NCBI GenBank assembly: GCA_905178155.1
Contig: CAJINV010000001.1
Coordinates: 3,611,706 to 3,675,705 of the forward strand
Source of the DNA: Amoebophrya sp. A120
Taxonomy: Eukaryota > Protista > Dinoflagellata
DNA length: 64,000 bases
Reading direction: 5' to 3'
Numbering within the stretch: position 1 is the first letter of the stretch; every line of letters begins with the position of its first letter. The notes below the pieces were generated by a model. That model searched no databases and was not told the DNA's origin. It saw only the letters and a program-made list of their open reading frames with translations. The translations under genes were made by a program, and so were the position numbers. This document shows positions 1 to 64,000 of the stretch, one piece after another.

Positions 1-520
1 AGAAACCGGGAAAAGAGAAACCGGGAAAAGAGAAACCGAGAAAAGAGAAACCGAGAAAAGAGAAGCCGGAAAAAGACAAACCGGAAAAAGAGCAACCGAG
101 ACCCCCGGTTCTCGGTTTCCGATTCTCGGTTCTCGGTTTCCGATTCTCGGTTCTCGGTTTCCGATTCTCGGTTTCCGATTCTCGGTTTCCGATTCTCGGT
201 TCTCGGTTTCCGATTCTCGGTTGTTTCAGGTTCTCGGTTCTCGGTTTCCAATTCTCGGCTCTCGGTTTCCGATTCTCGGTTTCCGGTTTCCGATTCTCGG
301 TTTCCGATTCTCCGTTTCAGGTTCTCGGTTCTCGGTTTCCAATTCTCGGTTCTCGGTTTGCGATTCTCGGTTCTCGGTTTCCGATTCTCGGTTTCCGATT
401 CTCGGTTCTCGGTTTCCGATTCTCGGTTTCCGATTCTCGGTTCTCGGTTTCCGATTCTCGGTTTCCGATTCTCGGTTTGCGATTCTCGGTTTTTTACGCC
501 CTGGCCAAAGCTTAACTTGA
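1..520. mobile_element. Foldback-like element 1 (left end outside window) with oppositely oriented satellite arms
   Basis: 1-~100 is a 15-bp unit (AGAAACCGRGAAAAG). ~108-490 is the roughly reverse-complementary TTCTCGG/TTTCCGA array. It ends in CCCTGGCCAAAGCTTAACTTGA followed by TA; the same terminus recurs at 2800. Confidence 0.65.
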
Positions 521-551
521 TATATCAAATCACAACTTGAACTTCTTTGAG

Positions 552-823
552 GTCGTCCCGCCGATACAACTGACTCCGACGAGGATTGGGGCGATGCTGG
601 AAACGGTGGCTGGATGACTGCGCTTGACCACGATATGGATGTGCCCGAGAGTCAGGTCTTCACCGGCAGGGCCAACATCGCACAGGATTGGCACGACGAG
701 GATTCCGCGAGCCAGACCGGCGGCGACTTGTCGGACTTTCTCGGGTCGCAAATGGCAAGTGGGATCGGCGGCATGAGCATGGGCGCGCCGCAGAAAGGCA
801 CGGGCAAGAAGGGAAAGAGGTGA
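552..823 (+). CDS. Terminal exon or gene fragment, acidic/Gly-rich with basic tail (...GAPQKGTGKKGKR*)
   Basis: GC-rich frame open from AG|GT at 551/552 (RPADTTDSDEDWGDAGNGGWMTALD...) to TGA at 823. No upstream exon is visible because the foldback element lies there. Confidence 0.4.
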
Positions 824-980
824 AGTCACCGACTGAAGATCATGTAAGTACTTGTTTTCGCTGTACAATATGAATACAATAGACTACTTGTAAAAATGAA
901 ATGCTCGTCTCATCTCAGTCGTCCCACGACCACGAGTGAGCAAGCAATATACGAAATTTCACTTTTCCATTGATTACAAA

Positions 981-1059
981 CGGAGGCCGCGGTCGTGATC
1001 TACCCGGTACTTCTGACGATCGGAGGCTGCGGTTGTGATCTACCCGGTACTTCTGACGA
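981..1059. repeat. 40-bp tandem duplication
   Basis: CGGAGGCYGCGGTYGTGATCTACCCGGTACTTCTGACGA at 981-1019 and 1021-1059. Confidence 0.9.
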
Positions 1060-1370
1060 ACTTGTTCTTTTATTCGATCATCGACATTACACCGTAACTC
1101 GCTTCACTTGTTCGCACCTACCGCGGTCGACAAGCGTGAATCTCCAAGAATGTTTCCGAAAAAAGCGAAAGAGACGCGGGCGAAGTAGAGCCCCACAGGT
1201 GGTACTGTGTGGGCACTTGAGTCTGCTTCTAAGTGTTGGCGTTATTTCAACTGGATGTGAATTCATGTATCTAAAGTCAAAACCGTTATCCTGTATGTAT
1301 AAAACCAAGTGCTGAATGAAGCGCACTATTTGTACTTACGTATTTGTTGCCTGACTATCCCACCAAAAGC

Positions 1371-1439
1371 AATCCACCTATAGTATGCAGCACTGCAACT
1401 GCCTCATGTTGGGTCGTATCAACGTTCGTTGTTCGTGAA
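1371..1439 (+). repeat. 87-bp unit, copy A (3'-truncated)
   Basis: AATCCACCTATAGTATGCAGCACTGCAACTGCCTCATGTTGGGTCGTATCAACGTTCGTTGTTCGTGAA; also seen at 2801, 4680 and 6526. Confidence 0.95.
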
Positions 1440-1633
1440 ACGCGCCGCTGCCGCACCAGCCGCCGCCTGGTCTGGGGTTGGAAGTCGAAATGGTGTTGCG
1501 ACTCGGTGGACCTGTTCCTCGAATTTATGCAGTGCCAATATGTCTGGGTCTGGATCTGGAAAGATACAAGCTTGTCATGCTGTCTTCGGATTCTAAAAAA
1601 ATCTGTATTCAATGCGGAGCAAAACTGAGTAGN

Positions 1634-2800
1634 ACCGAGAAAGAGAATTGTGGGCCGAGGCCCGGAACTTTGCACCAAGAAAGAGAATTGTGAACCGAGA
1701 CCGAGGCGAGACTAGTGCGACCGGGGGCGCGAACGCTTTCTCTTTGATGCTCTTCCCCGCGCGCTGGGGGGGGGCCGCGCTGCCTTCCCCATCGACCTAC
1801 CCGCCGGCGTTTTCGCACTTGAGTGGCGCCGGCGTTTCTTTGCTGGTGTTTTCCCTCTTGAATCGTTGGGGGTGCTTTTTGTTTTCTCGTCGGAGGCTTT
1901 TTCCACGTGCCTCGCGCGGAATTATCTCTGCGCGCGCCCACAGGGCGACGCTGTCGCGCGGTGTTCCTTTGCTCCCCACGCCCCGTGTTCTCTGGTCGGT
2001 GCGGCCGGGGGACCCTACCACTTACGCAACCACAGCCGGCGCAAGCGTCTGCGCATCGGCATTTTCGCACTTGAATGGCGCCGGTGTTTCTTGGCCTTTG
2101 TTTTCGCACTTGAATCTTGGGGGTGTTTCCGTTCTATTGTCTTCAGCGCTGGGTGTGGGCCTTGCCTACTATCAAGCAGGCGCGTTGCCTGCTGCGGCTG
2201 GTTTCACCATCGGCAGAACCACGGCCGCCGCGGGCCGTGGCGCTGACGTTTTCGCACTTGAATGGCGCCGGTGTTTCTTGGCCTTTGTTTTCGCACTTGA
2301 ATGCCCTCGGTTTTTTTTGTTTCCTCACCGCTTCGGCCTGTTCGATCGCCGTCACTCCTACTTTTCTCAGAACCAGTCTGCGCTCGGAAAGGCAGTCGCG
2401 CAAGTGATTTCCAACAGAAAATCGCTTGCATTTTTGCCGTTGAATGGCGCCGGTGTTTTTGGTGTTTTTCTTTCACAACACACCAAAAAAAATTTTTCGG
2501 CCCTGCGGGGCTATCTTTTTTTTGCGGTGTGATTTTCCTCCTGAATGAGAAACGCGCACTCTACGGCGACCCATTCTCGGCTTCGGGTTTTCAGTTCTCG
2601 GTTTTCAATTCTCGGTTCTCGGTTTTCAATTCTCGGTTCTCGGTTCTTGGTTTTCAATTCTCGGTTTCGGGTTTTCAGTTCTCGGTTCTCGGTTTTCAAT
2701 TCTCGGTTCTCGGTTTTCAATTCTCGGCTCTCGGTTCTCGGTTCTCGGTTTTGCGTTGCTCCATTCGGCTCATTTTTACCCTGGCCATGGCTTAACTTGA
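1634..2800. mobile_element. Foldback-like element 2 (left end lost at the N at 1633)
   Basis: Left ACCGAGAAAGAGAATTG units are inverted relative to the right CAATTCTCGGTTCTCGGT array (~2575-2750). An exact internal 54-bp repeat lies at 2062-2115 and 2249-2302. It ends in CCCTGGCCATGGCTTAACTTGA followed by TA. No transposase ORF recognised. Confidence 0.65.
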
Positions 2801-2877
2801 TAGTATGCAGCACTGCAACTGCCTCATGTTGGGTCGTATCAACGTTCGTTGTTCGTGAATCTTGAAAATCATTGGAA
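2801..2877 (+). repeat. 87-bp unit, copy B (5' 10 bp missing, abuts foldback terminus)
   Basis: TAGTATGCAG...TCTTGAAAATCATTGGAA, identical to the other copies except for one mismatch with copy D. Confidence 0.95.
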
Positions 2878-3058
2878 CGAAAAAAATCTGTCCTGTTAAC
2901 GCTAGCAATAGTGCTGGCTTTTGTTGTACTTGTAGATTAAGTCTTCGTTACTCAAGATAAGTCCTCGTGTCCGTCCGTCTTGCTTCTACCGTCTTCTGCG
3001 CGTGCGGACTAACGCTTAATCGTTGCCTGGCGTTTTGGATCCGTCCCGGCCCTGAACC

Positions 3059-4747
3059 ATGGCACCCCAACTCGAAGTTCCGTCGTCCGCCTTTTTTCCG
3101 GGACAGCAACAGATTCCACCGATTAACGATAAGAGCGACGGTGATAACACCGAGGACGAGGACATGGAACAAACGCCCGCGAAGCAATTGTCGGCCGGTA
3201 TTGCGCCGCAGGTGGGGATGCGAATGGTCGGAACGATTGTGCGGGAGATCTACCACAAGGTTAAGGACAAGGATGGCAACGTGATCCGGGTCGGGGACAG
3301 CAAGGGTTACGGATTCATTCGCCCGCATAAGCAACTCAGCCTGGAGAACTTCCTCGGGCACAAAACAGGGGGTCGCTTCACCAACTTTGTCAGTGTGTCG
3401 CCGGATTTTATTGCGGAACTGTCGGAGTTGTCCAAGGAGTTCAAATCCAAGAATGACCTGTTTGTGCACAAGCGGTCCGTCGTTGAGGGCGACTGGGGTG
3501 TGGGCTGTGTGGCCGAATTCACTGTTGCACCGGGCCGGGAGGAGGGCAAGCTTGAGGCGCGCATGGTGCAAATCCTGGCTGTGGATCCCCGCTGCCCGAC
3601 TCTGGACGCGCTAGCGAAGAAGGTTCAGTGGCTCGAGGGGCAGTTAAAGTTGTCCAATAAAAAATCCAACGACGCGGTGGCGACCGCTGAAGCCGCAAAG
3701 GTGACCTCGGCGCAGGCAGCGGCCAAAGTGCAGCAGGTCGAAACCTCCACCAACCAGCGCCTGGGCACGCTCGAAGCCGGGTTACAGGAGTCCGCGCAGG
3801 TGGCGCGTGACACGAAGAGAGACGTGGAGGCGGTGAAAAAGGAGGTTGTTACCCAGCAAGCGACCCTTGCGGAGATCCTGTTGCATGTCAAGCAGAACTC
3901 CGCTGCATCGGCCCAGCCGGCGAAGCGCAATGAGGATGAGGAAGAGGGTATCGCTATTGCTCCTTCGTGCGAACAGTCTTCATCTTCGTGTTCATCTTCT
4001 TCGTCATCTTCATCTTCTTCATCACAGCACTGCCTCAACAACATAAATTTCCACATCTCATCATCACAGGTCATTCCGGCGATGACAAGAGACGCAAGAT
4101 GGCCGGCGCTGGAGCTGCTGAGCCGACAAACCTACAGCAGCCGTGCTGATAAGCAGGTTGCGGCACCACGTCGGCTTTTTGTTGGTGTTGCAGCCGGAGA
4201 TGAGGAGTTTGATGAGAATCTTGATGTGAAGAACAATTTTGAAAACGAGGACTTTGTACAAGAGCAACCTGATGACAAAGAATCGTCGTGCTTGTCTCGC
4301 CGACTGTCGGAATTGTCGGTAGCAGTCCAGTCAGATTTTGTTGAGAGCCCGCAAAACGAAAACCATTCTTCGAACGACAATCCTTCCATCTGTAAAACGA
4401 ACGATCTGAACCAGCATGCAACTGCTGCATGTGATGAAAGGGCCTCGGCAGCAGGTCCGTCGCACACCAGGCAGTTGGTGTCTCATGCGTTCAACGCTCT
4501 GTGTTCCTTTGGTCGTCGTGACTCTGTTGTCGCAGGGTCGGACACCTCTCCAAAAACACCTGATCGACGATGGCCCGAGAAGACTGCCGTCCCCGCAGTT
4601 AACGAGGCACAGTACGACCCCTTTGTGACGCCGCCCCCGCGCACAAGGACTATTTGGGACCCAGGCATCAGAACAGCCGAATCCACCTATAGTATGCAGC
4701 ACTGCAACTGCCTCATGTTGGGTCGTATCAACGTTCGTTGTTCGTGA
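3059..4747 (+). CDS. Cold-shock-domain protein with coiled coil and low-complexity tail
   Basis: RNP1 KGYGFI and RNP2 DLFVH, followed by EFTVAPGREEGKLEARMV. An unusually long insert (~45 aa) separates RNP1 and RNP2. A heptad-like region follows. Intronless; the stop codon lies inside repeat copy C. Confidence 0.75.
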   Translation: MAPQLEVPSSAFFPGQQQIPPINDKSDGDNTEDEDMEQTPAKQLSAGIAPQVGMRMVGTIVREIYHKVKDKDGNVIRVGDSKGYGFIRPHKQLSLENFLGHKTGGRFTNFVSVSPDFIAELSELSKEFKSKNDLFVHKRSVVEGDWGVGCVAEFTVAPGREEGKLEARMVQILAVDPRCPTLDALAKKVQWLEGQLKLSNKKSNDAVATAEAAKVTSAQAAAKVQQVETSTNQRLGTLEAGLQESAQVARDTKRDVEAVKKEVVTQQATLAEILLHVKQNSAASAQPAKRNEDEEEGIAIAPSCEQSSSSCSSSSSSSSSSSQHCLNNINFHISSSQVIPAMTRDARWPALELLSRQTYSSRADKQVAAPRRLFVGVAAGDEEFDENLDVKNNFENEDFVQEQPDDKESSCLSRRLSELSVAVQSDFVESPQNENHSSNDNPSICKTNDLNQHATAACDERASAAGPSHTRQLVSHAFNALCSFGRRDSVVAGSDTSPKTPDRRWPEKTAVPAVNEAQYDPFVTPPPRTRTIWDPGIRTAESTYSMQHCNCLMLGRINVRCS

Positions 4748-4756
4748 ATCTTGAAA
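4680..4756 (+). repeat. 87-bp unit, copy C (3'-truncated, followed by re-copied AACGTTCGTTGTTCG fragments)
   Basis: AATCCACCTA...TCTTGAAA; extra 15-mer copies at ~4755 and ~4775. Confidence 0.95.
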
Positions 4757-6525
4757 CGTTCGTTGTTCGTGTTCAACGTTCGTTGTTCGCACCAAGTACC
4801 TCAGTCAGCCGAGAATCAAACAGCTAAGCTATCGACTATATCTGATAAAAAAGCCCAGCAGTGTGCCGCAATTTCTCAATTTCTACAAAGAGGTAGGAGA
4901 CATCTACCCGGGCGTACTACCAAGTGGTGTGCGATCCGCCATACAGTGCCACCCGGTGACCGAAAAACAAGAAGCAACACCATACGAACCGGAAAAACTC
5001 CGCTCAGCGGTGAGCGCTGCGCTCATCGAGAAGCTCGCGCCTTGGGTGCGAGAAGTGTAGAAAAACCGATGGTAGGATGGAAAACGGGTGTTGAGGTGAT
5101 GAAAGGCCTCAAACTGGCTACAGACCGTGACAAGAAAAGGAGTCCTTGCACAGAGAGAGCACAACGCCGAAACCTGCACCGAAAACCACCGAAATCCAGA
5201 AGGCTGTGCTACCGCGCTGGAAGTCTAGTGTGGAGGTGAAGGGCGAATGCGAGCGGGCAAAGCATCCAAGGGCGAGGGGTGTTAGGGCGGGCGGACCGGA
5301 ACCTTTCCCGAGGCGCAGCGCACGCAAGCACCAGCTCAACACTAACATGCGAAAACCGACGGACGGCGGCCGAGCTGGAGGAGAAGTAGGTGGAAAAGGA
5401 GCAAGTGCAGCGATGCGAAAATAAAAATATTTTAGTCTAGCGGTCTCATCCTCACTACAAATAAAAAAACGTCACTCCCTCAGGAGCGAAGTTGCCGACA
5501 CGGAAAAAGCTAACATGATAAAGTGCCTGAAAATACACCTTGTGGCAGGCGGAACAGCAACACCGAGACAGAAGGAAGATACGATAGCAACTAGAACAAC
5601 TAGAGAGAGAGGGCGCGGGGAGTGTTCTGTACTGGTGACATCTTCTCATCTTCATCCCGCACGCGCGGCCGGGCCCTTGGCCATACATCCCCATCTGCGG
5701 GCACCTTGGGCGCAAGAACGATCACAACAGGTCACGCCCGCGTCTAGGTCAAGAAAACCAACCGAAGCGAAAGGCAAACGAGATGAGGAAAGATATTTAT
5801 CTGGACCCCAAGCTGCTGAGATGTCGATAGATCCTGATATTGATTTTCTCAGATAGAGACTCCTGATGTATCCCCATCTTTTCTCGATTCAAGGTGCAAA
5901 TCCATACATATTAGAATTCCCCGCGAACCAGTGCAGCCGCTCAGTGGAAGAATCTCAGATTTTTGAAGGCGCAGCTAAAGTTCGCGTCTTGCATTCGTAG
6001 ACGCGGACTTTGTAGAACCAGACGAAGATCCGGCCAGAACCACCCGAGAGAGGGTGGTAGCATGGCAAATATGTTACCACCTTGAAGAGCCTGATCGAGA
6101 CAAAAACGGGAGGTGAGCTCTGCCGCAAGCTGCTCCAGGGCGGAGGCAGCGCAAAGTCTACAGAGTTAAGGGACAAGCACCTAGCATATATGGTGCCCGA
6201 TATGACCCTAAACTCGCCCAAGCCCCGGACCGTCCCAGAGTAGACAGCCGCACCACAGAGGGTAAGCTTGTGAGCAGACGGAGCGCACCCGGCCGCGGCT
6301 CGAAGAGAAGAAGCTGCAACAGTGTACCTCAGTGCCCGCAACTCGAAGAGTGGTAGTTGCATCATGGCGCGTCTGGTACAAGGAACAGGAGTGAATGCTG
6401 GCCGAGTAGGTGTTTCTCCTGAGAGCGGTGCCTCCCTGCTCGTTTCCTCCGGGTGGTCTGCGACATCATGTTCCACTTGATAGCACTATGTATAGCTAAA
6501 AACAGGTGTGAAGGATCCTCCTCCT
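4757..6525 (+). mobile_element. Decayed 1.77-kb insert flanked by a 46-bp direct repeat; possible non-LTR retroelement remnant
   Basis: Duplication at 4711-4756 and 6526-6571, (TCC)n at the 3' end, and broken coding-like frames. Only weak resemblance to a restriction-like endonuclease (HGKYV...VPDMTL...AAARREE). Confidence 0.4.
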
Positions 6526-6581
6526 CCTCATGTTGGGTCGTATCAACGTTCGTGGTTCGTGAATCTTGAAAATCATTGGAA
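6526..6581 (+). repeat. 87-bp unit, copy D (5'-truncated, 1 mismatch)
   Basis: CCTCATGTTGGGTCGTATCAACGTTCGTGGTTCGTGAATCTTGAAAATCATTGGAA. Confidence 0.95.
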
Positions 6582-6907
6582 TTCGAAATGCAAAGAGAGC
6601 TAGAGCTTAGAAGAGATAATTGCTGGAGCGAAATTGTTGTGACAGAGAGATTTCGCAACGACCCGTGGGGAGCACAGAGTGATTCTTGAGTGAGTTAGAG
6701 CGGTGAGGAGCGATTGTAGATGACGGCTCAGTGTGGTAATTTCGTAAAACACGCTCGTAATTCATTGGGTCTGGGCGGACCTTATCAATCGTAATTCATC
6801 GGAGAAGGGGAATTTGAAAGTCGCTGTCGTATTAGTCGTATAAAAATCTTTCAGCTTCGTCGCAGGAAATCAAGTTCCCAACATCAACAGAAAATCATGA
6901 ATGAAAT

Positions 6908-9643
6908 ATGGTCTCTCCTAGTCCTAGCACGGGATTTTTTTCGTATTGCACAGTAGGTCCACTTTGAGATCAGTAAGGAGAGCCGGCATTACGTGTCGTG
7001 GGCCAAGAAGTATACGTAATTCATTGTGTCCCGGTAACAAAGTATGTCCGCGTGGCAGTGGTTGCCGTCGTCAGCACGGTGGCTTGGGACCGGTTGAACG
7101 ACCGTTCTGCTTGTCCTCAGTTCAGATCCGAGACACAGCAGGGACAGTAGTGCGAGAGCGCGAATCGCCAACAGCAACGCTCCGTCCCCTTCAGACTGCT
7201 GCGAGTGGGGTCAAGAAGCGCGAGCTCGACGCGTTTGAGGAAACAGTGTTAGAAGATACCCTTTCCAGTATATTTACCGCTTACCTCAAAGAACTCTGCC
7301 CAAGATGTTGGAGTTCAAGCCACGCACGCACTCCGATCCGGACTTGCCGCAGCTTCTGCCGCTGCCGGTCCGGCCCCACTCGTCCTACCAGGCAAAGCTG
7401 CAGTTCAAAGATCAAGCCCAGTTCGAAGAAAAGGTGGTGCATGCTATGTCCCAGAAGCTTGGAATCGACCTAATCAAGGTATGGACATTTTGATGTTTCC
7501 GTATGGTGAAAGCGTACCGCCACAGGATTTCTCTATGCAAAGTGAAATAGTTTGTTTTTGTTAGCTCCTCGCCCGAAGTTAACGAAATCGAAAATGAAAT
7601 TCCACTGTATCTATCAATATCAAATAACAGGACAACGAGTTACGATGGGTGGTTCGCGATTGCCTGCTCGGGTTGAAAGACGAGGGATGGACGTGCCAAC
7701 TGAAGGGAATGAACGACCTCGCATACCTCCACACGGCCACCGAAGAGTCCCGCTCCTTTCATCCCGTCGTCGAGATGCATCGACAACTCGGCGAACGATT
7801 AATACTGCACAAAACCCACCTGGGCGGGAAGAAAACGGACAGGTTTTACAGAATACAGCAGGCCGTGTACGAGGCAATAATGGGAGAAAGGGACGTGCGA
7901 GGGGTACAACCAAGAAACTTTTTTTTGACTCTACTAACTCCGTGCGGATAATGCGACGAAATCGAACTCTCATGTCATGCAGCGACCGGTAGCACTGGTA
8001 TAAAATAAAAACTAAAAAATGAAAACACGCAGGTAACAAATCCGAATTTGATGGAGGACGTAATTCAGTGCTTGGGAATAGACGTGCAGGATGAGCCGTA
8101 CCTGATCCGGCGCGTGAAAAACGCAATCGAAGATTCCTACTTTCGCATGAAGCACGAAGGCGCACGGTTCATTACGGTGGAAAACGTCATAAACGTCCAA
8201 ACGCTAATCGTGCACCTCGAGTTAGATCGGGTCAAGTTTCTCAGAAAAATATCGCCCTCGGGTCTACTCTACTGCATCGAATGCGAAACAGCACTGGCCG
8301 ACGTATTGAACACGCTTTTTTCTGCTTTATCGACGCGTTTACATTTTCTAAATTCACAATATAAGGAGGGTGATCATGATTCAGTTGATTCGGAAAAATA
8401 GAGGCGAATAGTGACGACCCACAAGAAGCATCTGCATCTTCTTTGTCAGAGATAGTTTTCTTGACACGGCTTTTCCGGCTTCAATGGAAAACAGGTAGCG
8501 TGCGCCGCGTGCCACGACGTCTTCTGCAATAACTGTATGGTCGCCACGCATAGTACCGGGCACCGAATGGACCATCCAGCAGTTTTCATCGAGCAGTGCG
8601 TTTGCAGCGAGTGCGAACAGCGGGCAGCATTAGTCAGGTGTCAGGACTGCGTAGACCTGTTCTGCTACGACTGCTTCAAAAATACACACCGGTACGGAAA
8701 GCGCGGAAAGCACTGCGTCAGAATACCCTACACAACTTTCTGCTACGAGTGCGACGAAAAAGAAGCACAGTACTTGTTTTCAAATTTTTGCTGATATTCA
8801 AATGCTCTTGCTCATCAAGCGAGCATACGTACATCATTTCCGTTTTCATTCTTGGCGTGATGGTGTTGGTGGTCAGTTTCTTTCGTTGTTTTCCCACGGA
8901 CGAAACACAACTACGACGGAATAAATAGGTACATCTGCATGGAGTGCGAAGACATGCTGTGCTTGTCGTGCAACACGAAGATGCACAGCAAGGGTGCCCG
9001 ACAGAACCATTCCCTCTACGGCTTGCGAAAAGCGGCGTACTCAAAGAAGTTGTTTGCGAACAATCTTGACCGCGTGATGATGATCGTGCAGAAAGACAGG
9101 GATATGGCGTTACCACTCAGCCCATGGTTTATCTTCTACGACGAGGCAAAAGCGCCATACTGGTATACAATGCGTTTTCAGTAGTTGGAAGTGCAGTTGC
9201 TTGTTTTTGTTCAACGAAGTCCACCTCCTGTATTGCATTTGCAAATCGAGATCCGTGTCTATATCTTGAATACCACGGTTGCTGCAGCTGTGATGGGTCA
9301 TATGTTGCGATCAGTTTCAGCCATCACCAAATTATAACGCAGGTACAATTTTCAAACGAGAGAGCGGGTTCGCGCAAACCCGTCAAACCTGGTGGACCCA
9401 CCGGAGAAGGCGGATCCGGCCGCGGCCTCGGCAGACCAGCAGGCCGACATGAAGCTCCCCGGCGCGACCGACTTGCTCTCGACGCACTCGGCGATCAAGG
9501 CGTCCGAGGGCGCCATCTTCGACGTGCCACCGCCCCTGCACATCAAGTTCGCGTCGCCCTCCGTGGTGCAGCCGACGAAATTTCAGAACACGGCTGTCGA
9601 AGAATTCAAGGGCGAGATCCAGAGGAGCATGGGTGGGCTGTAG
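6908..9643 (+). CDS. Multi-B-box zinc-finger protein with a WW-like motif (spliced)
   Basis: In-frame GT-AG introns at 7016-7252, 7479-7630, 7904-8032, 8303-8494, 8770-8928 and 9163-9342. Three CxxC-x7-CxxC-x4-CxxC-x3-H-x7-H units, then WFIFYDEAKAPYWYNFQTRE. The start is tentative (assumes an intron at 6911-6956). Confidence 0.8.
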
Positions 9644-11081
9644 AAGTGGTCGTGCTTGTTTTTGTAGAAGAAGTGGGTGTTGATATTTCTTTTCTCAGGA
9701 AAACGAGGCGGCGCTTCTCTCGATCCCGTTTCTCCTCTACAGTGAGGTGATCGAAATACAGATCATGAGAGCAGAAGCTGAACCCGAGAAACAGGAAAAC
9801 AAAGACCTGACCTGTCTACAGGAGCGACTTAGTAGTAGATTTCATGCGATAATATGCTTATGTTTCCAATTTTATGCTTATGTTTCCATTTCAACTAACA
9901 GATTTCAACGAACAGAGTTTTGATTATAGCCTAGAATTCGCAATAGTCGGCCGAGGTAGCGCTCGGTTCTTGCCAGTGAGAAGTTTAGATATCAAACGCC
10001 GGAGCAAAAACGATATTCAGCAGAGCAAATATAGCGATTATAACAGAGGAGCCCCAGCAGATGAGTCAGAGTTTTGTTGCGGGTAAACGCCAAGAACCCA
10101 TAGGTAGATAGAATGAGCAATGGTTAATCTTTCCGTGTGATTTGCCGCAGAACTGTACGATTTGCTAAACGAAACGGAAAATCACGAAAATGCTAGCTAT
10201 GTCACAACATGTTTGCAGCACCGAAACCCGCTGCAGATATGATGTCTTACACCCGAGCACAAGAAAATGCCGCCTCACTGCAGATAGCCTTTTCAGTGAG
10301 AAGCTACCATGGGGCAGGGGAGGTCATTATGAGCTTTGTTGTTGTAAATTATGAGAGAATGATCGAGATGACAATGTCAAATATGAATTCAATCCCCGTT
10401 TTATTGAACCGAAAATATTAACTTGCGCGCCCTGTATAGTACCACTAGACTAAGTTCCACGCCCGCTGCTGCGTAGCCGGAGGAAGTCCTGCGGGTCGTA
10501 AGGTAGTGACGTCTTTTGCGGACGTGAGACAATGCTGGGTTGCCGTGCCTTTCGCGCCTAGTAGCTCTCCTCCAACTACAGTCGATAAAGCGCCTGGTGT
10601 TCTACTTTTGGAACGACGCCGTGCGGTGCGTTTGGTTTGGATTTGAGACTTTGAGCGTGTAGTCACATTTGAGACGCGATGAAGACGATCTGGCCTGAAC
10701 AAGGCATTGTGCGAGGAGCGTTTATTTGACGACATTTAGCAAAACAGCTTCGACGTCGTGTTCGTGCAGAGCAGGTTCTACTGCCGCGTTTCGAATCTGC
10801 GTGCTCTCGTTCGTTTTCGCGTCGCTCCCGGACGTCGACGTTTAGGATCGTGGTCGGAAATAAGCTTATTCGCCTTCGATCCCATGTGATCTGGAGTCAA
10901 TATCAGTTATAGAAGCGCGAACTTCCTTGAGTGGACAAATAGAAATATTCAGATATCACCAGCAACAAGTCGGAGACGAAGGAGCTTGTTGTCAATACTG
11001 CAAAGCTCAATGCTGCGGGCGTATGTTTTGATGTAAAAAAGATAACCTTCGCAGCGAAACAGACAGAGACACAAACAGAGA

Positions 11082-14000
11082 ATGCAGCCAGGTTATTTTG
11101 CACAGGCACCGGTTGCCGGCGGAGCTGCCGGCGCTGCGATGTATGCTGTGCCGCCTCCGATGCAGCAGGCGGGACCACAAAGGATTTCCGCGGGTGGTCA
11201 GCCCCTGCAGCCCGTTTTCGTTGACCCAGCGACGGGTCAGGTGACCACAGCGCTGCCGGCGCTCCCACTGGGTGTGGCTACTACGGTGGATCCGACGACG
11301 GGTAGACCGACCTTGCCGCCAAGTGCGGGGCAACTTCCCACAAGCGCACAGCAACTGCCTGCCGGGGGTGGTTTATTTCTCCCTTCGCAGCAGCCTGCCA
11401 CAGGATCCTCGTCCATACTAGGTCAAGACGCGCGCGCCCAGATGCTGAACCCCTCTTTGTACGAAAACCAACAGTTTCTACAGTCGTCAAGGCAAGTTAG
11501 CTTCGCCGCAACGGAATTGGCGTTCTACCAAAATCTGCACACTATGGCAGACGGCGCCGACCCGGTTACCGGGGAGATTCAGGTACTAGACAACAGGAGA
11601 ACGACGTGCTCTTGGTTGCAACATACTAAATTCATACATCTCGTCTTTGACCCTACTGACCACCCGATAGTACCGCTTCCGATTGATTCAAATGTGACGA
11701 AAACTCGTCTGGACAGTTGAAAATACAATTTTCAGGGCCCGGAGGCCGCAGCGTTTCTGGCAAAAAGTGGTCTGCCGAAGACGATGCTGCACCAAATATG
11801 GCAGTTGGCAGACGTGAATGAAACAGGAAAACTGAACGTGGAAGAGTTTTACATCGCGTTGCGTCTCGTCGCGCACGCACAAAACACTGGGCTTGTGCAT
11901 CCGGAGCTGATTCATACGGTATTGTTTTTGCGCTTGTTTGTCTGTCTTTGGTTAGCGGACAAAGTTTTTCCCCGTCGCCCGAATGTTGAATACTTATCCT
12001 AGCAAGTTGCTTTATGTTAGAAGCTACAAAGGAAAAAATACGTCAAATCATCCAGGAACCGATGACACTGCCAAGTTTTGACACAATGTCCCAGAGACGC
12101 CAGTTATCGGAGCCATCAGGTACAAAGGAGACAACGACTCACAGTTGTTCGATGCGACCGCAATGAGATCAATAATGCATGAAAATGATGAACCGCCAAA
12201 AACGATAAAAATAAAATTACTCCACAGAGGGCGGCAATACGCCGTCCGTGATCGGGGGAGCGGAGCAGGAACTGCAGGTGCTCGGCACGGCCGTGGATCC
12301 TCTGAAGGTGATCGAGTCTACGGCACGACAGCAGGAGAAGATGGACTACCTGGCGAAGGCCCAGCAATCCATGTCGTTCAACGTCACGGAGCAGATTCTG
12401 TACCAAAAAATCTTCGAAACCCTGGAGCCGGAAGACGGCGAGATACAAGGGACGAAGAAGGTGTCCGAGTTCCTGGAATCCTCCGGTCTGCCGCGAACGA
12501 TCTTGCACGAACTGTGGGCCATCGCCGACGAGGAGAGCACAGGCAATTTGAATCGCGTCCAATTCTTCATCCTTCTGCGCCTCATCGCGCACGCGCAGGC
12601 GGCGGATAATGCCATGGTAAGTCATGGCTTTTCGATACGCTTTTTTTTGCTTATCCATGCAGTTTTTCGAAACTACAAGTATTATGACAATGAGCACGTG
12701 AAAAACAAATCTGATTTGGAAACTCCAGCCTTCCCCCGGCCTGCAGTTTGTCGAGCCCCCGTCTCTGCCCCTGTTTGATCCCAACTTTGTGCTAGCCGGT
12801 GGCACCACGGTTGCGGACGCCGCCGCGGCGCCGGCGGCGGCAGTCGCCTCGCAGCCAGGGGCGTTTGTCTGTGAACCTCTAAGCAGGAAGGAAAGGAAGA
12901 AATACGCCGCAATTTTTCTGAAAACCGACAGCAACGGCGACGGCCTCGTCGAGGGCGAGGAAGCAAAGCAGCTCATGCAGCGCTCGAAGTTGCCAAACGA
13001 ATTTCTCGCTATCACCTGGCAACTCGCAGACCGAGACAATGATGGAAAGTACATTCCAAATATTTTCCGCTTTACTTTTTGGAAATCAGGTAGCCGTCAG
13101 GCCGGCATGATAGATCCATTGTGCGTCGGATTTTCGATTTTTCCGAAAGGTTTTTGAAGATAGATCATACAAAAAAAAATTAAAAACGCCCCTATCAGGC
13201 TGAATTTCGGCGAGTTTTTGGTCGCGATGCACCTGATAACGCGGTGCAAGAAGGGGGACTTCCGCGCAGACGAGATAGCGAACCTGCCAACGCTCGACAA
13301 CGTGCTCCCGGGGCACGTGGAGGCGCTGCTGAGTGACACCACCGCGGGCGCGGAAGCTGACATCACACCGAGCTCCATCGCGGTAAACCAAATGTCCGAG
13401 GCGGCCGCGCAGATGACCGCTGCGTCCTCACCCACCGCGACGCCACAGCTCGAGTCGCTAATTGCGCGCAGCCCGGAGATCTCCTACCTGCAAGCCGTAA
13501 ACAGCGCCGCCATGGCGAAACCGCCGCCCGCACCAGGTACAACCACTGCCAACTTCATATCCAACGGGAACGGCGGAGGGGACCACCATGCCGCGAACAA
13601 CACAAAAGCAGTGTCGTCCACCGCGCCCGTTGTTGGAGCAAGCGCGGTAGGTTCGGCTCCGTCAGCGCCCAGCGCATGGAGCAGTAGTTCTTTTCAATAC
13701 CAAACAGCGGCAATCGCGCCGCCACTAGCGCCGTCGAGACTGCTCGCCGCTGCGCTTGGCGTGTCGGCGGATCCGAGCTCCGGGAGTACCGCGCCACCGG
13801 CAGCGGCCGTCATCCCGGGCACCGGTCCTGCGGCCAGCAGTACCTCGGTGCAGCCGCATCTGCCACGGTTCGGAACCGACGTGACAATAGAAGAACCCAA
13901 GCCGAATACAATCTCCGCAACCTACCTCGAAGACATTGCCGAGGCGGACAAACGGTTGGCAAGGCGCACGCAGCAAGAGGTCGACAGTCTGGAGGAAGCC

Positions 14001-14959
14001 CTGAAAACGCTAAATGACAAGTTCGAAGAGATGGAGCGGGAGGTGCGGGGGGCGCAGCGTGAGCAGGAGCGCCGGGTCGAGCAGGTTACGGAAAGGGAAA
14101 AGCAAAGGGACTACCTGCTTCAGAGACTGAAAACGTTGACCGAGGAACGACGGGCGGCAACGGTGGCAACGTTCTCGGCGACAAGTAGTGGGAGCAAGGT
14201 ACTAGAGTTTGTTCTTCTTCTTCAGCAGGGAAAATTTTTTTTTTCCTGTGCGAAGTGATTCTGTTTCTGTGGGATAGACCATGGTCATAAAATACACGAC
14301 GCCCTGCATTTTTTTTTTCCACTTCGACATCATGATGATGATCATCTTCAAAATAATTCTCACAGACCTACTTCGCGGAAGAGATGCAGTACCTGGAAAA
14401 TGCGCTTCGCGAGCAGGTTTCCCACCTGGAGAGCGTCTCCGACGCGAATGCGATGCTTGAGAAGCAATTTCACCAGGCGGACCTGCATCTGCAGCAGCTG
14501 GAACGTCAGCGGCGGGAGCTGGAGAAGGAGACGCAGCTCGAGAAAGAAGCTTTGAAAAACGAGGAGCGGGAAAATTCCACGTTGAAAACCGGTCTGGACG
14601 GGCTGCAACGCAAAATTTCAGTTGTGAACACGAACCTTGCTCTGCAGCAGGCCGAGGGCGTCGGCGCCGCCGGGATTCTGAATAGCATTCCGAATTTCGG
14701 TGTGAACACTGCCCGGTTCATGGACGCCAGCGCAGCCGGGGCGTCCGGGATTCTGCCCTACCCCACGGCGTCCGAGTTGACCCGATCGCGCTCGGAAAAT
14801 AAGGCCAACAACGACACCGAGGAGTTGGGAAAGATGGGCGGCCACAGCTGGAGTGGGCTGCTCACCCAACCGGCGGACGATCCTAAGACGGGTGCTGGGG
14901 ATGCGGGAAAACCGAAACGGGCAATACTGCCCAAGGCCTTTGATCGGGAGGGTGTTTAG
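11082..14959 (+). CDS. EH-domain endocytic adaptor (Eps15/intersectin-like) with coiled coil (spliced)
   Basis: Three EH repeats (FLAKSGLPKTMLHQIWQLAD; FLESSGLPRTILHELWAIAD; SKLPNEFLAITWQLADRDNDGKLNFGEFLVAMHLI). GT-AG introns at 11583-11735, 11919-12055, 12120-12228, ~12617-12728, ~13049-13198 and ~14199-14366. Confidence 0.9.
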
Positions 14960-15894
14960 GAAGCTTTGCTAGGACGGAAGCAGACTTTCGCTGTAGTTTT
15001 TGCCACAGCGCGAAACAAAACCTGTTCTTGCGAGCTGAGAAATCGCACTACAGTACAGTAGATAGATTATACGAATTCATCGTGACTCTCCTGTTTGACA
15101 AATATACCACAAGGCGATTCGGATTCCGCTGGTGCACCTGAACTTGCCGGATCCATATCAGTCGAAAAAACAATTAATTTGGAATCTTAACTCGAAAGTA
15201 ATGTAAGCTCCATGAGCTTCAAACCTGCAACGAAAAACAGATACCACTTGCTATCGTATGCATAGATACGGCTTGAATGCAACTGCCTTACGGAAGAATA
15301 AAAATAGCGCGAAGAAGATAGATTGTGAAATACCATATGCCTACCAGCAACTACATGCCCAGGAACTACTGCGGTAGTTGTGTGCTAAGGCTGGTCCAGT
15401 TTTCTCGTAGAAAGGCTGTTCCTGTTGAGCTTTAGCTGCTTCCACATAAGGATTATTCGGTCGACGTCGATCTCCAGCTCTAGATGAAGTGTCGGTCGTG
15501 CAAAAAATGGTTTCGTACTCGGTCCTGCGGACAACAAGAAGTCAGTCGGTCGTCGTGCTCCGATTACTCTGAAACGCCTCACTCTCGGTCTTCGTACACA
15601 AAAAGCACAGATGCGTTGCTCGTTCGGTTTTGTCGTGCAAAAGGTTCGGTTTTCCAGCGTGCGTAAGTTCTACTTGCTCCTCCGCCTTTCGTTACGTTCG
15701 TACAAATTTTCGTTCTTTCTGCACTGATTACAATTCCGTAAATTGCAACAACACCGATTAATACCAATTTCGCACCTTGCAGGACCTCATTGATTATTCC
15801 GACATTTGAACTACTTTTTTGATCGTCTTTATCCATTCCCCAGTTACGTATGATGTACATAAGAGCTGCTACCTGAGCCAAACAAGACAGCGCG

Positions 15895-16471
15895 ATGTCG
15901 GGTAGGAACGAGAGTCGGGAGCGGCGGCGGATCCCGGACAACCACAAAGAGCCATGTGCTGTTTGCGGCGAGCCGATGAAGGCCGTCAACGCGGAGGAAG
16001 CAGGGCTTATGACGAGGGCAAACCAGATTCTGATCGGGGTGCTGCGACACTACTCCATGCTCTACTACGGGACAAAAGATGTCACGGACTTGAGCGCAGG
16101 TATGTTGAGCTGCATTAAGCTACGTTTATTTCTCCTCTCTACTTAGGCGGATAAGCAGCACTAAAACAGCATTAATTGTTTCGAATACAATTTTTCATTC
16201 GACTTGCCCTCTCCCAAAAAAACACACAGTTGCCGTCGAGATGCGATCGAATACCTCATCCCTTGACGACGCCGAGAGACAAGAGTTTATGGATTACGTA
16301 GATTCCGACGACGGCAAGGAGGGTTGGAAGGCCCCGCTGGCGCAGGAGGGTTACCGATTCCGTAACGTAGCCGTAATCTTCGTAATTTCCGTCCTGTTCG
16401 TCGGTGGCTTGTGGGCCATCTTAGATTTTTCAGGCGTCATTCCGGACAGGTCCACGCAGGCTGCCAGATAA
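15895..16471 (+). CDS. Small CxxC single-pass membrane protein, paralog 1
   Basis: CAVCGEPMKA...ILIGVLRHYS; intron 16100-16229; YVDSDDGKEGWK followed by a hydrophobic helix. Clearly paralogous to the gene at 17807. Confidence 0.8.
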
Positions 16472-17806
16472 CCACGTGCAGGATGTAAACGAATTGGTGA
16501 GAAGTTCCGTATTCTGCAGCGGAGCAGCAGTAACTTCGTGTCTACTTCACGGCTCCTGCACTAATCACCTGCGAAGAAGGGTACTTGTGTTTTTTGTTTT
16601 GTGATTGCACTGCGGCCAGCGCCAGGGCCAGGGTTTCTTGTTTTCATCTCTTGTGTCAAGAAGTAGTGCTGATCGAGGCTTAAATGGGAAAACATATCTT
16701 TGGCCCACCGCATTCATTGATGACCACGCTTCCACGATGAATCCTTGCGCAAACATAATCTACCAATACCAAACAGGTGTTCTTTCACAATCCGGAGGGG
16801 AGGGCGAACCGCTGAAGACCATGATTTTGTTACTCCAAGAGTACGTATTCACTTCACTAATTTGCAATTATAGCCTGTTACTGGGACATCACTCACTGCG
16901 GCTCAAGGCGCACCGAAATAATGCATACAATTCTCGATCTTTATTTCCCCACTCTTTGCTTTCTTTTTTCTATTGAATACTGGGATCACAGTAGTAGTAG
17001 ACCTTTACCGCTGCTTCGTGAGAAGTGATCTTTTCGTTCAGTACCCCTAGACGTTTAGTTCGACTTATTTTGCAAAATTAGTATACTTTTCTTCTCAATA
17101 GCAGCCCTTTTTTCTGCTACGGTGCTATGAAATTAAACGTCCACTGCATACATACACATAGCGGAAGCATAAGTAACAAACCAACATGTTTTGGATTGCA
17201 ACTCTGAGCAGCGGCGGGTTTTGCGAACACGTCATGCAAAAGATGTTGTCCACACAAAAATTTTTTTCGAGTCTTTGCACGCAGCAACCCATTTTGCGTT
17301 TACAGGATTCAGGGATGTTCTTCAACTTTAATGTGGATCTCAAAAGGAGGAATACTTCAGTGTATGCTATTCAACCCTGTGCTCCGTGTCTTTCTTTTGA
17401 CCTCGTTGCGATACGTGATGAAAATGGGTGTCGGGTCGTTGTCGTCAATCGTGTTATGATATTGCACATTTATCGGTTCCAGTTCAAAAATGTTTCTTGA
17501 AAATAAGTGCATCAAGTCGTATTGAGATCTGATGTCGTTGACGCTCTTCGTGGGATGAAGAACATGTCTTGACAATAACATCGCTGGTCGCGACGTCATC
17601 GTTTTCAACATCGTCGTGTGTGCTTCTGCATTGTTTACGTGTTGACGTATATGCCCCGAAAGATGATTTTATCAACCGAATTCCCCAGCGCTTTTTTTCT
17701 TATTGGTTGGTTTCCACATTTTCGGCGGTCCCGCCGGGGGACCGTCAATTTTTCTCGAGCGGCAAACATGACTACAATAAAAAGCTAGAACAAGGAAGAA
17801 GAAAAG

Positions 17807-18803
17807 ATGGAGATGACTCAGGCGGCGTCTTCGAGCTCCGCCCCGCCGGGCGGAAACTGGCTCGAAACTGCCCCTACAGAGTCGACTTCGCACGACTGTG
17901 CCGTATGCGGGGAGCCCATGAAAGCGCGCAACGCTGAGGAACGACACCTGATGCAGAGGACCAACGAGATCATGATCGGCATCCTGAGATACTACTCGCA
18001 CATGTACTTCGGCGTGGGAGATGTCACCAATCTCAAGGCGGAAATGGAGGGAGGTACTATTTCTAATTCTAGTAGAACAGCAATATGTTGGTGACCTGTT
18101 AGTTTGCAAGATGTTCATGCACAAGATCCGGCTTGTTGCCTACAAACTCACTGTAAAATGAATAAGATCAAGAAGATGCAATCCGAACTAAAAATCAGTC
18201 GAGATCGAGATGGACACCGGGGTGGATGATTACATGGATGAGCAGCGGGAACAGTTCCTCGAGTACGTAGATTCCGACGACGGTCAGGAGGGGTGGAAAC
18301 CACCCTTGCAACGAAGCCTTTGGAGCTACCACACTGTGGCGGGCGTGATGGTCACGGTCATTCTCGTCATCGGCATCACCTGGATCCTGCTGGACGTACT
18401 ATCCCTTTATTGCAATTTTGGATTTTCAATTTTTTCAAGTACTGATCAAAGAAACAAATGGCACAACTCTTACTTAAATCTGTTGTTCTCGGACGGCGGT
18501 AGTTTGTGTGTTTTGTGTCAAAAACAGCTTTTTGAGTTCGCTCCTAAGTATGGTCGTCACTTTGCAAAGCATCAACATGCGCAACATTCTCGATATTTGA
18601 ACAACATCATGCGCCTCGAGAATAAAAAACAGGCGTTCGGAGTGGCAGCGCGCGGGAAGACAGCGAATATCAATAAACTATCCGTGAACGGTGCACCCGA
18701 TATGAAAGCCGGATTTCATCAAAGCAAGGCCACGGCTTTCATCATGGTTCGGGAGCTGCCGACAGATGAACCCCTACCTGTCTTCGTTCAGCCCGAGATT
18801 TGA
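17807..18803 (+). CDS. Small CxxC single-pass membrane protein, paralog 2
   Basis: CAVCGEPMKA...IMIGILRYYS; introns ~18053-18198 and ~18396-18632; YVDSDDGQEGWK followed by a TM helix. Confidence 0.8.
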
Positions 18804-19325
18804 GACTGAGACGTTTTTTGAACCGATTAGATGCTATCTATTTCGTGTTATACAAGCATCAACTTATCCTGTTGTACCAAAAGAGAATAGCGTCAAAAAA
18901 TCAATAATGCCGTTTTTATGTAAAATGTATAAATTTGTTTCCGTTCTTTGTTTGTACCCAAGAAGTGAATAAGTGCTCAGTCGTCGCTCCTACTGTGGTA
19001 ACTATGAGCAGTTCAATGTAGCTCGTTGCATAAAGCTGCCCCACCTGGTACCTTCGAAGAAGCAATGACAGTAGGAGAAAGAACCTTTGCTACTAAGCAA
19101 GGGGAGATCAGATAAAAAAGAATATCAGCATAAAGTTCTGCTGTGGCGATGCAGGATTCTTTTGTGTTGTTCGAAGAAAGGTTTTTGATTTTTTTAGGAT
19201 CCCAGAATCAAAAAGAGCAGCATCATGGTGCCTTCCCCTTGGGGAACCAATACGGCTGTTGTGTAATTTGAATTTCAGGGCAGAGACACTTGATAGATTA
19301 TCTAGCGGTTTCGAGGGACGAGAAA

Positions 19326-20384
19326 ATGAGTGCCAAAAACATGCCTTTCGTCCCGTGGACGTCCGTGCTTACTGCTTTCGTTCTCGCTTACGCCACTGTG
19401 GTGCTACCTTGGGACAGGCTTTTGACCGACCTGTTGCTCGCAGATCATGACAGAACTACAGGGAGAATAACAATTAAAAGCGAGGACCACGGCTCAACAC
19501 TTCGCGCGGCTTCTTACGACGCCGTCGTGGTTCTCGGCACGAGCCTGGAGTACGACGAGAATCTCGACGCCGTCCTTCCAACCCCAGAGCTGGTGGAGCG
19601 CACTCTAGCCGGTGCGCAGCAGGCGGCGAAGACAAAAACGGAGAGGCTCGTCTTTTCCGGGGGGCCTGCGTACAAGGGGTACGCTTCGGAGGCGGAAGTG
19701 ATGCAAAATACGTTGGAATTGATTGCGCCGCTAATCGATGGAGGAACTACTGCAACACGATCCAATGTTGAACCTGTTGCGAACACCAGCAAAAAAAACG
19801 ACGACGAGAAGGGGACGGCATCAGTGTCGTCGCAGCTTCTGAGTGCCGTCTCAAACCTCGTCGTCCTCGAGTCCGAGTCTGTTTCAACGCTGACCAATGC
19901 GGTTTTTACGAAAAAACTACTACTTGACGCAGAAAACAAGCAGAAACCAGGAGAACAAGCGAGAGAAAAGCGCCTACTCCTTGTCACTTCCGCGTACCAT
20001 CAATTGCGTAGTCGGCTCGTGTTCGAAAATGTGTTCAATAAGAACCGTGACGGAAGAAGTGCACGTGTCGAAATCGACGTCGCTGATGCTGACCAGGCAC
20101 TCAGCGAAATTTGTGCTGAGATCGTCTTCGCACAGGGTAACCCAAAAATATCATCTGCACCGATTCTGAAGACGGGGAACAAGACAGAGGTTGGGACGAA
20201 ATCGAACTTCGAAGAGACTCTCAGAAACCGAATGATGCACGTAGCCAATAGAAATTTCGTTCTGCAACGATCGAACTCAGTCTGGTACGTGCTTTATCCA
20301 GATCGAGAAGCCTTGCTTCGGAAATACATGGTCGTCAGAGAACTCGGAGGACTCGTAAAATACTGGCTGCGTGGCAACCTGTAG
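19326..20384 (+). CDS. DUF218 (YdcF/ElyC/SanA-like) protein with N-terminal TM segment
   Basis: Motifs DAVVVLG, LVFSGG, SEAEVM, ESESVSTLTNA, LLVTSAYHQLRS and C-terminal RE. Intronless; first ATG at 19326. Confidence 0.85.
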   Translation: MSAKNMPFVPWTSVLTAFVLAYATVVLPWDRLLTDLLLADHDRTTGRITIKSEDHGSTLRAASYDAVVVLGTSLEYDENLDAVLPTPELVERTLAGAQQAAKTKTERLVFSGGPAYKGYASEAEVMQNTLELIAPLIDGGTTATRSNVEPVANTSKKNDDEKGTASVSSQLLSAVSNLVVLESESVSTLTNAVFTKKLLLDAENKQKPGEQAREKRLLLVTSAYHQLRSRLVFENVFNKNRDGRSARVEIDVADADQALSEICAEIVFAQGNPKISSAPILKTGNKTEVGTKSNFEETLRNRMMHVANRNFVLQRSNSVWYVLYPDREALLRKYMVVRELGGLVKYWLRGNL

Positions 20385-21176
20385 CAAAAGCGATGCGACA
20401 TGCTACTCTTAGAAGTGACTCTGCAAGCAGTAAGCTATTGTAAAACCACAGTACTAGAAACAAATGTTTCTGGGACTGAATTCGAATTCAGTATCAAGAT
20501 CAGACCCTCTCACGGGGGCAACTGCAAAGCCAAAGGTTCGGACGAAGTTTTTCAGCCGTCGACTTTACGCCCTGACGTGTTTTGCTAAGTAACTGTTTGC
20601 AATTACTTAATCTTTCCAGCTAGTCCACCGGCTAAAAAAGAAATCGTTCGGTTTTCTCGTACACGTTTTTGACGCACGACACATAGTCCGCTTCGACGCA
20701 TACTGAAGATTATCGGTAGTTATGCTGTATAGAAACGCAAAAAAAAAAATCATCGGTCTTGCCTGTCGTTCATGCTTCATTGCACTGTCGGTTTTTTGAG
20801 CGACACAAAGCTGCGGCGCAGAACGCAATCTTTCGGTCTGGTTATCGTTTTAAGTACCGCGAAAAAGAAAACTTCGGTTGTGTAGTTGCAGCGTCGTTAC
20901 AGAAGCAATTCGGTGCTTCCTGGAAAGGAGCTTCGTTTAACTCTTTTTGGTTTCGTCACATCGAATAACTCTAATGTCCTCGGTGTCGTTCTGTGCTCCT
21001 GGTACCGTCGCAGAAAAAAAAATTAGCTCGTAAACAAACCTCCAACCATGCTAACAAAACTAACACCCCAACAGCACATATTGAGACCCCATTTTTGAAT
21101 TTTGATGTTTCTTTTTCGACCACTTTGCGATACTGATTGACACTCTTTTTCTTCCCCGTTTTAAACTTTTTCCCCG

Positions 21177-21735
21177 ATGGGCCGTCGTGATCGCGGAGAA
21201 GACGACCGGGCCACCACGGGTGCAGGCGGCGGTAGCACCCCTCGCGGCCGAGACAACCCGGCGGCGGGGCAAGGCGGACACTGTACCATCTGCTCCGCCC
21301 TCATCGACAAAAATGAGGACCGGGCCACCATCGAGAAGTCCACAAGGGTAGAAATATCAATTTTTCTGAAGAATTGCTGTATGTTTTGAAGATCTTCGTT
21401 TGTTTTTTGGTGCGGATAAGTTTACAATGGTGTGCTAGATCCATCAAAAAGGAAACGAGTTTGATAAAGCAAGTATATATCGGTTTGAACAATAACTACA
21501 GGTGATCTTGGGTTTACTGTCCCACTACAGTGAGACCCTGCTGGGGGTGATCAAGCGAGGTCCCCAGCATGACGAAGGCGACCGAAGAATGAAGAATTTT
21601 GGGAGTGACGAGGAAGAGGAGGAGGAGCAAACGTGCACCCCAATGTTTATTTGCATGATTGTCACGATCGTCGTTCTCGTCGGTCTGGCGATCGGCGGAT
21701 TTGCCTGGGCAATGGTGCTGCAGAGGAAGGGTTGA
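21177..21735 (+). CDS. Small CxxC single-pass membrane protein, paralog 3
   Basis: CTICSAL...EKSTR|VILGLLSHYSETLL; intron 21348-21501; acidic linker then TM helix. Confidence 0.8.
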
Positions 21736-23437
21736 TCGAATGAAAGAAGATGACGTGATGAAACACAAACAGCAATAACCCAATGGGAATGAAGCTTGGT
21801 GTTCCCGAGATTGTACTCGGGGCACGATGAAGCTACTACACAGGTGGTAGAAGAGCTTCTCTCGGTGTATTGCGGTGAATGAATCAAATCTCGAAAAAGC
21901 ACCTCTGTAGTTTCTTCTTTTTTCTAGGCTCAACCTCTGTGCATTTGCACCTCATGTGGTCAAAAAAGTTGCCATTTTTCCTCCTTCCTCACCTCGTGTC
22001 CAACTCGAAGCGAGAAAACAGAGCTCGCACTCGGACAGTGAGAAAGAGAGCTTGATATTTGAATTTTGTGTGGTCCGCGTATGTGTTTCATTTTTCAACC
22101 ATTGCAACCGACTTTGCTGACACTGACCTTTATCTTTACCTTTTTTTCAGCTACGCAGACATTTACAGAAGCCTTTTTTGCTACGTTCTCAATTTCGAAA
22201 TTTATGAAGACCTACTGCGTGCTTATTGTTTTATTTTGGAAGCCCTACTACTTGCCCAGATTCTACGACGCAGACTACTCTACAACGAGCCCCTATCTTT
22301 CCGTAGCGTGATGTAATGGGATTTAACAAAGATACTATGAATACAGGAGAAGACATTCGTAGTAAAGCTGCCAGCCTTGGAGGATGAATACAGCGAAGAT
22401 GAATCTCACTGTTGCCATCCACCTTCGGCACTACAATTAAAGAGGTGATCGAAAAATTCTACACTATGGACTGCGCCACATCCTTACGCTACCGGTAAAG
22501 GTATATCTACAATGTCATCAGCATCAGCTCTGCCGCCAGTCTCGTTACCAAAATTGAGCTTGCTACCATTCTGGCGCCTACGTACTCACACCGGCTACAT
22601 CTAGGGTACTTTTTTTGGACGCTTCATCAAGCTCAAGACAAGCTCACGAGGCAAGAGCCGAACGACAACCAACAATTACTCCCGAATGACATTAGGGGGC
22701 TTTTCTTGGCAAGTTAAAAAAAAATTCTACTGGTCGCTGAAAGGTGGCGGTGCTCGCACACAGGAAAGATATCGCGCATTTCCTTCCAGAAGCTGGGTTT
22801 TCTCGTTGCTTAAGCCATCGGTTTATCAAACACCGGGATAACAAGTGCGGCGCATCCACACAGGCTAAAAAATCGTCGGTCTCGTGCACTTTATGTGAAA
22901 GAACTCAAAGGTCGTTCGGTTTCAACGTCCACATGTTTTAGCAGTTTCGTCGTCCATAACGCTGCAGCGCATTCGTATTCGAAACGAACGACATGAGAGC
23001 GATTTTTCTTCGGTTGAAGCACGTCGTCCGCATCGTGCTACTTTTGTGATTCTAAAAATCGTCCGGGTCGTAGTCGTGTTTGCTCATGCAACATTTTTCA
23101 TGGCAGAAGGTCGTTCGGTGGTAACATTCTGATCGTTCTGTGGTCGTCGTCTGGTCTCGTACGTCACCCTACAAGTCGTTCGCTCTCCGTGCTAAAATTA
23201 CTCCGCCTTTTAGTACTCACGTCCTTCAAAATTTGTCCCCCCATTGTCAATTTCTGACCAGGAAACCGATTTCTTGTGTCCCCACGCAAGATTCAGTTTC
23301 TATCCCATTGATTTTATCTATCGCAAACATTCCTTTATAGCTACGATCTGTGTTTTTTTTACAGTAAACATTCTCAACATTTTTGTCGAATACGCAGCTA
23401 GTACGAAAAATTGCATGTCGGAGCGGCAGTGAAGGCC

Positions 23438-24249
23438 ATGGCGGATAGCGACTTCGAGTAAACCTGATTTTTTTCTTCCCAAGAGATTTTTTTTGCGCTT
23501 GAAATGTTGTAGTTTCTTTTTGATGTCGAGCTACTCATGTACTTTGGTTTTTGTTGAAAATGAAAACAATTTTTTTGATTGACAAAAACTACAGCGACGC
23601 CAGCAAGGGCGGCGATGGACAGTTGTCCCCGCGCGGCGCAGGAGGCGGCACCGGCGGCGGAACCTGCCGCGTTTGCCACGCGCTACTAGAGGAGGATAAA
23701 CTCACCGACACGCGCGCAGTGGAGAAGAGCACAAGGGTAGATACTGGATAATTCGAATTTCTATGCTGACAAGTTGTGCGTTCATTCACTTGTGATGTAG
23801 TCGATTTGGATTGACAGATCATTCAGCTTCAAGACTTGATCATATGCTTGGAAGTGGATCGCACAGATGAACTTCAGGTCAATATTAACGTCAATCTTCT
23901 TTACTCCATGCAATCGACTAAAAAGGTAATTCTGGGGCTCATGAGCCACTACTCGGAGACGTTGTTGAGCGTGATAAAGCGTGGGCCGCAGACCCGGGAC
24001 GTGGAGCTGAAGCGGCACGCGGACGACAGCGACCACGAGGGAGAGGAGGAGGACACAATCTTCACCTGCTACTGCATCAGCATGTCCATTCTGGTAGTCG
24101 TCCTCATCATCGGCGCGTCTGTCGGTATTTACTTCGTCGCCACGAAGGGGAAGTCTTCCTCCAGTAGTTCCTTTCTCGAGCAGAGTGGCACAACCGCGGA
24201 ACTTTACAACCCCCTGAATGTGCTCGGCGCTTTTCTCGGGTTGCAGTGA
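23438..24249 (+). CDS. Small CxxC single-pass membrane protein, paralog 4
   Basis: CRVCHAL...EKSTR|VILGLMSHYSETLL; introns 23458-23594 and 23737-23925 (second at the same position as in paralog 3); TM helix. Confidence 0.8.
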
Positions 24250-25471
24250 GGTGGACGAAACGAATAAAATTGGACGGTGTACGTAATAGGAGAAAAAAAC
24301 GACCGCGAAGGCTTTGTTCTTTTCGCGCGTTGTTTTTATGAATACTTGTAGCAAAGACGAACCCTCAACACAGTCACTGTCACAGCTTCCAAGAAAAAGT
24401 TGTGTGGGTTGGATTTTTTTTCAAGCCTTCTCGTACAAGAATCTTTCGGTGGATGCTTGTGCCAGGGTTGTACAACTTCCATACTATGGACCAGCATCAG
24501 GGATTAAACTTTGTTAGTTTAAGAGAAAGCTACTGTCTCCTGTATCCCCGAGTAAAAATTCTACACATAGAAGTTGTCGCTGTCAAGCGCGCGCTCCTTA
24601 TTTCGTACTAGGGAGAGGTTTGGCTAGGCAGTCTAGAAATACAAATAGTTTTTGTACTAATGCGTTGTTCTTTTTTGAGTACAGTAACAGTGTTTACGTT
24701 TTGATTTTATCAAACACAGTTCTTAGAGGACTATACCCGAAATAAATCATGTACATTCGAAATTGACTTTGACGGCCCGCCTCCGTCAACTTTCACATCT
24801 GGTTCGCCCCCACATTTAGATAGTCACAGGAACACGACCCTTATTCTGTATGTAAAAAGTATGCAATGGATATCGGCGTTGCATCTCGTAGTTTCACCGC
24901 TGCGAAGGGAAGGTCTTCCCTTCGTCTGGCGTCTTTACATTAAGGAAACGTAACTACAAAAAGAGTCTGCGATGCATTCGCCAACGAGGCGACTGCGACC
25001 ACGACAGGCGGTGCCGAGTAAGTAGACGCAGATAGCATCGCAACCTTGTTGCACAGCTTCCATCTTGACTGGCACCTCTGGAAGAACCCGGAACAGACGA
25101 ACTTTTGCTTGTTACCTGTTGTTTTGTAGCCCAAATCAAGTAAAGCAAAAACAGCTCAGCGACCCTGCCGCTCGAAGCAGGCCCCGCTTCCTGTTTTTAC
25201 GCGGTGCCGCGCTTTTGCGGGAGCCTAAGATGTGTTCTGCGCAGACTGTTCTTATCGCAGCATTTTTTGATCTTCGATCCCAGGTCCGAATAGAAACGTT
25301 TCCTTTGCGAAACAGGTCCTCGTCGGGGACAATCTAATATGGTGCGGGTGGCACTTTGAAATGTCAAGAAGAAGATAAATGTGGTCAAGAACAGTGCGCA
25401 CGGTTTCGTCAAGCTAAACTCAAAACATGCATAATTTTTAGAAGATCAATCGGAGTCCTCCGCCAACCACT

Positions 25472-25797
25472 ATGGGCGCGGTTCGTTTTGCAGCCAGGCG
25501 TCGGCTGAGCAAGAGAGATTTCTATTGGCCACCGCCGAAGCACACAGGTGTGATCCCTCTGGGAACCGACGGCAAGCAGGCTTTCGTTTTCCACGGCAAG
25601 AGCGAGGAGAGCGGTCTGCTGGAGCCGCAAGTCGCGGTAACGTTGAAGCCGTCGCTCGCGAGCAAACTGGTACTATAGCGAGTTGTACCACGAGATCGAC
25701 GTCGATGCTGTTTTGTTTCTTTTTTTCGATGGCTAGAAATCGGCTTAAAGGAAAACAACTTTTCCTCTTCAAAACGCAATTCCAAAATCAGGTATAA
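25472..25797 (+). CDS. Small basic hypothetical protein
   Basis: MGAVRFAARRRLSKRDFYWPPPKHTG... in GC-rich coding-like sequence, with a probable terminal intron ~25670-25791. Frame and start are uncertain. Confidence 0.45.
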
Positions 25798-26554
25798 TAG
25801 TTCAAATAAATCGTCTCTAGAAAATAAAACAGTTTTCTCTGACTGCGGAGGAGCTTGGCGAGGTTGAAAAACTGGCACCGAGGATAAGTTCCTACTTTGA
25901 GCTGTACGCGGCACAAGTAGCAGAGCACGACCGCCGAGTCCAGCGAGACCAAATGCGCTCAGATCTGTTTACACTTTCCATGGGTCACTCATGATGCAAT
26001 GCTACGAGCTTTCTTATCCTCTTTTTTCTACGGCGGTACTACAGAGTAAGTAGTGTCTACTCGCAGTATAGTTTTTGTTCTGTTATCAATAGAGATTTTT
26101 TTTTTTTCGAATGATGTTTGTTTCGATCAGCTGAAGCAGTTCATTCACCGATTTCGCCTGCATAACGAAGAAAAAGAAACCAAGAAGATCGTGATCTTAC
26201 ATGTGTAATGCACAAAGACAAAGGTCAGTACAACTACAAGGGGAGGATCAAGAGGACTTCAAACTTTGACTTCCGACCACCCACAATCGAAATTTTCAAA
26301 ATCATGTTTTGCTTTCCCTTTTCTGTGTCCTCTGCAGCGGCTCAAGCGACATAAAGATCGTACGTACCTAGTGTACCTCTAGCTGACGCCCCTTCAGTTA
26401 TACCCAGTCCCATACCTCTCTGATCCTGATGTCCAGTATTACGAGAAAGTTAAAGTTATTTTTTTTTCGTTGAGTAACTCTACGATTAGGTTCACGTTCA
26501 CGTCGCAGGAGTCTCACCAAGCGCCGATAGTCATACATAAGAAAGCATTCTATC

Positions 26555-29500
26555 ATGGACAGCGACGACGAGCTGCTCCAGTCTCTGCTGGACAAGCATG
26601 ACACCAAACCGTCGAGCAACAAGCGCCCGCCCGGAAATCTGTATGCCAAAGGGAGTGCGCCACCACCACCGCAGAGCGGCCACTCGGCGAACAAATTCCA
26701 CAGTTTCGACGACCTCGACGGCATTCAGATTCGACTCCCGCCCGCGGGATTCGAATCCCGTGGTAGAAGTACAGCTGCCACTCACGCACCGCCTGACGAT
26801 GGGATAGGGATTCAGATTCGAGCGATCTCGACAACGACGGCTGGAGGTCCGAAAAGCCATCACCGGCAAAGGGAGAGCGGCTTCGACCGAGGTGCGGGTG
26901 GTGCAAGAATAGCAGCAGCTCCACCAGAACCACCCGCGCCGCCGCCACCACCTCCGCCGCCCGGGACGTCGTCGTCCGCGCACCACAGCACCGGGTCCCG
27001 GTCGACGCGTGGTGGGCAGCATAATGGACTACATCAGCACGGTAGTAGTTCTTCGCATAACGGTGGTGGACCGGTGCCGCCCCCGCCACCGCCCAAGGAT
27101 CCAAACACGAGCTGTCTGAACCCCAAGTGCCCCCATCAGACCACAGGTCGGTATCCCGAGATCTCCCGCTTTTCCCGCTTTTGCCAGGACTGTCGCTTCT
27201 ATTCGGGCGACCCATTCAAGCCGGCGGCGAAAATTCTGGGCGTGCACATGTGCAACCGGTCGGTGAAGCAGGCGAATTTCGAAGTCCCGGTGTACCCACA
27301 TTCCTACCGCAAGGAGGACATCGTGCGCACGGCAATGGCGGTACCCGGGGCCGGGAATCGGGTCCAAAACTACCTGCAGCTTGGGCCTCTGGGACAGGCG
27401 GAAAGGCCGATCGAGCTGAGAAATCTCGCCGACAACCCGAACCACTACAAGGACGAACTGTCGCACAGATGGCGCGAGTCGGGGGTTTCCGTGTACGTGT
27501 CCGCGCCGCCCAGTGTTGGCGAGCAGCGGGTTTTGAAAATCGACGCTTGCCACGGGGAGGACACGCTGACAAAAGATGACAATGTGCCGCTAAACTTGAC
27601 GCAGTTCCTGAACGAGGCAGCCCGGACGTACGTGATGTACGGGCAACCGTTTTCGTTGAAAGTCAGGGTGGTCTTTAACTTACGCGCCAAGGAAGACGAC
27701 TGCAGGCTGGGGTTGCTCGAGATGAGTCCGCCCATCCTGCCCGAGACGATTTTCGCGAAGATCACTCGTATTTTTAGAAAATTTTTTTTCACATCATTTT
27801 GGATTTGTCATGTTGTTGTTTGCCTCGAATCTTTTGGTTCTCTCATGTCTGTACTCTGCTCTTCCTATTGAAGATTCCTTTTCCTGCTCGTGAGAAGAAG
27901 TATAAAGTTTTGAATTCTCGATCCAAGAACGCCACTGTACTACAGAGCGCAACGTGGTGCCTTCCGCCGAGGACAAGGTGCGTGTGATCACATGGGTGGA
28001 AGAGCACCTGCCGGAAGACAACAGCGACGAGGACGAGATCCAGCTGCTGGACCCGCCGGAAATGTCGCTGACCTGCCCCATGAGCATGGAGCGGATCAAA
28101 ATCGCCGCCCGGGGGAAGATATGGAATGCAAAAATGTCTGGGTCTGGAAGAATTCGAACTTGTGATGCGCATCTCAGAACACAGAAAAATCTGTCATGCA
28201 TAGTTAGCAAAAGTTGCCCGCTTGTTTCTGTCACCAAAACGGGGGATTTGTCATGCGGATTCGGCATTGCGGAAGCTTCTCGAAACCTGTGATGCTAGAG
28301 CTTCCATTTCAGACCTTCTGCGTCATGCAAAAACAGCATGAGTCTTCCAGAGTCAGACATTTTTACATTTGATAGAAGAACTGCACGCACCTGCAGTCCT
28401 GGGACCTGGCGACCTTCATCGAAACTAGCAAGCTCGCCCCGCCGAAGCGCCGGTGGGTCTGCCCGATCTGCGACGTGGTTTGTTTACCGGATCGGGTGGT
28501 GCTCGACAGCTTCACGCAGAAAGTGTTGAAAACCGCCGCGGCGAATGTCGAGTCCGTTTTAATCTCCACCACGGGCGAGTACACTGCCTCGAAGCTCGAG
28601 GACGACGACAGCGGTTTCTCTTCGGACGACTTCAACCCGAACAGTTTAAAAGCGAGAATAGCCGCGACGACCGGACAGAAAAAGAACAACAATATTAAAG
28701 CGCAAGCCGGTTCTTCGCAGTTGGAGCAACGGCGGGAAAAGGACCGCCTGAAGCGGCAGGAGAGAGAAGCGGCGGCGGAGAGGGAACGGAAGAAGAAGGA
28801 CTGGGAGAAGCTGCAGTTCGCCCGGTTCGGCTGGATGGAGGTGGGGGAAAACTGCGACTACTGCGGCAAAGCCGTGCAGTTTCACGGCGGGATCGTGTGC
28901 GGACGAGCGGTCAAGAAGAAACAGGATAACCGCGGGTGCGGGAAAAAAATCTGCTGGAAGTGTTTTCGCAACGAGAGGGATCCCTGCAAAACGACCAAGC
29001 AGGAATTTGAGGAATACGGGGCTGCGGCTTGGTGGATGCACGATAAGTGCATGAATGACAGCGACAGAGCAGCGTATCTATTTAGATGGTGTTTTTTTTC
29101 GCATTTTTGTGTGTGTCTTGAACTTCAAGAAAGATCAAAATGTTGAATCCTAGTATACCGATGCTAAAGAAAGGCCCGATTCCAGCACCGCAGCCTCTCT
29201 AGGCTGCATTGTCACATGGATCGGTGTCTGATACAAGCGTCGAAAAGCAAACCCGTCGGAATCAGATGCGCATCCCTTTTCTGAGAAGATATTCACTGGG
29301 AAGCCACAGACGGCGGAACAATTTCTCCAATGGCAGATCTTCTACTTGTGCGAAAGTAACAGAAACTGAAACGTATTCAAACTACTTAGAAAGACAAAAG
29401 CAAATATGGCCGCATGCACATTTATGTACTTCCATCCATTTGCAGAAATAGAAAATTTTCTTTACTCAGAACACAAAAAAACTATACAGATACTATGGTG

Positions 29501-29710
29501 AAGAGGAAGAGGCCGCCGACGAAAAGCCTGAGCCGCCACCAGAAAAGCGACAGAAAACCAGCCGCGACCGCGGGAGAGACCGCGAGCGGGACCGAGATCG
29601 CGATAGGGACCGAGATCGCGACCGAGAGCGTGATCGAGACCGCGGTCGCGATAGAGACCGTGGCGACCGAGACCGCGAGCGGGAGCGTGAGAGGCGCAGA
29701 AAGGACATAG
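26555..29710 (+). CDS. SIZ/PIAS-like SUMO E3 ligase (MIZ/SP-RING) with a second Cys-rich domain and RD-repeat tail (spliced)
   Basis: SLTCPMSMERIKIAARGK|NCTHLQSWD...WVCPIC; N-terminal FCQDCRFYSGDPF. Introns ~27768-27944 (GT-AG), 28120-28379 (non-canonical) and ~29073-29489 (GT-AG). Confidence 0.85.
28120..28379 (+). mobile_element. Non-canonical intron / introner-like TIR element in the SP-RING
   Basis: GAAGA direct repeat (28115-28119, 28375-28379). ~32-bp TIR: TATGGAATGCAAAAATGTCTGGGTCTGGAAGA versus reverse complement TATCAAATGTAAAAATGTCTGACTCTGGAAGA. No GT donor; removal restores RGKNCTHLQ. Confidence 0.85.
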
Positions 29711-30890
29711 GTGACGAGGACGAAGAGGACGATGGGGGGAAGCTCGCGTGGGAGTGAAAGAGGTGCGGTCAACATGCCCCGTTCCGAAAGGGATGCGCAC
29801 GCTTATCGCAATAACACAGACAGGACGACATATTTGTACGACGACATGCGCCGGTGCAGTGGACCCGGCGCTCTAAAAGCTGCCTCAAAAGGTAGTACGA
29901 AGCATCTTCCTTGCAGTCGCACAGAGATGAGCCCAGCGAGTTTCTGTTTGCTCCAAAAGTCTTGTTGGTGTTCTCGATGAAGGAGATCAAAAAGAATGTA
30001 GAGCGTCGAGTTTGTATTTGTATAGATGATGTAGTTCCTTTCGCGCGATGATCTGATTATGGAGGCGCAATTACATACAACGATCGTCATCTTGGACCAT
30101 CCAGATCCTCTGTATCCAGCGGCACAGTGGCGCGAAGATCTAGCTGGCACTGCAAAAGAGGACGAAAGAAATTAAGAAAGAACTCGATCTAGAAGTTTAG
30201 TATCGTTCTTGCAGGTGGTGGTGGTCGTACGTGATCTTTTCTAAAGTACAACTTAGCCTTTCTTCGCGTTTGCGTTGCGAGCCAGTTTAGCCGGCTCCAA
30301 AAACTACTATGTGGGTGCGATCGTAGCGGGCGCGGCTTCCTCGTTGTGATCCTGTTTACGAATCCTTCCACTAATCTTTCATCGCATGCACTTGCACTTC
30401 TTTTCGTGATCTTCAATCTTGATCGACGCATCGTCCCCGATCGTTACACGAATTTTCACATTGAACGATATTCAAAATGAGTAACCAACGTATCTTATCG
30501 TGTCGTTTATCCTTCATTTTCACGAAGTTTATTTCAGGCCTGACTCTTTACTTTTGGTCATGTAGCTGACGGTTTTTCGCATTGTATGTGCTTGAGAAAC
30601 CAAAATTTGATTACGTTTCATAGCTACGGGCTTGCAAATCAACAAACAGCAACAAGAACTTCGCCCTTGTTGCAGCATATTACATACATAACTGCAAAGA
30701 TGTTTTGTTTTGAAACAACGTGAAGAGTACACATGCAAATACAATTAAAAGTGTCTACCTTTTGATTCTGTAGACACCGAAGCGAAGGAAAAACTACAAC
30801 TAGAATATTATTTACGGAAGCAGGTCCAGGTCGGGCGGTTTTGCAGTGACAGCAAATAAAGCGCAGGACCAGACTGGAGAAGAACACACC

Positions 30891-33800
30891 ATGGTTTTCT
30901 ACTTGACAAAGAGAGCCTTAAAGGCCGCATTCGCGGCAGCAGTACATGGGAATTTTATCAGCGGCGCTTGGGCCGCCGCCAGCTCTACTAGGCAGAGAAT
31001 CCTCTCGCGGACCCGCAGCGCGCCAGCCTCCTTGAGGCGGCGTGTTGCACCATCCAGCAGCAGCAGCAGCGAGGCGGGTGAGGAGCATGAGATGAGTGCT
31101 GTTGTTGAACCGCCAACGGGTCATGACCAGCCGCAGGCGTACATGAACTATGTGGGCAATGGATTTTACGGTCTTGCGCGGGTAGTAGATCCAGCACAAG
31201 CTGCGTCATCTATACCGGGGACTCCGGACCCCGGCGAAGGGCCTTGGTCATACCACTTACATCCGGAAGCGAGGGGGTTCGGGATCTTGCCGCAAGTAGA
31301 ACCAGCTCTGGCTGAGCAGCCAATGATGCCTTTCCAGGAGCAACGAGTTCTCCCGCAATGGAATAACATTCCGCATGACGCGCTGCCAATGTTCCAACCT
31401 CAATACAACACGCAACCTGCACAACAAGAAGAGCCGCAAAACCGGCTGGACGGCGATGCCACACCGGAGGAGTGGCCAGTTTATGCTCCGCTAAACGAGA
31501 CTGGGTCCTCTGCCGTTGGGCTTGTTCAAGCAAATCAGGTACCTTACTACATGAGTAGCCAAGCGACCTTGATGGGCGACTTGACGGGTCGTTATCTACA
31601 CGAGCAGCTGGCAGCGATCCACCAAGCGCAGCAACAGCAGCTGGCAGGAGAGCAGCTGCTACGGGAGCCAGTTTTGGAGAATGAGATCAGTGGCGAAATA
31701 AATCCTCACCGAGGGTCGTCGGTAGCTACGGACAGCGGGGACCACGGCCTGCGGCTTCCCCCAGGTGTGTGGACGAGAAATGCTGCTTCCGCCGCGAATG
31801 TGTTCGAAGCTCGTGCAGAAGATGACGAGGAAGAGACTTCTGCTGGAGAAACAGCCGTACGAGCCGAGATGCCGCCTTCGGGCACTGTTGAGCTTGCAGA
31901 AAAATACGCTGATAGCGACCCGCCACACGACCAAAGGGGACCGGCGACGAGTTTGGAAAAACCAGTTGTAGCCAACGATCTTCCCGCGGCTTCGTATCAA
32001 GTTCAAGAAGAAGATCGAGAAGTTGTAGGTGAAGATAGTACCTTCGTCCAGGACCACGCGCCTGTAGAAGTTGCTGCCAGCAGTAGGACCGCACCCGCAG
32101 CCAAGACAGGAGACCCGGACAATCTTACGTGGGCAGACCGTGCGAAGCTGGCGCACATGATGAAGGAACAGCCCGGTATGACTATTTCGCCGGCAAAAAA
32201 TAAAACTGCAGCAAATATTAAACCTGTTGTTCCACGGACAGCTAGCACCTCAGCCGTTGTAGTGCAACACCAAGCAACCACCTCTACTTCTGCCTCTTCC
32301 TCGCCAGCCGCGCAGATTGGACCGGAGCCGAGCAGGGTAGAAGTACAAAAAGACCACGCCAGGACAACCTCGCGACCGCATTTGCGATCGGGTTCCACGA
32401 TGGAGTCGCTCGTGGGACTGACGAACGATGCGGCCGCCGAGGAGCAAAGCCCGCCTTCTTCCGACCGGTCGACAACGTGGGACCATGAAGACCTCTCTTT
32501 CGACGAGGGCCAGGCTTCCCACGGTGCGGCTTCCTCCAGCACTCACGAAAACGACGGCACTGGTGGTGGTGCACAACCCATTAATATTCACAGCGAGGAG
32601 TCGGGAGACGTGCTGCCCTCCGGGCCGCCATCCTCCACGCCGGCGGACTTTATTGCCAGCGACGATGGTGCGAAGGAGGCACAGGATGCTGACGTGCAGA
32701 TGAACGTGGAACCAGAGCGAAATTCGCCGAAAGATGATCCTTTAGAGCAGCAAAGTGAGGAGCCAACTTCGAAGGAGCAGTCGTTTGTGACCGGAAATTC
32801 CAAAAAGGCCAAAGCAAAAGCGCGAAAAAAGCAAGCGGCGCAACAGGCCGCCGCGCTGCTTGAGAGCGAAGAATCTAGAGTTCCTGTTGCGGACGAGGTG
32901 CCTTCTAGTACTGGAGTCGCCGAGGCCGACGGGCAGCAAGAACAGGACCGAGAGCTGCAGCTGCCCAAAACGGAGGACAATGACAATCAACATATGGAGC
33001 AGGACCAAGGCGGGGACAAGAACGACGCTGCTGTTGCCGAAATCACTGCCAAGCTAGAAGCCTCTCTTCACCTCACGAACCACGGCGACACTGCCGAACA
33101 AGTTCTGGAAACAAAACCAGAACCTAGTACTCCCGCTGCACCGAGCACTCCAGCCGGCGCAGCCGTGCCTGCAAAGCCGAAGGAGATGAAACAAACAGGA
33201 AAGCAAACGAAGAAGCCAGCAGAAGTTGCGGCATTGACAGCAAAGCAGGAGGAGAAATTGCTCAATTCCATTCTAGAAACGAAAATAAATGCCAGCGATA
33301 GCAGTTCATCTGTTGAGAACACCACGAATTCACAGGAGTGCTCGGCGTTGATCGAAACTTTGACGCGGCACCACCAGGGCATGCGCAACACCCGTGCCCG
33401 TTCGGATGCCGCCCGAAATATGAAGGAGGTGCAAAGGCGCCGGGGCGCGTTCGGGCTGCCGGGCCTTGTGTTCAACCCGTCCGAAGAAGAAACGGCGCAA
33501 CACGCGGAGGAGGCCAAATTCCGCGAGGAGCTGAAGGACCGGCTGGATTTTCTGAAGAAGTACTGCGGCCAGGACAGCGACCTACGCCAGATCCGCGAGA
33601 TCGTGAACGAGCGGATTTTGTCCAACATTCCTTCCGACACCGCGGACTTTGTGCTCTGGAAGATGGTCGTGCAAACGCTCTCGAACGAGGTGCTGTTTAC
33701 CCGGAACTGGACCGAAATTTTTTCCGTGGGCCTCCGCTCCCTGCTCCTCGCGAGCGGCATCGCCAACCACGGCAACGGTTTCTTCGTGTCGAACGACATC

Positions 33801-36800
33801 GTCGACGACGTCAAGGCCTTCGCGAAGTACTTGCAATCGCCGGCGAGCGCCAAAGACGCGAAGACGCGGGCCGGCGAAAAGTTCCAGATGCCAGATATCA
33901 CTGTGAATGTACCCAGTTACCGAAACCAGAAGTCCTTGCGGACGCATCCGGTATGTAAATAAGAAAAAATGCCACGTTCTTTTTCATTTCTTTTTTCAAT
34001 TTCAGTCTGTTCAGAGTTCATCTACTGCGCACCCTCTCTTTTTCGAACTTTCCTCTCCATCCTAGAGAAAATGAGCAACACCCAAAGAAGTTAATATATG
34101 ACTGTATTCATTTGTTCGTTATTGCGCTCTGTTGCTTCGCCACAATCGCCAAGGTTAATTGTGAATTATAAAAAAACGCAGCTGCATCCGATGAGCCGAC
34201 AGGCTATCCGGTTGACGACGATGGGCGTGCACTTCAATCCTTTGAGCTTCGCGGTCACCCTGTCGAAAGAGCATGAGAAGTTCGCTGCTGCGGGCACGAA
34301 TTACCGCATGCACTTCAAGGTGCCGGCCCATGTGGACCAGGAAAACGGGGACATCGGGGTCGTCACCGGAAACCCCAACGCGCCGGCCTGTCTGTTCCTG
34401 TTTGAGATGAAAGGGAATCCACACCTCTCGCACCAGCTGCACGGCATGATTTTGCAGAAGATGTACCTGTACGGATCGAGACTCACCATGGGCAAGCTGA
34501 AAGAGCTGGTCGCCACCTTGAATCAAAAAGACAAAAAAACGGGAAAAGACATCGGGCAACACATTGCAGATATCTCCATCCGCGGCGAGTTCCTGAATGC
34601 AGCGTGGGAGAGCGGAAACGTGGCGCAACGACTGGAAGCCCAGGCTCTCCGGTCGATTACCCTCACCCTCGATCAGTCCGATCCGGAGAGTGTGAACCGA
34701 AAAACGGGGCAGAAGCAGCGGATGTCGGGGGCCGACTTTATGAAGGAACTTTTCGAAAAAAGTAAAATGGACTTTACAACTTTCGAGGACACCAAGAACA
34801 ACGGGGAGAACACCGAGGCAAACGCCACGAACGAGGTGCAGCATATTCTGGCGGATTGGAGACAACTCGTTCTGCGTCACCCGGATCTGGTCAAGCAGTA
34901 CGACCGAGAAATCGCACTGATGGAAGATCACCCCAGCGCGGCCAAGTTGCTAGACGGAGCTGGTGCAGCCACTACAGCCGACGCCGAAATGGGCCGCGAC
35001 GGAGAAAACAAAGATGAAGGCAATGATCTCTTCGACCGAATGAAGGAACAGGGAGGGAAGCCTTTCGGAGACCTTACTGCCGAGCTGCAGCAGGGCTTTA
35101 TGCACCTAGTGGAGATCATGGACACCATGAACGACAGCAACCTCAGTCCCGAGCGCGCCGAGGTGCGGGCGGCCGCGTGGATCGCACGCACGGACACGGA
35201 TTGCGTGAAAGCGGCCATTAGGATGCTGCGGGAAACCTCGCAGGACATCGACTGGCTGCCGCCGGACCAGAAGGAGTTATTCAAAGCACAGAGTGAGAAG
35301 GTTCTTTCCTGGCTACAGAGGTACGGAGATGATAATCCCGAGGACGCCGAGGAACTGAGGACACCGAAGGTAGAGGACGATTTCGTCGTGGTTTCACGAC
35401 CGGGGGAAGACGGCGCGCCTGTTTTCGTGGACGACACCGACTCCGTGGATGCGCATTTGCGGGATTGGAAAGGCTTGCTGTTTGCGTTACACGAGATCAT
35501 GGAGCGGGTGGTTGCGGCAACCGCTTTGCCGCACTTCCTCGAGTGGAACCCCAAAACGCGGTCGCATTTGGTCAGTTCGGTCGCAAAAGTCGACCTCCGC
35601 CGCGACCTGCCGCATGGTCTCTGGATCCCGGACCTGAGCGAGCACCTGGCCGGTGCCGACCCAAGTGTGGTAAAGCAGTGGTCGGAACGGCGGTTGCGGT
35701 TTCTGGAACACGAATTCACACGCCTGGTCAGCGATTCCGTGGTTTCGCAGCCGAACAGTTGGGCGCCAGGGTTCGACCAAGAAGAAAATTTTGGCAGCGA
35801 TTATGTGGGGGAAACAGCAAAGGGAAAAATGAAAAACCTGCTCTTCGCGGACAGTGCTGTAGCCGGGAAGAAAAATAAATCTTCCATCTGGTCGGACGAA
35901 CACTTGAAGGCCCCTTCGGAGAAACGCGACGGGGTTGCGGGCGGCAGTTCTGGCAAGAAAACAAGCTTGTCCTCGACGGGCCTCGGGCAGTTGGTCGCTA
36001 AGTGGTTGGACATGGAGAAGAGTGCCTTCCCAGAGCACCCGCTCGACCAGCCGGGCCACAAAGTTTTCTTCCACGTTGCGAAAGAAATGACGCTCTTTTT
36101 TCACACGGGGAATTCGGTGTTGCAGGACTACTCCTTTTTCATCCAGGGCGGGTTTCGGCCGTCCATCGGCTTGGAAAGTGTCGAAATTCCAATGGAAGTA
36201 ATTCGAGTTGGGGAACAAGTTGCAAATGGAAGCAAGACCACTGGTAAAGAAGACGACAGCAATGTATCGTCCTACCACCTTGTCCCGGCGGACGGACTTG
36301 CAAGTGTGAAACTCTTGGAGAAAAAGGGAAAGCGGAACAGTAAATCCAAATCTACTTCAGGGGGCAAGTCGAAGTCGAAGTTCCTGGCTCCCCGGGTTGA
36401 GGAGGAAGAAGATGAGAAAGATTCGATTTTTGCCACGCAAGAACTGGAGCGACGCCTACCTTCCGACGCGACAGTGATTGCGGGCCTAGTACCCGATTCC
36501 ATCGGAGAATACAAGCAACAGGAAGACTCGGAATTACTGAAGGTGCATTTCAAAAAGGCTCTTCCGCAAGAGCAGGCCGCGACCACCAAGGGCACCAAAG
36601 GTAGCAACAAGGCTGCAAAAGGACCTGAACAGCAGCTCGCTGCTCATTTACCTGCTGTTTCTAAAAATCGAGAGCGCACCACTGCTGAGCGTGGGGAGTT
36701 ACTCGCTTTGTTCGGCATTCGCAGCGAGGAATTCTTTCGCACTGCGGGCATGAACAAAATGGGATACACTGACGGGAAAAAGACGGGGCTCACCTCGTCA

Positions 36801-39800
36801 TTTTCGACTATGCTAGCCGATTTTCTTGACAAGAACCGAGCGAAAATTGCGCAACTGAAAAGCCTGTATGATCGCATCCAGCTTGCCGTCTGCGAATTTG
36901 CCGACGCTTATGAGCTGGATGTGCTTCACCAAGTCGTCGCCACGATCGGCAAACAGATCGGGGAAAATTTGTCCGCCGGACAGGACACTGCGCAAATGCT
37001 GTCGACGATGACTGCGAAAGTTGAGGAGATGCAGTTTTTGTACCCATTGGCATCGGATTTGAAATTCATCTTCCGTTCCGAGAGAAAGAAGCTGGAGGCG
37101 GAGAAGAAGGAAAGTGTCCGGAAAAAACTGCTGCTCGCGGGTGCGAATGTCCCGCCCGTAGACGAGAAGAAGAAACCGAGCTTTATCTACAAGATGTACA
37201 TGTTGCAGTACCAAGTGGAAGACCTCGGGCAGATGTTGCTCGAAGGGTACAACCAAGACGTGGACCTCGAGCAGATTGAAAAGAAGAAAAACAAACCTTC
37301 CATCCAGGAACGCAAAGGGCCTTTGTTCGAAGACGAGGACGACACCGATTTCAGCACACGGCTGGTGCAAGTGATGAAGCAAAACGGGCACAGCATGCAG
37401 AAGTTGCTCCGACTCAAGCTGGAGTCGTTGAACCAGTACGTTTTACTACTCGACCAGCTGCAGGTGTCGTTTTTCCAGCAAGTGTTGGATGCGTCGACGA
37501 AGGCGATTTTTGCGAAGGATAATGGAAATAACCTGCCGATTGACGAGTTCGGAAAAGACATTTGTTTATCAGAGGAGACCACGAGTGAGAAAAAAGACGC
37601 AGACATGGATGCGGAGATTAAACAACTTGCTGCCAGCGACCAGGATATGAACGGCGTTTCGTGGCAGGGCATGCTGGCGGACATCCAGAAAAATTCTTGC
37701 TGGGCGACGCTTTCCGTGATGCGGCGGACTACGAGCTTGTCGCCGAAGTCGATCCTCAACAACCGCGAGCAGCGCCCGAACGCGGAACTGCGGAAGCTCG
37801 CGGTCCTGTGGAAGGTGACCATGGAAGCGGAAGAAGCGGAGGCGAAAGCGGCCACTGCGGCGACCCCCTGGGGCGGCCTCTCGATCGAAGCGTTCAAAAA
37901 GCACACGGCGGCCTCAGGTACTTCTGGAGTTCGTGTTGTTTTTGTGCGATTGTTAGTTTCATCATCGATCTTGACGTCCAATTTCTTGAATTTGTATTCG
38001 GTACGAGTACTCTACTATGCTGGAACTTGTTTTATTTGTTCGCTCAAATGCTTGCAATGGATTGAACTTCTCGTCCGAAGCCACTACATACAAAAAACAA
38101 CATCATAAACAGTGTCGCGCATGTACCAAGCAGAAACCGGTCTTCGTCCCGAGCAGCAGATGCAGGCCGCGCGGTGGCTCGGGCCGCGGAGGTGGTCCAC
38201 TTCCAAACTGCTGTACGACGAAGCCTTTGTCGCCCGGCGGGTGCTGTCCCACCTAGAACAGCGACGCGGGTACGTCCGGAAGCTGACCGAGCAGGGGGCG
38301 ATGCGATTCCGCGGAAACTCGATGCGCCCCGCCACGGACCTCTGTGACGGCTGGGCAGAATGCCTTGCCCACGCACCCGGAGTCGAGGAGATGTTGCTGA
38401 CGACGCAGCGGAAGCTGGACATGAACTTTGATAACTTCGTTCGCAAGGACCCGGCCATGGCCCGCGTGTGGCCCGCAGTCTGACGTCCGGAGACGCCCTC
38501 CGCAGCGCGTTTGCACGTGTTCGCTTTGTCCACCTTGTTCGGGATCCAGCTTCCCGTGCTGACACCCACGGTCCCCCGCTGGCTGCCGGCTGGAATACTG
38601 CCGGTAAAGAAATACCATGTCGACTTGCAGGAGCGTGCGGATACTTTCTGGGAGCTTTTGGAGAGGCTTGTTTCCTCTACTTTTTCGACGGAATTGCACG
38701 ACATGGAGGGTGTCGAACTGCTCGGCACAATTCTGTCGCAGTATCTGGCCCCCTCCAAGACGCTTGCCAGAAGGCTTCTAGAGGAAGTCATGCTGAAAGC
38801 CTCGAGTGCAATTGTTTCCTCAGATGACGGCGTCGAAAACGCCTTGGAGGTGGAGAGCAGAAGTGCAGCTGGAACCACTACAACTCCTTCGGCGGCTGAA
38901 AATACCACTGGTGGCTCGAAAAAGAAGAACAAAACCGCTGGAAAGAATAAAAAGCAGAAAGAGGACAACATTGAGGCTGCTCGTACTGACACCACTACCC
39001 CCACCCAGCAGGAACAACAAGGAGGAGTGTGGACGCCTTTTTTGCGGTTTTTGAGAAGCGAGAAGATTCGTGATGGCGAAAAGGACGTCTTCTGGGAGAA
39101 TCGAGTCCTAGCGGAGCCCTTGCTGTCAAATTTGTTGGAACGCGACCCTTCCATGCTGGCGCCCGTCGAATTCTACGCGACCGATATGCTTGCGCGCACA
39201 CGGGAAAAAAAGCATTGTCGGGGTGAAGGTGAACAGCAGAAAGATGTTGAAATATCGCAAGAGGAGTTGGAGAAACAGTGCAAGAAGCACCGCGACACGG
39301 ATGACCTCGCGGACGAGCTGATTGCAATGTTTTCCACTGATGATAGTGTGCCTGATAGTACTGCTTCACCCTCGTCCGCAAGATCTGTGTCCTCCAGTAC
39401 CGGCATTTCCATGGCCGCGACCATTTTCTTTGTGCAGGCCCTCGGAAGCTTCCTGCTTCACGTCGCACGCTTTGAGGAGATTCGCAAATCGACAGCCAAG
39501 ATCCAAACGATTTATTCGGACGCTGACCACGCAGCTGCCTGTGTTTTGGCGAAGAAAATTCTCCCCGTGTTACAACAGTTCCTGGCGCCGATCGCGCTGG
39601 TCGCAAGGGCCGCGCGCTTTCAGCTGCACGAGACGGGATTTCTGGAATTCACGCGCCACGCCTTCCCCTGGATGATGGAAACGTGGACCCAGGCCGGGGT
39701 GAACGAGCCGGGCCACGACGTGCTCATGGAATACATTGACGACTCGACGCCAAAAACGGATCTGTATGATCGAAAATACGACGAAATGCTCGCGATCATC

Positions 39801-42311
39801 GGTTCGTTGTTTGACGACAAGGAGCAACTGAAGTTGTTATCTCCAGGTGTCGTTGCGGTGATGGAAGACGAGGAAGTAGAGCAGCCTGCTGCCAGCGACA
39901 CGCTGACCACGCCAGGAGCTGTCATGTCCGCCTTCAATGCAGTCGGAGGTGGTACTTCTTTGTCAAAGAGTAGGAATAAAACTTGTGGTCCTTCTAGTGC
40001 TGCTTCTGCACCACTACCATCGCTGTCCGCCGAAGCCGCTGCGGCGGTGGAACTCGCCACACAACAACAGCGGCCCATTATCACGATTCGCCCGCCGATT
40101 TTTGAAGCGGATGACGACCTGACTGGCAAACGCGCGATCGTGGACAAGTTTGACATTGCGACGGGAATGGAGATCCGGGTTCTGCCGCAGCTGGATGTGC
40201 ATCACATTCCGGCGGAACGCGCAAAGGTTTCAGCCGACGAGAATCAACCAGGTAAGAAAGGCCTTTTTGAGAAGCTCGGGGTTGTGATTGCGCGGAATAG
40301 GGAAAATAACAGGATCCAGAATCACTGCCCGCACGGAGACTGCGAACCAAGCCAGCTTGTCGAGACCGCACATCAAATCCGGAACGACCAGAAGGATAGC
40401 GAAAACTTTGATGCTAAAAGCATCGCGCTGCTGGGGCTCCTCGCAGATTTACCGAAAAACTGCCGACTGTTCGATGACATAAACTGGAAATTCGAAACGG
40501 GAAAAAGTGTAAAAGATGACATGATGCGGCAGATCAAGGCGGAAGCAGCTGCCAGAGCAGGGAAAAGTAGTACCACAAGTTCTACCACATCTCCTGCTTG
40601 CAATAAAACAACGACCGCATCAAGACCGTCAAGTACTTCTAAGGCCGCGTCAACTTCTTCTCTCCTCTCCCCGGCCGCGCCGACAAGTTCCGTGACCAGA
40701 AGAAATGTCGACCTCGTTTCCGGGATGCTGTTACGCACGGAGGTTGTGCAGAGAATCACGGGAGAAAAATTGGACGCAGGGAAGGACCAGGACCAGTCCA
40801 AAAATCCAGACGCGGTCTACTACTACGTGATGCGCTTAGTCGAAACGGATGAGGTGGTCCGGGTCCACGAACAGTACTTGAGTGCTATGGTTCCACCGGA
40901 GAGGACCACTTGTTCTACAACCGACCCGACGATTCCAGAGACAAGAGAAGAGCATGCCTTCGTCGACGAGCTGTCAGCGCAGCTGAGTCCTTTATCTGGA
41001 AGTGCTGTGGACAAGGACGGGGGAGCTGCATCGTCAGATTGTGAGCCCGAAGAGCCAAGCGGGTGGATTACTGCGCCGCCATTCAGCAGCGCTTCCTCGC
41101 CGGCTCTACGTGCAGCGGCAGGAGGACAAACAGGAAAGGCTGAAGAGGATGGGCAATTTCTGGTTTTTATGGACCTGCTGGGCGGAGATGGTAAAAATCA
41201 AAATGCTGTCCAAGGAGAAGCAATAAAGCGAAGAAAATGCAATAGTACAGCGACGTCCAGTTCAAGCTCGTCTTCGTCTGACAGCTCAAGTGCTGCATCC
41301 GAAAGTTGTAGTATGAAAGGCGATATTGGTATAACTTCATCTTCGAGACTTCCTAACAAGTTCGAGACCGTGAAGAGAGCTCTTCCCGCCGATCTGGCCA
41401 ACCAGGTGACCGTGCAGAATGTGAATGGCACCACGGTGATTATGACGCCCAACGGGGTCGGAAGTAACGGGATCAAAGCGTCCGCCATGAATGCCGTCGC
41501 GATGGCACGCTTTGGAGACAGGAATTTGAAGGAAAAGAACCAGGTCGCAGGATCAAAGAAATTGATACTCCTTACCTTCATGGAAGCTCTAATTTACTGG
41601 AAAAGACACGACGGAACTGCCTACGGAGAGCGAGCGGACAGCTATCAAGAGCAATATGTCGACGCTTTCCGTATTCTAATTTTTTACTTTTTTCGATTTC
41701 GTACGTCTTGCTTGCAGCACCAGCCTGTGTAAGTATTCTTGTTTTACAGATGATTCTGATTGATCATTGGCATGGCACATGCACACATAGACATTCACAA
41801 TGTGCACCTGCTCTCCAAACAGGTACCACCTTCGCAAACAACGCAAGCTTGGGTGCGGGTTACAAGGCACTAACGGCGAGTATGTTGTCCGCTGCTGAAG
41901 AGACGGAACGCAAGGAGGGCGAGGAAGCGAGGCAAATTAAAATGCCGGAGCAGCACCAGGAGGTCGTGCAGTGGATGCTCATGGTTGCGTACCACATGTC
42001 ATGGCACACCCTCTCCGCGGATGAATTCAAGTCCACGCTCACCAGCATCGCATTAACGAAAATTGAAGTATAATTTTCAGATGCGTTGCATTTTCGTTCC
42101 GAACGGTGACTATGAAGATGCGCAAAATATAAAGAGGAATCTGTACTACCTGATAACCATAATTAATGACAATAGTTTTAGCTCTTTGACTTTGATATCG
42201 ACGAGAAGTTTTCAAAATCGATGAAAACGAAGATTAGTGATGAAGAAATAGAAATGGAAAGTAGTTTGTCCTTCTACTGCCTCCATGCTGTCGTTGCCTC
42301 AGCTACAGGAG
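30891..42311 (+). CDS. Giant (~3,500 aa) hypothetical protein, spliced, with one in-frame TGA
   Basis: Long ORFs join in frame via GT-AG introns ~33951-34181, 37918-38112, ~41671-41822 and ~42068-42181. TGA at 38481-38483. 3' end unresolved; no domain recognised. Confidence 0.65.
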
Positions 42312-43328
42312 GTATGTATCGATATTTTCCCGTCGGCCAGAATAATGACCAATGTTAAAACGCGATGATGTATACAACTATGAAAGTAGACACAGGTTGG
42401 ACTTTTTTTCTGAATATCAAATTCAAGAGGATTTTTTTTGTTCCAAATAAAAGGAAACTGAAATATTACTTGCTTTATGTTTGTGAGCCATGCTAGTATG
42501 TCGTAACTAGGAGCCAAGCCGGGAACAGCTTGAACGGGGGAGTGCATAAAGAAATATCTTGTAGCCCATGTAAATAAGTACAAAAAAGGTGAGTAAACGC
42601 GTTCCCACCTTGACGCATAACTACAAACAAACAAACAAACGATAAACTTACAAAGATAATCAATCTATAATCTTCGATTACATACTACGCATGGATGATA
42701 GCTTAGGCAGCAACTGCACACAAGGATGTCATCGCATAGAGTTTGACCATAATGAAATACACCGAAACTTTTTATGCCAGTACGGTGTATGAGATGGATG
42801 TTTGAATACGACTTTTTTGTGTATGATGGATTAATATGAGACTTCTTCAATACTTTTGGTTAAATTTTGGAGGCACCTTTTTCGTTCCTGTGCCACTGTA
42901 GCCACATTGAAGGTATGTCAGTCTCTCGTGCCTGATAGAATCGCTGCGGTGCATTGCAGCATTGTCCTATGGAGAGTGGTGCAACATACCAGAGCGCGCT
43001 CGCTTAAGAAATGCAAAACCAAATAACTCTTGCACTCCTTGACGGTTGGAGACATCCAGCTCCACGGTTGTTTTGACGTTTTCAACACATGCGCGAAAAG
43101 AACGGAACTTTTTCTTGTGTGAACGATTTGTGTGATTTTCTGAAATTGTGTTCACATTCATCATCAAAAATCATACGATTAATCACGATTGATGTGTCCG
43201 GGTACTTAGATATGGAAACCGTTTCCTACACCTCCGGGTTTGGTCCACACTGGAGTGAAGACGTGGGTCGTCGGCGCGATTCAAAATGTGAAGAGTGGTA
43301 ATTCATCCTGGCTGCAACGAGGACGACG

Positions 43329-45182
43329 ATGCTTCTACTCGCGCGCTTCGCCAGCATACTCCTGTCTGTCGGGTATCTGGCGTTGCAGACCCTCATTGTT
43401 CCGAATGCGTCGACGTACGGAGGACCCAATGGGCGTTCGAGACCAGCATTACTCCGGCGCCGATTGGAACGGAAAGCCGAGTTGTCCTCATCTTCATCTT
43501 CGTCCTTTTCCGACAAGGAACATACGCCGCCCTTCGTTCCCCGCACGCACCCGGTCGTCGATCCGGTCGGAGAGCTGTGCGTTCTCATTCTGGCGTGCAA
43601 CCGCGCCGAAGAGCTGGCGGCGTCGCTGGCCTCTTGGAGCAAAGTGTTCGGTGTCGCGAGGGTCCGGAAGTTTCTTTCTCTGGACTGCGTGAACAACAGT
43701 ACTGGAGGCGTGGACAGTGTCGCGAGAGAGTGGAAGAGGCACCAGGTCGAGGGTAGAAAAGCCAGAAACCAGGAGCCGGATCACAACGTTTTCTTGCGCG
43801 GGTCCGTGCACCGGGCGGCCAGGGAGAAGTTTTACCCGGAGTTTTCGGGTGAGCGCATAACGCACCACTGGCTATCTGCGTTGAACAACTTGTTTTCGCT
43901 GGAAGAGACGCCCTGCGACCACGTCTTGTACGCGGAGGAGGACCACTTAGTCGCGCCCAGTATCCTCTTTGACGCGCAGCAGCTTCTCACGTTTCAAAAC
44001 CAATTGAACTACTGTCCTATCCCCGGGAAAGAAAAATGTGTCGTAAGAATGCAGATGTTCGAAGATAGAAAAACAAAGAAACCTGCTAAAATTGGTCATG
44101 CTGAAATATTTAATGAGATTACTGTTACTCAGAAGAGTTGCGTGGACGACCGGCGTGCCGAGTAAAAGATTCTGTGAGTTTCACCACCTGCTGTCTCCGC
44201 CACGTTTTTCGTCGCGATACCTCCCGACTGTTTCACCGTGCAGCTTGGCTGCCACCGCGACTGTCGGGGCGGGCGGTCGGAGAAAGAATCCTTGAAGCTG
44301 GGTGTGCTGGAGAGCGGGAACATGGGAGTGATTTACTCGAAACGGTTGTGGCAGGGGCAGTTCATGCAGCCAGAGTCGTTACAAGCGTATTGCAACCGCC
44401 GGGGCGACTGGGACATAAATCTACTTCAACACGGCATCCGAGGGTTCATCGGGCGCTCGTCGCTCACACTGCTCCAGCCACGGATTCAGCACCTGGACAC
44501 GACCCGATCCAGCCGCTTGCGAAAAGACTTCGGGGCGATAGACGAGGAGCGTAGCGGAGAGGAAAAGTTTCATAATGCGGATATTAGTGCTAGTGCTGAT
44601 GGACGACGAATCTCTACTACTACATCAAAGATGTTGCAGCTACCGTCTTATGCAAGCACGATGACGAACCTCCTCCCGCAGTTAGCAGCCATGGAAGAAG
44701 CACTGAAAGCCCACGGCCTGGACATTCGCACGCTCCCGGACCGCGACCTCGTGCGGCAATACGCCAGACAGTATGAGGAAATGCGAGCAAAATCGCCCAA
44801 TTTGTTTCGCGTGCCCAGCTGGTGGGCTCGGGAAATGGGAGAAATTCCCTTGCGAGAAGGAGCGGACCGCGAAGGTGACACAGTTTTGTTGAGAAACCAA
44901 CGCGCGCTCCAAGTAGAGGCTGTGGATGCAAATAAAGCTGCTGCGACGAGCGGAGAGGTTCTTGCATCACCGGTGCACTCAGAGCCGTCACACCTTTCGA
45001 AATTGCTCCCCGCAGAAGTGGAAAACGGTAGAATTATGTCACAGCCAATTTCACGATCAATGGGCAGCACCACCGAAATTCTTGCCATTGCGCCCGAAGG
45101 GACGACCATGACGAGTGCGGCTAGTACCCCTCGATCAGAAACCGACAAAGATCCACTGTTAACGCAAACGAGCCCGGCCTAA
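43329..45182 (+). CDS. MGAT2/GnT-II-like (GT16) N-acetylglucosaminyltransferase, type II membrane
   Basis: N-terminal TM; ACNRAEEL, THHW, YAEEDHLVAP, CP|DCFTVQLG, GNMGV, GDWDINL and PRIQH appear in the order of recalled MGAT2 motifs (HNR, KHHW, EEDH, CPECxxxxLG, HNMG, NWDWTL, PRIFH). Confidence 0.8.
44018..44224 (+). mobile_element. Non-canonical intron / introner-like TIR element in the MGAT2-like gene
   Basis: Starts TATC; GATA then CCTCC at the end (left flank TGTCC). Imperfect TIR: GAAAAATGTGTCGTAAGA versus reverse complement GAAAAACGTGGCGGAGA. Contains in-frame stops; removal gives CPDCFTVQLG. Confidence 0.7.
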
Positions 45183-46036
45183 AAATGCATTAAAAACAAC
45201 TTCAAACTGATTTCAAACATTTTGAAAATCGAAGAAGTCCTGCCTTGATTTTCGGGAAAAGCGGGTCGCAAGGTGGCAGAGGAGTGCTTTTAGCTTCATT
45301 TGGTTCAACATGGGGGATGCATTCTTGCCACTACAAGTGTCTGCTTCTTTGGAGGGCGCGCGGTTCTCTTACTCAAAAAAAGGAAAGACGAAAACCCTTG
45401 CGCTCTTTACAAATCTGTTTCCAGCTTTGCATGTGGCCCGCCGCACTTGTGCGCTGACGACTTGGGCCATTTATAGACGCGCCCCGGCGCCAAGTAGGGC
45501 AAGGCTAGCTACATGGAAGCAGACAAATCAATGATGGGCGCCGCGTTATTAATGCGGTTCATTTTCTCCATGCTTAGCCATGAGGGCGAGCGCCGCTCCG
45601 TCCAGGGTGGCCGAGTAGGCGACAGCACGGCCAAGGCACAGCAGAGGCTTGCTTTCATCTCCTGCGCCATATAAATGCGCGCCAGCTTTTGGCGTGAGGC
45701 GGACCGCCGAGGGAGGAGGGGCAAGTAGTGTCTTGCGAACGTCCAAGCCAGCTCCCCCTGGCTTCTGCGCTTGGTCTTAATGTTGCTGCTGCTGCAAGCG
45801 GAAAGCGCAGTCGGAGAAGCCTAATCTTGCGACCCTCCGCCCCTCCAAAGGCGCAAGAGGCGGCGCGCCTGTTGGCTGCCATTGGGGCGCCGAGCGAGCG
45901 CAGGCGGCGGCGGTTGCTCTTTCTAGCAGCCGAAGACCCGCACTGCGAAAGCAGGCAGTCCAGATCAGTCCGGAGGGGAGACCATGACGAGTGCGGCTAG
46001 TACCCCTCGATCAGAAACCGACAAAGATCCACTGTT
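45104..46036. repeat. Exact 57-bp direct repeat (45104-45160, 45980-46036) flanking an 819-bp insert
   Basis: GACCATGACGAGTGCGGCTAGTACCCCTCGATCAGAAACCGACAAAGATCCACTGTT occurs twice. Confidence 0.95.
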
Positions 46037-47468
46037 GCAGCTTCGCATCGTCATCCCAGTGTCAAACACGCGCGGCACTCTGTGTGCTTTACTGAAACAA
46101 TTGGCTGGTCTAATTCCGGCCAGTGTTTTCCAAGTTGCCATTGATGTCTTTTTCACACGACAGGAAAAAGCCTTCCACGAGTTTGCAACGACGGCGGCCT
46201 CGTCAACCTCGAATGAATCATGCAGGTTTGCAGACGTAGAGAAAGAACAAGCTCGATTTTCTTTGACGAGTACAGCAGCACTCGGCCGCGCTCCAGAAAA
46301 TAGCAACACTTTGCGGGGTCGTCTCCTTGGTATTCGGTTTATCCCGCCCGCGCGCTTTGTGCAATCCACGGATGTCGCGCCGGCCAAGCTGTTGCCCACG
46401 CACGACGCAGCGCCACCGCGGCGCCGGCAGACGCTGCACTTCGTCGACATGCTCAAGTTCGTACACGAGGAGGAGATCATGGCATCGTCGGCCACTCCAA
46501 GTAGAACAGAAACGGCTGTTACTGCGAGAAGTTCTACGCCGACTTCTTTCCATCCCTTCTCCCACTTGATGACGCTTGAGGACGACACGCACGTCTGTCC
46601 CGGCGCGTTCGCCGCGCTTTCGACTTTGTTGACCGCGCGACCGAAGTTCAGCTTTTTCACCCTCGGCTTTGGGGGCAGTGGCGTCGGGTTCTCGAAAGAC
46701 GTTCTCTCCGCGGTGCACGACTATCTCCAGGAAAATTATCGGAACAGCAATTTGGACGTGCTCTTTTTCAAGTTCACGGACGCGCGGCTCGCGTGGATCA
46801 AGCAGCCGGCCGACCCAAATGCACTGCTCCCAAGCCCGAACAGCGTCTGGTCGTGGGAGGACGAACAGGAGATCTCGTACTTTCCGCGGGGGCTCTGTGC
46901 CTACAAGGCCAAGCGTCGCTTGATGATACATGGAGGGGTTCAAAGCAGCAACTTCGGGGACGCGCACGACCCGGCGCGGCCCTGCGGCGAAAGTTTGCAG
47001 TCGCCGCACTTTTGGCTGAATTTTACCGAGGATGGCGATACAGCGGGGCCTCCGCAACTTGGCAGCATGGAGTGGCTCCAGGCACGATGGAGTACTTTCT
47101 CGGAAGCCGAAAAGCGGGCAGCGCGAAAAGCGGGGTCTGCCTTCCGGGAGACGGAGGAAAGAAAAGCCCGAAAACTGGCCCGCGACCCGGGAACGCAGGC
47201 CGTACGTTTGTTGCGGACGCAGTGGTGGCGGCGGTGTTCTATCCAGCGGAGCTACATCGAGTCCGAGGATTTCAAGGCCACTTACGCAGGCGTTCAGGAA
47301 TCCCACGCCGTCGCGCTTTTGCGCCAAGACAAAAAAGCGAACTTCACGTACGCAAGAGATTTAAGGGTGCCAGCTTCTGTGGCCCACGGCGCTGAGGAAA
47401 CTATGTACGATAAGTGCCTGCGACTAGCAGGGGCAAAGCATCAAGATGACGGCGTTCTTTCCGTTTGA
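45984..47468 (+). CDS. MGAT4/GnT-IV-like (GT54) glycosyltransferase domain lacking its own membrane anchor
   Basis: RRQTLHFVDML, LMTLEDD, LGFGGSGVGF, NLDVL and LMIHGGVQSS resemble GT54 motifs (KQNLD, QLEDD, LGFIG, PIDWL, FQHVGxHSS). Confidence 0.6.
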   Translation: MTSAASTPRSETDKDPLLQLRIVIPVSNTRGTLCALLKQLAGLIPASVFQVAIDVFFTRQEKAFHEFATTAASSTSNESCRFADVEKEQARFSLTSTAALGRAPENSNTLRGRLLGIRFIPPARFVQSTDVAPAKLLPTHDAAPPRRRQTLHFVDMLKFVHEEEIMASSATPSRTETAVTARSSTPTSFHPFSHLMTLEDDTHVCPGAFAALSTLLTARPKFSFFTLGFGGSGVGFSKDVLSAVHDYLQENYRNSNLDVLFFKFTDARLAWIKQPADPNALLPSPNSVWSWEDEQEISYFPRGLCAYKAKRRLMIHGGVQSSNFGDAHDPARPCGESLQSPHFWLNFTEDGDTAGPPQLGSMEWLQARWSTFSEAEKRAARKAGSAFRETEERKARKLARDPGTQAVRLLRTQWWRRCSIQRSYIESEDFKATYAGVQESHAVALLRQDKKANFTYARDLRVPASVAHGAEETMYDKCLRLAGAKHQDDGVLSV

Positions 47469-48122
47469 AAAAATAAAGGGAGGAAAGCCAAAGGCGCATC
47501 TTGGGCGATTGAGAATCTTGGGACATGAGGCAGGTGACGAAGTAGATGCAATGTCGTGCGACGGAGCAGACCCGGTGGTTGGAACGGCTCGCGACGCTGT
47601 GGTGTAGTGTCTGTCTTACGGTCGGCAGTGGGCTGCTGGGATCAAAGGAATAAACCGCAAAGATTCATCGCAGGAGGCGGTCGCAAGGAGAAAATATTTC
47701 AGTATGAAACAAAAGTTGCTCCTGCAATTGTTGTTCTTCTGTTGCTGTGACAGCACGTACTTAGGATGGCTATGCGCCGACGCCGACGGCAAACAGCGTC
47801 GCGCACGAAAACAGCAACGTGCAATTGCAAAGATTCAAAAAAAATAAAATGCGCAACTCCATCTGCACGTCGCAAGCCTGCTGCACCACGGGCCGCTTGC
47901 ACTGCTTTTGAGTTGTTCCGGCATCTCAACATGATTTTTTTTTTTTTCGTCTTTTCATTCATTTCTGGAAGCTGCTCGTAAGGGCTGCAAGTGCAAAGCG
48001 AAAGCAATAAAACCATTCGCGCATGATACAACTTTTCAACATACGAGTACAACATTAACATCTCTTCCTTTAGTCCATGGAACAACACCAAACGGCCAAG
48101 CCGAAATCTCAGAGGGAAAAAC

Positions 48123-51100
48123 ATGAACGCGCCACCGGTAACTTTAAGTACAAGGCCTCGGTCGCGCGGGCCCGGATCGGCAACGAAAACCATGCGTAGT
48201 GGACGCGGTAACTCGCGGTCGTTAAAGACGAAAAGATCCAGGTCTCCTACCTCACCGCAGCACAAAAGTCGAACCAAACGCACCTACCGGAGTGGATCGC
48301 CAAAGGGCCGTGGGGGCGCCGCGTCGGGTCGGAAGTTGGTATCGCCCGACGGGGGCGATGGCGTGCACTTTCACGAGCATCATATACACGCAGCGGAGAC
48401 GATCCAGAGGCAAGCTGAAAAATTAGAGCTTCTGGAAGAGAAAAGTAAAACTTATTTTGCATAAGCGTTTACTGGGGTTCGAATTCGATCGTGTCTATCT
48501 TGCCCCTTCGTGATCTCTCGTGCTGTCAGCAGATGATGCAGAAAGAATTGATTCTACGGCCGCTGGTCGTTCTGAGTAGAATCTGAACCATCGTAGCTGT
48601 ACCTCCATACCGTTGTCTTATTCTCGATCAATGTTGTGTAAAGTATCCGTATAATTGATGAAACTGTCCTCATCCTCCAAAACCACCACCAGATGCGGAG
48701 AAGAGCGCGCGGATTGTCGAGCTCACGGCTGCCGTAGAGGAACTCCAAGGAGACTTGCGCGAGACGGAGGCGCGCGCACGCATGACTTCTCAGTTTTACG
48801 ACGAGGAGGAGGTGATCCAGACGGGTACCATGCAACAACTTCGTATCGACTTGACCCGTTTACAAGCGGACTTCACCCGGCAGCAGCACCAGCTCGCAGA
48901 CCAAACGCAGGAGTTGCAGCTGGCGCAAGCGAGGGTCGAACGGCTCACGCACTGCGAGGAACAGTGCGTCGTCCTGGAAGTGGTATGTGTATCGTAGTTG
49001 CTGCTTTTTGAGGACCTGCTCTCTCTTGCGCGTGCTGCAGCCGATCGGCTGCAAAATTGTCAACGTTGCACTTGGCTGTAGCGCGACGACGTCATAAGGT
49101 TTAGGACACTTTTACCTAGTTTCAGTTTGCCGAGCAAAGAAGTATGTGAATGAGTTTACTTCTTATCGCAGCACACAATCACAAAGACAAAAGCAAAATG
49201 CCGAGAACAAACATGTTGAAAAATTTTGAAATTGCAGAAGAGCCGCGACCTGGAGGACAGATTGAAGCAGTCCGAGAGGGCGCTCGAGAAAACAGAACTC
49301 GATTGGCAGAATCGTTTTAAGGAGGCGCTGCACGCGATGAAACAGCGGTTACGTGAACACGAGGAGAGTGGTGTGAGCGTTGCGGTAGAAAGATGCGAAC
49401 AAGACGAAAAAGCTCCTGCTGCAACCGGGCAACTACCCGAGCAGCAGCGGACCTCTTCTAACACCTTAGCTAAGACCTCAACATCTCACGGGTCGTCCGG
49501 CGGGAAGAACAAGCTGACTGTGTGTTCAGGAGGGTCTGCAGCAGGATCAGTCTCGTCGAGAGGTTCTAGTAAAGACACAGGGGCGGGCGCCACCGCCACG
49601 GCCGCTGCTGCCGGGGAGACAATGACGAGGACCACGGAAACTACGAATAAATCTGATTCAACTACTCCTGGAGCACCAAGTTCTTCCAAAACTACATCGG
49701 TCAGGGAACTGATTTCGAACAGCAGAAAATATTCCATCGCTTCTAACGACGTTGATGCTGGGCGAGGAGCAGGGACGAGCGGGACCACCGGAAATCTCAG
49801 TGGAGAAGGTCGTGACATGTCTGACGAGCTGAAGAAAATGGAGAGGGCGCTGCAACAGGTACGGAGTGTGCTACTTCTAGATCTTTTGTGACAATAGCAC
49901 GACGATGAACAACTCCTGTGATGTGATTCTGAATCTGATCTTCCAACGCAGTTCTCTACAATCATGTTCGCGTTTCACGGCGCACAAAAATAACTCGTCT
50001 TCGTTCAGGCTCGGCTGGACGCGTCGTTGCTGCGCCAGCAGCTCCTGCAGACGACAAAGATGCTGACTGTGGGGAAGCGGGCACAGCAGGGAAAAATGAG
50101 CTTGCTCCGCGAAGACCTGCTGGCGCTGCAAAAGCGCGTCTCGGAGGAGCGCACCGCCTTCGAGCTGGCCCAGGCAAAGGCGGACGCGCGCGTGGCAGAA
50201 ATACAGACGGTAAACCAGGGGTTGTGCGCGGTCGTGCAGCAAAAGGGTCAGGATGTGGAAAACGTACGGAAGTGGGGCCGGAAAGTGTTGCAGCAGCGAA
50301 CCGCTGTGGAGAGATTCCTCGTCGAAGCCCTGCAGGAGGTGCGGCTTGCAATTTTACCTTGTCAACATGCGGCCCCAGAAGTAGACCCGGCATTGAAGGA
50401 GCCGCGCGGGACAGCAACGAAGATGACACGACCCGGAGCAACCATTTCCACTGCGCGGGGAGCGAATGGAGCTAGTACAGGAGATCGACGTCGTCCCCAA
50501 GACCTTCTCATGCTTCTCGATGCAGCCGACGTGGTGCACAGTAGCGGTCAAAATCATAACAAACAAAGAGTACAGAAAGAGATGGCCGAGGCCATCGTGG
50601 ACAAAAACTACATCAAGCCCTATCTTGGAGACAAAGGGACGAGTACATCCTCAAAGCAGTCGTGGAGAGCGATGCTCGAGCTCCCTCCGCGTACCAAGAA
50701 GAGGCAACGCATTGATACGCGCGGGATGCGCTTTCCGATAGAAGAAATCATGCCAAATGAAATGGTCGAAAGAGCACGGAGCGGGAGAAATGATGTTCCT
50801 GAGGAGAAGCCGCCGGCGCCAACCTTGCTGGAACTGGAAGACGGACAAGCAGCTGATAGCGGGACGTATGATCTTGACTGCATGAAGTCGCGAGTTGACG
50901 GTGCGGGGGAGGGAGAGGATAGTGCGGAAGTAGATGACGGGTACTGCAGCTCGCTGGCGGTTCTGTCTCCCACAAATACAGCCGCCGAGGGGCTGCTTCA
51001 CGCCCTGGAGATTGGTTCCAGCCATTCGAGTTGCTCCAGTCGTGAAGACGCCACGAGGACCCCGAGGTTTGTTCGGGAACAAAGCGGCGCCTCCGCTGAT

Positions 51101-53299
51101 GTAGTACCGAAGCAGGGCAGAGCTATCGTGAATAGCTCCACTAAGTCCCGGCTTGCGCAAGAGATCGCTGGAGCAATGACCAAGGCCATGGCGCGCATCG
51201 AACAGTCTGCTCAAACAGAAAAAAGAAGCATACAGAGCGAGCACTGCTCGTCAGCTTCGGCAACAACGCCAAGAGCGCAGGCGGAAGAGCTGCTAGATTG
51301 GTACTACTTGAGCACGACCTTTGGCCACGATGAGTTTGTCTCTCGTATAACGGAAGCCGTCGCTTTGGGCGCTTGTTCGAGCGCGGAACCAACATCGAGT
51401 AACGAGGTGCCAGCAGCCAGCATGGGAGGCCGTCGTGAACAGGAGGAGGACCAAGAGCTACTACCGAGCTTGCGCGACACTCCGTTCGACGATCGCTGCG
51501 AGAACCATCAGCGGCCGGCGAGTAGTTCTTCCAGTCGCAGCCTCGTGTCGAGACGCTCGTTCCATTCAGTTCGGGGGAATTTTCCGGTGGATCATTTCGA
51601 TCCACATGAAGATCCAGCGAGTCATCAAGAAGGAGGCCAAAAGCTTCTACAGCAGCATCCTACAACTACAAGGCAACCGAGTTGTGGAGCACCAGCAGGA
51701 CAACGACCAGCGTCGTCGCCCAGCCGTAAGCGTCCGCACACTGCTGACAGCTGTTACCGGGAGCGCGCCGAGGGCAAACCTGAAGCGACGCTGAAACACA
51801 ACAGCACAGAGGAGGGGGCGAAAGATGGTTTCCGAGCAAGTAGGCACAAAAATAACGCAGCCCTGTTCGCTAGTACAACAACTGTCAACTTTACCGCGCC
51901 GACACCACCACCCACCGGTCTGCCTCGTTGCTCTGTGCCAGCGCGGTTGCGACTCAACAAAGCCATGGGGAGTTACGATGCGTCGCGCGCCGATGCAGCG
52001 ACGAGAATACGGATCGGAGATGAAGTAGACGTGAAGAATCCCGCGAAAGCGAATACTGGCAGTGGTGTAAATAATCATAATGATTATCAAGCAGGAAACA
52101 ATAACTCGAGTTCGCCACCAGCTAGTTCGAAGTCGCAATGCAAGAAAGAAGAAGCCGCGCCGACTGCAAATCTACAGCTAGTTCTCAGAGGCGAAGGGCA
52201 ACAGGAGGGCGCGCAAACTCCAAGAAAGGTCGAGACAACACCGGGCAGTCCACCTAGAGCAGGTGCTGCCGCCGCGATGCCGGGTTTCGGTTCAGTGAAC
52301 CAAGTTGATGTACAACATCTTCGAAGGTCCGCGAGTTCTAGTTCTTCACATAGTAGAGATCTAGACGAAGACTCGACCACCTTGCTCCAGCAGAATCAGC
52401 GGAGCCATAGGGCAGCTCAAGAGCAGATACCACAAGCAGAATCTTCTGGTCCAGAGGACAGCGACGGGGCCTCGGCGTCCGCGGCCTGTGGAACTTTCGT
52501 GACAAGCCTTATCGGCGAGGAGGAGAACGAGGTATTGAATGACAACCTTTCAAGCACGGCTGCTGAGAAAAGTATCCGTGCTGAAAACAACGTTGCCACC
52601 AGCGAGGGTGTGAGTCGTTCTTCAGATGACGGCTGCGGTCGTGGACAAAAAAGGGAGCAAAAGACGATTGGAGATGAAGAGCAGCGCTTTCTTTCAGATC
52701 CAGGATATAAAACGCAGCTACAAGAAGCGACGTCGCATCATCGCCATTTTCTTCGCGGTCGTGAGAAGGAGACAACTTGCACCGAAGATGCAAATGCCGC
52801 ATCCGAAATGAACCAAGCTGCAGCTGCCGTCCAGAGCTGCTCTGCTTGGACGTGGACGCAGCGCGAGCACGCACTAAAGCTGGTGTTCAATCGGATATTC
52901 GCGAATTCGGCCTCCGCGAACCAAGCACTAAATCAGCTAAAACTGCACTTGCTGACCAGCGGGCGTCGCCAAGGCGCCGGTGCAATAAAACCTGGCGTAC
53001 CGACCACTTCGGTCACGACCAATGGCAAGAAGTACGACCGAGGCTCAGGTGGTGGTGCGAGGAACCCGCCCACAAAAAACGCGACTTTTGAGCAACAGAA
53101 GACCAAACAGGAGGCTGGTGCGCAACTGATCACTCTTGCTGGTGGTGCGGCCCGTGCTTCTCATCTTCCAGCGACGGATTTGTTGAGCAAGATTCTCGAT
53201 TCGCTAGACGAGGTCGAGCAGGTTTCCAGCCGTCAGAAAGCGTCATCTTTGCAAGTAAATTCTGCTGCTAAATGTTCAAGCGGTGGAGAAGCTACATAA
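48123..53299 (+). CDS. BBOF1: Basal body-orientation factor 1 (CCDC176)-like coiled-coil protein (spliced)
   Basis: Coiled coil, then VRKWGRKVLQQRTAVERFLVEALQEVR and C-terminal WTWTQREHALKLVFNRI. GT-AG introns ~48445-48692, ~48983-49237 and ~49859-50008. Start uncertain. Confidence 0.7.
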
Positions 53300-54087
53300 A
53301 CAAGTAAATGAATCCCAGTACAATCGCCATACACAGATCAATAGTGAAAGCGCTGCACGGCTTCTGTAAGATAGTTTCTTTCGGCAATTTTCACCAGTTC
53401 TCGCTCACACTATGAACTATGAATATCGGTAGTAAATAGGCTAACAGGACGAGGACGTCGAGTAGAGCTTTTCGCTCGACACTACGGAGTTACGGAATTA
53501 TGCTAAAAAAAGGATGGTCCTAGGCGTACGCCTAGAAGTACAATCAGGTTCAAGATGCATGAAATCAGTATGTCTGCAAATACATGTATGATTTCGCAAA
53601 TGAAATAATGTGATCACGACCACGAACACGATGGACGGGGACGCGTCCCTTCCTGGCTGCTTTCATTTCAGAGTGACGAATTCTTTGGAATTCCAACAAC
53701 CCAAGCTGTGGTATGGAATGGCGCAGCCGACACCCAGGTGAGAGCTCGTCGATGTGGTCAATGTTTCCTGTTAGTTGCCGCGAGGTCCGAGTTTAAATGC
53801 AGCTGTTTGTTTACTGCCTTTGTGTTCCTTCAGCCTCACCGCACCTACAGCGCAGCACGACTCATACATTGCGGCCGAAGCCTGCCACTGCCTTATGTGG
53901 TCTTCCGTTATGGATCAGCGTGTCGCTTTTCTTGTGTCTGCTCTATGCAGTCTTTGTCGCCTGTCTGTAAAACGGTTTTTCTTGTGAAGTTCCCACAAGT
54001 ACTTACCACACAACAAGGCCGGGTTTGTGTTCTTCCTCAGAGGTAGGTAGTAGACCGAACATATTTACTGAAGAAACCAGGAAAAAA

Positions 54088-54969
54088 ATGTCGTCGTCTT
54101 TCGCGCGCGAGGCTTTCGTGGGCGGTTTCTTGCAAGTGGTGTCCGATATTCTGCGACATGTGGCAGAAAAGAAGCCGCTGTCCGCGGTTTCCCTGATGAA
54201 GCAGTACTGCCTCTCCGTAGCCATCCTGCATCCCATCGCGTTTGCCTTTTTCAACAACATCGACCGCATATTGGCGCGCTACGACGCTATCACAAGAAAC
54301 AAGTCGCCGAGCAGCTCCCGACCAGAGGGAGCGGTCGATGCGAGCACCGAGGAAGAAGTGAACGTTACCCCTGCAACCGCAACGCCGAAAAATACCCTTG
54401 GGCCACCGGTCGTGGGGTTTAGAACACCAACATCGGCACAGGACGATAAAATGATAGGGAATGGTAAGAGTAGAACTTCTTCGACACAACTACCGTCAGA
54501 CCAGCAAATAAGTGTCGACGGCGGCGCAGCGGCAGCGGCTCCAGACAGTTCTTCCTCCTCACCGTGGTCTAAGCAGAGGACACACTTAGCCAGGATCCAG
54601 CAACGGATTACGAAAACGTACCGGCAAGCGATGCGGGGAGTCCTGGCCGAGCAGCTCTTTTTCGCCCCGGTGATCAACGCGGCGTACGTACTTGGCTCGG
54701 GACTCCTGCACGACCGCCCGCTGGGAGAGCTGCTGCGCCGGGAAATCTTCGCCTTCGCGTTTCTGCGGTTGTGGCTGTCCAACGTGTCTTTCTGGGGTCC
54801 GGTGTCCATCACCAACTTTCTGCTTGTCCCGCCGGCGCTCCGGCTCACGGTGTCCCGGCTAGCGAGCATCGTGTGGACCATCTGGCTTTTGCGGCGGCAG
54901 AAAGTGGCGACGTTGGCGGCGACGGCTGTCGTGCAGGGGGCATCCACAACTTCTGTGGCCACTTCCTAG
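54088..54969 (+). CDS. Mpv17/PMP22 family membrane protein
   Basis: VVSDILRH, EQLFFAPVINAAY, FWGPVSITNFLLVPPALR...IVWTIWL. Confidence 0.85.
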   Translation: MSSSFAREAFVGGFLQVVSDILRHVAEKKPLSAVSLMKQYCLSVAILHPIAFAFFNNIDRILARYDAITRNKSPSSSRPEGAVDASTEEEVNVTPATATPKNTLGPPVVGFRTPTSAQDDKMIGNGKSRTSSTQLPSDQQISVDGGAAAAAPDSSSSSPWSKQRTHLARIQQRITKTYRQAMRGVLAEQLFFAPVINAAYVLGSGLLHDRPLGELLRREIFAFAFLRLWLSNVSFWGPVSITNFLLVPPALRLTVSRLASIVWTIWLLRRQKVATLAATAVVQGASTTSVATS

Positions 54970-55489
54970 AAGAACAAGCCGAAAACGAGATTTTCCGAAA
55001 AACAAAAAGTTATGCACTCCTGATAGAGAGTGAGACGAGAGCAATCTATCTTCGCGCCAGGCTGATGTTGAAGTTGATACTGAAGATATGAACGCCTTCG
55101 TTTTGCTTTTGGCGTGGCTCACGTATGCTTTCCCGGGTTCTGCAAGACACATCTATGATAAAGTGTTCGGCGCTACGCGTGAAACGAAAAGAGGATGAAC
55201 ATGGAGGAGCGTCGAGTTGCAACGGGAGTCGGTATATTCAGCTTTTGTGGCGTTTTTTTTCTCACTTTTGCGTTGCTGTGCAGCGCAGATAGAAGGACAT
55301 TTGTGTGCTAATTTACCGCAGGACACTTATTTGGCATTGAATACAACTAATATGCTTCTCCTTTTGCTTTTCTAAATATCTACCCACGGGCGGCTCAACC
55401 CATTCCGTATCTTTCTCCAACTTTCTCAAAGGACATGTCTATGCCTCACTGTGACTGAATTTCCCACCCCCTCAGATAAGTAAATCAAA

Positions 55490-58400
55490 ATGCTCGTTTA
55501 CAGCACGGCCAGCTCGTCTTCTTCCTCCGGGACCCCGGGTGCGGGATCTCGCGGGGCGTTCGGGGTCCTCGAGAGTAATCTGCCTTCCAACGGAACATCA
55601 GCAAGCGGGTTGCGGGAAGCGGCTCGGCTGGCCGATGTGCTGAAGGAGAAGGATCTGGAGATTGCGAGGCTGGAAGCGAAGTTAGCAAGACAGGACCGCG
55701 CGCTGCAGGCGTTGCGCCAACAGCAACTCGAGTCCGAACTGTACGCCGCCGCGCGGGAGGTGGTTCTGCAGAGCAACTCGACCTCCAGTTTCGGCGACAG
55801 CACGAAGCAGGCCGCGGAACAATCCTCCTCAACAGCGAGCCTCAGTTCCCTCGACCGGTCACTCGCGCCCGCAGCCGAGCGGACCAGAACGCAGGCGAGG
55901 ATCCGGCAAGAACAGCTGCTGAAAAGCAAGGTGGCCAACGCCGCCCTGGCCGCGAACGCCGGAGGTGCGAAGCTGCCCGCGCGGGTGCAGTGTGAGCGCT
56001 TCCGCACGGGTGCGTGCGTTTCAAACGAAGTTTTTCGGCCGCCCGAGGGGCAGACGCTGCAGACGCGGTCGCAAGAGTACCTGGGGCTGGTGGACCTGGG
56101 CGCGCCCCAACCGGTTTTTTTCTCCGAGGTAAGGAAAGAAAGCCAGGTGATCGATCCAGAAGATCGGTTGTCCGATGAAAAGAAGAGCACCAAAAGCGAG
56201 AGCGGTAATAGTACTACGACTAGAGCTGACATCAAAAATGCGGCTTCTCCGCCTGCTGCCGAGGGGCAAGAAGAACGGGCGACGCTCCATCCTCGCAAAA
56301 CAGGACGTGGCAGTACACTGCGCTCGAGCGTGCAGGAGCGAGAGGATGCGAGTGCGACAACAGAGGTTCCAGCAGGAGCACCTTCGATTCGAACAAGCGG
56401 TAGTATTTCCTCCGCCTCCGCGTCCGGAAAAACCACTCTCACCGAGCCAGCGCGAGAGGATGTACAGAGCTACCCGTCACAATTGAGTCTGTTAGTCGAC
56501 CTTCATTCACGATTTCGCTGTCTAATGCACCAAAACGCGCTGTCGCGAGAGGGCGCCACGCAAGCAATCGAAGCGGCTGAAAATGCCGCTGCTGTAGACG
56601 GAGATGACATGAAAGAGCGAAGAAATACAGATGCGCCTTCGCCGAGTGCGCAGCAGGTGGCTAGTAGTACACTGGAAGGACAAAAAGAGCAGGACGACAT
56701 GATGAAACCGAAACCGAAAACCCTTTCCAGTCCTGCTGGAGCGAACGTTCGCAAAAATTCTTCGCCACTGAAAAATCCGGCATTGCGTGCGAGTGAAGAC
56801 AAGGGCTCACGGGAGGCTTTTGAGTGGCTGAAGCGCGAATACGTCAGTAGCCACTTCCGTGTGAAACTGCAGCCCCACCTATCAAAAGCAAAAATCCCCC
56901 CTCCCCATATCGAAAAGGTATGTTCCCGAGAATTTGTGTTGCTGATTTGAGGTCGCAAATCGCCTTTGTATTGCAAGAGAGCAAGGGCAGAAGCTTCCGC
57001 CCCACTATGGAAGCGATTTGTCATGCTTTTGGCCCTAAAAGTGACCCGCTTGCCATGCTGAACAACTAGACCCATACGCCCCTACCGAGCCTGGGGATCT
57101 GGCCGCAGTGCCTCTGTGCAATACAAGGCTGATTTGTGGTCACAAATCAGCATCACAAATTTCTGTTTTGATATGGGGAGGGGGGGTTTTTCATTTCGAT
57201 GCCACCCCTACTTCTCACATTTCCAGCGCGCGAAAAAGACTGTCACGCTTGATCCGCAAATATGCCAGAAAAAAACTATGTGAGTGTAAGTTTGTGATGC
57301 AGAAAGTGCAAAACTGTATACACTTGTCATGATGGATCTGCGTCATAGGCTACTTTCATAGGTGTTTCCATGTACTAGCTGCGCATGACAGGTTTTCCCT
57401 GTAATGCAAAGCGAATTTGTGATGCTGCTCTTCCTACGAACCTACACTTACACAGTTTTTTTCCTGGATAGCAAATCAAGGCCGAGATGCAGCGGTTGGG
57501 GACCGGTTTGTGCGCCCTCCAGCTTGACGAGCAGCAGATGAACGGAGGCGATTCTTCAGAAAGGCACACGGTAAGAAACGATAGCAAAGCACAACCTTCA
57601 TCTGAGGAGCCCGCGTCCAAGGCGCCAATGATTCCAGGCCGCTTCTCGTTTTTCGTTTCTTCAAGCCCGTTCCATGATGCGGAGAAAACTACGGCCGCGC
57701 AAGAAGAACACTCAGGTGCAGTGACTGGGCAGCAGAGCATGTCGGGAAGAAAAAAAACCATCTCCGTGGCACCGAAACCATTTTTGCACTTGCTCGAGCC
57801 TCCAAACCCAAGGACGCCAGAAAAAGAAGGCACAAGAAGCCGAGCTTTTCGACCACGAGATGTTGAAACGGATGTGCCCGCGACTGACGCCCAAGACGGA
57901 AGAACCGATAGCGCAACACAAGCAAGCTCTACGAGAGCGACAGACACACCTTCGTATGGGCAGGGAGATGCCAGAAGCAGCGGGAAAAATAGGTCTAGCT
58001 TTTCGAATTCATCCATCGGGCTGTGGCGACAAGCCGAGGAACTTCTCGCGGACGAGCTTCGATTTTTGGTTCGTGAGTGCCCGTGCTCGGAAAACTACAA
58101 TGTTCCCCCCGCGGACGTCTTAGAAACGCTAGACACCGCTGTCACCTTTCTGGCCGCGATCCTGGAGCTCCCTCCAGAGTTTCTCAACGATACTTCTAGC
58201 AGGCAAACGGGTTATTTTCAGGAGGAAAAGATTGATTGCCAGCGGAACAAAAACCATACTGCAAAGAACCTGCTTTCCGAACAATCTGACGGGGTATTTT
58301 TACTAGACGAGCTTTTGGAGGACGTGGAGCCCGGCATTTCAGATTTCGTCGCTTCCGCAGAAGATGGAGACCGTTTTCCCTTTCTGCAACCGACGCCGGA

Positions 58401-58845
58401 GCAGGCACGAACGAGAATGAAGAGTCGAAAGACCAACGAAAATGACACCACAACTGGTACAAGATCGAAAACGAAGGCAGATGTTGACCAGCAAATAAGC
58501 AAAGCGAAGAACAGTGCTCACCTTCCTGGGCACCAGTTTTCCCCTAGTAAGAAACCAAGTTTCGACTTTTCACCGGGAAAACGAGCTATGTCCAGCACTT
58601 CAAAAGCGAAGAAAAACTACCCCCGCGTGCCCGCCGGCACGGATGCGCTGTGCGAGGTTTTGATTCACTGCATATCGTTGGCGCTCCCAACGAAAGAAGA
58701 CCAGGAGAAGCTACAAAGACTATTGCAGCTTGTCAACGCCAACATATCTCACAACGAAAACGACACTACGCGTCTGGGCAAAACTGGCTACCTGTTGTCA
58801 TTGTTTGAAATCGCGCTAGCAGAAGCAGGCAGAGCAGGCGTCTGA
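55490..58845 (+). CDS. Coiled-coil protein with divergent VPS9 (Rab5 GEF)-like C-terminus (spliced)
   Basis: Intron 56918-57471 joins the ORFs in frame. PPADVLETL, GTDALCEVLIHCI and GKTGYLLSLFEIAL resemble VPS9 motifs. Confidence 0.6.
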
Positions 58846-59501
58846 CGCTATAGTACTTTCCAGCTTTTAGTACAAGAATAGAGCAAAATCAAAATCAGTG
58901 CCTGTTGCTTGTTTCATCAACATCCTGGTATGCGAGTTGTAGTGTTCTTTTTTTCATCCGAAAAAAAAAAGAATCGCGCATGGATCCTCCCGTAGTATAT
59001 TTTTGTACATGTTGTGTCGAACCGTTCTCGATCCGTAACCGTTTGGACGTTGTGGAGCTGGTATTTTTCCTCCAAGCTCCCTCCTGCCAAGCTCTGTCCG
59101 TTTTATGTATGACGCGCATTTACATAATTGTGCATTTGGCATTGTGTGCAGCAAGCGATTTTCGTCCTTCATGTGGTGGCGGTTCTGTACTATGTATTTC
59201 GGTTGACAGCTTTTGTTTTTTGATATACCTGTACGTCTAGGTCTAACTGTACTTCTGCGTGCCTTTGTTTTGGTTCCGTTCGTGTGTGTGTGGTGTCCAC
59301 CTCGGCACGGCCCATGGCTATTCAATTGCTATCCCATGAAAGAGTGCGACGATCTCCTTCTTTTTTGTAGATGTTGTTCTTTCCTGACCTGGTGATCGAT
59401 CGTTTTCTAAATCTGTATTGCGACTAACCATTCTTTCATCATCAAGTTCTTTGAAGGTTTCGAGAGGCGGTCGAAAATAACGCAGAATATAGTATTTCAA
59501 C

Positions 59502-61672
59502 ATGGAGGTCGGTCCGATCCCCTCACACCTGATCGGGAACGCCGACGTGGCGAAACATAAAGAGGAGGCAGATAAGTACAATGCGATTATCAGCCAGCTG
59601 CTGGAGGACGACGTTATCGATTGCACCGCAGACGACCTGAAGGAAGACAACCCCCACCGAGGCCCGTTTTTGCGGCACATGGAGGAGAAAGCCCGATCTA
59701 GAGTGTACTTGCCCGACCCCCCCGGGGGGGCGCTATCCGGGAGCACGAGTGCCGCGTCGAAGATGACAACAACTTCCGCCAGTGCAGCGCAGGCCTCGAA
59801 GGACAACATTCATGCCAACATTCTGCGTACGCTGGTGGCGAATTCGAATCTCAGTACGAATTCCAGCGGCGATCCCGTGCTGGTTCCGAAACCGAAGATA
59901 AAGACTGCTAGTACAACCGGCAGTTGTGTGAACGACAAAGAAAACAACAATGCAATGGTCAACAATGTTGGTTCTGAACAAAGTAAGAACTCGGACAAGA
60001 ACGCGAAAGCCGGCAGTGGTTCCGAGCAAAAGAAAACTCCGTCTAAAAAAACAAAGGGAAAAAATTCGTCCTCCTCGTCCAAAAAATCTGCGGAGAAGGA
60101 GGACAGTGGCTTATTAACGGGGCAGGAAAAGGAAGACAAAGAAAAACCCTCAACCGAAGACTGCATCAAGAACTGCTCGCCAGAGGCCGCGCGCTGGGCG
60201 ATCAATGCAATCTTGCGGAAAGCAAGTACGGCTTAGTTATTCATGACTTTTGGGCCTACACTTTCTTGCGCTTTGTATAAACGATAAAGATCAGTCTTCT
60301 TGAAGATTCGTTCTTTGACTTCTTGCGTTAGGTGACCTAAGACGGTGTGAAGGAAAGCTTCTGATTTTTTTTCTCCAGGTGGGATGGGAACCAACTTTAT
60401 CTTCTTGAACGATTTCAACAACAAATCGGTAGAAGCTGCTGCTCTGGATGAGCCACGGTAAATCATTTTTGTTTTTCTTCGTTCGATTTTTTGAGCACAA
60501 TTGCGCCAGAAGCCATTGCTGCTTACCTTCATGATAAATTTGCATGCTGGGGGGGAGACATAAGGAGTCGGGACTGATGCACCTGAATGTACTGCTCACA
60601 TTTCAATGTAGGATTTTGCACAAAGACAGTTCCACTTTGTACCGATGAAGATGCTAACGCAATAAAAATGGTCTTTAGGAATTCGGCAGAGTCGCTGGGT
60701 ATGGGCCGTGCTGTGGACACTTTGAAGTGGAGTATGTACCAGAGTGAAGACGCGAGTGTACCGGAAAGCAAGAACGCTACCGCGGGGGAGCAAGACCGAA
60801 AGAAGGGCGGGGGAGCGTCAAAAACCGGAAGCGGAACCAGCAAAACCTCGTCCGGTGGTAACGGTGGGACCATTAAGCAGGACGGGAAAGCCTCCACTAA
60901 CAGCAGTAAGAACAAGAAGAAGAAAACCAACCGGCGCATCACCCGCGCGAAGCAGCTGGAGCAGTCCGCGCTGCTCGAGTCTATGTCCACCACGGCCGAT
61001 AACAGCTCTGCCGGTGCGAGCCCGGCGGAGTCGGAATCGCGGCCAACCACGCTGCTGTCCGGCGTGGGGGGCAACGGCGCGTCGCTAGTGTTGGAGGACC
61101 AGGAGGGTCGTGGCGACGGTTTATTCCAGCCCAAGTTGTCGCAGCGGCAAAAGAAGAAGTTCGCGGCGACAAAGGGCATGGACTTGGCCCAAACGTTGGA
61201 CTCCATAGCGAAGGAATTTCGCAAATCCCAGGAGAAAGCGCAGAAGAAAAATTCGGAAAAACAGGGGGAGGAAGTAGACGGGATTAATAACGCGTCGAGA
61301 ACGACCACAGTGCTGACAGTGGCGGAGGACAAGGAAAACGTGACTCCGGAGGCTGACCTGTCGAAAGAACGTAGTACCGCGGCCGAAAATAGTAATTCTA
61401 GTACAACCGAGGAGAAGAAATCACAACCAGCTTGCGCCGCGGAAGATGGAAAACCAAAAACTACGTCGGTCTCGTCCAGTATCACGACGGAAAGGACGGA
61501 GCAGAGTCAAGTTTTGCAGGAGAAAACCGAGATGACGAGAAACAGCGACGAGCCCGACGTTTCCAGCGTTCCGAACGGCGAAGAGCTCATCGAGAAGGCG
61601 TTAGAAGGCGACAAAATCGGTATAAAAACATTGTTGCATGACTGTAAAAATCATATATGTGTTCTTCGGTAA
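59502..61672 (+). CDS. Hypothetical low-complexity protein (spliced; 3' end uncertain)
   Basis: Two coding-like ORFs joined in frame by a GT-AG intron ~60225-60610. A GTAAG at ~61669 suggests a further exon. Confidence 0.6.
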
Positions 61673-62797
61673 GATTTTTTACTGCAAGTGCAAACGAGCA
61701 AAAAAGTATTTTTTTGCATGAAGTTTTTACTACACGTACGCACGTACTATGAGCACGCCTTTTCTTCTTACCAACTTCAAAAAAATCACACCAGCCCAAG
61801 CTCTGTGCAAAAGCAACAAGGTGCTGTTGGCCGCAATCCGGTTTCGCAAGGGGGCTGCGGCTGCAGCTGCACGAGCTGGCAAATGAAGGCAGCCGGGATG
61901 TGTTTGCTCGTTTTCATCACTAGAGTAGATGTGATCAATTTTTTTACAACAACCTTCCTCACGTTTCTACTGTACTTACCTTTATTTACACCCGGCACGG
62001 GCCATCATTGTTAACTGTCTTCGAGTTCGATGCGAAAATTGAGCAAAACTTGCAGTGTATCAAAGTTCAAAATGAAATTTGGCCGGCTGAGTGGTTCTTC
62101 AACTACATACGTGAATACACCAATTACTAAATGCGGGAACAATATTTACAGCAGCCGTAGCAGAACTAAAATGAATGTAAGGTGTCTACTACTTGTTTGC
62201 GCCTAAGGAACCACGACTATCACCGCACCGCTTGTGAGTACTACAGCTTTCATGCCGTCTTGTCGTTTTGATTTGATGTCGAAGATGAAGTTTTTAGTCA
62301 TTTTGCCAGCTATTCGAGGAACAGGTCATGTTCCAAGCAGAACTGTGCGTGCTCGTAATCGTCGCAAGTTCCACTTTGTTTGCCCGATCGGTCCTCGTGA
62401 AAAACGACATTGGGAACAGTCCGAAGATGTCGGTCTTTTGTCTCCGTTGTCATTGTTGGTGCAGTCGTTATTGATAATCTCTATCATTACCATTAGAGGC
62501 GGTATCGTCGTGATTAGTCTCAGTCGTCAAGCCCTAAGGCACACTCTGTCGTGATCGTGCAGATTTTCGCAAAAGTAAACTAAAAATTTGTGATGTTTAC
62601 TGACCTTTACCAGCAATGAATGAGATTTGATTCGTGACATTTCATCAGCAGGCCGTGTATTTTTTTGAAGGTTGGGAATGAGGCCGCACACGTATTTCTG
62701 TCAGGTCGAGGCGTTCCGAAATTGAAATATTTCAGTCCGAAAGTTACTAGTACACTTACATCTTTATCCTGGTCATCCTCACGACTGACTCAAAAGT

Positions 62798-63936
62798 ATG
62801 GACACGACTAGTACACAGCCTCAAGGCGGGCCGTTTTTCTGGCTGCTTCTAAGCGGCGAAGCGGAGCAGTATGTGCGTGCGATGGGCGAGAGAGATGATA
62901 GTACAACGAGCAACGAGGGAAGCGGCGCAGCAGAGTGGCGTCAGGACCCCGCGGACGGTCGTTTCTACACTCTCGCCGAGACCATTGCATTCTACCGAGA
63001 CCAACTGGCGGACCTGACGGAAGCGAATGAAGCAGCCATTCAGGAAGAAGACATCTTCGCTTACTATCAAGCGGAGATGCGTCCGTGGGAAGGCCCGGCG
63101 ACGCGGGCGGAGCTGGAACGAGACGTGAGAGCGCTTCTGCAGTTGCCGGAAGAGTTACAGGATTCGCTATTGACGAACCTGTGCAGTGTCGTGCCCGCGG
63201 GTGTCAAGCTGGCCGAAAAGTTGGAAGCGGCTTTGACCTCCGTTTCTGTCTCTAGCAGTCATGGCGTCCGGGAGCAGGCTTCTTCTTCGAAGGCATCTTC
63301 TTCGTTGCATGTTGCCCCGCTTTGCTCGTCGGAGGTGGACCAACCTTTTCTAGTTTTGGATGAAAACGTGGTAAACGCTACGTTTCTTCCGGCTGAAGGC
63401 CACTTGACGGTCCGGGAATTAGCTTTGGAAGCCAGCAGTCTGGTACAACCGACGAGCGTGCCTTTGCTTACTGCAAATCAAGCCCGGGGGACCACAAGCT
63501 CACCGGTCGTGCGCAAGATCGAAGATGGGGTCGTGAGCGGGACGGGGCAGGATAGTAACCTGGAGGCCATGGTTAATATTTCCTCTAGAACACCGATTCT
63601 GGCCTATTACCCAGAAAACAGAGCTGCATCGGCAAGCGGAAGCAAGCAAGGTGATGTTAAGCAGAGCATTGCCTTCAACCTGGCGGATGCGGAGGTGGAA
63701 CGCGAGGCGGTTTCAGGGAAAATCGCAGCGGCGGACTTGGCGGACGCCAGTCTCACCGCGACGCGCGCGTTAGCTTCTGGCGTCGCGTCGCAGCTGCAGC
63801 CAAGCGAGGATGATCCCGGAGTGCAGACCGCGATGCTGCGGCGCAACACGGCGCGGGGCGCAGCAAGCGTTGTGATGTTCGGGGGCGCGCAGCGAGTGAA
63901 AAGCTCGCGAGCATCGTCGTCGGAAGACGGAACCTC
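62798..63936 (+). CDS. Hypothetical protein, first exon, with a WRQDPADGRFYT motif; probably continues beyond the window
   Basis: 385-aa ORF with a probable GTATTG donor near its end (~63937). Confidence 0.6.
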
Positions 63937-64000
63937 GGTATTGTACTTACAATAAATACGAATTGTTCATCAAAGTAGCTGATCTTGAGGTTGAGTCTAT

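What the first reader, a model, noticed from the sequence alone, without database searches (positions are those of the whole stretch)
1371..6581. Nested insertion hotspot: an 87-bp target repeatedly duplicated around unrelated inserts
Seen: four partial copies of one unit (A 1371-1439, B 2801-2877, C 4680-4756, D 6526-6581). A+B and C+D each rebuild a full 87-bp unit, overlapping by 59 and 46 bp, and the two rebuilt units flank the cold-shock segment (2878-4679). Inference: an ancestral single unit upstream of the B-box gene received serial insertions, each duplicating 46-87 bp of target. Established: most transposons make 2-20-bp TSDs, while TSDs of tens of bp are known from site-specific CRE/SLACS-type retrotransposons that target small conserved genes. 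The unit matches no ncRNA I recognise, so both target and inserting machinery may be undescribed. The A+B pairing is weakened by the N at 1633.
Basis: partly seen in the sequence, partly recalled or inferred. Interest (0 to 1): 0.8.

Follow-up and report, generated by a model that had tools for sequence, protein, structure and literature searches.

The report
Stacked inserts with long target duplications
In what is likely the marine parasite Amoebophrya, one 87-base spot between two genes occurs four times, separated by unrelated 1-2 kb pieces of DNA, likely because breaks at that spot were repeatedly patched with DNA copied from elsewhere, a recurring but still enzyme-less way for this genome to gain sequence.

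Summary
The four partial copies are real. A short-read assembly of run X1 recovers the four outer joints and shows only about 3-4 copies of the unit, so it is neither a dispersed terminal repeat nor a multicopy RNA gene. Rfam and folding find nothing on it. It lies in a ~450-bp spacer between two genes. Breakpoints differ at every insert (left joints at unit positions 69, 77, 87), so CRE/SLACS-type fixed-site targeting is not supported. The A+B '59 bp' is not one insertion: an ordinary TAT...ATA introner end defines B, and the N is a gap. The ORF-bearing insert has one diverged paralog with 4- and 2-nt microhomology at its ends; one joint holds two short re-copies of the target. A separate 57-bp-flanked insert lies at 45.1 kb. 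Best reading: insertion with long target duplication by break repair with template switching (0.45); LINE-driven long duplications (0.3). All four left joints carry AACG. The scan reported similar stacks, with other repeats, elsewhere in this genome (unchecked notes).

The parts
1..522 (.). Foldback-like TIR element with subterminal repeat arrays, right end ...CTTAACTTGATA; lies in an intron of the upstream gene (context; same family end as 1634-2802)
   Evidence: spliced RNA-like contig starts at 552 behind an AG
552..1363 (+). Last exon and 3' UTR of the upstream host gene; ends 7 bases before copy A
   Evidence: X3 contig covers 552-1363 with other (upstream-exon-like) letters before 552; stop codon at 821-823; X3 being RNA is the tool's guess, supported by the missing intron
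1371..1439 (+). Copy A, unit positions 1-69, with the ancestral left flank
   Evidence: both flanks seen as loose ends in X1
1440..1525 (.). Start of insert E2 (rest lost in the gap); holds a 15-mer at 1478-1492 that matches 6576-6590 (unit end plus right flank) at 14 of 15
   Evidence: 0 of 3000 shuffles and 0 of 652 real window segments score as high (noticed post hoc)
1526..1632 (+). Left part of a very high-copy TAT-type introner nested in E2
   Evidence: starts TAT; similar to the complete introner 28120-28374 with 5-bp repeat GAAGA; summed depth ~18,000 against ~28-35 in unique flanks; RNA-like contig enters at 1526 with another flank
1633..1633 (.). N: assembly gap of unknown length
   Evidence: only N of the window; X1 contig continues differently behind 1632
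1634..2802 (.). E3: TIR/foldback element of the same family as 1-522; right end ATA at 2800-2802 followed by unit positions 13-17, likely its 5-bp target repeat; left end in the gap
   Evidence: TAT-start grammar of A120 introners from PMC7789003 section 11
2803..2877 (+). Copy B, unit positions 13-87 (identity reaches back to position 10 through the element's terminal ATA)
2878..4679 (+). Insert E4 (1802 bp): 181-bp leader plus an ORF (3059-4747, 562 aa) that has no stop inside the insert and ends in copy C; coiled coil, weak nucleic-acid-binding-like N-part; one diverged paralog elsewhere
   Evidence: paralog contigs 87-95% alike, homology from 2874 to 4681, paralog contig runs on ~4.4 kb; 13 of 20 differences in the 5' part synonymous against 23% expected
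4680..4756 (+). Copy C, unit positions 1-77
4757..4789 (+). Two short re-copies of the target at the joint: 4757-4771 = unit 53-67, 4773-4789 = unit 49-65
4790..6525 (+). Insert E5 (1736 bp): decayed multicopy repeat, copy depth rising to its right end, ending in (TCC)n that overlaps the target's CCTC; LINE-like 3' end by shape only
   Evidence: depth ~95, ~42, 305, 446, 624 from left to right; an X3 contig leaves at 6529 into another flank; no Pfam family in six frames, no homologs
6526..6581 (+). Copy D, unit positions 32-87 (one substitution at 6554), with the ancestral right flank
   Evidence: one 21.6-kb X1 contig runs from 6500 through D without other letters
6935..9184 (+). 5' part of the downstream B-box gene (spliced, GT..AG intron 7477-7628)
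   Evidence: X3 contig 6935-7906; ANCHR-like B-box E 1.7e-09 at 8537-8791
45104..46036 (+). Second, independent site: exact 57-bp direct repeat (45104-45160, 45980-46036) around an 819-bp insert inside coding sequence; insert begins AACG

Best explanation
This is a stack of insertions with long, variable target duplications at one intergenic site, likely made by host break repair that copies ectopic DNA by template switching rather than by one site-specific element. Shown: four copies of a locus-specific 87-bp stretch separate unrelated inserts; duplications are 83-87 bp (E4), 41-46 bp (E5) and at least 57 bp (E2); every breakpoint differs; joints that can be read carry 2-5 nt of microhomology; one joint holds two 15-17-nt re-copies of the target. 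Inferred mechanism: the site breaks with nicks tens of bases apart (or a polymerase stalls near unit positions 69-87); the free 3' end pairs by a few bases with a foreign template, copies 1-2 kb, lets go, and re-pairs upstream on the other end, so the stretch between is synthesized twice. This happened three times here, serially or as one iterated event (A, B and C are identical, D has one change, so all are young). Ordinary TAT...ATA introners later landed in insert E2 and in copy B. The source of the break is not identified; a mobile-element nuclease is likely but untested.
For: Different breakpoints and unrelated inserts (no insert resembles another). E4 has no tail or terminal repeat, begins with a leader and is cut in mid-ORF, and its paralog shares GGAA with the unit end and AA with the unit start, then runs on. 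Re-copies of unit 53-67 and 49-65 at the C joint look like aborted rounds of the same back-jump. A second site in the window has a different 57-bp repeat and a tail-less insert with no TIR-like word longer than 6. Precedents: paired nicks 43-50 bp apart give near full-length duplications in mouse cells (PMC8355091, passages); cycles of templated insertions re-replicate the host segment (PMC7025897, passages); bacterial insertion with long target duplication without mobility genes (PMC2853133, passages).
Against: E5 has the shape of a LINE 3' end (depth gradient, (TCC)n end pairing with the target, another flank in X3), which fits target-primed reverse transcription as well. E4's only visible paralog is 5-13% diverged while B and C are 68 of 68 identical (probability 1e-4 to 0.03 if equally old), so the true donor is not seen in X1; DNA-templated repair needs a lost, polymorphic or foreign donor. 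AACG at all four left joints (15 of 2,000,000 random quadruples share a 4-mer; 479 of 1,000,000 triples; window chosen post hoc) suggests a sequence-selective enzyme that generic repair does not predict. No repair gene of this organism was examined; PMC7789003 has none of six repair/meiosis terms.
Confidence: 0.45

Rival explanations
1. A non-site-specific LINE (Dualen/R9-like behaviour) nicks the two strands 40-90 bp apart; E5 is a truncated copy primed through its (TCC)n end, and E4, E2 and the 45-kb insert are RNAs reverse-transcribed in trans or internally primed pieces of other elements.
For: E5 depth rises to its right end and another copy has another flank right after (TCC)n; tail/target overlap CCTC(A); 4-nt microhomology at E4's left joint fits second-strand priming; Dualen makes >50-bp variable duplications and R9 126 bp (PMC9977147); Amoebophrya has non-LTR elements (PMC7789003, PMC12130899, passages). 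A donor RNA from a master copy would explain E4's purifying selection and missing identical donor.
Against: No RT, APE or RLE domain in any insert; E4 and the 45-kb insert have no tail, and E4 is the 5' part of an ORF, the reverse of 5' truncation; three hits in 87 bp are unlikely at random (rough 0.006 for two later hits).
Confidence: 0.3
2. Meiotic double cuts (Spo11-type) at a promoter hotspot give duplications and capture fragments from other sites or from a diverged partner haplotype.
For: Site lies in a short spacer just upstream of a gene; double cuts yield tandem duplications and ectopic inserts with short microhomology in mouse (10.1101/2020.06.23.168138, passages); a diverged partner would explain E4's non-identical donor.
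Against: Inserts there were 15-349 bp, here 0.8-1.8 kb; nothing here shows meiosis or Spo11 (no such term in PMC7789003); one site is inside coding sequence.
Confidence: 0.08
3. The junctions are real but the order is an assembly mosaic of alleles or loci joined through the shared unit.
For: Gap at 1633 between A and B; X1 contigs cannot phase across 46-69 shared bases.
Against: Unique flanks and E4 have similar depth (16-35 per path) and only one left and one right outer flank appear; the contig through D shows no branch to an empty allele.
Confidence: 0.06
4. One reading: the unit is a conserved small-RNA gene targeted by a CRE/SLACS-type site-specific retrotransposon.
For: Duplications of tens of bases; the unit sits between two transcription units, where a small gene could lie.
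Against: No fixed position; about 3-4 copies in X1; none of 6 Rfam matches at E<=5 in 1-8000 touches the unit; folding z -0.28 to +1.77 in 4 of 4 folds; no tRNA; different repeat at 45.1 kb.
Confidence: 0.05
5. The unit is the terminal repeat of an element (LTR, split direct repeat, pseudo-LTR) whose internal part is E4.
For: Two near-complete units flank E4.
Against: E4's paralog has other flanks and lacks the unit; unit not dispersed; no TG...CA ends and no short duplication outside A and D.
Confidence: 0.03

Closest known systems
[quoted passage not shown]
   Same: Unique >30-bp target duplicated around an insert with no mobility gene; length varies; enzyme unknown.
   Different: Here eukaryotic, cargo is repeat debris and an ORF fragment rather than restriction-modification genes, stacked three deep at one site; no empty-site genome available to confirm.
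Dualen-4b_cRei LINE of Chlamydomonas and R9 of rotifers (PMC9977147; passages read; R9 seen only as cited there)
   Same: Duplications >50 bp of variable length flanking an insert, no fixed site for Dualen.
   Different: There the insert is the LINE itself; here only one of four inserts looks like a LINE end and no RT/APE/RLE was found.
Cycles of templated insertions in cancer genomes (PMC7025897; passages read) and duplications at paired nicks (PMC8355091; passages)
   Same: Copied distant segments with re-replication of a host segment; microhomology; short templated re-copies.
   Different: Those are somatic, mostly kb-scale, donors identical; here heritable, duplication under 100 bp, return to the host site between every insert, donor diverged or missing.
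CRE/SLACS/CZAR retrotransposons (PMC12278014, PMC3636483; passages)
   Same: Target duplications flank the insert.
   Different: They insert at one fixed position in multicopy SL RNA genes and encode RT plus RLE; none of this is met.
Amoebophrya A120 introner elements (PMC7789003 section 11 and passages; PMC12130899 passages)
   Same: The elements at 1526 and 1634-2802 have TAT...ATA ends like them.
   Different: Their direct repeats are 3-5 nt; they explain B's left edge, not the 41-87-bp duplications.

Membership tests
CRE/SLACS site-specific non-LTR elements | Insertion at one fixed position of the target | tested here: not met
   Left joints at unit 69, 77, 87; right joints at 1-3, <=13, 32-36
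CRE/SLACS site-specific non-LTR elements | Target is a multicopy conserved small-RNA (SL) gene | tested here: not met
   Depth 42-105 against 24-35 per single path, loose ends shown are the window's own flanks (8 of 15 shown); no Rfam match
CRE/SLACS site-specific non-LTR elements | Insert encodes RT and restriction-like endonuclease | tested here: inconclusive
   No Pfam family in six read-through frames of E5, no homologs; decay could hide them
Dualen/R9-like LINE with long TSD | Variable duplications of tens to hundreds of bases | tested here: met
   41-46, >=57, 83-87 and 57 bp
Dualen/R9-like LINE with long TSD | Insert is a 5'-truncated element with a constant 3' end | tested here: inconclusive
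   Fits E5 (depth gradient, second flank); not E4 or the 45-kb insert
Dualen/R9-like LINE with long TSD | RT with APE and/or RLE in an autonomous copy | not testable with these tools
   No genome held
Insertion with long target duplication (ILTD) | Duplicated stretch >30 bp, unique in the genome, insert without mobility genes | tested here: met
Insertion with long target duplication (ILTD) | Empty single-copy site in a relative | not testable with these tools
   No relative's genome; no empty allele visible in X1 (contig through D unbranched); 0 hits in metagenome contigs
Cycles of templated insertions | Inserted segments copied from other genomic loci, host segment re-replicated | tested here: inconclusive
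   E4 and E5 have relatives elsewhere, but no identical donor was seen
Cycles of templated insertions | All joints arise in one event | not testable with these tools
   Copies differ by 0-1 base, compatible with one event or close succession
LTR / terminal repeat of an element | Dispersed copies that travel with the internal sequence, TG...CA ends, short TSD | tested here: not met
   E4 paralog lacks the unit; ends and flanks
A120-type introner (elements at 1526 and 1634-2802) | TAT...ATA inverted ends with 5-bp direct repeat | tested here: inconclusive
   One end of each is visible and fits; partner ends lie in the gap; a complete relative of the 1526 element at 28120-28374 has both ends and a 5-bp repeat

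The most novel reading that the evidence does not exclude
Amoebophrya runs an undescribed capture process that is independent of the cargo: an enzyme that selects AACG at the upstream joint opens a site, unrelated 1-2 kb pieces (including genes from diverged alleles or copies) are written in, 40-90 bp of the site is duplicated each time, and the same site is reused, building repeat-spacer stacks across the genome without any fixed target.
Probability: 0.2. Interest if true: 0.75.

Novelty: new variant of a known kind. Interest (0 to 1): 0.45.

Why it matters
Long target duplications around enzyme-less cargo are described but mechanistically open in bacteria and rare in eukaryotes. A compact eukaryotic genome in which they recur, stack at one site and capture selected ORF fragments would give many natural junctions from which the mechanism (LINE machinery, repair polymerase or meiotic cutting) can be read, and would be a route to new exons and gene fragments. 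The AACG joint motif is a concrete, cheap test. I found no description for Amoebophrya in the library (supplements of PMC7789003 and PMC12130899 were not read and may bear on this).

Tried and rejected
No whole genome is held, so no genome-wide BLAST or empty-site search. Exact 24-mers of the unit and of E5's end: 0 hits in metagenome contigs. No RNA holder listed on record; raw RNA runs X8 and X9 laid 0 reads, so no test; RNA-like contigs X3 and X4 do not cover E4 or the unit apart from a low-complexity patch, which is no evidence either way. E4 protein: no homolog among 309-984-aa candidates, not in the collection by identity, one spurious bacterial repeat protein at E 2e-4 among 1.84 billion representatives, no Atlas hit, model pLDDT <50 over the N-part and no fold match, best PDB sequence match an RRM at E 0.15: cold-shock identity unproven. 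E5 looked copia-like or REL-like by eye (recalled motifs): not supported; a codon test on 24 differences favoured no frame convincingly (best 11 of 24 synonymous, six frames tried). Replitron: variable duplications there but short, and terminal direct repeats are absent here (10.1101/2022.12.15.520654, passages). The 49-bp 84% repeat at 16281/18250 is a pair of paralogous genes, not a target duplication. Bacterial promoter scan not informative. Scan look-ups by sequence, near this place and with AACG returned nothing.
Full report
Observation. In unit positions, A (1371-1439) is 1-69, C (4680-4756) is 1-77, B matches from position 10 (2800) to 87 (2877), and D (6526-6581) is 32-87 with one substitution at position 60. 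No genome is held, so I used public runs. Contigs of run X1 carry the left and right flank of A and both flanks of D as loose ends on the unit, a contig from 4456 to 4709 crosses the E4/C joint without differences, and a 21.6-kb contig starts at 6500 and passes D unbranched (8 of 15 loose ends and 9 of 33 pieces shown). Summed depth in the bins that hold the unit is 42-105, against 24-35 for single paths, which fits three or four copies; the tool warns that such depth is no copy number, so this is rough. X1 may be the source of the window and cannot phase across the shared stretches, so block order is not independently proven.

Setting. A spliced, RNA-like contig of run X3 ends at 1363 and another starts at 6935 with a GT..AG intron; the downstream gene has B-box domains. 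Without inserts the spacer would be about 447 bp. The unit has no Rfam match among 6 matches at E<=5 in 1-8000, folds no better than shuffles in 4 of 4 folds, and is no tRNA. The organism is likely Amoebrophya-like (Amoebophrya): this rests on recalled gene style, on TAT...ATA introners with 5-bp repeats in the window (2 complete ones; grammar in PMC7789003 section 11) and on the scan's unchecked notes.

The A-B interval is composite. After A come 86 bases of an unknown insert E2, then at 1526 a very high-copy introner (depth about 18,000; relative at 28120-28374), then a gap (an X1 contig continues differently behind 1632), then E3, a foldback-like element whose right end is the same as that of the element at 1-522. 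Its terminal ATA is followed by unit positions 13-17, the expected 5-bp repeat. So B's left edge is an ordinary introner-type insertion, and the duplication around E2 is at least 57 bp. A 15-mer in E2 (1478-1492) matches the unit's end plus right flank at 14 of 15 (0 of 3000 shuffles, 0 of 652 real segments; post hoc); it is unexplained.

E4 (2878-4679). It holds a leader and an ORF without a stop of its own. A coiled coil is supported; the cold-shock label is not; no homolog was found. X1 holds one paralog: 15 substitutions and 27 gap letters in 287, 53 in 416, 24 in 226. Its likeness begins at 2874, sharing GGAA with the end of B, ends at 4681, sharing AA with the start of C, and its contig runs on for about 4.4 kb; it lacks the unit. 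Of 36 differences inside the ORF (from 40 of 112 shown; one upstream and three in E5 left out), 13 of 20 in the 5' part are synonymous against 23% expected (p 8e-5) and 5 of 16 in the 3' part. B and C are 68 of 68 identical, so the insertion is younger than the split from the paralog and the real donor is not seen.

E5 (4790-6525). Its left joint holds two re-copies of the target, unit 53-67 and 49-65. Depth rises from about 95 and 42 to 305, 446 and 624 toward the right end, which is (TCC)n overlapping the target's CCTC; an X3 contig leaves at 6529 into another flank. So the family inserts elsewhere and has the shape of a LINE 3' end, but no domain or homolog was found and no frame stood out.

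A second site. At 45104-45160 and 45980-46036 an exact 57-bp repeat flanks an 819-bp insert inside coding sequence, unrelated to the other inserts and without tail or inverted ends. All four left joints in the window read AACG across or at the joint; 15 of 2,000,000 random quadruples and 479 of 1,000,000 triples share a 4-mer, but the window around the joint was chosen after seeing the motif and one joint is a re-copy of the target. The scan's notes report stacks or single inserts with other 34-76-bp repeats in five other windows of this genome; I could not check them.

Mechanism. Shown: variable long duplications, unrelated cargo, microhomology, re-copies. Inferred: widely staggered nicks or a stall near unit 69-87, a 3' end that copies a foreign template and returns upstream, three times. 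Paired nicks give near full-length duplications (PMC8355091, passages), cycles of templated insertions re-replicate the host segment (PMC7025897, passages), and insertion with long target duplication is known in bacteria without an enzyme (PMC2853133, passages). I give this 0.45. A LINE with long duplications acting in cis and trans (Dualen precedent, PMC9977147, passages) gets 0.3: it fits E5 and the missing donor, not the tail-less, mid-ORF E4. Meiotic double cuts 0.08, mosaic assembly 0.06, CRE/SLACS on a small RNA 0.05 (fixed position required, PMC12278014), terminal repeat 0.03. Two later hits both falling in unit copies has a rough chance of 0.006, so either the site is reused or the events were coupled.

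Verdict. Real and odd, but the target is ordinary spacer DNA and the class has precedents; the enzyme is unknown. I found no account for Amoebophrya in two searches of the library (PMC7789003 read as passages and section 11, PMC12130899 as passages, no supplements). New variant of a known kind; interest 0.45, lowered from 0.8 because the small-RNA target and site-specificity fail, held up by recurrence and the AACG lead.

Noticed in passing
window 45104-46036: Exact 57-bp direct repeat around an 819-bp insert inside a gene; insert and insert-plus-one-copy are both multiples of 3, the left frame stops 22 bases into the insert, and the 10 bases before the two copies agree at 7 of 10. May be spliced out, leaving an extra 19-residue repeat.
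   Followed up: partly
window 1439, 2877, 4756, 45160: AACG at or across every left joint of a long-duplication insert.
   Followed up: partly
window 1478-1492 vs 6576-6590: 15-mer inside insert E2 matches the unit's end and right flank at 14 of 15.
   Followed up: partly
window 28120-28374 and 57261-57470: Two complete TAT...ATA introners with 5-bp direct repeats.
   Followed up: partly
window 1-522: Foldback-like element with inverted arrays of short subterminal repeats in the last intron of the upstream gene; acceptor reads GAG rather than YAG at 549-551.
   Followed up: no
window 16216-16470 and 18192-18803: Two neighbouring paralogous small membrane-protein genes (shared YVDSDDG motif).
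   Followed up: partly
window 976-1055: Two-copy 40-bp tandem repeat (90%) in the upstream gene's 3' UTR.
   Followed up: no
window 5958-6476 (minus strand): 173-codon open frame inside insert E5 with no homolog; differences between copies do not favour it as coding.
   Followed up: partly
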